DNA of 64,000 nt, taken from Podarcis vaucheri (lineage: Eukaryota). The DNA is taken from assembly GCA_965113315.1 (NCBI GenBank), contig OZ220371.1; one strand, written 5' to 3'. The notes beneath the pieces were generated by a model. The model did no database searches and had not been told where the DNA came from. It was given only the letters and a program-made list of their open reading frames with translations. The position numbers and the translations under genes were made by a program. This document shows, in pieces, positions 1 through 64,000 of the stretch. The stretch's first letter is position 1. Each line of letters opens with the position of its first letter.

Positions 1-1425
1 TCTGCCCCTTGACTCCTCCTTTCATGAATCTATGTTTAAACCAAGACAATTTTAACCAACCATCTTTACCCATTTTATCTGAAGCAGGAAAGTGGTAACA
101 CACTTTAGAATAATCCAGGATCTTAAACTATTATCTGAAGTTGGTTTAAGGTCTTGGTTTCTTCTGAACCTAGTTTTCTGGTTTAGGTGAAAAGGGAAAC
201 TATAATTAGAGAATTCCTGGTTTAATTGAGGCTTGTATGAAGTGCCTGTACATGTGGAGCAAAGGGTTGTTCATACCTCAGATTATTAAACTAAGATACG
301 CTTGTCTAAACCTAGCCAATATCTGAAAGATACATTATTATTCCAAGCACCACTATACTTTTTTAGAAAGGTATAGGATAATTGAAGAGTGGAAGTTTAC
401 AGTTCTCTTATTTAACTCCCCCAACTTTTTTTTTTTAAGTGTTCAAAACCTTTACCTAACCTGAACTGCTATTTTTAGCATGAAAAAGCTATTCACATCA
501 TTTGATACATTCTGACTTTTAAAAATTAAATATGACAGATAAAGAACAAAGGGGAAATGGAGAACCATCCAATAGATATTTTGAAGTGCTAGTTAGTTTT
601 TTGGCTGATTTTATGCTTCAACCATACATGTGTTGCTGGGAATAACTCTAATATGACAACATATTGCAGGAACACAAAAGAAAGAAATAATAAGCAAACA
701 AGCATTCTCATATCAAAACATGTATCTACATAACATAAGATGTCATTGCCCATAGATAAATGAGTTCATCAATTTAATGAAAATCCAACGGAATCGGCTG
801 CCTAATGAGCACTCAAAGTGATGTGTCAAGGGTTCTGCACCACTGCTGACAAAATCAGTTTGATGAAACTATGACAAAAGCATTCTCTCGCACATCTCAT
901 TAACATTAAATGATAGTATTTACAACGTATACAGCAAGATCCAACTTTTTCAGTTCAGCTGTTCTGGCAATACAAGTAAAAATGTTTTCAGCAATGTTTG
1001 TTTTCTTTCCTTCAAGGTCATTTTCATAATTAAGCAGCTTTTAGTATGGTGGAAAAAGGGGGGGGGGGAGTCTCCCTTGCTATGAATTTTCACAGGAATT
1101 TCCAAAAAAGAAAGAAACAAGGCTTATTCTTTTATGAACCAATCAATGTAATTTCGTATAAGGCAAGGAGTATTTCAAGAAAGCTACAATGCTGTCACTT
1201 TCATCAAAACCCAACAGCAGATTTATCTTTTCTTGTAAGTTGAAAACTAGAAGTCGCTTAGGTTGTTTCCTAATTGTTATTGAACTGAAAGATGTAACTA
1301 CCAGAACAAAACAAGAGAAAAGAGTGCCCATTACCAATATGCATTACAAAGAAATCATTACTTGTTCTGAAGAAAAATCCTGGTCAATTTTGTTTCAGAT
1401 AGAAACACCACAGAGTAGAAAAGTA

Positions 1426-1808
1426 AGGTAAGGTAAAGGTAAAGGACCCCTGCAAGTCCAGTCGTATTCAACTATGGGGTGCGGCACACATCTCCACTTT
1501 CAGGCCAAGGGAGCCAGCGTTTGTATGCAGACAGCTTTTCTGGGTCCTGTGGCCAGCACAACAAAACTGCTTCTGGCACAACAGGACACTGGGATGGAAG
1601 CCAGAGTGCACAGAAACACTGTTTACCTCCCCGCCGCAGCAGTACCTATTTGCTTGCGCTGGTATGCCTTCGAACTGCTAGGTTGGCAGGAGCTGGGACA
1701 AAGCAACAGGAGCTCCCACCACCACTTGGATTCGAACTGCCAACCTTAGGACCGGCAAGCCTAAGAGGCTTGCTTGTTTAGACCACAGCACCACCCGTAT
1801 CCCTAACT
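1426..1808 (-). mobile_element. Sauria SINE (Squam1)
   Basis: Reverse (ACCTTT)n tail at 1426-1445 and typical body (gaactgctaggttggcaggagctggg); 12-bp TSD AGTAGAAAAGTA at 1414-1425 and 1809-1820. Confidence 0.9.
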
Positions 1809-2216
1809 AGTAGAAAAGTACAGTATGTGCAAGTGCATCAGGGCCAACCTATGGTGAGAGGGGAAGGACAGCATGATGTGCGCACACACCATTCCCTGGG
1901 CAGAAACTGGCAGCTGGATCTTACTTCAATACTGGCAACAGAATTCCACTACTGTCCATTTGTGGCCATTCAGGGAAGGGAGACGAAGCATCTCCACCCT
2001 ATCTATACTCAGAACAGGCAGTGTGCTGCCTGCGCCGAGTAAAAAAATTTGCTTGTTAGCAAATTGACCAAGTTGACTGGGGTTTTTTTCACCTACTCTG
2101 CACTGATATATCAGCAGGGATCTATAGTTGGTTGCAGCTGTTAAATAGGCTACTTTGGTCATACTGGTCAATGCTATGTCAGGTAACTGTGGGAATTTAC
2201 AGGCAGTTAAGGTTGA

Positions 2217-2568
2217 GAGGACGCGGGTGGTGCTGTGTGTTAAACCACCGAGCCTAGGACTTGCCGATCAGAAGGTCAGCGGTTTGAATCCCCGCAACGC
2301 GGTGAGCTCCCGTTGCTCGGTCCCTGCTCCTGCCAACCTAGCAGTTAGAAATCACGTCAAAGTGCAAGTAGATAAATAGGTACCGCTCTGGTGGGAAGGT
2401 AAAAGGCGTTTCTGTGCACTGCTCTGCTTTGCCAGAAGTGGCTTAGTCATGCTGGCCGCATGACCAGGAAGCTGTACGCCGGCTCCCTTGGCCAATAAAG
2501 CGAGATGAGCGCCGCAACCCCAGAGTCGGCCACAACTGGACCTAATGGTCAGGGGTCCCTTTACCTTC
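2217..2568 (+). mobile_element. Sauria SINE (Squam1), lacertid-type
   Basis: tRNA-like head, body cctgccaacctagcagtt, tail ccctttacctt; flanking AAGGTT at 2209-2214 and 2569-2574. Confidence 0.9.
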
Positions 2569-2786
2569 AAGGTTTGGTGAATACTCTTAGGAACCTTTAA
2601 AGATGAACGGTATAGTCCCGAGACCTGCCTTTATGGCTGTGGGGCTCACTTGACCTCTGAGGCCAACCTCTTACAGCCTCCTGAAGTTGTAGGGCCCCAC
2701 AAAATGTGGACACTTTCAAGAGAAGGGGTAGAGTTCCCTTTTTTCCTTTATCAGGGTAGCCTGACTCATGGCTGTTTGTCACAAGT

Positions 2787-2886
2787 ACATAGGAAGCTAC
2801 CTTATAGCAAGTCCAACTAGTTCAGCACTATCAATACTGACCAGCAGCAGCTCTCCAGGATTTCAGATAGGGGTCTCCCCCAGCTC
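2787..2886 (-). mobile_element. Squam2-like SINE fragment
   Basis: cataggaagctaccttata...cagcagctctccaggatttcaga resembles a common squamate SINE 3' part; family name is from recall. Confidence 0.5.
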
Positions 2887-2917
2887 CACTGAAGTGGTAA
2901 CCTTGTTCTGCCTAATA

Positions 2918-3154
2918 AGAGCCAGTGTGGTGTAGTGGTTAAGAGCGTTAGTCTTGTAATCTGGGGAACCGGGTTCACGTCTCCGCTCCTCCACAGGCAG
3001 CTGCTGGGTGACCTTGGGCTCTGAAGTCTCTCAGCCTCACTCACCTCACAGTGTTTGTTGTGGGGAAGGAAGGGAAAGGAGAATGTTAGCCGCTTTGAGA
3101 TTCCTTCGGGTAGTGATAAAGCGGGATACTAAATCCAAACTCTTCTTCTTCTCT
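2918..3154 (+). mobile_element. tRNA-derived SINE, Squam3-like
   Basis: A box TGGTGTAGTGG, B-box-like GGTTCACGTCT, gtgaccttgggc core, (CTT)n tail, flanking TAATA repeat. Confidence 0.8.
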
Positions 3155-3303
3155 TAATAGCAGGGCTGGCCATACAGGACATCACGGTTGCACCAGCAGC
3201 TTGTGTTCATGCCAGATGACTTAAGGCATGTTCATGTAATCTATTCATGATGGCCAAGTTCAACTAGAGGAAACATGAATGAGTATTAAGCAGAAGGGGT
3301 GGT

Positions 3304-3459
3304 CATAAGAACATAAGAAGAGCCTGCTGGATCAGGCCAACGACTCATCTAGTCCAACATCCTTTTCTTAGAGTGGCCAACCAGATGCCTATGGAAAACC
3401 CACAAGGAGGACCTGAGCACAAGAGAACTTGCCCCTCCTGCTCTTTCCAGCAACTGGTG
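3304..3459 (-). mobile_element. 3' end of a CR1-type LINE or CR1-dependent SINE
   Basis: Reverse 8-nt tail repeat (CATAAGAA)2 followed by gagcctgctggatcaggcc. Confidence 0.6.
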
Positions 3460-4698
3460 AAGTGAAATATCTTTGGGAACAGTATTCTTTCCTCTAACCA
3501 TTATTTTGTCAAATCCCTGCTATTAAGGCCATTGCCTATTTGTTTCCCTTCTTCAGAAAACCTGGTAGCTGGTTACATTCCTGCATACATTCCCTTTCTA
3601 TCAAAAATATACACCTTCTCTTATATTTGCCATTTTTGTCAGACACTCAGATGTTTAGAAGCCAATTTCAACTTTTATATGTGAGGGCGATCTGGATGCG
3701 ACATCTGTCACCCCACTGAACTTTTATAATTATGTCACAGACGTTGAGCAAATTGCTGCCAGATGCTTCAAGGAATGCCATCAAATTATCTGGTGTGCTA
3801 TAGACTCCTCCTATGGATTTGCCCCTATGAACCAATATATCTGTGTCTATCAGGTGACTAACACTAAGTAATTAAATAAGCTGTACTCAATACTTTGACT
3901 GTTTTCCTGATGAACCAAATGCTTACTTAATCGTATGTCTTCTCAAATACAAAATTTGCAATGAAAAAGTCATTTGAAATACTGCAAGGAAACAAGAACG
4001 TGGTCATAATTGTTTTAGTTGTCATCTAACTAGTGCTTGGAATGAATTAGTTCAACTGTACTAGTTCAAAAATATTTGAAATGTACCTGAAGTAGTTCCG
4101 TAATTGTTCAGTGAACAAAAGGTGAATTAAGCTCCTTTTGGAGTAGAATTCTGAATGATTTCTAGTTAATCTTTGCACCTCCTACCAGGAGGATCTGACT
4201 TCTTAGCTTTCTTTTTTTTTTTAAAGTAAGTTAATCAGACATCTATAAAGAAAGTTAGAAAGCAAAAGTGAAGGAAATGTTCTGAGGCTTATTAGGCAGC
4301 TATGGAGGTGCTGCTGCTGCTCATGATGCTTATTCACAAATTCACCATTGCTAAGGAATCATAAGAAAGAAATTGTGAAGCATTTCCTGTATCTTCCCTG
4401 CTGAAGAGATGTGCTGTCTTTCAACAGCAGCAGCTTGCTCCTGTATAATATATATGTACAGGAACAAAAAGAGTGATGCCTTTTATCTTTAAACAGGGTA
4501 GCGTTTTCTACTATGGAAATGCAATTATGGGGAAAGCTTCACCTGTCGACATTCTATCTGTCAGACATCTTGTGTATGATTCATGATTTACTTTTGGACC
4601 CTATTCTTCAGCACAGTGGCTTGTAACATTCTGAATGTTAGAGTTTTTGTGAGGTGTTTTTTTTATAGAGAATGAGATTTTTAAAACTTCATTTAGAT

Positions 4699-5232
4699 CA
4701 GTGGTGTCCAAACTTTTTTCAAAAAGGGCCAGATTTGATGAAGTGAAGGGCCATGAGGGCCAACCAAAGGGCCAACCAAAGTTGTTGACCTTTTTTGAGG
4801 ATTGAAGTGGTTGAGGTAGGCAAACTAAGGCCTGGGGGCCAAATCCGGCCCAATCACCTTCTCAATCCAGCACCATGGACAATCTGGGAATCAGTGTGTT
4901 TTTACATGAGTAGAATGTGTCCTTTTATTTAAAATGCATCTCTGGGTTGTTTGTGGGGCCACCTGGTGTTTTTACATGAGTAGAATGTGTGCTCTTATTT
5001 AAAATGCATCTCTGCGTTATTTGTGGGGCATAGGAATTCGTTCATCCCCCCCCCCCAGAATATAGTCCAGCCCCCCACAAGGTCTGAGGGACAGTGGACC
5101 GGCCCCCTGCTGAAAAAGTTTGCTGACCCCTGTTTTAGGATTTTACCCCAGGAAATAAACTGCCACAGGGGCCAGATTAAACCGACTGGCGGGCCAGATT
5201 AGACCCCTGAAACGATCTTTGGACATTGCCTG
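4699..5232. mobile_element. Non-autonomous hAT element (outer) carrying a nested insertion
   Basis: Ends CAGTGGTGTCCAAA...TTTGGACATTGCCTG; 8-bp TSD ATTTAGAT/ACTTAGAT. Confidence 0.8.
4814..5132. mobile_element. Nested hAT (Charlie/OC1-like) MITE with an internal 70-bp-period tandem duplication (4896-5029)
   Basis: Ends ggtaggcaaact...aaaagtttgctgacccctg; absent from the related outer-element copy at 53776-53984. Confidence 0.75.
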
Positions 5233-7167
5233 ACTTAGATGAACTGCCATAGTTTGTTCTGTAAAAGGACAAACTGGAACTGCCTCTGACACACAAAACA
5301 AGAATCCATCCATTTTACTGCCTGTAAGGTTTATACTCTCTGGATGTCACTTGTAGCTCACAGATCTCATCACATACAAAGGATCTTTGAGTACCACTCC
5401 TCCCCAATGTCAATGCAAATATGTTACCATTTTATGTGTTTCTAAAAAAGACACAAACATTTCTTTCCACCTAACACACACAAGTGCAATACAAATCAGT
5501 TATTTGCAAGTATATATTGGCATCCAGAAACTTTTGGCAGGTCTAAATTTTAGACCACATCATAACCTTTCTCTATCAAAAATTATCCTTAATTATACAC
5601 TCTTAATTATACAGAGGTGTTTTTTTCCAAGCTGTAGCTTCCAGCACAATGAACGGCCAAATTGTTATACAAATGACGTATCACCGTTATCACTGTTTAC
5701 ACATTGAACTCCTGTATCACGTTGCTAGCAGGCTGCCTGGCTGTCTAGGGAATATCATCATGAATTTGTTCAATGTCTCAGGGCAACACCTAATTCCAAC
5801 AAGACTCTTTGCTATTCCACACAAATAATAACCACAGAAAACCGCTTTGTCACTCTTCTTAAAGCTAGTTTAACTACTGTATGCCTTACACAACTGTGCA
5901 AGGAGCATTATGGTCATATAAACGTATTTCCAGCAAATAGCCAGTCAAAAATCCAGAGTGCTTCTCATTTTTCTCATCTGAATCATTCCAACCAATTTGA
6001 AAGAAACCAGTATGCTATTTGTGGTTAAAACTATGCTACTTTTCTTCCAATGATGAGTGCAGATGCCACAGTCTGATTCTATGTTTATTCTGCTTCCGTC
6101 TTATTACAAGCATTTCTCATTCTCTTGCATTTCTTTGTGAAACAGTAGCAGACACAAGAGATTCTTGCGAGACTAACAACCACAATTGTCTGCTTTCCAT
6201 GCTACATTTTCAGAAAGAGCATAAATGCAATTACAGGAATCTGGCTTTCTGTGGTAGGCCTTCCCTCCCTGTTTTGAAACGGAATTCAATGATAACTTCA
6301 AGTATTGCTAAAATAGCCTTTTGTGGGTCCCTGGGTGCAGCTTCCTGCAGCAGGATTTGCGGCATACTTATTCATTAAATGTGTGGCAATATGGTAAAAG
6401 AGGTAGCAGACAGACATTAATTTATACAGTTAATGAATATATTAAGTTCATTTATTTCAAAATATATAGGTACCGGGGATTTTTAAGTGACATATCGTAA
6501 AATTGGCCAAAACCTGGTGCCTCGGGGAACCAGCTGATTATAAACATTCTTCCCCTAAAAAACCACCACTTTTGTCAATCCACACAATTATTACCTTGTC
6601 CTGAGTTTTACAAATAGTGGTTAATGGCTATGAAAGCACCGATGCCAGAGCTAAGCCAGCAAAGAGTGAGAATGCTTTCCTAACTTTTAGACCCACTGGC
6701 TGGAGGGTGTCTCCGATGTGGTAGAAATACTCCTCTGAGGTGAAAAGAGGAGGAATCCACCAGAGGATTCCTGCAAAAAGGTCTGTGCCACAGATTCCAG
6801 GGGCATGTGAAGGGCAGCCTTTGAACCACTATATTCAAAACTTACTTATTCCACAGATAGGTTCCAGAATCAGGCCCACCAACTACACCAGTCTGGAACT
6901 GCTGAAGCTAATTCACCTCCCTGCCCCACTGCTGATTTCAATGCAGGGGTCAAATTCAGAACACGAAAAATACAACGGGAAAAATACAACACTTCACTAG
7001 ATGCAGAGGAAGTTAGTCCTATTTTATTTTAACTGAAATTACGGCATAAGTTGCTTCATGACTAACTTAAATTCCACTGATTAAAGCATTATTAACTTCT
7101 TCTGGATTCAACCCTCTTTATTAGTTCTTCAGAGAAGATAAAAAAGGTTTGTATATTTATATATATT

Positions 7168-7205
7168 TGTGTGTGTGTGTGTGCGCGCGCGCACACACAC
7201 ACACA
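7168..7205. repeat. (TG)8(CG)4(CA)7 palindromic microsatellite
   Basis: Read directly from the sequence. Confidence 0.95.
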
Positions 7206-10200
7206 ATCATTTTTGTGATCTTCATCAATTTCCAGAAGCTTATAACACAGCAAATTGTTTACTGATTTATGACTGACTTCATGGGACCTTTCCAGGAGCA
7301 AAGAAAATCTGCAGTTATTTGTAACTTAAAATGTCACTAATGCATCTCTAACCCTATATGGGTTACCCGTACTATTTATTGTGTCATTTATTTGAATGTG
7401 AATAGTCTTGTTAAAGGGGGCCTAGTCCATGCATACTCTAGTTGTGCACAGGGTAAAATCACACCACATAGACACAATGCACTAAAAATAACAGTTCTGT
7501 GAGGGAGAAGTTACCTTCCTGGTATTTATCAGGATTTTTTTTTAGGTCTTAAAAAAACTCAGTTCTTCTAGGTTTCTCAGGCTCTAGGATACAGGCATGT
7601 GATACAGGCATGGGTAGAGCTGGGGTTTGCATAAGTGCTAGCCAGTAGGTGCTCATCATACTCAAACAACCTCAGTCCATACACCACTCACAATTGCAAT
7701 GGGAGTGCTACATTGTGGAAATATTTTACTTACTTGGGAATAGTAATTTAAGGTTTGAGAACTGGGAAAATGCAATTGTACTGAGAAGAATACATTTGAT
7801 TATAATAATGTAAAGAACACAATCTTGAAGAACCACTGAGTGAGCATAGAGTGCTAAGGCCCTTTGGAAACCAATGTGAAATTGCCCAATGCCTCCATGT
7901 AATTTTATTTTTCATTCCTTTATAAATATCTTTCCAGATGCAGGCATACAAATAACTCTATACGCTATTTCCTTCGCCTTCTTCTAACAACTGATCTATT
8001 CCTTTCAGATTTATACTGAAGTACTCATCTGGCTATTCTCATGAATATTCAGCCACCTGAGCGCACTTTGTTGCTTTCAGGCTTCTTTATGTACAACAAA
8101 CAGCATTCAATTGGTGGACAATTACAATGTTTAGTATCATATTTAAAACCACTATTCAAAACTTTTCTTAATGCTATTATCAGGTGTGGGGGTTTTTGCA
8201 ACAATTTTGTGTATAAAAATAAAAGCGCTGGATTTTTATTGACGCTGCCCTCTTTGTTTCGTTCCACTTTGCAAAGCCCTTTTGGGACACTAAGCCTGCA
8301 TTTACCATAATACGGATTAAACTCTCTTTGTCCAACTGCATAGTGTTGGTTAGCAGGTTAGTCTTTTTACATTCTTTACAGCCTGCCTGCAGCTTACCCT
8401 TTAGGCCTCACAAAATACTTCTGTGGATTTACAAAAATGCCAGAGTGGTCCCGGGGTTAATTGGAAGAAAAGTGAAGCCTTTAACGCATTGACTCATTAA
8501 ACATTTAGCCCACAAAAATCCACTATTCTAGGCAAAGAAAAAGACTCTGTAGAGATCTTAACAATAATAAGGTGGCAAAGTAGCTGAAAATAATGACTAC
8601 TGGTTGTTCTACAAAATGGAGAAGGCTTAATTTATCTGCCAAAAAAAAATGGTTTGACGGTACAAAGAAACATTTCCAGATCAACTACCTAGCTCAGTAC
8701 ATCACAGAATGGTTTTAACACTTTGTTAACCAAGGATACTGAGCAAAACATCCAGAATGTCATTTTTAAATAGTGAAGTGCAGATATGTGATCACAATGT
8801 ATTAACACAGCTACTTGAGGGACAAGATGTTGAGTAAAATACCATCAACTGAAGTCAATATGAAATCCCAGCAGTTCAATAAACAAATTAAAAATATCAT
8901 TTGCATTTTATTTTCATTTATTACATAATAGATACATTATGATATATAATGTAACCACTTTAAGTGTTTATAATTAAGCAACTGTAGCATATTTTGGAAC
9001 ACAACCATTTCAATAAATTTGTTTACTTAAAACAGAGAGATAAATAAATCTCATATGGTTAAGTGAACTTATATTTAACTCCTGCAAAATAGAAACAGCA
9101 GATTGTTCTTGAAATTACCATTTCCACAATCTAACCTCTTCCTCCAAAAGAGAAAATGCCAACCGCCCCCCAAAAAAGACCCTTCACAACTTCAGACTTG
9201 AAGTAAAGGATTAGATGGTATTTGTGCAAGATGCAGATAACAAAAGCAAGAGTGAAGAAAATTGAAGAGACAGCTAAACTCCAGCAACAAAATGGTTAAA
9301 GAATCTGAATCATTGTCCCTCTTATTCTAAGGGCCTGCTATATTGTGAACAGCGCAAACATCAGACAAGGTAAGATTACTGACCATTATCTCCTTAATTT
9401 TCTCCGCTTTCCCTCACATTCCCTCTTGCTATCAACATACTATTTTTCCAAAGCTTCACTTCTGCAAAGAAGTAAACTTTCCATAATCCGTCTATTATTG
9501 AACCCTTAATTGGATTGGGAGCAGGGTGGTGTATAAAATAGCCTCTATTCAGTCAAAAGGACTGTAGTTTTAGGGACTCAAAGGGAAAAAGCATTGTGAA
9601 AGAAAATCCACAGGGAATCAAGGATTAAAAGGTGGCTCTACTGAACTCATCAGCTCCACGACACATAATGAATTGTTTCCTTAAACAGGTAACTTTCTAA
9701 ATAAATGGACTCTGCCTTGTAGTATAACCGGTATATCAAAACAGAGAAAAGTAAATTGAAAATAAAATTGGCTTAGCATCTAACACGCCTGCTTCTGATC
9801 ACAACTTTTAAGAATAATGGAGGCTCTCTCTCTCCCTTTTAAATAAACATCTAGGCAACAGTTACTAGGACCTGGAGACCGAAGTGTAAATGATATACTC
9901 AGCTAAGCTACCACATTTATACACAAATGCCTTTCTGAAGTAAATTTAAAGCTTCCGTCCAGAGTGGAGCTTTTGAACTAAACATTCATAGCTCAGGATT
10001 CCTGAAAAGTATAACAGAGGAACATAAAGTCAGACTTTGTTATACAGACATTGTCATGAAGAATTCACCATGTGGTGGCATGTAAAAATAAAATGAAATA
10101 ATACAGACTACTCTAGAAAGAATCAGACACTGTGATAATAAGTTCATCTGCGTAAATCCTGTACATTTTTTTTTTGTCAAATGTTGATTTGTTACCTGAT

Positions 10201-11855
10201 TTCTTAACTAGATTACCAACAAGTGAATAACATCATTTGCAAAACACACCCTTTCTTGGAACCTGATAGAAGGTTATAGGGAAGATACAGCATATCTTCA
10301 TTTCAAAATGGCTATTACACAGTTTTTTTAAAAAAAATTCTTTAGGTTTCTACTGAAAGCAGCTTCTGAAGGTGACTCAGAAGAATTTTCCCTTACTCTA
10401 ACCCTCAGGTGGTGGGAGAAGTTACTTCTTTTCTCTAGACTTTTGTACAGACACAAAAACAGCCAAAACCTATATGCACATAGAAGCATGGCCTAAGTAG
10501 AATTAACTTCAGCATATTTGGGAAATGTTTGCCTGATGAATATCCTCATCACTGGAAGTCACTTTGTCACAAATGCATTATTATATTAAGAGCCACATTG
10601 ACACTAAGTGTCACAGATGCATCCATGGCTATAAACCTAGGTTTCCTTAATAAGGCTTAACATTTACTTTATATTGGAAGTCTGAATGTTTTGTCATCAG
10701 AGTGCTATTGGTTATCACTATGGAAGTTATCCCATAGCCAGCGAAAGAGGACAAGCAACCTGGCACCCTCAATTTCCATGCCGCTTTTTGTGCTCCTCTC
10801 ATTTGGCATGTATGGGCACTTGCTCTTGTGGCTCAATGGAGCTCAAAGGCTGCTGCAATACATCATTATCTTGAATCTTCACAGTGGTGAAACTGATCTC
10901 TATGGACATACTGTTCTTAAATTCTCAAGCAGAAAGATACATGCCATGATTCTAGAGCGATATGATTCCTAAAACGTTGCTGACATCAAACACAGATTTT
11001 GCTACAGCAAATTAAACCTGCTGAAGGTCTACAAGGATCCCATCTAGAAGCCTTTAGTGATCAAAAGAAATCCCCTGGTGGTGCTGAACAGACCAGCTAC
11101 TCAAACCTACCACACCAGATTAGATCTATACTGTTGTCCTTCTTTCTTTAAGTGGGAGGAATGGGAGCCCCACTGCACTCACAGGCCAGCTTTTTAACAA
11201 GTCTTACAGCACCATTCAGCCATCAATTCATGTCTTCATCTGTCCCACCTCATGGTGTTGCCTGAAGCTGATTGCTTCACCCTACTGCATGGAAGGGCTG
11301 GCCCTGACCTGAATTTATTGTAGCTACAAGACAAGCAAGTCAGTCCCTATCATCTGCTGCACAGTACAAATCATACATGAGAAGCCAAAACTCATTAGAA
11401 TACCTGTATTTTCCTAGAAATTACCCACTTCTCCTCCTATGTACATTTTTAGTAATGAAACAACTTAAAGGAACGCTTTCCTTACTTAAAAATGTGATAG
11501 CCTCTTAAAAGAGTTGCAACACAGTTAATAAATCCTTGCAGTCTCTGTTATCATATCGACTTCATTGCAGCAGGTTGGGAAAGAATCAAGATTCTCGTTT
11601 AAGAAGAAAATGTGGTTCTGGTGGTAGTACATTATATAGAAAGAGTTTTGGTTTATTTTATTTATATATATATATATATATATACCAGAATCAGATACTT
11701 CATGACAAGCAGCTTGTTATGTACCACTTCTTATGTGCTACATAGCACCACACAACACCTACAGATATGTCACATAAGGGAACACCACATACAACAAGAG
11801 CAACATCTCATCCCAGCTTTCTACATAGAACAGTGGGTGAGATACAGAGTGGTGC

Positions 11856-12029
11856 CAGAGGTGGATTTAGGGCAGCACGACCGGTTCTGCCACACTGGGC
11901 ACCAAGCCTAGGGCATCACAATTATGACATAGTGAACTGAGCAGAACAGAAGGCAAGAGGAGGAGGGGGCGCTGAATTTTGGCCTTGCACAGGGCGCTAC
12001 TGAAATTTGAAAAACCAAAGTCTGCCCCG
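11856..12029. mobile_element. hAT-type MITE
   Basis: Degenerate TIRs CAGAGGTGGATTT...AAAGTCTGCCCCG flanked by a GTGGTGC direct repeat. Confidence 0.65.
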
Positions 12030-12745
12030 GTGGTGCAAGCCTATCTAGGTTGTGAGAATCCTGCAGCAGAGATACAAGGCATAGTTGAGAATGCTATGCA
12101 GTTGCTCCTTCTGGACAAGCAGTGTTATACATCTCTTTCTCTCATATATGCTCTTTAAACACTCAACCAGTCATGTAGGACGCACACCCATAAGTGCATT
12201 TAATATAGGCAGGTGCAGAGTCCAAATGTTTCACATGGGTGGAGCCAATCACATCGCTCTCTCCAGGAGAAAAGAGATGTCGATTTTTAAAATGGCCCCA
12301 CCCATACAGCTTGGCCATTTGTAAGTTCTCAAAGTGGCATGTGATCTGTTCACCTAGCTGCTGGGTGGGTGGGGCCTGGAAGTAGACCAGAAAGAAGACT
12401 TTGCCCTTGCAGAGTTTAAAGGGGGATGGGGTGCAGCAGGGCATTGTAGTCTTTGTTTGCTTTCCTCCCACCCTCCCTAATTTGTTATGGCTGGGGGTCC
12501 TTCAGGGGATTGTATCAACCCCACTTATGGACCTTGTTGGGAAAAATTGTTAGCTGCTGTTTTTTGGACCAGGAAGGAGTTTTCCCTCCAATCTGATTAG
12601 CTGAGTCTGGGGCTTTTGCCTGTCTCATAACAATTATCACAACTTCTGGGCAGAAGGCGCATTGTGCTGGTACCTTGGTTGAAATGGGTGAGAAGGCTCC
12701 CCCCCTCCCCCCCTGGCCCAGGAGATAAGAGGGATCCCCCTAAGG

Positions 12746-12927
12746 CAGAGCTTTCCAAACTTTCCATGTTGGTGACACACTTTTTAGACATGCATCATTT
12801 CGCGACACAGTAATTCAGTTTTACCAGCAAACCAGAGGTTAAACTAACCCCTTTCCAGCCCCGGGAGGAGCGTGGGGAGCATTCGCATGACACACCAACG
12901 TGTCATGACACAGTTTGGGAAGATCAA
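12746..12927. mobile_element. hAT-type MITE
   Basis: TIR CAGAGCTTTCCAAACT...AGTTTGGGAAGATCAA; perfect 8-bp TSD CCCTAAGG at 12738-12745 and 12928-12935. Confidence 0.85.
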
Positions 12928-14559
12928 CCCTAAGGGATCTCAGGGTGTGGCACTTATTGTTTAGATGCCCAGGTGCTCAGGGCCATAGTAGCCCCTGCCA
13001 GTGACTAGCTGGGATTCACTGGATGTCGTTCACACCGCAGACAGATCCTAATATTGGTTTTCCTCCACTGTGTCAACCAGCAGGCAGGCTGAATGATCAT
13101 CAGATAGATGGCCAATGCCTGCACCAAACCTCTTTTCATCTGTAATCAATAAAGGTATGGCCTGATTTGAACCCATCACAAATCTCTGCTCACTATGTTT
13201 CCTGGTTGCTCCCCCCTAACCCCCCTTGCATAATTGTACCTGGAGACACAATTTAAACTCTTGTTTCTCTCTAGCTAGCTGTAAATTTTATCAAATCTAG
13301 TTTTATCAATAGAAAAGGTTAACCTCTTTGTCACATAGTTTTATAAATAAAAAAGGAACTAAATTAGTCTGAGGAAAGTCATCCATTTGGGGCAGATAAT
13401 CCCTAAACTGTGGCAAGTAGTGGACCACACAACGTCAGACAAGACGCAGCAGCGCTACAGATGAAAATAGCCGACTACATCCCGCAAAAGCGCAAGTTTT
13501 TCTGGTGATGGATATTTCATAGTTGCAAACCTTTCATACCTTTTAGACACACATCTTTAATTGCTTTCATTGTGTTGCCTCTGTGGCAAAATGCCAGCGC
13601 TTTCCATTCTGGAAGCAAATTTTAACCATACTTTCTAGCAAGATCAACATGGCTGGGTTTGACACCCGCCTTTCTTAAGTGATTGCACACATCGTTGCTA
13701 ATGCTGGTTATGGTAATTACCATATATGATTAATAACTAGAACCAAGACCAAAACAGAAAGTAAATCTGGCTTCTAAAGAAATAAATGTTCACATTGAGT
13801 GCAGCCCAGATTCTATTTTCCAGACCTACCCAAACATATTTCCATTCCAATTACCAACTGCTGATTAAGTGTCCACAGCTTAACCACCACTTTCTGCCCT
13901 TGCTCATTACTCCAGACCTGTTGCCTGTTCTAATATCCGTCTGTCTGCATAGTCAGAAACCATGGCATTACACAGATTTCATTTCACTAGCCTCTCTCTG
14001 ATACTAAAATAATTAGAAAGATCAGAAAGAGCAAAAGGCATTTACTGAAACAGATGTTCTCTTCTCTTGAACCAGCAGAAGGGAAAAGTGTCAGTGAAAG
14101 AACAGCCAGGCCAGTAATTATTTCCAGTGTGTAAACTGATAGGATTTTAAAATGTTTCCACACTTCTAGCGCTGTTAGCATTGCAACTGAAATCCACGTC
14201 ACACTAAGCTGTAATGTGAATTATACTGTAACTACAGTACCAGGTGTGTTTACTGTTTCCAAACTATGTTGAAATCTCATAATAGTATTCAGGTGGTCAG
14301 CTAGATTCTTCTTAAATTTCTGTGAGCAGTGGCATAACAGCATGTCTGCCCATAGCTATGAGCATCTGAATATTTAAATACAGAAATTATGGCACCAAAC
14401 TGCAGTGCACTATATAAGAAAATAATATAGCAGTTATCAAAAACTCAAGATCTACTCCAAAATCTAGTACATGGCAGGATTTCTCTTGTTGTCTTGCCAA
14501 TACATACTACTCATTTCCCTTTAATAGACTGTAATGAGTCATCCTTAGCTGGCAGACTG

Positions 14560-14561
<2 letters not shown>

Positions 14562-14593
<32 letters not shown>
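14562..14593. repeat. (GT)16 microsatellite
   Basis: Read directly from the sequence. Confidence 0.95.
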
Positions 14594-14595
<2 letters not shown>

Positions 14596-15085
14596 AAAAT
14601 AATCTTATGGACAAAACTTTCTTCTTCTTCACTCAATATTTCCTTTGCAATTCCCTGAATGAGGTTCAAGATTCTTCGCCCCTTAAAGGTATAAGTTTTG
14701 AAGTGAGTTCATTGTTCAGGTTTCAGGTTTACAAAATCCAAATTGTATCCAACCAAGTTTTTAACATACACATTCCTATACTTCCACATACCTGTAGAAT
14801 ACTCCCAACTATGCAAAAATCACCCCGTTTTTTGGATGGCCCTGTTTTGCTTCCAAACTGAAAGGCACTCAGACTCTTGAATTTTGGATTAGAGAGAAGG
14901 ATGTTCACATCTGTCACTCAGTTTCCCTCTTCAGGCATTGCGGCACATGAAGCTGCAATCATGAGAAGTGTGACAGTAAGCTGTGTGCCTGGCTAGCCCC
15001 ATTCCTTCCATCACATGCCTGATGGTCCAACCCCAATGCCACTCACATATCAAAGCTAAAGGTCTGAAGTGTAGAGTCTGCTATA

Positions 15086-15310
15086 AAGTGGTACCTCGGT
15101 TTATGAACTTAATCCGTTCCGTAAGTCCATTTCTTAAACCGAGGCGCGCTTTCCCTAATAAGGCCTCCCACCGCTGGTGCCCTTCCACCGTTCAGATTCC
15201 ATTCTTAGACTGAGGTAAAGTTCTCAAACCGGGACATTATTTCTGCTTTTGCAGAGTTTGTAAACCAAATTGTTCTTAAACCAGACTGTTCTTAAACCAA
15301 GGTACCACTG
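15086..15310. mobile_element. Tc1/mariner (Tigger/pogo-like) MITE
   Basis: TIR AGTGGTACCTCGG...CCAAGGTACCACTG with TA TSD; related to the copies at 47736 and 54530. Confidence 0.85.
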
Positions 15311-18300
15311 TATGTGGATATGCTCCCTGTGCAATTTAGAACCATACAGGATTGGGGTTTTTAATTGCACAGGGAGGCTATTTGCACACAGCAAGTTACC
15401 CTCTTCAGAACTTCAACCCCAGCACATGGATGGCAGCAAGACTGTTAGAGATGGGGCAGAGTGGGGGGAGGAGAGAGAAGAGATCAGCAAACACAACCTC
15501 CCTCTTCCCATCACCTGATTCTAATTGCATGAGAAGCTGAACTCCTGATAGGGCTTAATGTGACTACAACATCAAACGATTATAAATACATCATCTATTC
15601 CTTAATACTCTTTTAAGCAAAACACTTTTCAGTGGAAGCGACATTATTAGTAGGCATTCCATCCAGCTGTGGGGCAGAGAAAGGAAGGAGGGCATTTCCA
15701 TCCACTCTGCTGAAATGGAACTGCCTTTGGCTCTGCTTCTAACATCACCTAGTTGGAGCCATCAGGCTGCAGAACACAGTGGGAGAATGGTAACAAGAGA
15801 ATTGCATTGGCTCTACCAAGAGTTCAGATGCCTTTGACTCTCTTTCTCTCTCAGTCACCTAGCAGTAACCATTCCATCTGAACAGTCTCTATTCCAGCTG
15901 GTTGTTATAAGAACTGTAACCTTAGTTTGCTTTCACCCTCCTCCTTCCTCATCACTTTTTCGTTTTTTGTCACATCTTTTAGATATTCTAAGCTTGAGAA
16001 CAGGTACTGTTCTACTTTTTTCATTGACCTGGAAACCAATCTAGAAGACATTTCGATTGGAAAGTATGGCAAAAATGTTTCCTTCAAATATTCAAGCTGT
16101 GAGTTACTTAACAAATTATTGAATGATGAAAATGCATTTAAAAATTGGTCCAGATATGTGCTTCTAAATGATTCAGGAGACCTAATAAGTCCTGCTCTAA
16201 GTCAGACTATATTAACCTAAAAACAAAAACCCAAAACGCAGTACCAACACATATTTTCACCAAAATATGGAAACAGTAACAAGAAAAACAAACAAACCCT
16301 GAAGTACTAGAAATGTGAGGGGCATGAATAAATAATTTTATCCAAAAGCATGTACAATAATTGCTTTTTTATCACCGGAAATACACAGGCAAGTGCTTTT
16401 ATTTAGAGCTAAGAAGCATACTGACTCAAAATTATCCCTGAAGAAGGACATTTTCTGTAGAATGCATTGGGCTCAAATATTAGCTTTTAAAAAAATAAAA
16501 ATAAAATCTCTTTATTCTTTGCCTTCCTGCTTTCTTCTACTTTATGCAGAACCTTCCCAATATCTTCCCTTCTATTTTAGATATTAGAACTTGTTCAGGG
16601 TTTTCCAGTATTGGCACCAACATCGTGTAATGCCAAAAAAGAAAATAAAAAAGCCCATAACCCAAAGCAATTTACACTTTTGAGTAACTTCTTCACAAAC
16701 ACTTGTCAGATTAGAATAAATGTTCCGGATCTACCCTTGTATTTTCTTACTCATCTTATTTTCCTCTCCTGGGTGTAAATTTTCCTTCTAAATATATTGC
16801 ACTGCAGTAAACACTGCTTGTGAATATAAGATTTACAGCACATTAATAAAACCATATAGGCTCAACTGGTCTTAAATATATCTAGACACACAGTTTAAAG
16901 TTCTCATGACTATCTAGAAGAAGATCTGCAGATAGCAATGCCTCATGTTTAAATCTATCTAATGTTTATGCCAATATATCAACTCACTCTGCCCTTCTAC
17001 CAGTCTCTAATGATTTATTTCTACTAATGTGACAGAAAACCCTGAACAGAAAATTGCTGGGTATTCTACTTACTTTATTCTACTTTTCTACCATCTTGCA
17101 ACAATTCATTATAGTAATCTTTACTAGCAAGTAATAAAAAATACAGCTGTAGGACAAAAGGTTTGTCTTTTATGAAACTGAAAGAAGTAACGTTAAGGGT
17201 GACATTTATACTGTGCAGGAATCAGGAAACAAAAAGAGAGACACAGAACGGTGTGCAGCTCAGGCTGCTTCAACCAGATTTTTTCAGTCTGACAGAAGTG
17301 AGAAACAAAGAAGCAATCTGAAAATATCTCAGTAGATTTTGCCACATCCCTCAAACTAAGACTTTTCAAAGTGCAGGTCTAAAATTCTGTTTTATTTACA
17401 GAACTGTAGTGTCATCACCACTAGAGCTACCTTTTATTTAAGTAAGGGGTCCACGAGTGAAGGTAATGAGTTGGGGAAATTCAGGTGGAAGTAAGTCAGG
17501 TTACAAAGCAGATCAGAATGGGCCAGGTTATGGTAGATCAGGTCCAGTTGAGTAGGTCAGCAAGGATGAGGTATGTCCAGGTTCAATACTAGCTCAATTA
17601 TGACAGATTCTCTATGACAGTGGCCAGGACCATGGAGAGCTCTGAGTGAGCATCTAGTTGAGCTGTAGGAAGATGTTGTCTTGGCAAAGAACTGGAGTCA
17701 TCTGAAGAGTTAAAAAGGGCCTGACAGTCCAGCATTTCCACCCCTCCCACCCCTCAAGAGCTGTCTGCAATCCTGAAAAGGCCTGTTGTTGATGCACCAG
17801 TTGCACACTCCTACACAGCTGTGGAACATGTAAACCTCGGCATATGATGATGGGGGAGCCATGTCCTCTGGCCAAGGAGGTATAAAAGAGGGTGCCAAGG
17901 ACTTCCCCTTTAGTGGAATCACCTTTGATTCACACGTAATGTACTATTTTTTAAATTAATGTATATATTGCTTAGTTGTCAAACCTTCACTTCAACACCA
18001 ATGTTATTTACACCTGGAGTATGAGGAATAGTAGGGTATCATAGCAACCATGGCTTCCTGGTTGCATAACTCTAGTTGTTGAAAGATCTATTCTTCCTAT
18101 TCAGGTATTTACCAGAGCAAATTCTAGCAAACTAAATGTCTGTAAAAGTTTCATTATCAAACCAATAATAGTTCTGTATAAACAGCACATCAGCAAATGA
18201 TCCTTAAGCCTAAGTATTACATGAGGCAATACTTTCTTTGCTTTTATATAGAGTATTTATATGTTGCAGCAAGCATGAAGAGACTCACTTTTGTGCTGAA

Positions 18301-18769
18301 GTGAAGGGTGAATACTTCTTCTGATATAGAAGAATATAGAAGTTTATAGAAGAAGATATAGAAGTTTCTAATAACTGCTATATGCAGTTATTAGAAAAGT
18401 GCTTGCTTGCATCAGGGCTAGGGAACCTTCAGCTTAGTAGACATTGTTGGTCTCCCATCTCCCATCAGCCCCATCTAACATCACCAATCAGACATGTACA
18501 ATACGTTGTAAAATCATACTTTATTGTACCACGCAAAGCTTTTAAAAGCAATTCCAATAATTGCTTTCGTTCAGAGGAAAACTTTTAAAACAAAAGTGCA
18601 ATGCTGGTATGCCTTGCACTTTAAATATTTAGTTAAAACTTAGCATCTTAATAACTTTAAAATTTAAACTTTAAAACAGCTACTAAGTCTTGGCATTGTT
18701 CCTATATTACATACACACAACATTTTTTTTTTAAGTCTTTTATTTTAACTTCCCTTAAGACCTTTAACT

Positions 18770-18907
18770 CATGGGTAGCTAACATGTGGCCCTCCAGATG
18801 TTGCCAGACTACGACTCTCATTATTCCTGACCACTGGCTATGCTAGATGGGGCTGATGGGAGTTGTAGTCCAACAAAATCTGCAGGACCACAGGTTAACC
18901 AGTCATG
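18770..18907. mobile_element. hAT-type MITE (common squamate family); a related fragment lies at about 18413-18490
   Basis: Internal inverted pair gactacgactctca/tgggagttgtagtc; 8-bp TSD CTTTAACT/CTTTAAAT. Confidence 0.75.
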
Positions 18908-21900
18908 CTTTAAATAATTGGGTTAATTATCAGTGAAGCAGAATAAAGTCTCCATTAGGCATCAATCTTGTATCAAACACCACTTTATAATGTTAATCAA
19001 TAACAAGATACAGTAAACAGAATTATGAAATATTTTTGTTCTTTAGTTGTGGTTTCAGAAAAGGAAAAAGGGAAAGAAAGAGGGCAACAAGTTAATATGA
19101 CTAATTGCACACATTTACCAAACACACTTGCGTTATTACACAGATATATTAATTTTGGATAAAGGTACAAATAATTTTAGGAAAATATATTTATAGATTT
19201 CTTCTGTAAAGCTCACCTGGTGATGGAAAGCTTCCATAAGCAAAACAGTGAATGTGATTTCTGCCAAGGCTTTCTCTTCCCTGCATTCCCTGCTCCCTGC
19301 CCATCCCACAGTATCACCTCTCCCACTGTTCTAAAGTATCTCCAGCCCAATGGAATAGATCGAGGGGGTGGAAGGATGAAAATGCTCCCTCCTTGTTCTG
19401 CTGATCGAAGTCTGCTGGATCAAAGAGCCTTCCATCAATGGAGAGACAGCACTGGATACAACCCTTTGGCTGGAATCCTGAGCACACTTGATGGATAGGC
19501 AAATGTGTTTCAACCTAGATGTGAGTCAGGTACTTTTGTTTTAAAAATTGTTTTGTGGAAGGTACCTGAAATGACAATTGGGAATTGGGCAAAATGGACA
19601 CCACCAAGGGTGCAAAACTTAAGACAAGGGTGAGTTTTTTTAAGGAAAGGTTAAAGGGAGATACTCATGCTAGCAAGAGAAGAAGGAACAGTAACTTGTT
19701 TTCTGCCTTCCGTAGCAACCTAGATGTCAGTGGCCACTCCCACAGTTTTAGGCATCTTTATTCTTGCATCCCAGACTACCCATTTTAATGCCCATATCAC
19801 ATTCACATGACTACGGTTAATGATAGGCATGGATATGAAATAAAAATAAATCAATACTGTGTATTTAGGATAGCACAGCTTGCATTAATCCTTATCAATA
19901 TACCTGTGGCTCACAATCTCCCTCCCTGCAATGTGGTCCCATGCTGAGGCTTGGGCTTCTGACACTAGACGGCAATGAAAGCCTTGCTTTCAATCAAAAC
20001 TTCCAGATCCATAATATATATGAATGTGCTTATTGTGCTCCTAATGGCCTTGTATGGTTTGCAGCAACTTGGATACATCTTCTCTCCATGATCCATCAAA
20101 TACCCCAAGTTCAAACCAAATTTTATTAAGAGGATAACCTCACTCAAGGGAATGGGAGAAGACATATGGAAAGAGAAATAAAATTCAGAGACATAAATCA
20201 CACAGACACTGAAGAATTGATGGGACAAAGTAACTGAGAATCTAAACAGTGAAGCTTTATATGAAGCATGAGTAAACTGTGGAGGTGCAAGTGGAGAGAG
20301 AAGGAAGACTACATTTCAGTTTAAAGTTGCCATAATTAGCACTAAAACCCCACTGAACCTGGGGGTTAATTATGTCCTCCAGTTTTGGAAACTTGTGACA
20401 GCAACCAAAACCTAATCACAGTTTTTCCAAATGAGACAACAATTAAGATTGGCTAGTATTAACAATTCAGCTGTATATCAATAAAACTTTTAAAGTATAT
20501 GAAATAGCAAAGTATTACTCATTTGCAAAGTTGCATGTTCCTCAACACCATACTAACTTCCCTTGGCCCTTCTTAATTTTATGAAAGTGTCACTACTCCC
20601 CATTTTTGCAGAAAGGGCCACGAAAAACCAATGAACAAACTCACAGGGAAGTAAGACAAAAATATGGGATGTTATCTAACTGTTAAATGCATTTTAATAG
20701 CTTAATTTTGCTATGCATCAAATCTAGACACACTTTTGGCTGCCATTGTCTTATTCTGGAAAACTCTCAGGTTGTTTCGAATGTAACCAAAAGGTGGCAT
20801 GATTACAAAATCTCACAGAAACATTCCTAACAACTGCAGAAAACTAATCTGCTTTTGTTTTTATTGCATCCAGAGTGCAGTTCTGGGATTATAATGACAA
20901 TATAGCGCACACTCACCCTATTAAAACAGGAATTACAATTCAATATACAGGTTATTAAAAACAAAACAAAACAACAACAACCCCCAGCTAAGAAAAATAT
21001 TAGATATTTCTAAATGGAAATAATGTTGAAAAACTGAAATTGCTAACATAGTATATTTCATATTACAATATTGAATCTAGTCTACCAGTGTTTTCTACAG
21101 CTTGCATAAGTCACAACTGATTGGACACAGTCCCTAAGGACATGCCATTTTATCCAGACTGGACGGTTCATTAGTCATAATTACTATAACTGTACAGCAG
21201 AGACTGCAGTTTCATCTCATCATGCATCTTTGATAAAGCTGCTTCCATTTCTGCATCATCAGCATGTAAAGTTAACATTATTGGTGCTTTTCATTTTCCG
21301 ATCTGTGATTAACACAGGCTGCACTTCTTTGGAAATGCACAGAACATTAACATAAGCTTTTTTTTCCCCCTCCCTTTCTTTTTAAAAAAACCCTAATGTC
21401 ATTCATGCTGTGACCACCATTTGAACTTTTTGTTAGAATCAGCTGCTTTACGCACTATGAACTGTGACAGAACAAAGAGATGGGGGGGGTTGGATATTAC
21501 AAACAAAATTCAACACGGAGACAAGTCTCAACCAACTGCTTTATAAACCATGGTTAACAATTTTTATCTAAACTCTGATCCAAATTAGGAAAATGTCTTT
21601 GATGTGACATTAAAGAATGACCATTTTTCAAGTGGGCTAAATCAATGCTAATAGTGATCTAGCAGCTTTAATTTTGAGTGGCAGGATACAGGGAGAAAGA
21701 AAGGGGGGGCAGATAAAAATATAGCTATAGCTATACCTTAGGGAGGATGCAAGAAACTCCTGTGCTGGAAAAGTGTAAAACAAGTGCTTACACATTTTAA
21801 ATATAAATATAGTTGTTCAATTAATCTTAGGACTAATATTAATATGAAGCATAAAAATACTGACACACCCTTTAGATCCCTGTCTCTCTTTTTCAGGATA

Positions 21901-23806
21901 TATAAGAAAGCTTATTGTTTAACAACAGGAAACAAAAAGGCCAGTGGCAGCATCTGAGATTGGAGAGTATACCCATGATATACCACATAAACACTCATAA
22001 TCGACAGCTGCATACAGCTACTGAGGCTGCAAAAATCCCAGAGTAATTAGTGTTGTCTGAATCCAATGACATCTGTGTTCTCATGGTCCTCTAGACTTGT
22101 CAAGCCAATAAGAGGCATATGAAAAAATATGACAAGCATTACAAATGCCCTTCTGAAAGGTCTCACTTTGGGAAAAGCTAAAGAACTGACACATGCCACC
22201 TCTCTGTTTGCCAATATATTTAAACAACTAAAGCCAAAGGATTTGAAAAGGTCTTGAGAGTCGCTCTGCTTTAAGTTTAAAGGATTTGTGTAGAATACAA
22301 TATGGGGACTAGAAATAATTCCATAGGGTTTTTTAAGAATCATTTTATTCATTTGTTTACTATAGAAATACTCTTTCCCATATGTTCACACCACTACATG
22401 TCATCCTCCTTGATCATTCATCCAGCCTACGCTATTCAAATACGCTGTTCCATCTCTCTGCTTCTGAAAACAGGAATCTGAACAATTTCTAAAACTGCAG
22501 CTACAATATAACTGTGGGGAAATTTTTGCATTTTGAGTCGCTCAATTCAAGGCCTGAACCTTTGTTTTAAGATCCTTAGTGCCTATGCTTCAGCCCAATA
22601 CCTAGACTGCAGTAGCACAATGTCTGAGCATGTGTTTGCTGCGAGAAAGACATTAGTCATCATTAACAGAAGCACTGACACCAAACCTAAGTGCCTTTCT
22701 ACAATGACCAAGTGGCAATCATCTTTCTCTTACACTGTCACTGCTGATTAGGGTTTTCTTTCATGAAAATTTAATTTGTTGCCTTTCCGCATCTCCTTTA
22801 AACATTTTCACAGCATTAACAAAGCATGCCAGCAGCATGCTGCAAATGAAGCAACATATTCTGGTTCAAAACCATTGCGATATTATGCTAACAAAAAGGT
22901 CTATGAACAACTTAGTCTAGCTTCGAATGTCTGTAGCCTCTAAATTGACTCCAAGAGTGGAGGGATCCCTTGAAATGTTTAACCTGTATCTTCTAGTCAA
23001 TCCTAATATGTTTATCTTAAAGCCATCTTTTAAGATTAATTTCAAATGCATACTTAACAGATTTTTTTTCTTTTTTTCTTTTAAAAAAAACCATTTTCAT
23101 GGATATGCCCTTATGTTCCCTTTCCACCGGCAAAAAATAAAAATAAATAAAAATTCTGTGTGTAGGCTCATGATCTAAATTAAATTATTTTATCTAGTGA
23201 AAACAAATAAAAAAAACATGCAAGCTACTAAACAGATTCTTAATATTCAGTCTGCCTTTCTAATTTTACACTATATAGATTTGTTAAACAAGATAACTCA
23301 CTGCTGTGCTATTTTAAGGCCATTTTTCAAAACATTTACTCTTCTGCCTTATTTCAATTTGTTTAAAGATTTCTTTTAATTATAAGCATGTGTTATTTTG
23401 TTAACATCTGTGCATAGCGTAAAACCTGAGCAGATCTTGACTTTTGAAAAAAATGATATAACTGACATTAGTTAAGTGATGTGACAATATTTGGAAAAAG
23501 AAGATTAAAGAGTAACCACTGAAAATTATTTTAATACAACATTGTAATTATAAGAATGTTAAACTTCTCAATCAAGCCAGTGTTTACAGTGTACTTTTAC
23601 AAGCATTTAATTTGTGAACTGTGGCATAAACTTGAATTGCCTTTCCTCTTGAAAATCCAATCGTCAGAGTTACAAAAGTTTGACTTGTCAACCCCATTAC
23701 CTTCTGCTATCCTAATAAACTGAAAAAGCAATATTCATCTCTCTCTTTGTGTGTGTGTGGTGTGTGCGCATGTGCACATATAATTTTTTGAATATGTGAC
23801 TATCAG

Positions 23807-23893
23807 TGCAATCCTATGCATTTTTCCCCAGAAGCAAGTTTCACTATTGTATTCAAAATGGCTTATTCCCTAGGAAGTGTGTTTAGGATTGCA
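23807..23893. mobile_element. Old short palindromic element (MITE-like relic)
   Basis: Perfect 10-bp inverted repeat TGCAATCCTA...TAGGATTGCA; decayed relatives near 32160, 43800 and 45540-45690. Confidence 0.55.
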
Positions 23894-24514
23894 TCCTCAG
23901 TTTATAACAGGAGCCAAAGCACATTTATTTGGCAGGGATCTCACCTAACAGATTGGATTTAAAGAATGCAGTGACAGACATTTAAAACACTGTACTATGT
24001 ACAGTGTTCTGAAATCAGGTCCTAAGGACAATAATGCAAATAACTATTATCAGCGACTAGCCAAATAAATAATAGGACAACACAACATTTATGCAATATA
24101 TAGTTATTATATTGGGGGGGGGTTCTATTTAAAAAACCCTAACTACTCCCACATATTGTAATTTTATGTGAAAAACAACCTATTTAAATTATTGTTCTCC
24201 ATTTAGTGTTTGATATTCTGGAAAGCACAAAATGGCATGATAAATTAATGTCATCTGCAGAGAGATACTTGAATTCATTGCCAGTGTTATTACATCTGCT
24301 CCATAAAGGATTTAGGCTAATAAACTGCAAGTGCTGACTCTAAGGTCCTCTCCCTCTCCTTCCCTCCTCCTAGGCTTCCACGTCAAGTTCAGGGGAAGAA
24401 GTTTAGCTCTTTGGTTCCCAACCCCCAGCCTGTCCAAGTCACTTGTCAGTAAAAGGTTGGGCAATTTATTGACCACTTCTGGATGCATACTGTCAGTGTT
24501 GAAGGAAATATGAG

Positions 24515-24774
24515 NNNNNNNNNNNNNNNNNNNNNNNNNNNNNNNNNNNNNNNNNNNNNNNNNNNNNNNNNNNNNNNNNNNNNNNNNNNNNNNNNNNNNN
24601 NNNNNNNNNNNNNNNNNNNNNNNNNNNNNNNNNNNNNNNNNNNNNNNNNNNNNNNNNNNNNNNNNNNNNNNNNNNNNNNNNNNNNNNNNNNNNNNNNNNN
24701 NNNNNNNNNNNNNNNNNNNNNNNNNNNNNNNNNNNNNNNNNNNNNNNNNNNNNNNNNNNNNNNNNNNNNNNNNN
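24515..24774. other. Assembly gap (N run)
   Basis: Run of N. Confidence 1.
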
Positions 24775-27700
24775 CCTCCTCATCAATTAAGCTCTGACTA
24801 GGCTTGCCTGTAGAAACCTGACCTTTTAAGTTTAGGTGAATATGGACTAGCTGAACACACCATTGCCCTCCGCACTGAGTCAGGAAATTCAGTGACAGGT
24901 TAAACAAAACAGAAGGTTGTAACTGTCATAATTTGCATTGCACTTTCACGCCAACAAGGGTGTTATCAGTGGGGGCAAGCCCTGGAACACACAACTTAAG
25001 CAACCCTTAGTTGCCCTCCTCATAAATTTTCAAGTGAAGCAAGATAAAACATAAATTCACAAATGTATTAACTACTTCAAGTTCCTTTCTTCCAAGTCTG
25101 CATTTTGGAAGTTGACAAACTACATAATAATCTTATCCCAAGATTGCACAACTATAATAAATGGTCATTAATGATGGGCTTCCAACTTTCATTGCTTAAC
25201 TATTCTGTACAGTTCAGAGTTCGAGAGGGGTTGGTTTCCTAAATTAACAGAGACAGGACACCAGAATAGGTCTGCACACATGCCTAATTCAAACAGAACT
25301 ACAAATAATACAATTATATTTTTTTTTAGCCTCTAGATGGTATATACTATATTTATGCTTTTTAAAAATGTGATCTCTAACTCTCTTAGCTCAGGATTAG
25401 TAACAAATTAGGAACACTCCATTCATTAAAAACAAAGCATATCATCTATGATCATATTAAAAACAGTATGATTTAGTAAAAGCAAAGCAAGAACCCAGCT
25501 CTGCCCTGCCCACTAATTGCATAGTCAGAATATAAACCCTGTAGGATGATACAAAACTCCCATCTAATCCAGAATTTTGTTTCCTGCCATGACCAAGAGG
25601 ATTCTTGCAGGCTATAATATTCACCTGTTTGTGCCTAGGAACTGGTATTCAGAAGTATAATGCCTTAGAACATGAAGAGATGTTCTCCTAATTACCATTT
25701 TTCCTTGAAAGACTTGTATCAGTAGTGAATCTTGTAATCGAAGCTGTAGTTGTTCACGTAAATGTTTTGGCATGTTCAAAGATGCTGGCAGTAAATATAT
25801 TTAAACTTTTCCACCTACAGTTTAATTATACTGAAAATTTAAATTAAAAAATAGTAGCACTATTTCACATTGCAAACATTATGAGTAGTTTTTTGGCAGT
25901 TCATTTCTCAACCTTGCTCAATACCAATAGCCATGCACTTTAAGGAAATTATTTATGGAGCGTCTGAAATGTCTTTACCAAAAATCTTGCTTTTCTTTGC
26001 TGATCTAACCCAATAGCCACCATTATGAACTGGAATGTCAATAAACTTTGAAAGCTAAAGAAGCAGAAGTAAAAAAAAGGAGTATTACTGAATATGTAAA
26101 TAATGTAATAATATAAACTAAGTTTGTAATCCGTACCCAAATATGCTAGTGGTTTCATGAAAAGACTGGGCATAGTCCAAGCCCTCTCATCATCCAAATG
26201 GCATACAGAGGGCATACTGTGAAGGCAATCAGGTGCCTAAGTACATCAGGAGTTGGAAGAAGCAGATATATATATCTGGATGCAGAACATGTGCTGATTA
26301 CTCCTTTTCCCCATCTGCCATAACACCAGGGGGCAGCTATTCAATGCCTCACCTCCTAAGTTAAGAAGCCTCTGTGCTATCTAGCATATTGAACCTCTGT
26401 GCTCATGTATGTACAAAAATAAAAAATACGAAAGTATTGAACAAAGTCAAATCTAGGTGAGGAGCTGCAGATTAAGGAGAGATCTTAGGACTGTGCTAGA
26501 AAAATTATCCCAAGGCAACTGAGTTGGAATATGAATTTCTAGGACCATGCCTAGTGTTAGAAAAGAGCAAAACATGTGTAGCAATGCTGAGTTCATCAGT
26601 CTCCTGTATTCTCCTTCCCACCCCACTGCAGCTTGATAGATCATGGCCCACGGTGAAACCTGCAGTACACTCCTTTGGTGATTTATGTTCCTCTCCTGTG
26701 AACTGCAACATGCTTGGAGGCAAGGATGATCTACTGTGTATTGCAGCTGTGGCTTTTCGGTCCGTATTGTGCCACTTGTTTGTTTGTTTTTAGACTGTTT
26801 CACCATTTAGTAGGATATGAATTTAACAAACCAATAACCAAATTCTGATATAATTTCTGTAATATTACAGAATTTAATTGATTGCAGGCCCGCATTCATA
26901 AGCACAGAAGGCGCGATTCCACCAAAGTTAAGTGCTTCTTAAGTTCTACTGATTTCAAAGGAGGAGAAAGTGAAGCATATGCTTGACTTTCACATTAAAA
27001 TAAAAAAGTGCTTATCACAGTGATGTATTGCAGTGCACAGTAAATACAAGAATAGTAGATTTAATTGAGCCTGGGTGCATCTTTCCTTCTTTCTCCCCCT
27101 TTTCCAGGCCTAAAGTGATGATTAACTATGCATCTGGTAGCATGTCACATCCTTTGTTTGTGCCTATCAGATAGGGAAGAGAAAGGGCATGGACAGTGTC
27201 CAGTCCCAGCAAGCAAATCATTTGGAAACAGCCATAGTCATAGATCAAAAGGTTTTTTGCTCTATCCATGGCAGATTTAAACACACCAACCCAGCGTTTT
27301 GCTGTAGACAAAGCCAGCTAGAAAACAAGACTCCATAGAATCCAAAGATAATAAAAGAAGATCTGGAGTGTGGGGCAGGGGATGAGAGACACAGAGAAGA
27401 AACAGACAGGTATAGCCAGTGCATACATAGCCTGAGACAGCTGTTTTACATCCTAGTTTCAGAATGTTGAGGGAGAAAAGTTACCACCAATCCTTTGTTC
27501 GCCAAATGTTATTTCAGCTATACTGGCACATACAGCTTCTGTATTTTATTCATGCGAACAGGTATTCTTCTTTCATCACTCAGTGGGCCTTCAACACCTA
27601 ATCTGCCATTTTTTATTAAACTTTGTTTCTCACAATGGATAATTTTTGTATCACATTTTAGAGAAGATACTGTGTAGTTCCATCACCTTTAGGAAAGGTA

Positions 27701-28696
27701 ACTTAGAAAATGATTTCCAATGTTTAGTGTTGGAAAAACATACTTGCAATCTACATTGACTGACTCATTGTTTCCTTTGCAAATATTAAAGCTATAAGAG
27801 GTTTTATGGAACAGCAACCAGAAAACTGAGGTTGACACACAGTGTATTTTTCAAAAGTGACATCACAGTTTTATATCACTTCACAAACAAATGACATTGA
27901 ACTTCAACCAGGGATATGAAGGTTTTAAAGTTAGGGTTTAAATAAGTGTCTTGCTATAAATGCTACTTATTACAGCTGAGACTGTCTATGCCAAAACTCA
28001 AATCACAAGGATTGCATATCCTTCCTTCTTGTGGAAATAGGATTCTCATAGAGTATGGTTGGAAAATGCCAAAATGAGGCCATGACAAATTTACTAAAAA
28101 TATATTGAAATGGTTTTAAACTACAAACAGCACGTTCAACATGTGTCACTGCAATTGCTTGTAAAATATCGTCTACATTTTCTGCTGTCTAAAGTCACCA
28201 GAAAACCTCAGGAGATCCATAATCCACATATCCAATGCATACAATGAATTGACAGCAGGCAATGCTATAGAAAGGGGGCAACTGGAACCCAATTTGGTTC
28301 AAATAGATTAGGGAATTTAAAATTAGATTTTGCAGATTAGCTGAATTGCAGAGGGCCACCTTGAATGATTCAATAAACTATAAATACGAAGCATAGATAT
28401 ATATAACCTCACCATAATCAATAAAATCAACTTTTGTCTAGTACAATTGCAACATTCTAAAAGCAGCAGAAAAAAAATCATTTTTATTTGCCTTTGATAC
28501 AACTAAAGTTCCACTACTGCTGTGCTTTTCCGTTCTAGTAGCTGCTTGTCTCAGCAATGGATCGTTCCTATTTCAGTATAAGTTTATTGTTCTCACCAAA
28601 GGACATGACAAACCTGCAGCAACAGTACCAATAAAACAATACAGATCATACAACTAAAGTTAGTCTTCTCATATTCTGAACTACTTCAGTAACAGT

Positions 28697-28905
28697 GGGG
28701 GACAAGGACCCAGGAGACCAGGGTTCACATCCCCACTCAGCTATGAAGCGCTCGCTTCAGTGACCTTGGGTTAGTTACTGCCTCTCAGCAAAATCTACTT
28801 CACAGGGTTGTGGTAGGGAGGGGATTAAATGAGGAGAGGGAGAACCATGTACACCCCCTTAAGCTCCTTGGAGAAAAAGGTGAGATATAAATGCAACAAA
28901 TAAAT
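28697..28905 (+). mobile_element. Old tRNA-derived SINE (Squam3/CORE-like)
   Basis: B-box-like gggttcacatcccc, gtgaccttggg, cttcacagggttgtgg, A-rich tail; no TSD seen. Confidence 0.65.
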
Positions 28906-31049
28906 ATAAATATATGCATATGCATCAATGCATTCATGCACAGATTCAAACCATGGTTCCATGCAAGTTCTGCTAATTTCAATAAAACTCTCTTCCAAGT
29001 AAAGTGGTTTAGATCATAAAGTTGTTAAATGAACACACTGGGAACTATTACAGTGAATTATAAAAGTAATTGTGATACTGCCCAAAAAGATCAAAGAAGC
29101 TTTCCCTTTTCTGACGTATGCCTTTACATACATCTAGAAAATAAGAAGTAAGAGGAAAGGGCAGTCTTGGGGAGCAGTAGCTGAAGTGGATGGAGGAAGG
29201 AGAAAAAACTTACACACCAGATACAGCCTTGTAAATCACTAGATAGCCATTTATGTGTTAGTTAACTCTTGTGCCTTTCAACCTTCTAAACAAAATTAAG
29301 ATACAAGTATTGCTCTTTAAAAATGTATAAGCTCTGTAGTAATTAAGTAAAAGGAACCCTTTCTTCCGAGACATAAAGGAAGTACACACCACAGGACAAT
29401 TTACAACACTAAGCTCTCAAACAGAAGAGAAAAAGGCAAAATAAAAATCCGCCCACAAATTTATAAAGAAAAGATCCTGGAAATGTAAACAGGATTATAG
29501 CTGTCATTCCTCCAGATGCATTTACTTTACCCATTGACTTATTTTTGCTGTTGAGGAACACAACATCCACTCCTGAATCATTTCTTTTCAAATTCAAACA
29601 TTCCCTGCAGCAGTTCAAGCTTCATCAGAAGAGCAGGAATGTATGAAAATGACAGGCAAAGGGCATTAGTTCTTTTCCCAGACTGTTCTTCTATAAATGG
29701 AAGCACAGAATTCTGCCACAAAGAATGTTTAGCTAACTTGGTTAAAATATCGCCTGAAAAATTTAAGATGAACTGAAAAATTAAGTTGACTGTAGGATAC
29801 ATTTCACGCCGTTGTCCTTAAAATGGATTTAAAGTAAACCGATGACATTTATTAATTATGGGCTTCCAGAGATACATAATAACCATTCTATTTATTTATT
29901 TATTTATTGCAGAGCCCAGTCACACACAAAAAGACATGTCTCATCATCCATGATTACAGAGGGTCTGAAACTCTTGAAAATTCAAAAGGAGACAAGAAAA
30001 TGTGCCAAAGAGGTCCATGGTCTCAAGTCAATCCTCTTCCAGAAGTTCCTTAGAAATAGCCCACAGAAATGTTAGCTTGTCTAAGCAGAAGGACTCACAA
30101 AGCAATTGCATAAAAATAAAATTAAAAGCCAATAAAAAGTTGAGTGGCTGTCAAGCTCTGCGTTGTTTTTTTTTGTTTTTTTTTACTATTTCCAGTTTAC
30201 TCTAGCTACAGAAAGACCACCCTAGTTCCCCATCTCCCATTTTCTTTATTCCAGATGTGTAAAAACGACCCACTTTCAAACTAAGCTGTTTTCCTGTAAA
30301 TGCACAAGCTCTCTCACACACACACACTCCCTGAACAGAAAAAGGAAGCTCTCCCTCGCAGTTCATTCATGCCAATTAAATGCCAGTGATTATACCTACC
30401 CATTCTTAACCTGTTTTAGCAGCAGCGCAAAAAAAAAGAGAGGAAAAGGATCCCTGGGAGAAGGCAAGGGGAGCCAGCGGGGCAAGCCAAGAAAAGAGCA
30501 AGACTCTCCCCATGCAAAGTCTCCTTTGGAGAAGCCCTCTGCTAACAACCTCGCTCTTCCTTGCTCCAGGCAGCGGCGTGCTGATGTTGGCACTGCCTAA
30601 ACCAAACAAACACGATGTTTAACAGTCAAATAAAATGTCCCGCAGCCTCCCTAATGAATTTGTCAAGGCCCATCAGATCACCCCACCCCCCTCCCCTGCC
30701 TCATTAACTCAAGTATGATGAGACGGATTATAACGGGAGAATACAGATCAATCGGGCTGAAGCCTTCAAGTGGCTTTTAGCCTTGAGAGCTTCCCCTCCC
30801 AGACAGTCTCTCTGACTCTCTCTCTCTGGGTCCTTTTAATAGAATACAGTATCTCCTGCTCCTGGAGGGGCTGCCACTTGGCTTTAATACCCCATCAAGG
30901 AGCTGCTGATGGACTCCTTGACTCCCAGACAGCCAAGGTGAAGTGACAGGGGCTCTTCTATGGCAGGCTCGCCTCGGATCTTCCGCTTCTCCCACCCCCC
31001 AACAGAAAGAAAAAAAATAACAACAACATGCTTTCAATTATTCATCCCT

Positions 31050-32830
31050 CTCTTCCCACCCACCCCCATCCTTCCCCTCGAAGAAGGGGAAAAAGCAAAT
31101 TCCGCCACAGACGAGAACGCTGCTGCTGCTGCTGCTGCTGCTCTCTCGCAAGCAGCCAAGGCAGCCGCAGAAGGCGAGGCGCAGGCTTTTTCGCCGGCGT
31201 TATTTGCTAGAAAGTGTTTAAGTTTATTGCTCAAATGATGTTTCTAATTAGCGCTCCGGGCCATAAATCCGAAGCGGCTTTTGTTTCAAACTGATTTATT
31301 ATTTACTAGAGCGTCGACCTCAGTCTGGTGGGGTGGTGGTGGAGGGGAATAGTGGAAAGAAAGAAAGAAAGAAAAAGAGAGAGAGATGGTAAACGAATTG
31401 TTTGGGAAATCAAAACGAGGAGGAGGAGGGAGGTGAGGAAGCTCCGAGCCTTCCCTCCGGGCCACAAACCTGCCCACGGAGAGAAAAGGCGCTTGGTGCC
31501 AGGCTGGAGCCCTCAGCTCACGGAGGGAATTGCCCAGTCCGTGCAGGCAGCCTTTCTTTCCCTTTTTAGGGTCACCTGGGCGGCAGCCCTGACCCAGGGG
31601 AGTCGCTTTGTAAGCTGACTCGCCGAAGTCGGGGCTCCGCGCGCCCTGGGCGCGTCTCGGCAGCCGATCGAGGGCGAAGAAGGATGGACGTGGGTTTCTC
31701 AGACGTCAAGGTGGAACGGGCCCCAGAGGGGACACCGCCAAGCAAGGGAGCAGGGAAGTAGGTGGTTGCCAAGCAGGAGTCTGGCTGGCTAGCGACAAAG
31801 ACCTAGAAATGGAGCGGGGTGTGTAGTTGTGCGATTGCTGCTCCTGGACAGCAGCTCCACCAGTTCTCAAAATACGTGAGCAATTTTGAGAATACTGGGC
31901 GCCACGGCGAGGACGAAACTGAGCAGCGACACCATCGCCTCGTCTGCCCTTGAAGTTGATTGTTTCTGGGCAACTGGGCTCTTTCTTGCGCTCTCGCCAG
32001 TTCCGCGGAGAAGCAAACAGAAGGCGACACACACACACACGTGTCACGTCCTCCTCTATCCTCCCCAGGTGCTCCGACCTCGAACAATCTCCTAACATCT
32101 CTCAGAATCGAGCATCTAAGTTAAGGACATTGTTTAGGATGGGAGCATACATGTTGAAAACAATCCTGGAGCTTGGAAGTAAGCCTTCCCCATCACGGTC
32201 AGTGCGACCAGGTGGCAGGACCGCAGCCGGCCAAAGCAAGTTGACTCAAGTCAGCCGCCCGGTAGTCGATGGGGCTTACTCCCTTGTAAGTGCCTTCAGA
32301 GTAGCAGCCTCCAAAGCAGCGTCAGCCTTCCTGGTTGCGACGGGAGGCATTGATTGGAGAGGGAATCCTTCTTGCCTAGATTTGCTTCTCTCCACCGTTG
32401 TCCCGCGACGGCTTGTTTCCACCGCCTCAGCGGCAGTGGCATCTTCCCTCCAAGATATCTAGCCTCCTCTGCTTCGGTCGGCTCTCTTTCCTCGCCCGAG
32501 GCAGGCATCTGGCAGGCAACGTGGATGGAGCCTGTTTCGGAGAGGAGGAGGATCGGGCCGACGGGACAGGAGAAGGCAAGGGACACACACCTGTTCCAAG
32601 CAACTGTTGAGCTTCTAAAGACCTTTCCAAGCCTACGGGGAACTTGACTATTCCCTGGCACGTGGAATACATCCACAGAAGCCCTGTGGGCAAATATCAC
32701 ATTCAATTTAGAAAGGCTGGGAGTTGGCGGGGCGGGGGGACCGAGGAGAAGAGATAAGGCGAGGCTCGCCATAGTCTTCTTTCTGGCCATGAGAGCAATA
32801 TGCAGCGGAGTTCGGAGTTCGCTTCCCAGA
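31050..32830. promoter_or_regulatory. Second CpG island about 1.3-3 kb upstream of the inferred MAB21L2 TSS
   Basis: CpG-rich stretch with no credible ORF; contains (GCT)8. Confidence 0.7.
31119..31142. repeat. (GCT)8 trinucleotide repeat
   Basis: Read directly from the sequence. Confidence 0.95.
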
Positions 32831-33940
32831 GGCTGGAATATAATTGCTGACTTGAAGCATTGCACGAGATGTATCATCATCATCATAATCAACAACGGAA
32901 TGACAGACACGATTAAAAAGGGAAAAGAAGCGCACTTGTCCATGTTAAAAAAACAACCAACAAAAGCCCGTCTCATCACACAATTAAAGCAAAAGGCTTC
33001 AAGAAATGCAAACTGTTAGTGAAGCGGATTATTTATTAAGATTCTGTAAGAGATCTATAAGAATATTTAAATTTCGGAGGGAAAGGGCCGCTGTCTCAGT
33101 TTTTACTGTTTTCCTCCCCAGCACAAATACTGAGGATCGAGAAGATTTGACACTTCAGCAATTATTACCAATTAAATGTAAACGATTAAGCTGCGGCTGG
33201 TGTCTATCTTAACACAGAGAAATACGCGATTGCGTGCACACCGCTGGGTCTGAAGGGAAGATTCCTGTTACTTTCGTAAACACCGAACTGTGTATATGCC
33301 GAAACTCTCCAAAATGCAGAGTTTCTTCCTGCCTCCCCGCGCAAGTAAATGGAATATTAGACCTTTTATACAGCGGGTACATATGATCTCACAACAACAG
33401 GCCAGCTGCATGGCGCAGGATTTATAACTTTTAAGTAGAACCCTCATTTAGGGTTGTAAAACAAGGTGTACTATTCCGTTCCAATAACTGTCTCACTTTC
33501 ACTAATGTTGGGTCTGCGGAGCAGCTACAGAAGATTTATGCTTGCACAGAAGTACTGAACATTCCCCCTTTTTTTATTTTACTCCCCCCCCCTTGCCCTC
33601 CAATACTTCAACGTTACTAGAGATAGTCTGTGTGGGGAAGCGAATTTTACACACCCGCACGCACCACCCTCGGCGCTTCAGTTCGTGCAGGTACACCTTG
33701 ATCTTGAACGTCACTGCAAAACGCGCAAAGATCTTGCCAGAGCGCTTGCCGCGGTGTGTTTCATGGCAATATTTAATTCCCGCCAAATTGCTGCATGGAA
33801 TCGTTCTTATAGGGGCTATGGCTCTTCCTCCCTGGCTTTCCAGGGAAAGGGAGCTTCATGTTTGTTTGCCACATATGTGTGTGCGTGCGCGCAATCTGTG
33901 CATGTGCCTCAAGCATCTCTCCAGCGTCTTCCCCTTCTCT

Positions 33941-34104
33941 CCCCCGCCCCACTCCCAATACAATACGCAGTAGTGGCGGGCCCAGCAGCAGAACGTGCAC
34001 ACCGCCCGGTCATGCGATTGGCTGGCCCTCTGACAGCTCGGCCCGCGATTGTAGGATTCCGGAGCTCCGCCTCCGTTCGAAAGGACCTTCGGACCATTCA
34101 TAAA
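33941..34104 (+). promoter_or_regulatory. Probable MAB21L2 core promoter
   Basis: GC box CCCCGCCCC (33942-33950), CCAAT (33955-33959), reverse CCAAT (ATTGG 34017-34021) and TATA-like CATAAA (34099-34104). These imply a TSS near 34130 (inferred). Confidence 0.55.
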
Positions 34105-35017
34105 CTAAACAACACTCTCCGCAAACCCAGAGACCTCCAGACGTCCAGGCCGGGAGAGGCGCAGGAAAGTAACCAGAGCGGCTGCATTCAATTCCAAAGG
34201 TGGGAGGGGGAAGGAAGCGGAAAACAGGAGGAGTAGGGGGGGGCCGAAATCCTGGAAAGCGGAAAACTACACACACACACGCACGCACACACATACCAGC
34301 GCGCGCGCAAAGAAGCTCAACTCGCCAACCTTGCCACTGCTCCAAGAGAAGATACGTTTCCAAAGAGAGATTCGCCTGTAAACAAAATCGAACCGAGGGA
34401 AGAAATGATCACAACGCGCTTTCACTGGCTTGTGTTTAATAATAAAGAAATAAGAAGCAGGGGCGCCCGGCAGCAATAGGTTTCCACTCCGGTGGCTTCT
34501 TCGGACCAGGCCTCCAAGAAGCGATCATCGCCGCCGCCTCCCTGTCAGAGGAAGGAGGCGGCCAGAAGCACCGGTGCCAGAGAGAAAGAGAGGAGAAAGA
34601 GAGCGGATTTCTGCTTCTGGGCACCGGGCGCAAGCTCTCCCTCATCGCCGCCGTTTTCTCCTTGGCCGCCGAGCGCTTCTTTCCCGCTGGAAGCCAAGTT
34701 GCGCGAGTGCGAGAGAAGTTTCCCCATGAAGGACTGAAGCCCTCTCCGGCGGCTGCGCGCAGCTCCAATGTGAACAAGGAAAGGAGCCGGCCGCCAAACT
34801 TTGCCGCCCGAGGAAGCGGGCTGCTGCTGTTGCTGCTGCCGCCTCCCCCCACCCTCCTGCCTGCCCGCCGGGGGTGGTGGTGCTGCCCGGTGCTGCCCAC
34901 TGGCGCTGCGGTGCTCGTCTGGAGCAGGCTTGGCGTGCGCGGGCGCGCGCGGCGGCGGCGTTGGATCCGTCCACGTACTGCGAGAGCCCGGTGTACAGCC
35001 CGGACGTGTGCCCCAAC

Positions 35018-36097
35018 ATGATCGCGGCGCAGGCCAAGCTGGTGTACCAGCTGAACAAGTACTACACGGAGCGCTGCCAGGCGCGTAAGGCGGCCATCGC
35101 CAAGACCATCCGCGAGGTGTGCAAGGTGGTGTCCGACGTGCTCAAGGAGGTGGAGGTGCAGGAGCCGCGCTTCATCAGCTCGCTGAGCGAGATCGACGCG
35201 CGCTACGAGGGCCTGGAGGTCATCTCGCCCACCGAGTTCGAGGTGGTGCTCTACCTCAACCAGATGGGCGTCTTCAACTTCGTCGACGACGGCTCGCTGC
35301 CCGGCTGCGCCGTGCTCAAGCTGAGCGACGGCCGCAAGCGCAGCATGTCGCTCTGGGTCGAGTTCATCACGGCCTCGGGCTACCTGTCGGCGCGCAAGAT
35401 CCGCTCGCGCTTCCAGACGCTGGTGGCGCAGGCGGTGGACAAGTGCAGCTACCGCGACGTGGTCAAGATGATCGCCGACACCAGCGAGGTGAAGCTGCGC
35501 ATCCGAGAGCGCTACGTGGTGCAGATCACGCCCGCCTTCAAGTGCACGGGCATCTGGCCGCGCAGCGCGGCGCAGTGGCCGCTGCCGCACATCCCCTGGC
35601 CGGGGCCCAACCGCGTGGCCGAGGTGAAGGCGGAGGGCTTCAACCTGCTCTCCAAGGAGTGCTACTCGCTGACGGGCAAGCAGAGCTCGGCCGAGAGCGA
35701 CGCCTGGGTGCTGCAGTTCGGCGAGGCCGAGAACCGCCTGCTGCTGGGCGGCTGCCGCAACAAGTGCCTGTCGGTGCTCAAGACGCTGCGCGACCGCCAC
35801 CTCGAGCTGCCCGGCCAGCCGCTCAACAACTACCACATGAAGACGCTGCTGCTCTACGAGTGCGAGAAGCACCCGCGGGAGACCGACTGGGACGAGGCGT
35901 GCCTGGGCGACCGGCTCAACGGCATCCTGCTGCAGCTCATCTCGTGCCTGCAGTGCCGGCGCTGCCCGCACTACTTCCTGCCCAACCTCGACCTCTTCCA
36001 AGGCAAGCCGCACTCGGCCCTCGAGAGCGCCGCCAAGCAGACCTGGCGCCTGGCCAGGGAGATCCTCACCAACCCCAAGAGCCTCGACAAGCTATAG
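35018..36097 (+). CDS. MAB21L2: Protein mab-21-like 2 (Mab-21/cGAS-fold family), single exon, 359 aa
   Basis: ATG at 35018 gives MIAAQAKLVYQLNKYYTERCQARK...REILTNPKSLDKL*. Paralog-2 diagnostic residues (VYQLNKYYTER, SLSEIDARY, SLDKL) are present, with E49/R51 in place. It is nested antisense in an LRBA intron, the known arrangement. The ORF-track start at 34874 is a GTG, not the canonical start. Confidence 0.98.
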   Translation: MIAAQAKLVYQLNKYYTERCQARKAAIAKTIREVCKVVSDVLKEVEVQEPRFISSLSEIDARYEGLEVISPTEFEVVLYLNQMGVFNFVDDGSLPGCAVLKLSDGRKRSMSLWVEFITASGYLSARKIRSRFQTLVAQAVDKCSYRDVVKMIADTSEVKLRIRERYVVQITPAFKCTGIWPRSAAQWPLPHIPWPGPNRVAEVKAEGFNLLSKECYSLTGKQSSAESDAWVLQFGEAENRLLLGGCRNKCLSVLKTLRDRHLELPGQPLNNYHMKTLLLYECEKHPRETDWDEACLGDRLNGILLQLISCLQCRRCPHYFLPNLDLFQGKPHSALESAAKQTWRLAREILTNPKSLDKL

Positions 36098-36707
36098 AGG
36101 AGCGGGGGGGGGGGAGGGGGTTGGAAAAAAGCCGGGAGAAAGAGGGGCAGAAATCAAAGACTGCGCAGAACCCGAATTTAAGACAAAACTCTTATTTAAA
36201 AACAAGAAGAGGAACGGGGAGCAGCGGGCATCCACTCCCCACCAAAGCGCAAAAAGGACTCCAAGCCTAGCAGCGGGCACCGGCGCTCTCCCTCTCCCCT
36301 TTTCTTTTTTTAAAAAAAAATATATAAATAAATTAAAGAGACACTTAAAAAACAGCGGCGGAACTTTAGGACAGCCAAACGAAACCCGAGGTACATTTCA
36401 TTTTTCTCTTCCCTCTCCACTCCCCATATTAAGTGTATGTCATTCGTTCCCCCCCCCGCTTTTCTCTTTCTCTCGTTCGTCTGCCTGAATGTTGTCACGA
36501 AGTGGGGGAGGGGGAGAAACCAGAATTATTTAACTATATGTACTTTTTTTTTCCTTTTGAAAGAAAGGGATGGGGGAAGAGAACCGAACAGAAAACCCCC
36601 AGACACACACGGAAAGTTTACTGATGCTAAATGTATTTCAGTGCCAAGTCAGATCATGCGTCCTCCCCCTTTCCCTAAGCTGACTTGTTCAAAACAGTAA
36701 TAATAAT

Positions 36708-36760
36708 AATAAATAATAAACAAAATGGTTTTAACTTTACATTGCCTTCGTGTGGGTTTA
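36708..36760 (+). terminator. MAB21L2 polyadenylation site
   Basis: Tandem AATAAA (36708, 36715) followed by a CA and a GT/T-rich tract (ttcgtgtgggtttatt). A proximal AATAAA/ATTAAA lies at 36327-36337. Confidence 0.65.
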
Positions 36761-39757
36761 TTCTAAAATTCAGGCAACGGGTAGGCTGTTATTTCCACTT
36801 CTCAGTAAAGAAGGGATATCTCTCTCACACAAATACCTATGGATGGAAGGGAACAAAATAACACCATGTTAATGGAGATCTCTGGGGGGAAACCCCCCAG
36901 TAAATATCTTTTTAACATCTCTGTTTTCTCTTACAGAAGATATGTAAATATTCAGGTGGGGAAAGAAGCATTTATACTTAAAAACAACAACTTATGTATT
37001 TGGTAATATTTGGGGCTGCATTAACAGTGGCTATGAGATTGAGTATACATTCATTATGTGAAGGAGAGGATAATTTCTCTTTGCACGTGGGCTTCTCATT
37101 TATTAAAGCTGAGTAAGTACCCAAGTCCAATTTGACTTTGAATTTCAAGGCCATATAGATTTACTCTTGAATTATTAATACCCTACAACTAGTCAATTTA
37201 TTTGCTGCAAACATTTGGTTTCCTCTGGCTTTTATGTAGACCCTGCTCAGGAAGAAAGGACATAGAGCAAAATACAAAAGGGAACTAGACCTTAACAGGG
37301 GTTTTTTATGTTATGCTAGCATCCCCAGGACCATGCATTTCCATATTAAAATGATTTGCATTTGAGAAAAGGATTTTCAAATTGTTCTAGTGAATTTGTT
37401 CCCCTTTTTTATTTATTTAAATACTTCCACATTATGGCTTCAGGCTTTATACAAACAAAGTTTAGATTTTCACAAACACACACACAAAAACTATTTAGAC
37501 CGCTAGGATATTTTCCAACATGTTTTCTCTAAATGTGAAACTCTATTCTAAAATATGTTTACTTGGCAGTAAGTAGCATTTACTTCAATGGAGCTGTGTG
37601 CAGTGAACAGGAGCCCCAGCATTATGGGTATTTTATTATTCCAGAAAACCTTTTTTATTATTTGAATGATAATAAAAAAGTGTGTTTTAAAATTTATTGA
37701 GGACTTATTTGAAGTAGGTGCCCACACACAGACAAACCTATAATTGAAGAGGTAGAGTCCTACCATATTTCACAAATCATCTCATACCATTAGAAAACTA
37801 AACATATTTTCTACCTTTATATAAATACATCTACTTGCACAACAGCTCTGTTTTGTTTTTTCCTAGTGCAATGTGGCTTCATATTCAAAATCTTTTTTTT
37901 TCTGAGACAAATTATTTAAATATGGCTCCAAATAAATTGAGGAGCTCCCCTGCCTCACTCTAAGAGCAAGTCTGAGCTCAAAGCACTACAGCTTGCTTGT
38001 TAAAAACAGCTTGCCTTGTAGTAGGAATATAAACTTTGATGTTATCAGCATCAATGCAGCATCCAGTTCAGGTTTTATTTCAAAACTCCTGTCATAATGT
38101 TTTCTTTCCCAGGAGTTTAGAAAAACACACAGAGAAGCCGAATTTATCAAACTGAGGAAGGCCCATTAAATAGGCATCTGAGCAAACGGCAGGATTGGTA
38201 TTCAAAGGGGAGATGTTGTTACTCAAGCTCTAGTTACCCATATCTTCTGGGGAAGGGGTGGGGGGAGAAGAGAAAGGGAAACATGGGGAAATGCCAGCGC
38301 TTGTAAGAGAATGATGTCGCCTTGTTGCATAACTTCATAACCAAAACACCAGTAAGCTTTGAGAGTTTTCGCCAAAGGAAAAAAATAGTTTGGAGTCTCT
38401 CTCTCTCTAACATTTCATGTCTTCAAGATTAAATTAATAAACCTGGCTCCTTTTAGATGATCCCTATCTCTACCACAAAGTTAAAAAGTACAGTCAGTTT
38501 AAGATGCCTGTTCATTTTCGTTTTTAAGATGGAAAAGGAATAGTTGTATCATTCAAAGGGAAGGGGGAAGATAGCAGAGGGATCTCACCCTACATTACTC
38601 CTTGAATGATGCACAAGGGCTGAACAGCCACATTTGATTAATATATACGTACTGTAGCTTCCTGTATTGTAATGAGTTCTAAGAAATAGGCTGCGTTAGT
38701 ATTTTACAGTACATCATCATTGATGACTGCTTTTTCAATTTTAATATCAAACAGCACCAAAATAACATGCAAACAAATTGCAGCTACTTCTCAATTCTAA
38801 ACCTTTTACTTTCACCCTAATACTTGAAAGTTTATGTACTTCAAAGAAAACGTCAAAGTTTTAATTTGCTACTCTTATAAGTAAAATAAAAGCTTTAAAA
38901 AACAACTGCAACATTAAGAAAGGTCTAGTTCAAGCCCCCACTGTCCATTAACCTTTTCAGAAAGATGTATTCAAAAAAATAAAATTGAACAGAGATACAA
39001 CAAAAAAGTACCCACTAATAGAAATACATTATACAATTTTGTCTTTTTTCTCCCTGAAGAAAGCACTGTATTTTAGCAATTGCTTTAGTGAAATTTGGGA
39101 GACATTTATCTACCATAACACATTTTAGGTGGAAAAGGCACACTCAAGTAATGACATTTTAGTATTATGAAAACTACCTAAGTGAAATTCTTATAGTAGT
39201 CATTAACACTGTGAGCAAAAACAGTTTTATGGGGATGGGAGGAATGACTTTTATTACCCTTGCATTTAAAGATCATTATAATCTGAACAAAGCATTGAGT
39301 TGGGAAACTGAAGCACAACACAAAATATATTATTAAAATATATAGTATCAAGTGGCAATTATGTTCTCTGAATAAGCATGTGCAAACTCTTCAGCATGCT
39401 ACAAAGTAATATAAAGCAAATGCAAGAAATCAGTGAGCACCATAAAAAAGTTGAGGTAAAACAAAGGCTTCAATAGACAACACCACTAAACTTTCACACA
39501 TCCTCTTGCTCTAATGCAGTTTTATTCAAAGCATTTCCCAGGAGGCTTCTGCCCTATGAAGTAATTAGCGCTGGAACTGGGGTGAATTGTTTTTCATACT
39601 TACATGAGTGCCACTAGCACGAAAACGCTGCAAATTACAAACTCACAAATATGAGAAAACTTGTGTCCAATGGATTTAGAAAGTACTGGGTGAAAAATTA
39701 AAGGCTTCTTGTAATTTGTCACAAGGGTTAGTACAAGAGGGGTCAATGATCTCTTAC

Positions 39758-39894
39758 CTTGGGGTCAATTTTCTTAAAACTCGGCTCTTCTTCATCTACC
39801 TCAAAATACAGTTCAGAGGCGGTGATGGAAAGTGTGCCCTTCACTACTGCACAAGGGGCCACAAGCTGAGCTGGTGTAGACAGACTAACAGGAC
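39758..39894 (-). CDS. LRBA: LRBA coding exon, 137 bp, start of the BEACH-associated PH domain: (G)PVSLSTPAQLVAPCAVVKGTLSITASELYFEVDEEEPSFKKIDPK
   Basis: Peptide matches the LRBA PH domain start. Acceptor ttccctttggtag, donor AAG|gtaaga. The next exon was not found, so 1-39757 is the MAB21L2-hosting intron. Confidence 0.95.
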
Positions 39895-42418
39895 CTACCA
39901 AAGGGAAAGAAACAAAAACCACAGTCCAACAACTTGTTAACAGTGGTCTCCTCAACAAGCACAAAATGTTGCACAGATATAAGTGTATGTTCTTCTTTTT
40001 ATTAGCTCGCTTTAATCCAATGACACCCTCCACAAAAAGGACTGGATTTAGAAATTAAATTCTTATAAGTCCCCAGTCCCCCGCAAGTACACATGCAATG
40101 CATTTGCTGCACTTGGGACTGCCAGACATTTGAACAACTACAGCTGCAAACAATGCAAACAATTATGTATGCCATCTAGGTGGCTATTAGATCATCGAGC
40201 TTCCTTCTTCCAGAAATTTAGAAATATTTCAGAACCGAATACCTCATGTTCTAAACAATAATGCAAATTGCATAAAAAGGAAGGTTGGATGGGAAATATT
40301 AGTTTCACATATGTGTGTGTAGATTTGGGGGGGGGAGTGGCAAACCAATTTGACCCAGATTTCCTGATGATTAGCTTATTTAGAAAGTTGCTTATGAGTT
40401 CTGTACATGGGTTTTTATTTTCATGCATGGCAGGGATCTATTGTTCAGAAGTTAAATGCTACCCATAGCTAGAGACTGAGACATATAGCATTTGAGAAGT
40501 GGTTTCAGCTTGCCTTTTAAATATTTTTCAAGGAATCCACACACAGTGTTAGTGCAGCTTAGGGACTGTGGGAATAAACAGCTGGAGCGCTGGTTTCCAA
40601 CTGAATGAATTTTTATTGGAATAATCACATCTCCACAGGGTTTATCACAGAGGCAGATCAGTGTACTACTCAAAACAATAGGCTGGGTACAGATCTAACA
40701 ATATGCAGGCCATTATATAAAGCAGAAAAGTGGGTTATATTTGTCATCCAACTCATTAAAAAGCAGGGAACACAGAGACCACGGAAGGGCATATTTGTCA
40801 GCTGTAGGCCTTTGTTTAAAAATACTGTAAACTGCATGTGTGACACATTCCCTTTTGCATTAATAAAGTGTGTATAAATGAGGTGCACACGCTTAGGTAA
40901 TCAATGGGTGAATAACTGCCAAAAAAATTCAGATGAATTGTCATTTCTGTCAATTGTTAGGAGGTGTGATGGTCTTTAATCTTGCATCAATCTCAATGTG
41001 TGCCAGGAGCACAATAGAGGAGATGCTCTGCTGAGATCAGAGCAGCTTTGCCCTCTATTCCCAGCGTACAAATACATTGTGTTTGCAGATGGGCATCCGA
41101 GAGCTGCACTACCTCCATGATTTCCCAAAGCTCATTCCCACAAATGGATGAAATAAGCAGCTATGTGTTCTTTTGCTGTCTCCCTTTGCCCTCTGTACAT
41201 TAGCATGTAATCCAGGGAAGAAATAACATTTTTTCAATCACTTTCAGACATTCAATTACAGGGCAAGCAGACAGCTGCAGAAGCCAGGGCAGCTCAGGTC
41301 CCGCTGAAAACCCCTGACAATTTCAACTTCATTCGTAACCCACACTACTTTATTAGCAAGGATTACTTCTTAATCCTATTGCCATTGTCAAGATTATATA
41401 ATTAAACTCCCCTTTCACCTCTATTACAGTATGAATGTATTAGCAGAAGCAACAAATGTAGAAGGGGGTGGAGAAGAGGAGGACATGGAATGGATGCTCT
41501 TGCAGGGGTGTTGAAGAACAGGTTCATGCAGAGCTTCTCTATTAAATTATGTTGCTGTTTTACTGATTGGTGCAGTGCTTTGACAGCAGACTATATTTTC
41601 ATGTTTAGTTTTTATTATAAGGCAGCCAACAGATGATGCAATAGGCAATGAACTGAAACAGAGATTTTTAGATTTTTGCGCATTAATAAAAATGAATAAG
41701 CCCCCATTTCCACTTCTTCCAGCAAAACAGAATTTAAACACAAGGGATATTCTTGTTTTGGGAGCGGACCAAGTGATATTTACCTAGACCCAAAATTCTA
41801 CACTATTCATCCCCAGATTGCAATTCCAGTCCAGTGCATAGGGGGCTTGGCTATAAAACTCTAAAGCAGAAAAACATTGTTTTGTTCAGTTTGCAACCAA
41901 GCCAATCTATTATGGTAAGAATAACCTGTTTCTCAGTTTTTTTTAAAAAAGGAGTAAATGAAGGTTTAGACTTACACAAAGGAGGCTGGCAGAACAATTA
42001 GCTTAAAAGAATTATGGAATGATTGCCTTTGATGCAGAGAGGTGTTTTGCTTTTGAACAAATATATAAATACGCTTTATGATTTACTTGTTCAGATTGCC
42101 TTCTTGTTCCAGTTGCGCCGTAACACTAGTGTCAATGAGGTGGGAGGGGGGAAGCTAGCATAATCTACTTTTGTACAGGATCTGGCCTGACCTTTCATTC
42201 ATATATATATATCCCGGTTAAAATTAATAATTTAAGTGGCAATATAAAGGTCATTTCCCCTATTCAGAAATTTATCTTCATTAATACAGTTATGGGAAAG
42301 AGCCATCCGCCCCATGTCTTCCCCCCCTTGCAGAGAAGATGTTGCCAAGGAGGAGGTAAAGGAGTAAGGGGAGGGGGAACCAAGTCGGAAGGAGCAGGTA
42401 ATAGACAGCTGAAGTTAC

Positions 42419-42565
42419 CAGTTAAGTTCTCCAGTTCCTTCTCTTCGATGGATGACAAGGTATCATCGTCGCCTTCCAGGAGAATTTCGCTCTCAGAGTT
42501 CTGATTTCCTAAAGCCTGACTCTTGATGGACTGCTTTCCTTTAACAAGTACATCTTCATCTGGAG
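42419..42565 (-). CDS. LRBA: LRBA coding exon, 147 bp: (A)PDEDVLVKGKQSIKSQALGNQNSESEILLEGDDDTLSSIEEKELENLT(G)
   Basis: LRBA-type peptide. Acceptor ctctttcatttcag, donor G|gtaact; phase 1-1, joining both neighbouring exons in frame. Confidence 0.95.
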
Positions 42566-43299
42566 CTGAAATGAAAGAGAAACGCGGCTGTCCATCAACT
42601 CGGAGAGGCAACAGTTACGGGGAAGGAAGGTCGGGGAGGGGGGCGAGGAATAACCTTGCTTATTGCACACATGCCGGAGACTCAAGCAAAGAGGGGCTCA
42701 GCTGGGAATAAATCCGTCAGCCAGCCGCCTCTAACCCACGCTGGTTGGGAAGCGAGTGAGCCGGCAGAGCTACTTGTAAACCGATTAACACAGCCAGGAC
42801 TGAGAGCTTTTAGCCCTACTTACGTGATATTTGAAACAAGCGTCCCCCTTCCAGTATTTTTAATTTTTTTACTACTACAACAGCAAATATCCCTACCCAA
42901 AATAATAATAATAAACCACAACTCACCCTGATAGCAAACTTATACCTCTATAAATTAAATCAAAATCGGAGATTTTAGGAAAAGGGAACGAACTAGTTGG
43001 GTGCGTCTCAAGAAACCAAGACTGCAAGTCTATACTAGGCAGCAAGCCCCGTTGGAGTCAGTGGACCTGCTTGGGGGGGGCACATGAATGACCCCCAGCT
43101 GTAAAATGTGATCGAGCATCCTTATGTGGGGAGGGGATGCGATCCATAAACCAGCAAAGCAAGCGAGGGAATCCAGCACCTCTGATTAACTCAGGAAGGA
43201 AGGAAGCACTTGGTGGGGTTGTCGATTTTTAAAAATTATTTCTTTTTTGCCCCAACCACTTTGGTTTAACTGCTCTATGGCTAGCAATATTCTTTATTC

Positions 43300-45400
43300 A
43301 GGAGGAGCCAATTCAGACCTGGTGGAACCCAGACACAGCAACGCCTTCCACATCACTCCAAACTCACACCGATTCTCGCATCTGAGGACTTAATAAAGAT
43401 TCCCACAGCTGCCTCGGGCGCTTCTCGGGCCGGCCAAGGAGCTGTGGACTCCGCCGGCTGCCAGCTCCTGGAAGGGGCTCCTTCGCCTTACTGCTCTCGA
43501 AGCCTGAGAACGTGATGGCTTTGCCCGACGGGGGCTCCGGCCGCACTGCAGCCCCGGCCGCGCCCTCTAGGCTAGCCGGCCGGCCACGTCCTCAAGGGAC
43601 GTCCCTCGCTGCTCTCTGGCTGCGCAGCCACGGGCAAAATGCAGCCGGACTCCCAAGGCGGCCCCGAGCCACAAACAACCCGCTGCCACCAGCCGTGGAG
43701 GGGCTGCTCCAAAGGGCAAGCCAGTAGCGTCCTTCGCGCACCGGCCCGAGGGAGGCCCCTTCGGACGTGCGGGGGCTACAGCATGCCTGCGACACAGGGG
43801 CGATCCTGTGCCTCATTTACCCGGGAGTAACCCCCACTGCTCACAGCTCTGCCTTCGGACTCAGTATGAGAGGACGGCGCCGTTAAGGGGAAATCGCATA
43901 GGGCAGCTTTGGAGGGGGGGGCGTGCACGGTTGGCGAAGCTTCCTTTAAGGAATTTTGGAAAGTTCTTTTCTGCGCAATGAACTTGGAAACAGGGGTGCC
44001 AACTTGTATAAAAAATGGGGAGGGAGTAGCCCTTATAAGTGATCACAAGACGCGGCGCATGCACAGCATTTGAACAGACCATCAACCTTTTTTTGAGAGG
44101 AGGCCCCCTCAAATCTTTTATTGAGGGGGCGCGAATGGACCTCGGCCCCTGGGCGTTTGCGCCTATGCTTGGAAAGGTAGGAGAGCTACGTGGCTCAAGG
44201 CTGGGGAACCAGATCACGTCTCCCAGCTCTACTCCGAGGGAAGCTGATCGCGTTAGGACGTCGTCCTAGGACCTTCCCTCGCTCGCTTCGCTCTTCGACA
44301 GCGAGCAGGATCCAGCAAATCCACACTAAGCCCCCTTTTAGCCTGTCCTCTTTGAAGCTGCGAAAAGGTGCACCTGCATCACGGAGAGAAGCAGCAAGGC
44401 AATATTTCAGCAGGGCGGCACTGCTTGCCCTGAATGTTTCTCTTTTGGGGGGGGGGGGGAGTGAAGGGCAAGCGGGAGAAAAGACCCACACCACGGCAGA
44501 ACTGAACCAGCATTTCCAAATTCCATATAACTCTACCCCAAAGCTGAACAGACTTTCCCTTCTTTTGTCTAGCGCGCATTTTCTACGGAAACTTCGTCCG
44601 ATAAAAGCTACTTCGAGCAACAACCTTTTGTGTCTCTGTGTTACACAGAGACAGGCCAACTTTTTCAAATCAGGAAGGGGGATTCATAGTTCTTTCCCTC
44701 CCCCCTTTTTTTAACCAGAACATGTCTGCACAACAACAACAAAATCAGAGTAGCTGTTTTTATCTCACTTTATATATATATATAAAAAAGGGCTCAAAGT
44801 CTTAAGGCAGCAGGAACCGTCGATAATTTTACGAAATCACCTCCGGGCTGCAGAAGCTGAGCTCTTTTATTTATTTTATTTTTAACAGGCGCGGGGGGGG
44901 GGGCTCCAGTGGTCCCTCTCCAATATGCGCTACCGGTTTGTGTGGGGTTTTTCCAAAAAGAAAAAAGAAAAAAGAAAAAAAAAGATCGTCAACAATCCTG
45001 TGCAGAACGATAAATGCCAGACTGCCACATGATTTGAAATGCTCAGACGGCGACATGGAGAGAGCCAGAGCCCCTCTGCCTGTTTACTCAGCACCGCTGA
45101 ATTCACTGACACTTTGCGGGCGAGGCAGCGCGCGCAGGAGGACTCCAGCCTTTTAGAGAGCGCAAGTGAATGATATGTACAGAGAGGCTACCAGGCGCTT
45201 CATCATCGACGGGGACTTTCCCTCGCACCAATAAAGGGACGAGTCCTCTAGACGCACACGCACTCCCTCGAGTACAAACGAATAGATTTGGCTATGCGCG
45301 CTCTGGCAGGAGGGGAGGAGGAGGGTAGCTTTACTACATACACACACAGCATCCCCTTCTGTATAGAGGGAGCGCCAACGCCACCCCTCCAGCACAGGAA
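43300..45400. promoter_or_regulatory. Orphan intronic CpG island between LRBA exons
   Basis: CpG-rich, with no credible coding sequence. Confidence 0.7.
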
Positions 45401-47735
45401 GTCACTCTAGACTTACACAGAAGCTTGCACCTTCAAAGGATGCGGGAGGTGAACGGAAAGGTTATCAGCGTTAAGAGATCTGTGAATTTTTAAACACTAC
45501 AGGGGCTCAAGCTAGTGGAGAGTGCTTAGGTTACCAAGGCTGCAATCCTATGGACGGCTTAATTACGCTAATTGGAAAGCAACCATCTTCTATCCAGTGC
45601 CATTTACGTTGGACTATACGTACAAGGCTGCAATCTGATCACACTTACCAGGAAAGAAAGCCCAACTTCTGTGCAAACGCTTGACAGACTGGGCTGAATT
45701 TACAGCAAGCTTGTACTCTCTCATCCCAACAACACAGAATCCAGCATAATCTCAGACTCTCCAACCAAAACCAGAATATTTTTAATGTAACACATTCTAA
45801 TCAAGGGTACATGGCAGGAATGCAATGATAACTATCAATACCAACTCTTTTAAAATGCATAAACCCACTGTGTGCTTATTTATTTGGACTAAATGCATCT
45901 TGAGTTTCAGGAGAACACCACACACACTCCTATTCTGTTCCAAACTATGCTGTTTTTCTATGTTTAAATGCATTTTCTTCTTATTTTAAACTGACAAGAA
46001 GAAACAGATAGGAGGCAGCAATTCACTACTTATCTCACTATTACTCTCCATGTTGCAGCTGGAGAACATAGGAAATGTATTCAGATTTCTATTACTCAAA
46101 AGAGCTGCAAACTTGTGCATAATTTTGGGTAGCCTTAAAAGCAACATATTGGACTATGTCTCCTTTTGGAATCATGCCAAACACATCCCGGCTAGCCAGT
46201 TTCAACACGTTGCTCATTACTTTTTGATTATTGCCATACATGGCTTGAGGTTCCAGGGGCTTATTTTTAAAAAACCTTTAATCTGCAAACATTTACAGAG
46301 GAAAGCAATCCCTAGTGGCCATACATAAAGCTTAATTGTCTCTGTAAACATGTGAACATAAATTTCAAGTAAAACTTTACATTAGCACAATAGGCAAACC
46401 AACCATTTGGGTACCTAAGAATTCAGTTTTTAAAAGACAGAAGTTTAATCTGCAATAAAAGGCCATTTTTCATCTCACACATTTTCCTACAAACAAACAG
46501 CTTTTAAAATTTATTCGTAAATGTTTGTTTACACTACTGGTCAAAGGGGACGAGAATTTTACACACACACACTTTCTTTTTCTTCGTTCAAATGTACCAG
46601 TAGATATAACTAAACAAAACTCTGGTTCTGGAATTATTCAATGAGAGTTGAAAAACCTCTTGTCATGGAAAATATGCAGCTGATATTTAGAAAGGTTTTC
46701 CTGTAATTAACTCCCCCTTGAGGATTTTAAGTTAGCAGCAGTAAAATTACCTACAGTATTCTAATACACAACATATGCACTAACATTCAATTCTCAGTGG
46801 TCTAATAGCTTTCCAAAGAAGAATTTTATTTTTAATTAAAATAAGATGACTACTAGGATAAGCTAAAATAAAACAAAACAGATAATGAACATGTTTATAA
46901 ATTCTGACAACATGTGTCTGTAGCTTGGTACACAATGCACTTTTAAAATCAGCACTTACATGCAGATGTTTGAGAGTTTCACTTTATTCTGTACTTTGGT
47001 GATCTTTCTGTCTTAATTACACTAATGTTCTCATTTAAAATTACTGGTATCTATTTCATTTATTTAAAATTCAGTTTGAAAGTCAAAATGGGTCAATTAC
47101 AGGAATGTTTCTGGTAAAATTTCTACAGGTGTTAATAATTTTCTCTAGCTTTCTTTTGCCAGAATTTCCCAATAATATAACAGAGGATACTCCTATGTAG
47201 TCAATTTACTAGGATACTATTATAGCATGTAAAATACACTGGAAACGCATATGCAAGGGTTCACAATTTTCCCACGTCTATAGGCTTGCTGTGGGTAAGT
47301 AACTCTAGCAGACTGTGTAAGTATTTTGGAATTCACACTGTTACTGCTAAAGTTCTCATTTATAGCTGGGTGAAGCAAAAGTCTCAACTCATGGCAAGAG
47401 CTAACAGGCATCCCATCTGGCATGTTGCATATTTTGCTATTGTACTCTTTCTTTGAACACCAAGCACCAATCATACCACCATAAGCATTCTTTTAAAGAA
47501 GTATTGTTCATTTCAAACATGGTTCATGTACATGGAGCTGTTCTTCAAACTAACCTAAGATGTAAAAGAAAACAACCCTGCGGAGTGCATAAAATTTAGT
47601 TCTGGTTCTAGATATGGGTTTAAAATTTATGCCATACAAATGGATGGCACACACCACAAAATGAGCAACAGGGCCCCCAGTATAATAAATATTATATATA
47701 TACAAGTAGTATGCGTGTCTAAACACAACTATATA

Positions 47736-47977
47736 CAGTGGTACCTCGGGTTAAGAACTTAATTTGTTCTGGAGGTCTGTTCTTAACCTGAAACTGTTCT
47801 TAACCTGAAGCACCACTTTAGATAGTGGGGCCTCCTGCTGCTGCCGCACCGCTGCTGGACGATTTCTGTTCTCATCCTAAAGCAAAGTTATTAACCCGAG
47901 GTAATATTTCTGGGTTAGCAGAGTCTGTAACCTGAAGCATATGTAACCTAAAATGTATGTAACCCAAGGTACCACTG
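47736..47977. mobile_element. Tc1/mariner MITE, 242 bp
   Basis: TIR CAGTGGTACCTCGGGTTA...TAACCCAAGGTACCACTG; TA TSD. Confidence 0.92.
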
Positions 47978-49436
47978 TAATTATTTGCCCAGATGTATTT
48001 TATTGTTGCACCCACATTCTGTTCATAGATGCATTGTTATAAATACATGCATGAGTCTCACTCTCATGAAGAGATGCTGAAGTATGGGAGCAAGGCAACC
48101 TTTCTAGCCAAGCAAAGTATAAAAAGCATTATTTAACAAAACAGCTTCTATGTAATTTGGAATAGAAATCTCCCAAAATAAAGTTTTACAAGACATTGGA
48201 TTAGATCCTATAGTTTGGTCAATGCAGTGGATTTCATGTGCATGAAACAGGAATTTGCTGACTCCATCTGCAGCCCCCAAACTTGCTTGCGGCAGCCGAA
48301 GAACCTGTTATAATGGTATGGGATATGATGTGGAGGGGATACAGAGAGACAGGGCTGTTTCAAGCCATGCCCATCGTCCAAAGTGAGCGAAGCAGATACT
48401 TGGGATCCAAGCCATAATTTTTGCCATTTGAGATAGCAACAAGCCAAGTCCCTAGTTAGTTCTCTGTGGGGATAAGGGGGGAGGTTATAGTTCTGCAGAC
48501 TTGAATATGCAAGCCTTAGTATGATCAAGACCTCAGACTACAATGACATGCATAGGGACATGCTACATATATAGCATGGTACCCAGCACCCTACTACACA
48601 ACAATATTGTTTGCCAACAACCTGTCTGGTGATCTGACAGGCTGAAAGTTTTGCTGGGGTATCATATAGTAGATCGTCATATGCAATAGTTGATAGATAC
48701 CTGGGGAAAACAATAGACCTGAAGCAATTGTACCAATGTATTTCCAAGGTAGAATTCTTCAGAACTTAGCCCAAGACAGTTGAGTGAGAACTGAGTAATT
48801 TATAGGTCAAAACACCCTCTGAATGACAGTGCTTTCACCTGCTGACATAATTGTGGAAATTAATTCTGGCATTTAAGATAGAAAAGTAGTGACAGATGAG
48901 CACATGACTGACATCTGGTGCTTGTATGGGAAGTAGAGTTGAAATGACAGGATGGAGTCCTGTTTACTGAGGTGCTGAACAAAGCTTGTTCCTGAACGAG
49001 GCTGTGATGAAAGCTTAAATTTCTCACAGTTAACAAAACATTTGTGATTATAAGAGAGGGGTTTTCCCCCCTTATACTTTATACCAGGGAGTGAGCAACT
49101 TGAATGCCACATTAGGTCCAGTATAGGATATGATTTGGCCTACAAGGCAATCTTCCTCAAACCACATCCACCTGCCCGACACCTGATGCCATAGATGACA
49201 TCTGGTGTGGGGCTGGTGGACACGCAGGTGCATTCTTGGCAAGCAAGGCTTGCTATTGGTGCCCATCATCTGATCAGCAGTGGCAGCGAGCCCTGGCTAC
49301 AGACTTCCCAAAAAGCAATTCTGCAGTGTAGCTGATTCCTGCCCCAAATGGGCTTGCTATAAGACCCAACCAGCTAATCAGAGTTTACAGCAAGCACTGC
49401 TAGGATGATATTCCTTTTTATCACTGATCTGAAATA

Positions 49437-49655
49437 CAGGCAACCTCCGTTTTAGGTGCGAACCGATACGTGTGCGATTTCACACACACGCACGGTGCCG
49501 AACCAAAAAATATCAGAATACCAGAAACATAATAAAAGATGTCATTAAAGGTTGGGGCAGGGCAGAGGTAGAATGGGGTGTTGCAATTGCACATTATTTC
49601 ATGAAAGCGTGCAATGTCCTGGAACAGAACCCCTGTACAAATCGGGAGTTGCCTG
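49437..49655. mobile_element. Tigger-like MITE
   Basis: TIR CAGGCAAC...GTTGCCTG; TA TSD. Confidence 0.75.
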
Positions 49656-50594
49656 TAAATTCAATTTTTCCTCTTCATTTTTTTTACAAAAGAATTGGTC
49701 TTAGTTATTGTATTATATGCTTTGTTTAAATAGTTTTCTAAAGCATTTGAAAATTATATAAATACTGAAAAGTATAAATACTGAAAAATAAATAAATAAG
49801 ACGTGTTTATTTTCATTACGCTTCTTCCTGCTGTTCCTTCAAACCTTCCACAAAAACTACTACATCAGCAAAATCCTTCCTCACCCGTCAACAGGTTCGT
49901 CTTTTCTGCAACTCATTTTCTGTTCTGATTATTCCTTATCAATCTCTATTTTCTTTCTCCATCAGTCTTCATCATTTATATACCAATACCAATTTGAGTC
50001 TTCCGGCACTCATGTTTATTTAGTCCAAAGTACAACATACATGAGGTACCAGCAGACAGTGTTATAATCCTGACGTCTGCAAAATACGCAAACAAAAAAG
50101 GTAGGGGGAAATATATACGGGGGAGAACAACCTTGCCCCATAATAATGTGGCATGGCCAACTGAAAAAACAGTGACAAACAGGTGGAAGGGGAGGATAGA
50201 ATATAATGGCTGGAGTTGAAGATCAGAGACACCTAGATTGATATGTAGAAAAAGCCATTGTTTGCAGGGGAACCAAAGCTGTTTTGAAATGTCCCCTAGG
50301 GATGGAAGAAAGAGTTGCTCATATAAAATCAGAAGTGAGGCTACTGAAATAGTCTGCTCATTCCTGCTTCCAGACCCAATGAAGCGCTTCTTGCATAGTA
50401 AAGGGACACAATTCGTCGGTTTACTTGCAAAGGAGTTGCATTTTAAAACGTTTTTAAATGTTTTCATCTGTGAGCCAACTCTTATTTTTATCAGCACTTG
50501 AAGGCACAGGAAACACGTTGGAATATGTTGAAACAGTTTTTTGTGGGGGCCCCACTTTTCTAATACCAAGCTCAAGTCTTTGAACAAGCATTTT

Positions 50595-50708
50595 CTATGG
50601 GGCTATCTGTTTAGCCCATTTTAGTGTTGACTAAGTTCTAAAATTTTCCTGGAGTTTTTAACTGTGTACTGACAAATGTATTTTTTTTACTGACTGACGG
50701 TCGAATAA

Positions 50709-50737
<29 letters not shown>
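50595..50737 (+). mobile_element. 5'-truncated non-LTR retrotransposon 3' end with (GATT)n tail
   Basis: AATAAA followed by a (TGAT)n tail; 15-bp TSD TTGAACAAGCATTTT at 50580-50594 and 50738-50752. Confidence 0.85.
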
Positions 50738-50742
<5 letters not shown>

Positions 50743-51072
50743 CAAGCATTTTTATAGAGCCAAAATGTCACCCATGCAAAAGATGATGGTATCAGCAGAT
50801 GCAGAGTAACCCTGAAGTTTGCAGAAGTAAAAATCTTTTTAAAAATAATAATAATAAAGGGAACAATCCTCCCAAATGAGGACTTAACATATTCATGCCC
50901 AAAGACTGACTGTTGAAAAGGATAAGGAAAACCCTGAAAAGTAGGTAGAAGGGGAAATGGAATGGAAATGCTTTAGATAATGTAAAAGTGTTGGAGTTCT
51001 GCTTCAAAGGCTCACAGCCTATATCAGATAACTGGGTTTTCTGAGTTTCTCCCCCAATATAATCAGCATTCT

Positions 51073-51644
51073 TGTCATGGACTGGCTGGATGCAGAGGAG
51101 CGATGGGAGGCACCAGCTGGAGAACCCTTAAGGAAGGAAGGCTCAGAGCCAGGGGATTGGAGGTGGGATAATGATGAGTAGTCAGAGGGAGAAGAGGGAG
51201 CAAACTGGGAGGAGGAGGAGGGTGTCAGAAGCAAATGAGGTAACGGGGTTTAGTGGTAGAAGCAGAGGTTGGAGAGGATGGGAGCCAAGAGGCAGAGATG
51301 AGGCAGGCTGCTGAAGAAGCCAGGAGGTCTCCCCCTCCTGCAACCAGTTCCCCGCCCTGCTGGTCTCCCAGAACCAGAAGAGGTATGAAGAGGGTGGAGC
51401 AAAAGCAAACAAAGGTGTCAGAGTCTCAGATTGCATGGGAAGGACCTGGGGAAGGAGGAGACTTAAGGAGCTGTGGGAAGGCATGGACCTTCAGTCCTTG
51501 CAACTGCCTCAGTGGGGAAATATCTACTGGGAAGAACTGCTGTACTCACTAGGCCTGAGCTGTTTTGTTTCTTTGAATAAAGAGTTAACTTCACTGAAGC
51601 TGGGTGAGTTATTGCTGACCTGCTCCTGTCACCCACTCCCGACA
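51073..51644 (+). mobile_element. Solo LTR (probably Gypsy type), 572 bp
   Basis: TGTCA...CGACA termini; perfect 5-bp TSD ATTCT (51068-51072, 51645-51649); internal AATAAA near 51576. Confidence 0.85.
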
Positions 51645-53775
51645 ATTCTGTGTCCACTGCTCAATCCTTATTGAGCTGTCATTGGGGTTTCCCCAGCTCC
51701 AGAACTTTTTTGTCCTTCTGCACATCTTTTGAGCCTGCTGATGCCTCCCTCCTGTGCACAGGTGGGCCCATTTTGGATACACAAGTTGCAGCATTCAGAG
51801 AATTGAGTTGAGCATGTTATTAGTAAATACAGTTGGGGCCTACAATAAAGTGTTGTAGTCTTGAGTTCTTCTGTTTATGAATCTACCTATGTCACTGTTA
51901 TATCAGGTGATTGAAAGGTGAGCAGCTCCACCCACCTGTTAAACTCGACCTGAGATGGATGGAGGAAATATTTATTGGTCTGCAGATCTGATATGGTTCC
52001 CCACCCCTGAGGTAACTATGTATGGAACAAGATGAAACTGTTTAGAACCCATGAGGAACAAGGCTCCGGTTCAGCTCCTGTTCCTTAAAACACTAACCAT
52101 TAGCTTTTGTCTCAATACACACATGAACACATGTATCAGCAGGAAATGAGATAGTCACAAGGCTATTTTTATATTTCATGCAACAAGACTTATATCACCC
52201 TGAAAACAATCAGGAACCCTAAATGTTAAAGGGAAGGGAACGGAGTGGCCAATACAATTTACTGCAGTTTTGTTGTTAAGTTTCACCGAGTAGCTCAATA
52301 TTAACAAATCTTGCAATTTCACATATTTTTTTTGAATATTACAGAAAATCCTATTCTTCCACCTGAACTGTATACCTTTTTATCAAGAACTGATCTGTTA
52401 AAAGTTTTCAAAAGGGTTAAGGTTGTGGAATGTTACAGATAATTCTCTCTCTTTTTCAGTGAATGGTGCTGATTTCTACAAGGCACACCAAGTTTAAAAC
52501 AGATTCTTCCAGAGACTAGTTTCACTGAGTTACAAAATGCAAAAATAAAGTTTGAGCAGTTGCTTTTCCAGGCCGACATTTACAAATAACCATTTTGGAT
52601 GTTCTCCCCCATCCTGGCAACCTGGCCTTTGAAAAATATCCTACAGTCCTTTTTCCCAAGCAATTTAATGTGTGCTTGGGAAGGGCAATTAAATTGTCAG
52701 AATTTTTTTAAAAAATGTTTTAAACTAGAAGGTAGCCTGGAGTATAGTCATGGGGTTGATATTGATTGTCTGAACAGAGAACATTAGTCTTCAGGTATTT
52801 ACTCTGCCACCTCTGCACCAGAGGCTCTCCTTCAGATCAAATCAATCCCTTGAAGAGATGGTTACTGAAATACATAAATGAGGCTGCAACAGAGCTGATT
52901 TTTGCTCTCTAGGCATTACTATGTCTTGGTTTCTGATTGTTTTTGAATCTTTTCCACTTCTTCCAATTGTAAACTTTAACAGACTGCATCCTCTTGGGTA
53001 GGAGCTATGGGAACAGTCCTTTTCCCATTTGAAATTCATTGTAAAACCCACTACTTAAATGGAAACATCTTATTTTGTTTCAATATTTAAACTGTATAGT
53101 GTGAATTCTGCCACAATGCAGAACACCAGTTTTAGCAAGAACTATGCTAATTGTGAGATATTAATAATAGACTTGTTTATTTTTATTCTGGATTTATAAG
53201 TAAAGCAGTTTACAAGGTAAACTAAAGTAAGCAGAATCTGTAAGTAAAAGGAATCATTTGACAGTGTAACAAAAGAAAACATTCCCCACTGGAAAGACTA
53301 TCAGCCTGATCCACATCCCAGTTCCGCTTAAATACTTGGAATTAAACCAAAGCTGTTCCCCCTTGAACAAAATGGGTATGAATTGGCTTGAATCCAGTTG
53401 CTTTGAGACAAATGGATTTTGGAACGGAGTGTATATAATTGAAATAGAATGCTCTGTAATTAATTATTAAAAAGAAGCCACAGGACAGAAGAACAGAAGT
53501 CCACCAGGAATGTTGGTGACATCCTAAATGCAGGAACATAGATTCAAAGGTAGGTCACCAGAATTGCAGTTCAGATCATATCTCTATAAGATGCCATGCT
53601 CATTTATTATCAAAGTGCCATTTTAATAGCAATTCTACATTACCATATACTCCACTGTAGTCCCTCTTGTAAAGGTCCTCCATGCACTAAGTTCCAACAT
53701 CAGAGGCAGTGTAGAAAAGCATCCTCAGGTAACTGTTTCAGTTTCATGAAGCTTCCTGACTCCCTTCCTATAGGC

Positions 53776-53984
53776 CAGGCATGTCCAAAAGTCCATTTTG
53801 GGGGCCTGCCGGTCAATTTAATTTAGCTCCTGTGGCAGTATATGTCCTGGGGTAAAATCCTAAAAAAAAGCTAAAAAGCTTTAACTCTAAAAAAAGCTCA
53901 ACAACTTTGGTCAACACTTTGGTCAACAATGAATGTTCAGATCATAAAATCTGGCCCTCTTTGAAAAAGGTTTGGGCACCCCTG
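53776..53984. mobile_element. hAT MITE; inverted, uninterrupted relative of the outer element at 4699-5232
   Basis: CAGGCATGTCCAAA...TTTGGGCACCCCTG; internal cctggggtaaaatcctaaaa is the reverse complement of 5133-5152. Confidence 0.8.
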
Positions 53985-54529
53985 CTATTTCAAATGGTCA
54001 ATTCCTTCCACTTTTTTTTGCTACACAAACTATATTCAAGTATGTCTTGCTACAGTGGAGAACCCTGCTCCACAATCACAGAAATATCTCTAACACATAT
54101 CCACATACCGCTAGTTCACATGATACTTTTCTCCACGCAGATGGAGGCACTATATGAAAAAAGTATTTTGTGAACCTGCTCTGAGACATTTTCATTTTGC
54201 ACAAGTTTATGGTGCCTGGGTTAAAATTCTGTGTGCGCTGGGAATCTCTATTTAGTAAAGTCACAATGTTTGATTGGTTAATTAATTCACAGTTTTTAAA
54301 ACCTTCATGCAACTCTAAGAATCAGAAAGCATTTTTTTTATTAAAAAACATTATTTTTAATGCAAATTCTTATAAATACTGCAGATCAGCAACTATATGA
54401 AAGAAAACATGTTCCAATGCTAGCTATGAGATACTCATGTATCATCAAAACAAAGTATCCTTCACGCTTTATTAACTAATTGGCAACTAACTAATGACTG
54501 CCCAGTTGTACAACAGAAATCCACTAGTA

Positions 54530-54771
54530 CAGTGGTACCTCGGGTTAAGTACTTAATTCGTTCCGGAGGTCCGTACTTAACCTGAAACTGTTCTTAACCT
54601 GAAGCACCACTTTAGCTAATGGGGCCCCCTGCTGCTGCCGCGCTGCTGGAGCACAATTTCTGTTCTCATCCTGAAGCAAAGTTCTTAACCTGAAGCACTA
54701 ATTCTGGGTTAGTGGAGTCTGTAACCTGAAGCGTATGTAACCTGAAGCGTATGTAACTTGAGGTACCACTG
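54530..54771. mobile_element. Tc1/mariner MITE, 242 bp, same family as 47736-47977
   Basis: Same TIRs and length; TA TSD. Confidence 0.92.
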
Positions 54772-56976
54772 TACAATGGAATTTCTAGTTTCTCTCCTCT
54801 GCCCTCTAGAACCCACATGCCCCTCTAAATTTGCTCCACAGTCCCCCCCAACCCTACAGAACAGATTTGGGAGCAGGGAAAGAGAAGTCCCACTTCACAA
54901 GCCGCATTAGAACCCACCCAATGTTTTACTCACAGGCAAATGTAATCAATAATTCAATCAATAAAATCAACTAAAACTCATAACGAAACAACTAAGCTTT
55001 CTTTAACTATGGAGCAACCTTATTTAGACTTTCAGGCCACCATGTACAGTTCTTTTTGTTTATGGTTCATTTGAATCTCAAAAGAATTGAGATCTACTGT
55101 TACAAAGGAAATTAGGGTTTCCTACTAAGTGCACACAAGCCTTGAACTCACTTAAGCAGTTTGTTAGATCTCAGCTGCTTCATTTTATTTTATTTTATTT
55201 TTTAAATATTTGCTTGTTGTTACTTACACTGAGCCCCAAGAATTAGACAGGTCCAAATAAATAAATAGTTGCCTTAATAGTGTTCTTTACTTTCTCTGAT
55301 TCAAAAAGCTATGTTTAATCTTGATGATGGCAACTGAGATCAGAAGACCTATCACAGGGCTGGTACTTATTCTACTCACTCAACTCCCTTTGAAGCAATT
55401 CACTTATTGGACTGTATTGCAACTGGTGCATATGGTTGGCCATTTTCTACAATAACTACAGTGAGAAATGACAGATTGTACAGTACATTATTTTTGTCAC
55501 CTGTACCATTCTACAGAACTTAGCATATTCCCAATGTATGCAATGTAAGAGTGTTTGTCACATGTGACTATGACAAACAGTAGTGAAATTTTAGTTTTTA
55601 AGACTGTCTGAAAAACAATTTCTGCATTCTTCAGAAGTATTATCCAGTTGGATTATTACTAATATAATATTGCACACTGCATTGCTTTTAACAATAAGGA
55701 GACAAATGAATATTAAAAATGACTAAAATATTAATTGTTCTTTAATATGAATGGTTAAATTATTTCATAAAGTGTGCAACTGACCCACATTAGAAAAGTT
55801 GAAATTAAATGTTGGCAGTTAATTATTGCAAATATGAGTAGGCTTACAATTGAAAAGTATCAAGCTTTACTAAAACTAAGTATATATAGACAAAGACAAT
55901 TTGCACTCTTTAAGCCTTTAGTGTACAGTAGAACAAAATGTACAAGCAGTTTCAAAGCAGAAGAAGCCTAATTAATTCTACATCTCATTTCTCCCTTTCT
56001 TCTTTAGCAGGATCTTTAGCAGGATCTAAGACCATTATCATGTTTAGATCACATTATTGACTCTTCCCTGTTTGGTCATTTATTTCAAAGGACTTGCGTC
56101 ATATTTGGCATTATAGTTGCTGACATATTTGAAGACATGAGTGCAAGAGGTTAAGATGCTTGGCCCAGAACAAACTTTCCAAATTATGTTAACCTTCCTA
56201 GACACCCATACAACACTAACATAATTTCAAATAGAAATTACCATTTAAAAAAAAATAAAAATAGAAAATGTGAGTTAAATTGGAAAATGGGAAAGAACTA
56301 TTCAATGAGAGTTTGGTAACTTGCTCCCTGCTCCAATATTCACTTCCAAAGTATTTCTAATAAGAAAGATTAAATCTCAGTTTTAAACTAATTTTCAGTA
56401 CAATTTGTTTGATTTGGCTCATTTTTATAGGAAAGCATAACACATGGTAATACTGAGTTTTAAAATAATTACAGATAAACAATTACCTTTAAACATAGTA
56501 TATATTCTTCTAATGTATTTCTGATTTGCATTACTTCAATTAAGACAAAATGAGCTAACATGTAGGAGAATTAAACAGGGTTCCTGAAAATATAGTAAGC
56601 TCTGTACACAGTCTTCATATTCTGATGACATTAATTAAAATAATCAGTGGGGATTTTTTTCAAAGGGAAAATATGCCTTGCTCATACTGCTACAGTTCAT
56701 GTAAGGTAATTTGTCACAAAACCATACCAAGGGAATAAAGGAATCTTCTACCTTTGTCTCAAATCACTGCTAAGTTCAGCCTCCTATGCAAAGGACTCGT
56801 ACAGGGAGATGCCATTAAGATATAATTAGGTCTTGAAATGCACAGGTCAGGGAAAGAAACTTAAGGGACCTCTGAATGTGAAAGTATTTCACCTCCTCTC
56901 AGATGACTGGAGCTTGACGCTCCATTGCCATGCATTGTACCTGCTGCTATTGTCAAGAAGCAGATTTTACACTGAC

Positions 56977-57101
56977 CATGGTCTATGGCTGTTTTTAACG
57001 TCGCTTCAGGATGTGTCGATCCAAGGGGGTTACGCACAAATCGTCGCCGGCGCCGCAAGTCATCTTCCCAGTAGTCAAGGCGCCAGAACTCACGAGGACG
57101 A
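56977..57101 (-). CDS. LRBA: LRBA coding exon, 125 bp: (S)[41 protein letters not shown]
   Basis: Peptide matches the LRBA/NBEA segment upstream of the PH domain. Acceptor tttcattgtag, donor G|gtcagt; phase 2 in, phase 1 out. Confidence 0.95.
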
Positions 57102-57303
57102 CTACAATGAAACAGAGGAACCACATATGTTAGCAATTATCAAACAGCATGGTAGCACTGAATTTCTGCATAAAGCTTTCCTTGTTTGCTCTTTTTCTTT
57201 TTCAAAAAAGCACCCTAAGCCCTTTTCTGCGATCTTAAAACTTAGGTATGTCCTTGAAAATAACAATATCACCTTCCAGTCTGAGGAACTCCTTTCCCTC
57301 CCC

Positions 57304-57763
57304 NNNNNNNNNNNNNNNNNNNNNNNNNNNNNNNNNNNNNNNNNNNNNNNNNNNNNNNNNNNNNNNNNNNNNNNNNNNNNNNNNNNNNNNNNNNNNNNNN
57401 NNNNNNNNNNNNNNNNNNNNNNNNNNNNNNNNNNNNNNNNNNNNNNNNNNNATTTATAAAGCANNNNNNNNNNNNNNNNNNNNNNNNNNNNNNNNNNNNN
57501 NNNNNNNNNNNNNNNNNNNNNNNNNNNNNNNNNNNNNNNNNNNNNNNNNNNNNNNNNNNNNNNNNNNNNNNNNNNNNNNNNNNNNNNNNNNNNNNAAGAA
57601 AGTGTTAACTTTAATGAATACTTCTGTTACANNNNNNNNNNNNNNNNNNNNNNNNNNNNNNNNNNNNNNNNNNNNNNNNNNNNNNNNNNNNNNNNNNNNN
57701 NNNNNNNNNNNNNNNNNNNNNNNNNNNNNNNNNNNNNNNNNNNNNNNNNNNNNNNNNNNNNNN
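57304..57763. other. Gapped region: three N runs separated by 12-bp and 36-bp sequence islands
   Basis: N runs at 57304-57451, 57464-57595 and 57632-57763. Confidence 1.
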
Positions 57764-59673
57764 ATTTCCTGTTTTTAAATAAACCATTCCAGGAGAGTAA
57801 AACAGCAATCTATTTTCAAACAAATCTGATTGGATTTCTGTTTTATGTAGCTGCATGTTTCCATTTAATTAAGAACTGCATGTTATGGTGCACAATATCG
57901 AAGGTATACTTTTTAAAATTTACATTTAGAAAAAGGTTCTATCACACTTGTTATTTTCCACACTGTATTATTCAAATATGCATAGATCGTTTTAATATGG
58001 CTATATATAAATGCCAGTTCCTATCTTGTTATGTGATCATGAGCGAGTGTGCTGTAAAACTGTATATTAACCATTAAAAACTGCAAAAACAGCAAATTCA
58101 GGTGCATGTTCATACCTATATATGCAAATACATTGTATTATATGTAAAGTAATAAAGCCTACAGGAATAACACTAGAGATCTACAGCCAACATCTGCATG
58201 CTCCAATTACAAAATTAGAATTTTATTTATAAAAGAATGGCTCCTCCAAGAATGGCAAACCAACACTACAAACTATAATCTCATTTCTTTTCATGAGCTA
58301 ATAATCATTGTATATCTGACAACTCTGACAAATTAATAGGTCTGATTAATTTATAGATTACAAATGATTGGACACACAATATCTGTATTCCTCTTCTTTA
58401 ATTATTTAGACTCCAGAAAGAGAAAATATTTTTTGTTAGAGTGAATCTAGCTATCTAAAAGAAGAGCTACAAGCCTACTACGCAGTTAGAGCCATTAATT
58501 CTTTTTAAAGTCCACATTCAATAGTAACGCATTGTACAAAAAAATAATACATGCAAAATGTGAATTTTCATTAATAAATTCAATTCAGGTATTATCTGAA
58601 TCCATTTTAACTGAATGCTCTGCATTGCATTTTTACTATTTTTAAACTTACACAGAATTGAGGAACTTATTTTCTGCAGAATTTATAAAAGCACAGTTAT
58701 ATGCCTAAGAAAAAGCTACATTTGCTCAAAGCGTGATTAATAACTTAAAATTCTCCATTAGCGATTACAAAAAAAGGCAGAACGCAGCTGGCTATGTGTA
58801 TGCATTTGATAGTCATGGAGCATGGATAGCCACTTCATCATTCTGCCTTCCTTCATTTATCTGTTAAAATTACTATCAAATATCAAGTAGGATAGAGTCG
58901 TGAATCACAAACTGCTCCTCATTTTCAGGGGAATGATACAATGAGAGTCTATTCATCAGTATGGCAATCGGCACAAGTAATTAGTCCCTTAGACTGAGAT
59001 CTCTTGCAAACCTTATTGTATCCAGTGCCACAAACATATGACAATGAAAAGCTAATGGAGGCTTCTAAAATTTGTTAACTGCTTTGGCCATCAATCCTTC
59101 CAGTTCTCTGCACTGCAGTATTATGCAAAGATTGTAAATTATTCATGCCATCCATTCATCTTTCTGCACTTTTGATTAAATTAAACAATGCTGTTTTTTC
59201 TGGCTGTAATTGCAACATGTGAAGCAGCTATGTTAAAAGTAAGTAAAAGTAGATGCAACCATGCAGCAAGACATGAACATTTCTGGGAAATTCACCATCT
59301 TTAGTCCCCCCCATCCTGCCTCATTAGATGATAGCTCACGTTTGCCTTAATTAGTTAATGTATAATGACACTAAGGTACAGGATGTGTTTTAGGACATTT
59401 GCATCAGGAAGAAAAACTGTCCCTGGACACAGAGAATCATTTCTAGAATAGTATAACATTAAAAATAAACACTTTCACTGGATAAGATTTATTAAATGTT
59501 GAACCATGAAAGGGAATATCATGAATTCAGTAGCAGGTCAAGTGTTCTTATGAAAATAAGCAAATCAGTTTCAACAGAAGTTGGACAGTATTTCATGAAA
59601 CAGCCTTCATACCCTTTTACTGCATTTGCCACCACAGGAAGACACACAACCTCAATATCTATTTGGACAATTA

Positions 59674-60201
59674 CCGTATTTTTCGCTCTATGGGACGCAC
59701 CCGACCATAGGACGCACCTTGTTTTAGAGGGGGAGAACAAGAAAAAAAATTCTCACCCTCTCCGCTCAGCACCCCTTCAGCAAAGCGGCAGGAGAAACGG
59801 AGCCCCTTCCATTTCTCCTCCCGCTTGGCTGAAGAAGCACTGTGCAGCTCTCCTTCTCTGCTGAAGCCAGGAGAGTCTTGCTCTCCCAGCTTCAGCGAAA
59901 GGAACCTGAAGCCTCCGGAGTGAAGCGGGAACTTGTGCTGCACTCCGAAGGCTTCAGGCGGCTATCCTTGAAGCCTGGAGAGTGAGAGGGGTCGGTGTGC
60001 ACCGACCCCTCTTGCTGTCCAGGCTTCAGCGAAAGCAACGCGAAGCCTCCAGAGCGCGGAGGGAGCACTCCTCTGCACTTCGGAGGCTTCGCATTGCTAT
60101 CGCTGAAGCCAAGGAGCCTGCATTCGCTCCATAGGATGCACACACATTTCCTCTTAATTTCTGGAGGGGGAAAAGTGCGTCCTATAGAGCGAAAAATACG
60201 G
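59674..60201. mobile_element. Tc1/mariner (pogo-like) non-autonomous element with internal hairpins
   Basis: Near-perfect TIRs CCGTATTTTTCGCTCTATGGGACGCAC...GTGCGTCCTATAGAGCGAAAAATACGG; TA TSD. Confidence 0.92.
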
Positions 60202-62449
60202 TAAATGAGACAAAATTAAACCTCTTGTGTTTACCTGATGATTGTGCATAAAAATAAAAACAGCTAAAATATATGAGTGCTTTCCTCTGTTGTGCTAGAT
60301 CTGTGGTTATATGTTTTTCTAACAGAGCTATTAAGTTTTACAAAAAGGTTAGATTAGATATTCAGAATGAAAAAGGTATTGTGAAGGACTGCTTGCTATG
60401 AAATGATGGTCAGGCAACAGACAGCATCAGCACAACTCCACGTTACCTGTCTCTCATATCTATGCCTTCTATCTTTGCTTGCAGCTAAATGTTCAGGACC
60501 AACACATTGCTCGATGAAACAGAAAGTACAAACCAGCATGAGATGCAAGAGCTTGCATTGGCAAGTAAATGGGAGTCAGTCACTTCTAGGAAGAGAAAGG
60601 GTTTTTAATCTGGAAGGAAAGTAGTGGACAGACACTTGCCAGAGATGGAAAGGGGTTGGGTACTATCCATAACAGATTGGGGAGCTAGGGAAATAAAAGA
60701 GGAGGTAGCAAGCGAATTGGTTCATCACTTCTATGCTTAGCCAATATTTTATATTTACTTATGTATTCATACCCCAATACATTCAATTTTACCACTCTCA
60801 CGGGGCTCATAAATAATTCAGAGCAATAGAACAAGCACACCCCAACATTTCGGCAACAAATTAAAATATATTAAAACAGTATAAAAACACCACAGAAACA
60901 GAGTCAAAACAAAGTCAAGCAATATTTAGAAGGCCTTGGGAATTTTAAAAAAGGCCCTTTTCTTACACCAAAACGACACAGGAGTTGGAACCAGATTCCT
61001 TGTTGGGTAGAGTGTTCTAGAGATGGGGCACTACAATATATTTATTTCTGATTTGCATAGATTCAGGTTTCAGATTTAGGAATTATCAATAATTCTTCTC
61101 TTTCACAGGAAGACACACTCTTCTTTTACAACAACAACACTTATACAGTGTGGGTGAACAAGGATATAGAAACTGCAACTATCAGTGACTAAGTGGTAGA
61201 GCATCACAATATTAGTTTCCTATGGAATTGGCTTTACTTATAAAAGTGCAGGAAAGGGACAATGGCTACAGTTGTGTAGGGAGAAAAGGTATTTATGAGA
61301 ATGGGCAACAAAAAAATGCAGACTAGTCATGAAGTGCATAGATTAGGCTGCTGTTTACTTTGAATCATGCAAAACTTCTGAGAACAACCCAAAATTGTAT
61401 GACTTTTATGAGGAGTGACCAAACCAAAGCTAGTATTTCACAGAAGTCAGTACAATCCAAAAACATATTGCGGCTGCAACGCCTAAGCTAGAACTGTTGT
61501 AAAAGGTAAAACTCTATCTGTGTGAAGCGCAATTTTGCAAAACAGAAAACCAGACAGAAAGTACAGTGCAGTAGCCTTAATAAACCACATGCTGTAATGA
61601 AAACAGGAGACTAGTCTGGAGCTCATTTCACAAGATGCCTGTTCAAAAGAAAAACATCTCGTGTTTCCTGGGCTGGAGGTTAAATACATCATGCAGGTAA
61701 AATGTTTGCTTATGCCTGGTCATGAGTGTGAGTTTTGTGCTGCTGAAGAAAGTGTCTGACTGACAGCTCTAGAAGTTGAGACTATTAATTATTCTCGTAA
61801 CAGATTCAGTTATGATTATCATCCAATAAACCTTCTCAAAATGTTACCTTAGGCATATCTGAAAGTATCAGAAGTGCCTAAGAGGATGACAAGATGCTAG
61901 AGTAGTAGAACATGTGTACTAAACTACAATGTTTTTACTATGTTTTTATAAGTAGTGTAAGCCACCCAGAGTGGCTGGGGAAACCCAGTCAGATGGGTGG
62001 AGTGAAGAGGAAGAAGAGGAGGAGGAGGAGGAGTTGTTTGTGCCAATTGACTGCAAAACATAATCCCTTCAAAGCTTTTAAATGGGAATTCTCACTGTGA
62101 ATTGCTGTTCTCAAGGGGTGGCAGAGAACATGAAGCACCTTTGTGATGCTGCCCCCTCTGGAGATGGAAGGCACTGTCAAAACACAACCCAGAGACAGGA
62201 CACAATTTGGGGGTGGGTGAGAAAGCACCCCCTGGACACCTACTTTGGCTAGAACAGCCTCATTTGGGGGGGGGAAGGACCATCCCCCAGTTTGGGAGCT
62301 GAGACCAAGAAAGGATGGCCAAAGTGGGGTTAGGACTTGGAACAGAAACTACAAGATGCTCAAAGGACCTCTTCTACATGTGCAGCAGCAGAAGCTGTAA
62401 GGAACTATCCCACCCTAAAGTCCCTGGGACCCAGGGCAGGGAGGAATGC

Positions 62450-63700
62450 CCTCCGGAATCCCAATTTACTGCAAGAATTTCTGTTTTCTAACTGACAGGG
62501 AATCCCAGATAAGATTATGTACCTTCAGGAGGTAGGTGAGCAGTACCAACTCACGGAAACAATCCTTAGAATGAGAGATGTCTTAACTCAGGATCTGCAC
62601 CTTTCTGTCGAAGTGTGCATTCACTTAGGCAGACACACTGATTTTATAGCGCTTTGTAAATGTGCAGACTGATGCCCACATTGGAGCCTTGCATATATCT
62701 AGGAATATGCAGCTTTCCCTAAGGGCCACCTAAACAGCTGAATGCCAAAGAGAGTGGGTGGTGCTGCTCACTCGGGGTGACTTCTCCAGTGCCTTGCAAG
62801 CCTATACTCTGTTTGTTGTTGTTTAGTCATGTCTGACTCTTCGTGACCCCATGTACCAGAGCACGCCAGGCACTCCTATCTTCCACTGCCTCCCGCAGTT
62901 TGGTCAAACTCATACTGGTAGCTTTGAGAACACTGTCCAACCACTATACTCTGTAAGGCACCTCAATATGGTGCACGTAGACATGTTCTTCCCCAAGCCC
63001 TTAGGATGTCTCATCTCACCCTTCTTAGCCATGGGGAGGGCCTTCTTCTTGACCTTGGTCTCCACCAATATCACCTCCAAAGGCTCCCCAAACAGCTACC
63101 CCATGTCAAACTTGGAGCTGCTCAACCTGGCCTGGGACACTAGGTTCACCCCTCAGTTCCTTAGCCAAATATTCCACCCTTCCAGGGTGTTTGCTGCCAT
63201 ACTCCTGGCATTAAGGTGGATGCAAGCCAAACAAAAAGTCTGCCAAAAGTGATGTAGATAGGACTATCTTCTTTAAACAGTCATTGAGCAGTTTGGGAGT
63301 GTTTGCTGCTCCAGGCTCCAGCCATCTCCTCTCCTCAACATGCATAGACTAGGTGAGGACCCAATGTGAAGGTGGTTCTGCCTATCATCCCCCCCAAAAA
63401 AAAAATTTAGGGAGATTGTGGATGGATCCTCCAAATCAGCTGCAAAGTCAGTATGTCAATGAAAGCTCCCGGGTGAATCAATCCCACGTGTACCAGCAGG
63501 TAGGCTGCTCCATGCTTCCTCCCTATTGCTGTCCATATCTGAAGAGCCCAATCTATTGCATGTGTCCTGGCACCCTAGCTGGGTATGAAGCCCAGGGCTG
63601 ATGGAAAGTTGATGTCTTACATCTTGGTGGGTGGGACTGACCTCACCCAGGGGCAGGGTGCCTGTCTAGGGCTCCTGGGCTATGGACGTGGATGAAACAG
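62450..63700 (-). mobile_element. Decayed, internally deleted DIRS-type tyrosine-recombinase retrotransposon
   Basis: Minus-strand remnants: Gag-like WLRN*GVNLVSQARLSSSKFDMG*LFGEPLEVILVETKVKKKALP (about 63030-63170) and YR box II THSLW...DICKAPMWASVCTFTKRYKI (62640-62760). Boundaries approximate. Confidence 0.7.
62813..62943 (-). mobile_element. RTE-BovB LINE, 5'-truncated 3' end
   Basis: Minus strand encodes WLDSVLKATSMSLTKLREAVEDRSAWRALVHGVTKS followed by a (CAA)n tail; 11-bp TSD CTATACTCTGT at 62802-62812 and 62944-62954. Confidence 0.9.
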
Positions 63701-64000
63701 AGGATTCCTCTGGTAGAGCTGCAAAAGGAGAAGCTAGCATAGTCCTTGTAGTCCCTTTTCCTCTTGCCCTTGAACCTTCTCTACTCTTGTCCCTTCTTTG
63801 CTTTGTGTCTCCTGTGTGGGGATCTTTTTCCCCAGACATTTTTCTCCCAGTGGGTGTTATTTTGAGCCCAAGCAAGAATAAATGGTGAGGAAGAGAGGAG
63901 GTCATTTTCTTCCTATGGATGTTGTGCTTTAAATGACCTACTAATCCAAATACATCAGCAGCACTATGTATCCCATAATGCATGTTTTATATCACCCCAA

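Follow-up and report, generated by a model that had tools for sequence, protein, structure and literature searches.

The 57 nucleotides directly before the AUG of MAB21L2 in the window analyzed here (the whole stretch of DNA under study, 64,000 nucleotides in length) appear to be coding, and to specify a minor form of the protein that is longer by 19 residues and is started at a UUG codon. Comparison of sequences leads us to assign this reading a probability of about 0.8. The UUG extension itself is real, conserved, and very probably translated. Given that such an extension is already known for human MAB21L2 from a survey published in 2022, the present result confirms an earlier finding rather than adding a new one, and its value lies in confirming an entry of a human table in a distant lineage. 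The features concerned are the following.

34727..34729, plus strand: TGA, the nearest in-frame stop codon 5' of the CDS, as read from the sequence
34874..34960, plus strand: in-frame leader between the upstream GTG and CTG codons and the TTG, not conserved and without codon periodicity
34961..34963, plus strand: candidate UUG (TTG) initiation codon, in the context gcggcgTTGg (-3 G, +4 G)
34961..35017, plus strand: putative NH2-terminal extension of 19 codons, (M/L)DPSTYCESPVYSPDVCPN, sharing the reading frame of the CDS
35018..36097, plus strand: annotated, AUG-initiated MAB21L2 CDS, a single exon of 359 codons plus TAG, from the list of open reading frames

Protein comparison identifies positions 35018..36097 as MAB21L2 from a sauropsid, a gene with a single exon. 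The 359-residue product shows 96% identity to P0003 and is 100% identical to the COOH-terminal part of P0001, a protein that the tree assigns to the MAB21L2 clade; relatives carry the Pfam domains PF03281 and PF20266. G+C is found at 219, 146, and 355 of the 359 first, second, and third codon positions, respectively. The 45 Leu codons of the CDS comprise 27 CTG, 17 CTC, 1 CTA, and 0 TTG.

The TTG at 34961-34963 and the ATG at 35018-35020 lie in frame, 57 nucleotides or 19 codons apart, and the intervening segment reads LDPSTYCESPVYSPDVCPN, so that the peptide including the candidate start Leu is L-DPSTYCESPVYSPDVCPN. These coordinates had been given in the earlier note, and our re-reading agreed with them, as it did with the context described there for the TTG and with the A at +4 of the ATG; the ATG (caacATGa) also has A at -3, a strong position that went unmentioned in that note. 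The frame contains no stop codon from TGA 34727 to ATG 35018, and no extension can be longer than 96 codons because of the TGA at 34727-34729. The nearest upstream ATGs, at 34726 and 34768, open two tiny out-of-frame uORFs. Since 34768 is the last ATG before the CDS, the 247 nucleotides from 34771 to 35017 are free of ATG in any frame, in agreement with the ATG-free interval of 34774-35017 noted previously; the limit at TGA 34727-34729 that had been described was likewise correct. Other in-frame near-cognate codons located 5' of the TTG are GTG at codons -48, -47, and -46 and CTG at codons -45 and -33. Two of these GTG codons, at 34874 and 34877, have G at both -3 and +4.

The composition of the segment changes in step with the codons. 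Third positions of the 19 extension codons are G or C in 18 cases (9/10/18 for the three positions; A/T at 10/9/1), and the corresponding count for the CDS is 355 of 359, so the CDS-like triplet periodicity that had been claimed is present; recounting also reproduced the reported A/T figures and the 7 of 29 T-ending codons between 34874 and 34960. In a hypergeometric test, for which the reading frame was set beforehand by the CDS, the probability that at most 1 of the 20 A/T letters falls at the 19 third positions was 5.8e-4. A codon-usage log-likelihood model built from the MAB21L2 CDS gave the extension +3.6 bits in frame and -38.8 and -30.1 bits in the other two frames. All 605 upstream windows of 57 nucleotides scored below the extension (mean of -25, standard deviation of 13, maximum of +2.0). 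Comparison of in-frame blocks of 19 codons showed that periodicity begins at TTG 34961, with G+C counts of 17/16/14 upstream, 9/10/18 in the extension, and 10/5/19 in the first CDS block; across the leader at 34874-34960 the counts are 26/21/22 of 29. Seventeen of the 19 extension codons are G/C-ending codons also used in the CDS. The exceptions, TTG and GAT, are absent from the CDS (0 of 45 Leu and 0 of 15 Asp codons). With an overall G+C content of 65-68% in the leader, next to a G+C-rich gene, a functionless accident of composition might be considered. We regard it as highly improbable, however, since the 9/10/18 pattern occurs in just 1 of 662 leader windows, the published PhyloCSF score is 291.6 (PMC9789052), and both paralogs retain the peptide across vertebrates ranging from teleosts to amniotes, which already contradicts such an explanation.

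The same peptide is encoded in frame 5' of the ATG in MAB21L2 of teleosts and sauropsids and in MAB21L1 of teleosts, amphibians, and amniotes. MAB21L2 proteins with the tail are P0003 and those of Arapaima (P0008, P0015) and Hemibagrus (P0004, P0029). MAB21L1 proteins with the tail are, among tetrapods, those of amniotes (P0020, P0023, P0041, P0180, P0182), Pleurodeles (P0183), and Xenopus (P0318), and, among teleosts, P0030, P0184, P0321, P0324, and P0327-P0331. A whole-length protein search and cluster listings revealed the tail in all extended vertebrate proteins found, with two spliced models as partial exceptions; such database proteins appear solely where the frame is open, so that a species with a stop codon in the segment would stay hidden. 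Among 18 sequences, D2, P3, Y6, C7, P10, P14, C17, P18, and N19 were invariant, and the fixed pattern is D-P-x-x-Y-C-[ED]-x-P-V-[YF]-x-P-[DE]-[LVI]-C-P-N. Replacements are mostly conservative (S/T, T/A/G, E/D, S/T/P, Y/F, S/N/P/G, D/E, and L/V/I). Of the two SP motifs for which the earlier note suggested a possible phospho-switch, the first is the only [ST]-P kept in both paralogs, with P-P-P in place of [ST]-P in two ostariophysan teleosts, and the second is N-P in MAB21L1. Indels keep the frame: one codon is added in Hemibagrus and Metynnis (PPPV), and 22 codons, rich in His and Pro, are added between LDPSAYCE and PDLCPN in P0189. The latter protein is a fast-evolving teleost copy in the MAB21L1 clade; the tree ruled out a cyclostome origin for it. 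Judged from these alignments, the tail motif is no younger than the last ancestor shared by teleosts and tetrapods and tolerates in-frame indels alone, and its presence in both MAB21L1 and MAB21L2 implies that it is older than their split. The coding signature was examined here at the amino acid level and as composition within the window, and the DNA-level PhyloCSF scores are those of the literature, for mammals.

A degenerate pattern representing codons 1 to 15 of the vertebrate CDS, searched separately, matched one metagenome contig (L001, Ga0065711_1079509), possibly human contamination, whose protein is MAB21L1 and is identical amniote-wide. A teleost-type pattern gave no match in genome contigs or viral contigs.

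Human MAB21L2 (ENST00000317605.5) and MAB21L1 (ENST00000379919.5) are both included in PhyloSET (Fedorova et al. 2022, Nat Commun 13:7910, PMC9789052, Suppl. Data 1A), a collection of 60 genes with predicted non-AUG NH2-terminal extensions (PMC9789052). For the MAB21L2 extension, PhyloCSF computed over 20 codons from 120 mammals is 291.6, and the score of MAB21L1 is 228.3 (PMC9789052). The start call based on Ribo-seq for human MAB21L2 is a TTG, with transcript positions 1052-1109 corresponding to 19 codons (PMC9789052); given that the extension begins at transcript position 1048, the annotated human leader exceeds 1 kb (PMC9789052). The extension has a Ribo-seq rank of 4331, coverage of 7.14%, and a proteomics count of 0, and the values for MAB21L1 are 41% coverage and 0, respectively (PMC9789052). 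Thirty genes were re-annotated by GENCODE, with MAB21L1 and MAB21L2 not being among them (PMC9789052). A literature search for further work on the MAB21L2 extension found none beyond Fedorova et al. 2022. The proposal of the earlier note that the segment is translated from the UUG to yield a 378-residue proteoform thus gains support from both the comparative tests and the published PhyloCSF analysis of the human ortholog, which names the same TTG 19 codons upstream; its statement that a similar stretch occurs before the ATG of MAB21L2 and MAB21L1 was also borne out, with other vertebrates encoding ...VY(S/N)PDLCPN directly before the ATG.

Conservation of the 57 nucleotides might instead reflect an element that is not translated, located in the 5' leader or the DNA and acting in translational control, protein binding, or a promoter-proximal role, with a frame that is open by accident. 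The regions of MAB21L1 and MAB21L2 are known for deep noncoding conservation, which counts for such an element. A human translation signal that is near nil (Ribo-seq coverage of 7%, proteomics count of 0) is also in its favor (PMC9789052). We nevertheless consider this explanation unlikely: the three-base periodicity resembles that of the CDS, with third positions G or C and positions 1 and 2 held, the frame survives the insertion of 1 or 22 codons, amino acid replacements are mostly conservative, and PhyloCSF as published gives a strongly positive value (PMC9789052). The predicted RNA fold was unremarkable (z = +0.41), and an Rfam search of the segment returned as its sole result a sub-threshold miRNA match (E = 0.7). 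An RNA element was rejected on the basis of this folding score and the absence of an Rfam match.

The position of the start is a separate question. Translation of the segment might begin elsewhere, or additionally elsewhere, at an upstream near-cognate codon or, in some species, at an upstream AUG, with the Leu being an ordinary residue. The in-frame GTG codons at 34874 and 34877, with G at -3 and +4, would be available for this purpose; some teleost models do begin at in-frame upstream ATGs (MASPPP...SLDPS in Arapaima and MSSLDPS in Hemibagrus), and in MAB21L1 a further conserved block is kept, as is a further start 27 codons upstream. Fedorova et al. 2022 also stressed how difficult it is to establish the precise position of a non-AUG start (PMC9789052). 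In MAB21L2, however, the TTG marks the onset of peptide conservation as well as of codon periodicity, with the alignment of upstream translations among species ending one or two Ala or Ser codons before the Leu. In addition, TTG encodes none of the 45 Leu residues of the CDS, and ORF callers, which allow ATG, GTG, and TTG only, select this same Leu codon as the start in several lineages (P0003, P0020, P0331, P0023, and P0189; a literal L is printed for the start codon in P0023 and P0189, as is the practice of JGI). Together with the human Ribo-seq-based call of a TTG at 19 codons (PMC9789052), these observations make a start elsewhere improbable.

For the UUG-initiated extension, we propose that a few scanning ribosomes would start at UUG 34961, with its favorable G at -3 and +4, and thereby produce a 378-residue proteoform in which the tail (M)DPSTYCESPVYSPDVCPN is attached to the Mab-21 nucleotidyltransferase-like core. 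The majority of ribosomes would bypass the UUG and initiate at the AUG, with A at -3, to yield the 359-residue form. UUG is among the weaker near-cognate start codons, and this weakness, combined with the strong -3 A of the downstream AUG, suggests that the long form should be minor. Initiation at the UUG, the scarcity of the long form, and any role that the tail may have as a docking or modification site are inferred. The tail is a short motif rich in Pro, Cys, and Tyr and is probably unstructured; an AlphaFold2 model based on the 18-sequence alignment had a mean pLDDT of 33.6, a value that tells nothing about the tail. The NH2-terminal tryptic peptide expected of the long form is (Ac-)MDPSTYCESPVYSPDVCPNMIAAQAK.

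MAB21L2 and MAB21L1 are developmental genes, and human eye malformations result from variants in them. Coding sequence that lies 5' of the AUG and is missing from the annotation would change the reading of variants assigned to the "5' UTR" and would affect the design of morpholinos, knock-ins, and NH2-terminal tags. If the extension is translated, it would provide a second proteoform of the protein. The depth of the motif, its presence in both paralogs, and the restriction to in-frame indels make a bench test worthwhile.

In invertebrate Mab-21 proteins, the Met corresponding in alignment to vertebrate Met1 is preceded by a tail that starts at AUG, such as MLVP[SPA]DM in arthropods and MLLEGSSPDM in mollusks. 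Tails of nemerteans, annelids, and sea urchins are longer, at 30-75 residues (approximately 50 in sea urchins). Additional NH2-terminal residues are therefore normal for the family. Many of these tails have [SP]-P-D as their last residues ahead of the Met; unlike the vertebrate tail, they start at AUG. The nemertean tail MYENG...SPPYSPLQCKN... contains a stretch, SPPYSPLQCKN, that resembles vertebrate SPVYSPDLCPN. In a shuffling test of homology between invertebrate and vertebrate tails, the best P value was ~0.003 among 78 tails, which was not significant after correction. It is conceivable, if doubtful, that the vertebrate UUG tail is a remnant of an ancestral, AUG-started bilaterian Mab-21 tail whose start was switched; the long form would then be produced at a level that is low or regulated, and the tail would serve in docking or modification. 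The nemertean resemblance and the [SP]-P-D endings of arthropods and mollusks are the clues to such an origin. On this supposition, the change from AUG to UUG may have taken place in the vertebrate stem before the split of MAB21L1 and MAB21L2, and the motifs of the tail ([ST]-P, a PY-like PPxY in some teleosts, and two fixed Cys residues) may tune MAB21L function in development of the eye and midbrain.

The closest known counterparts of the UUG extension are the human MAB21L2 and MAB21L1 rows of PhyloSET, which concern, as here, an orthologous gene with the same in-frame segment and a TTG 19 codons before the AUG; the amniote MAB21L1 peptide has the same motif as the MAB21L2 tail. The survey of Fedorova et al. 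2022 is confined to mammals and presents these genes as table rows, without experiment, annotation change, or discussion (PMC9789052), whereas the present window is that of a sauropsid. Beyond the human rows, we find the motif as far back as teleosts for MAB21L1 and MAB21L2 alike, with in-frame indels, and describe the composition signal of a gene whose third codon positions are 99% G+C. Validated non-AUG extensions that arise by leaky scanning include those of VANGL2 (AUA), PTEN-L (CUG/AUU), FXR2 (GUG), and SFPQ (see also PMC11065751, PMC4892431). The MAB21L2 extension differs from these examples in that it has just 19 residues, would be started at UUG, and is a predicted one, but it resembles them in having an in-frame near-cognate codon in good context upstream, no intervening AUG or stop codon, and a putative coding signature.

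The MAB21L2 coding sequence (CDS) is a single exon, and the sequence preceding its ATG contains the following features.

Start-site features of MAB21L2
34726–34737, out-of-frame uORF in the presumptive 5' leader, ATG AAG GAC TGA
34768–34773, out-of-frame minimal start-stop uORF in the presumptive 5' leader, ATG TGA
34961–34963, TTG, with 19 codons up to the ATG read as L-DPSTYCESPVYSPDVCPN
35018–36097, plus strand, MAB21L2 CDS, 359 codons plus TAG (ATG at 35018–35020)

The product shares 100% identity over the matching part with P0001 and 96% with P0003, two database proteins related to MAB21L2, and Pfam domains PF03281 and PF20266 are present in relatives. The earlier note had described an in-frame, TTG-led segment of 19 codons before the ATG, and all details stated for it hold, including the coordinates of both codons, the TTG context (gcggcgTTGg, with G at –3 and +4), TGA at 34727 as the first upstream in-frame stop, and the absence of ATG throughout 34771–35017. 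For the context of the annotated ATG (caacATGa), the A at +4 was given correctly and the A at –3, a strong position, was omitted. ATG occurs 4 times in the final 1 kb upstream of the main ATG, fewer than the 11.5 (SD 3.2) expected after shuffling. At 34822–34841 the leader contains a GCT/CTG triplet repeat, gctgctgctgttgctgctgc, which shares the CDS frame and precedes the conserved part. A polymorphic CAG repeat is known from the 5' UTR of human MAB21L1. Runs of N, either gaps or masked sequence, are located at 24515–24774 and 57304–57763.

The composition of the segment resembled that of the CDS. Third positions are G or C in 18 of 19 codons, compared with an extreme 355 of 359 in the CDS, and G+C at codon positions 1 and 2 is 9/19 and 10/19; with 20 A/T letters among the 57 positions, the probability that third positions receive one or fewer is 5.8e-4. 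A codon-usage log-likelihood derived from the CDS reached +3.6 bits in frame, against –38.8 and –30.1 in the other two frames, whereas all 605 upstream 57-nt windows gave a mean of –25 (SD 13) and a maximum of +2.0. The periodicity begins at the TTG, with the preceding 19 in-frame codons having G+C counts of 17, 16 and 14. Seventeen of the 19 codons end in G or C and are used in the CDS itself; TTG and GAT, codons 1 and 2, never appear there (0 of 45 Leu and 0 of 15 Asp), which fits constraint acting on the start codon and on positions +4 to +6 rather than ordinary codon choice. A 525-aa antisense ORF spanning MAB21L2 (34436–36013, minus strand) is a by-product of the 99% third-position G+C and does not count as evidence for a gene. 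The proposal that the segment is a structured RNA or belongs to a known RNA family was not supported, with a fold z-score of +0.41 and nothing near threshold in Rfam.

Many gene models and ORF calls extending upstream of the annotated Met came from a junction-region search, a search with the whole 378-aa protein and two cluster listings. The frame must be open for an extended protein to be seen, so that species carrying a stop would escape detection in such data; among the vertebrate upstream-extended models returned, every one contained the same peptide, with the spliced models from Neotoma (P0021) and Aix (P0022) retaining only its distal part.

Forms of the peptide in other vertebrates
MAB21L2, P0003 (teleost-type sequence): (M)DPSTYCDSPVYSPDLCPN
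MAB21L2, Arapaima: ...SLDPSTYCDTPVYPPDLCPN and ...ALDPSAYCETPVYPPDICPN
MAB21L2, Hemibagrus (UniRef name MAB21L1, yet placed with teleost L2 in the tree): ...SLDPSAYCDPPPVFGPDLCPN
MAB21L1, amniotes, Pleurodeles, Xenopus and many teleosts: ...AALDP[ST]AYCETPVYNPDLCPN
MAB21L1, Metynnis: ...EPPPVYNPELCPN

D2, P3, Y6, C7, P10, P14, C17, P18 and N19 were invariant in an alignment of 18 sequences, and replacements across the set were S/T, T/A/G, E/D, S/T/P, Y/F, S/N/P/G, D/E and L/V/I. Both indels keep the frame: one codon is added in two ostariophysan teleosts, and 22 codons in P0189 (JGI metagenome contig, 2122 nt), a fast-evolving copy within the teleost MAB21L1 clade of the tree that reads LDPSAYCE, a His/Pro-rich insert, PDLCPN and then MVAAQ. 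A conserved element acting only at the nucleotide level leaves unexplained the free third positions, the in-frame indels, the conservative replacements or the published PhyloCSF score (PMC9789052).

P0001 was the only 100% match, agreeing with all 378 residues encoded in the window and differing immediately upstream; this model carries an UNVERIFIED_CONTAM flag in a Gekko kuhli assembly. The protein tree does not resolve bird from reptile. P0002 and P0024, from Logan contigs, join a MAB21L2-like NH2-terminus to a MAB21L1 body and probably arose by chimeric assembly of both paralogs; they were therefore set aside as independent evidence. A metagenome scan with a degenerate pattern found a single contig (Ga0065711_1079509), encoding with the extension a MAB21L1 protein (P0023) identical across amniotes, and this contig, which may be human contamination, was left out of the comparisons. 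The teleost-type pattern had no match in genome or viral contig collections. Bird and chicken-gut RNA runs (X15–X20, among 24 runs listed) contain conserved parts of the stretch.

The MAB21L2 alignment ends with the one or two Ala/Ser codons that precede the Leu, and nothing aligns further upstream. Initiation may lie further upstream in this species, which has in-frame GTG at –48, –47 and –46 and in-frame CTG at –45 and –33. The conservation edge favours the TTG. ORF calls beginning exactly at the Leu show it as M (P0003, P0020, P0024, P0025, P0027, P0028, P0331) or, in JGI calls, as a literal L (P0023, P0189). Such ORF callers probably take only ATG, GTG and TTG as starts; if so, TTG also encodes this Leu in amniote L1 and in both teleost paralogs. 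Ahead of LDP, MAB21L1 carries a second conserved block, K-L-A-P-x-x-x-A-A, from teleosts to mammals (P0329, P0330, P0181, P0184, P0318, P0183, P0041), and the ORF calls P0329 and P0330 (386 aa) begin at the Leu of this block, 27 codons up. A 19-residue extension started at UUG is the best-supported explanation, with a probability of about 0.8, initiation and function being what we infer. A structure prediction (mean pLDDT of 33.6) was too poor to use.

Invertebrate Mab-21 proteins start with AUG upstream of the Met aligned to vertebrate Met1. Their tails read MLVP[SPA]DM in arthropods, MLLEGSSPDM in molluscs and MYENG...SPPYSPLQCKNDGPI in Lineus and relatives, and comprise 30–75 residues in Paralvinella, Lamellibrachia and sea urchin. 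The Lineus-type SPPYSPLQCKN resembles vertebrate SPVYSPDLCPN, a likeness that is tempting; in a shuffle test the best P value among 78 tails was ~0.003, not significant after correction.

PhyloCSF has been applied upstream of every human CDS across 120 mammals, and the 60 genes kept (PhyloSET) include both paralogs in sheet A of Supplementary Data 1 (Fedorova et al. 2022, Nat Commun 13:7910; PMC9789052).

Human PhyloSET entries, with the Ribo-seq summary column in parentheses (PMC9789052)
MAB21L2, ENST00000317605.5, 20 codons, PhyloCSF 291.587 (TTG; 1052–1109; rank 4331; cov 7.14), proteomics 0
MAB21L1, ENST00000379919.5, 36 codons, PhyloCSF 228.275 (TTG; 991–1072; rank 1950; cov 40.91), proteomics 0

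The human MAB21L2 interval spans 57 nt and therefore identifies the same TTG, 19 codons up; that of MAB21L1 spans 81 nt, or 27 codons, matching the second MAB21L1 start of P0329 and P0330. The main text of that study names neither gene, and both are absent from the 30 genes re-annotated by GENCODE (PMC9789052); our literature searches on the MAB21L2 extension found no other paper. Our analysis traces the conservation, for MAB21L1 and MAB21L2 alike, to the ancestor shared by teleosts and tetrapods, and adds the in-frame indels and the composition signal of a gene whose third positions are 99% G+C. The extension is the sauropsid orthologue of one already listed for human MAB21L2 (PMC9789052) and is therefore counted as already known.
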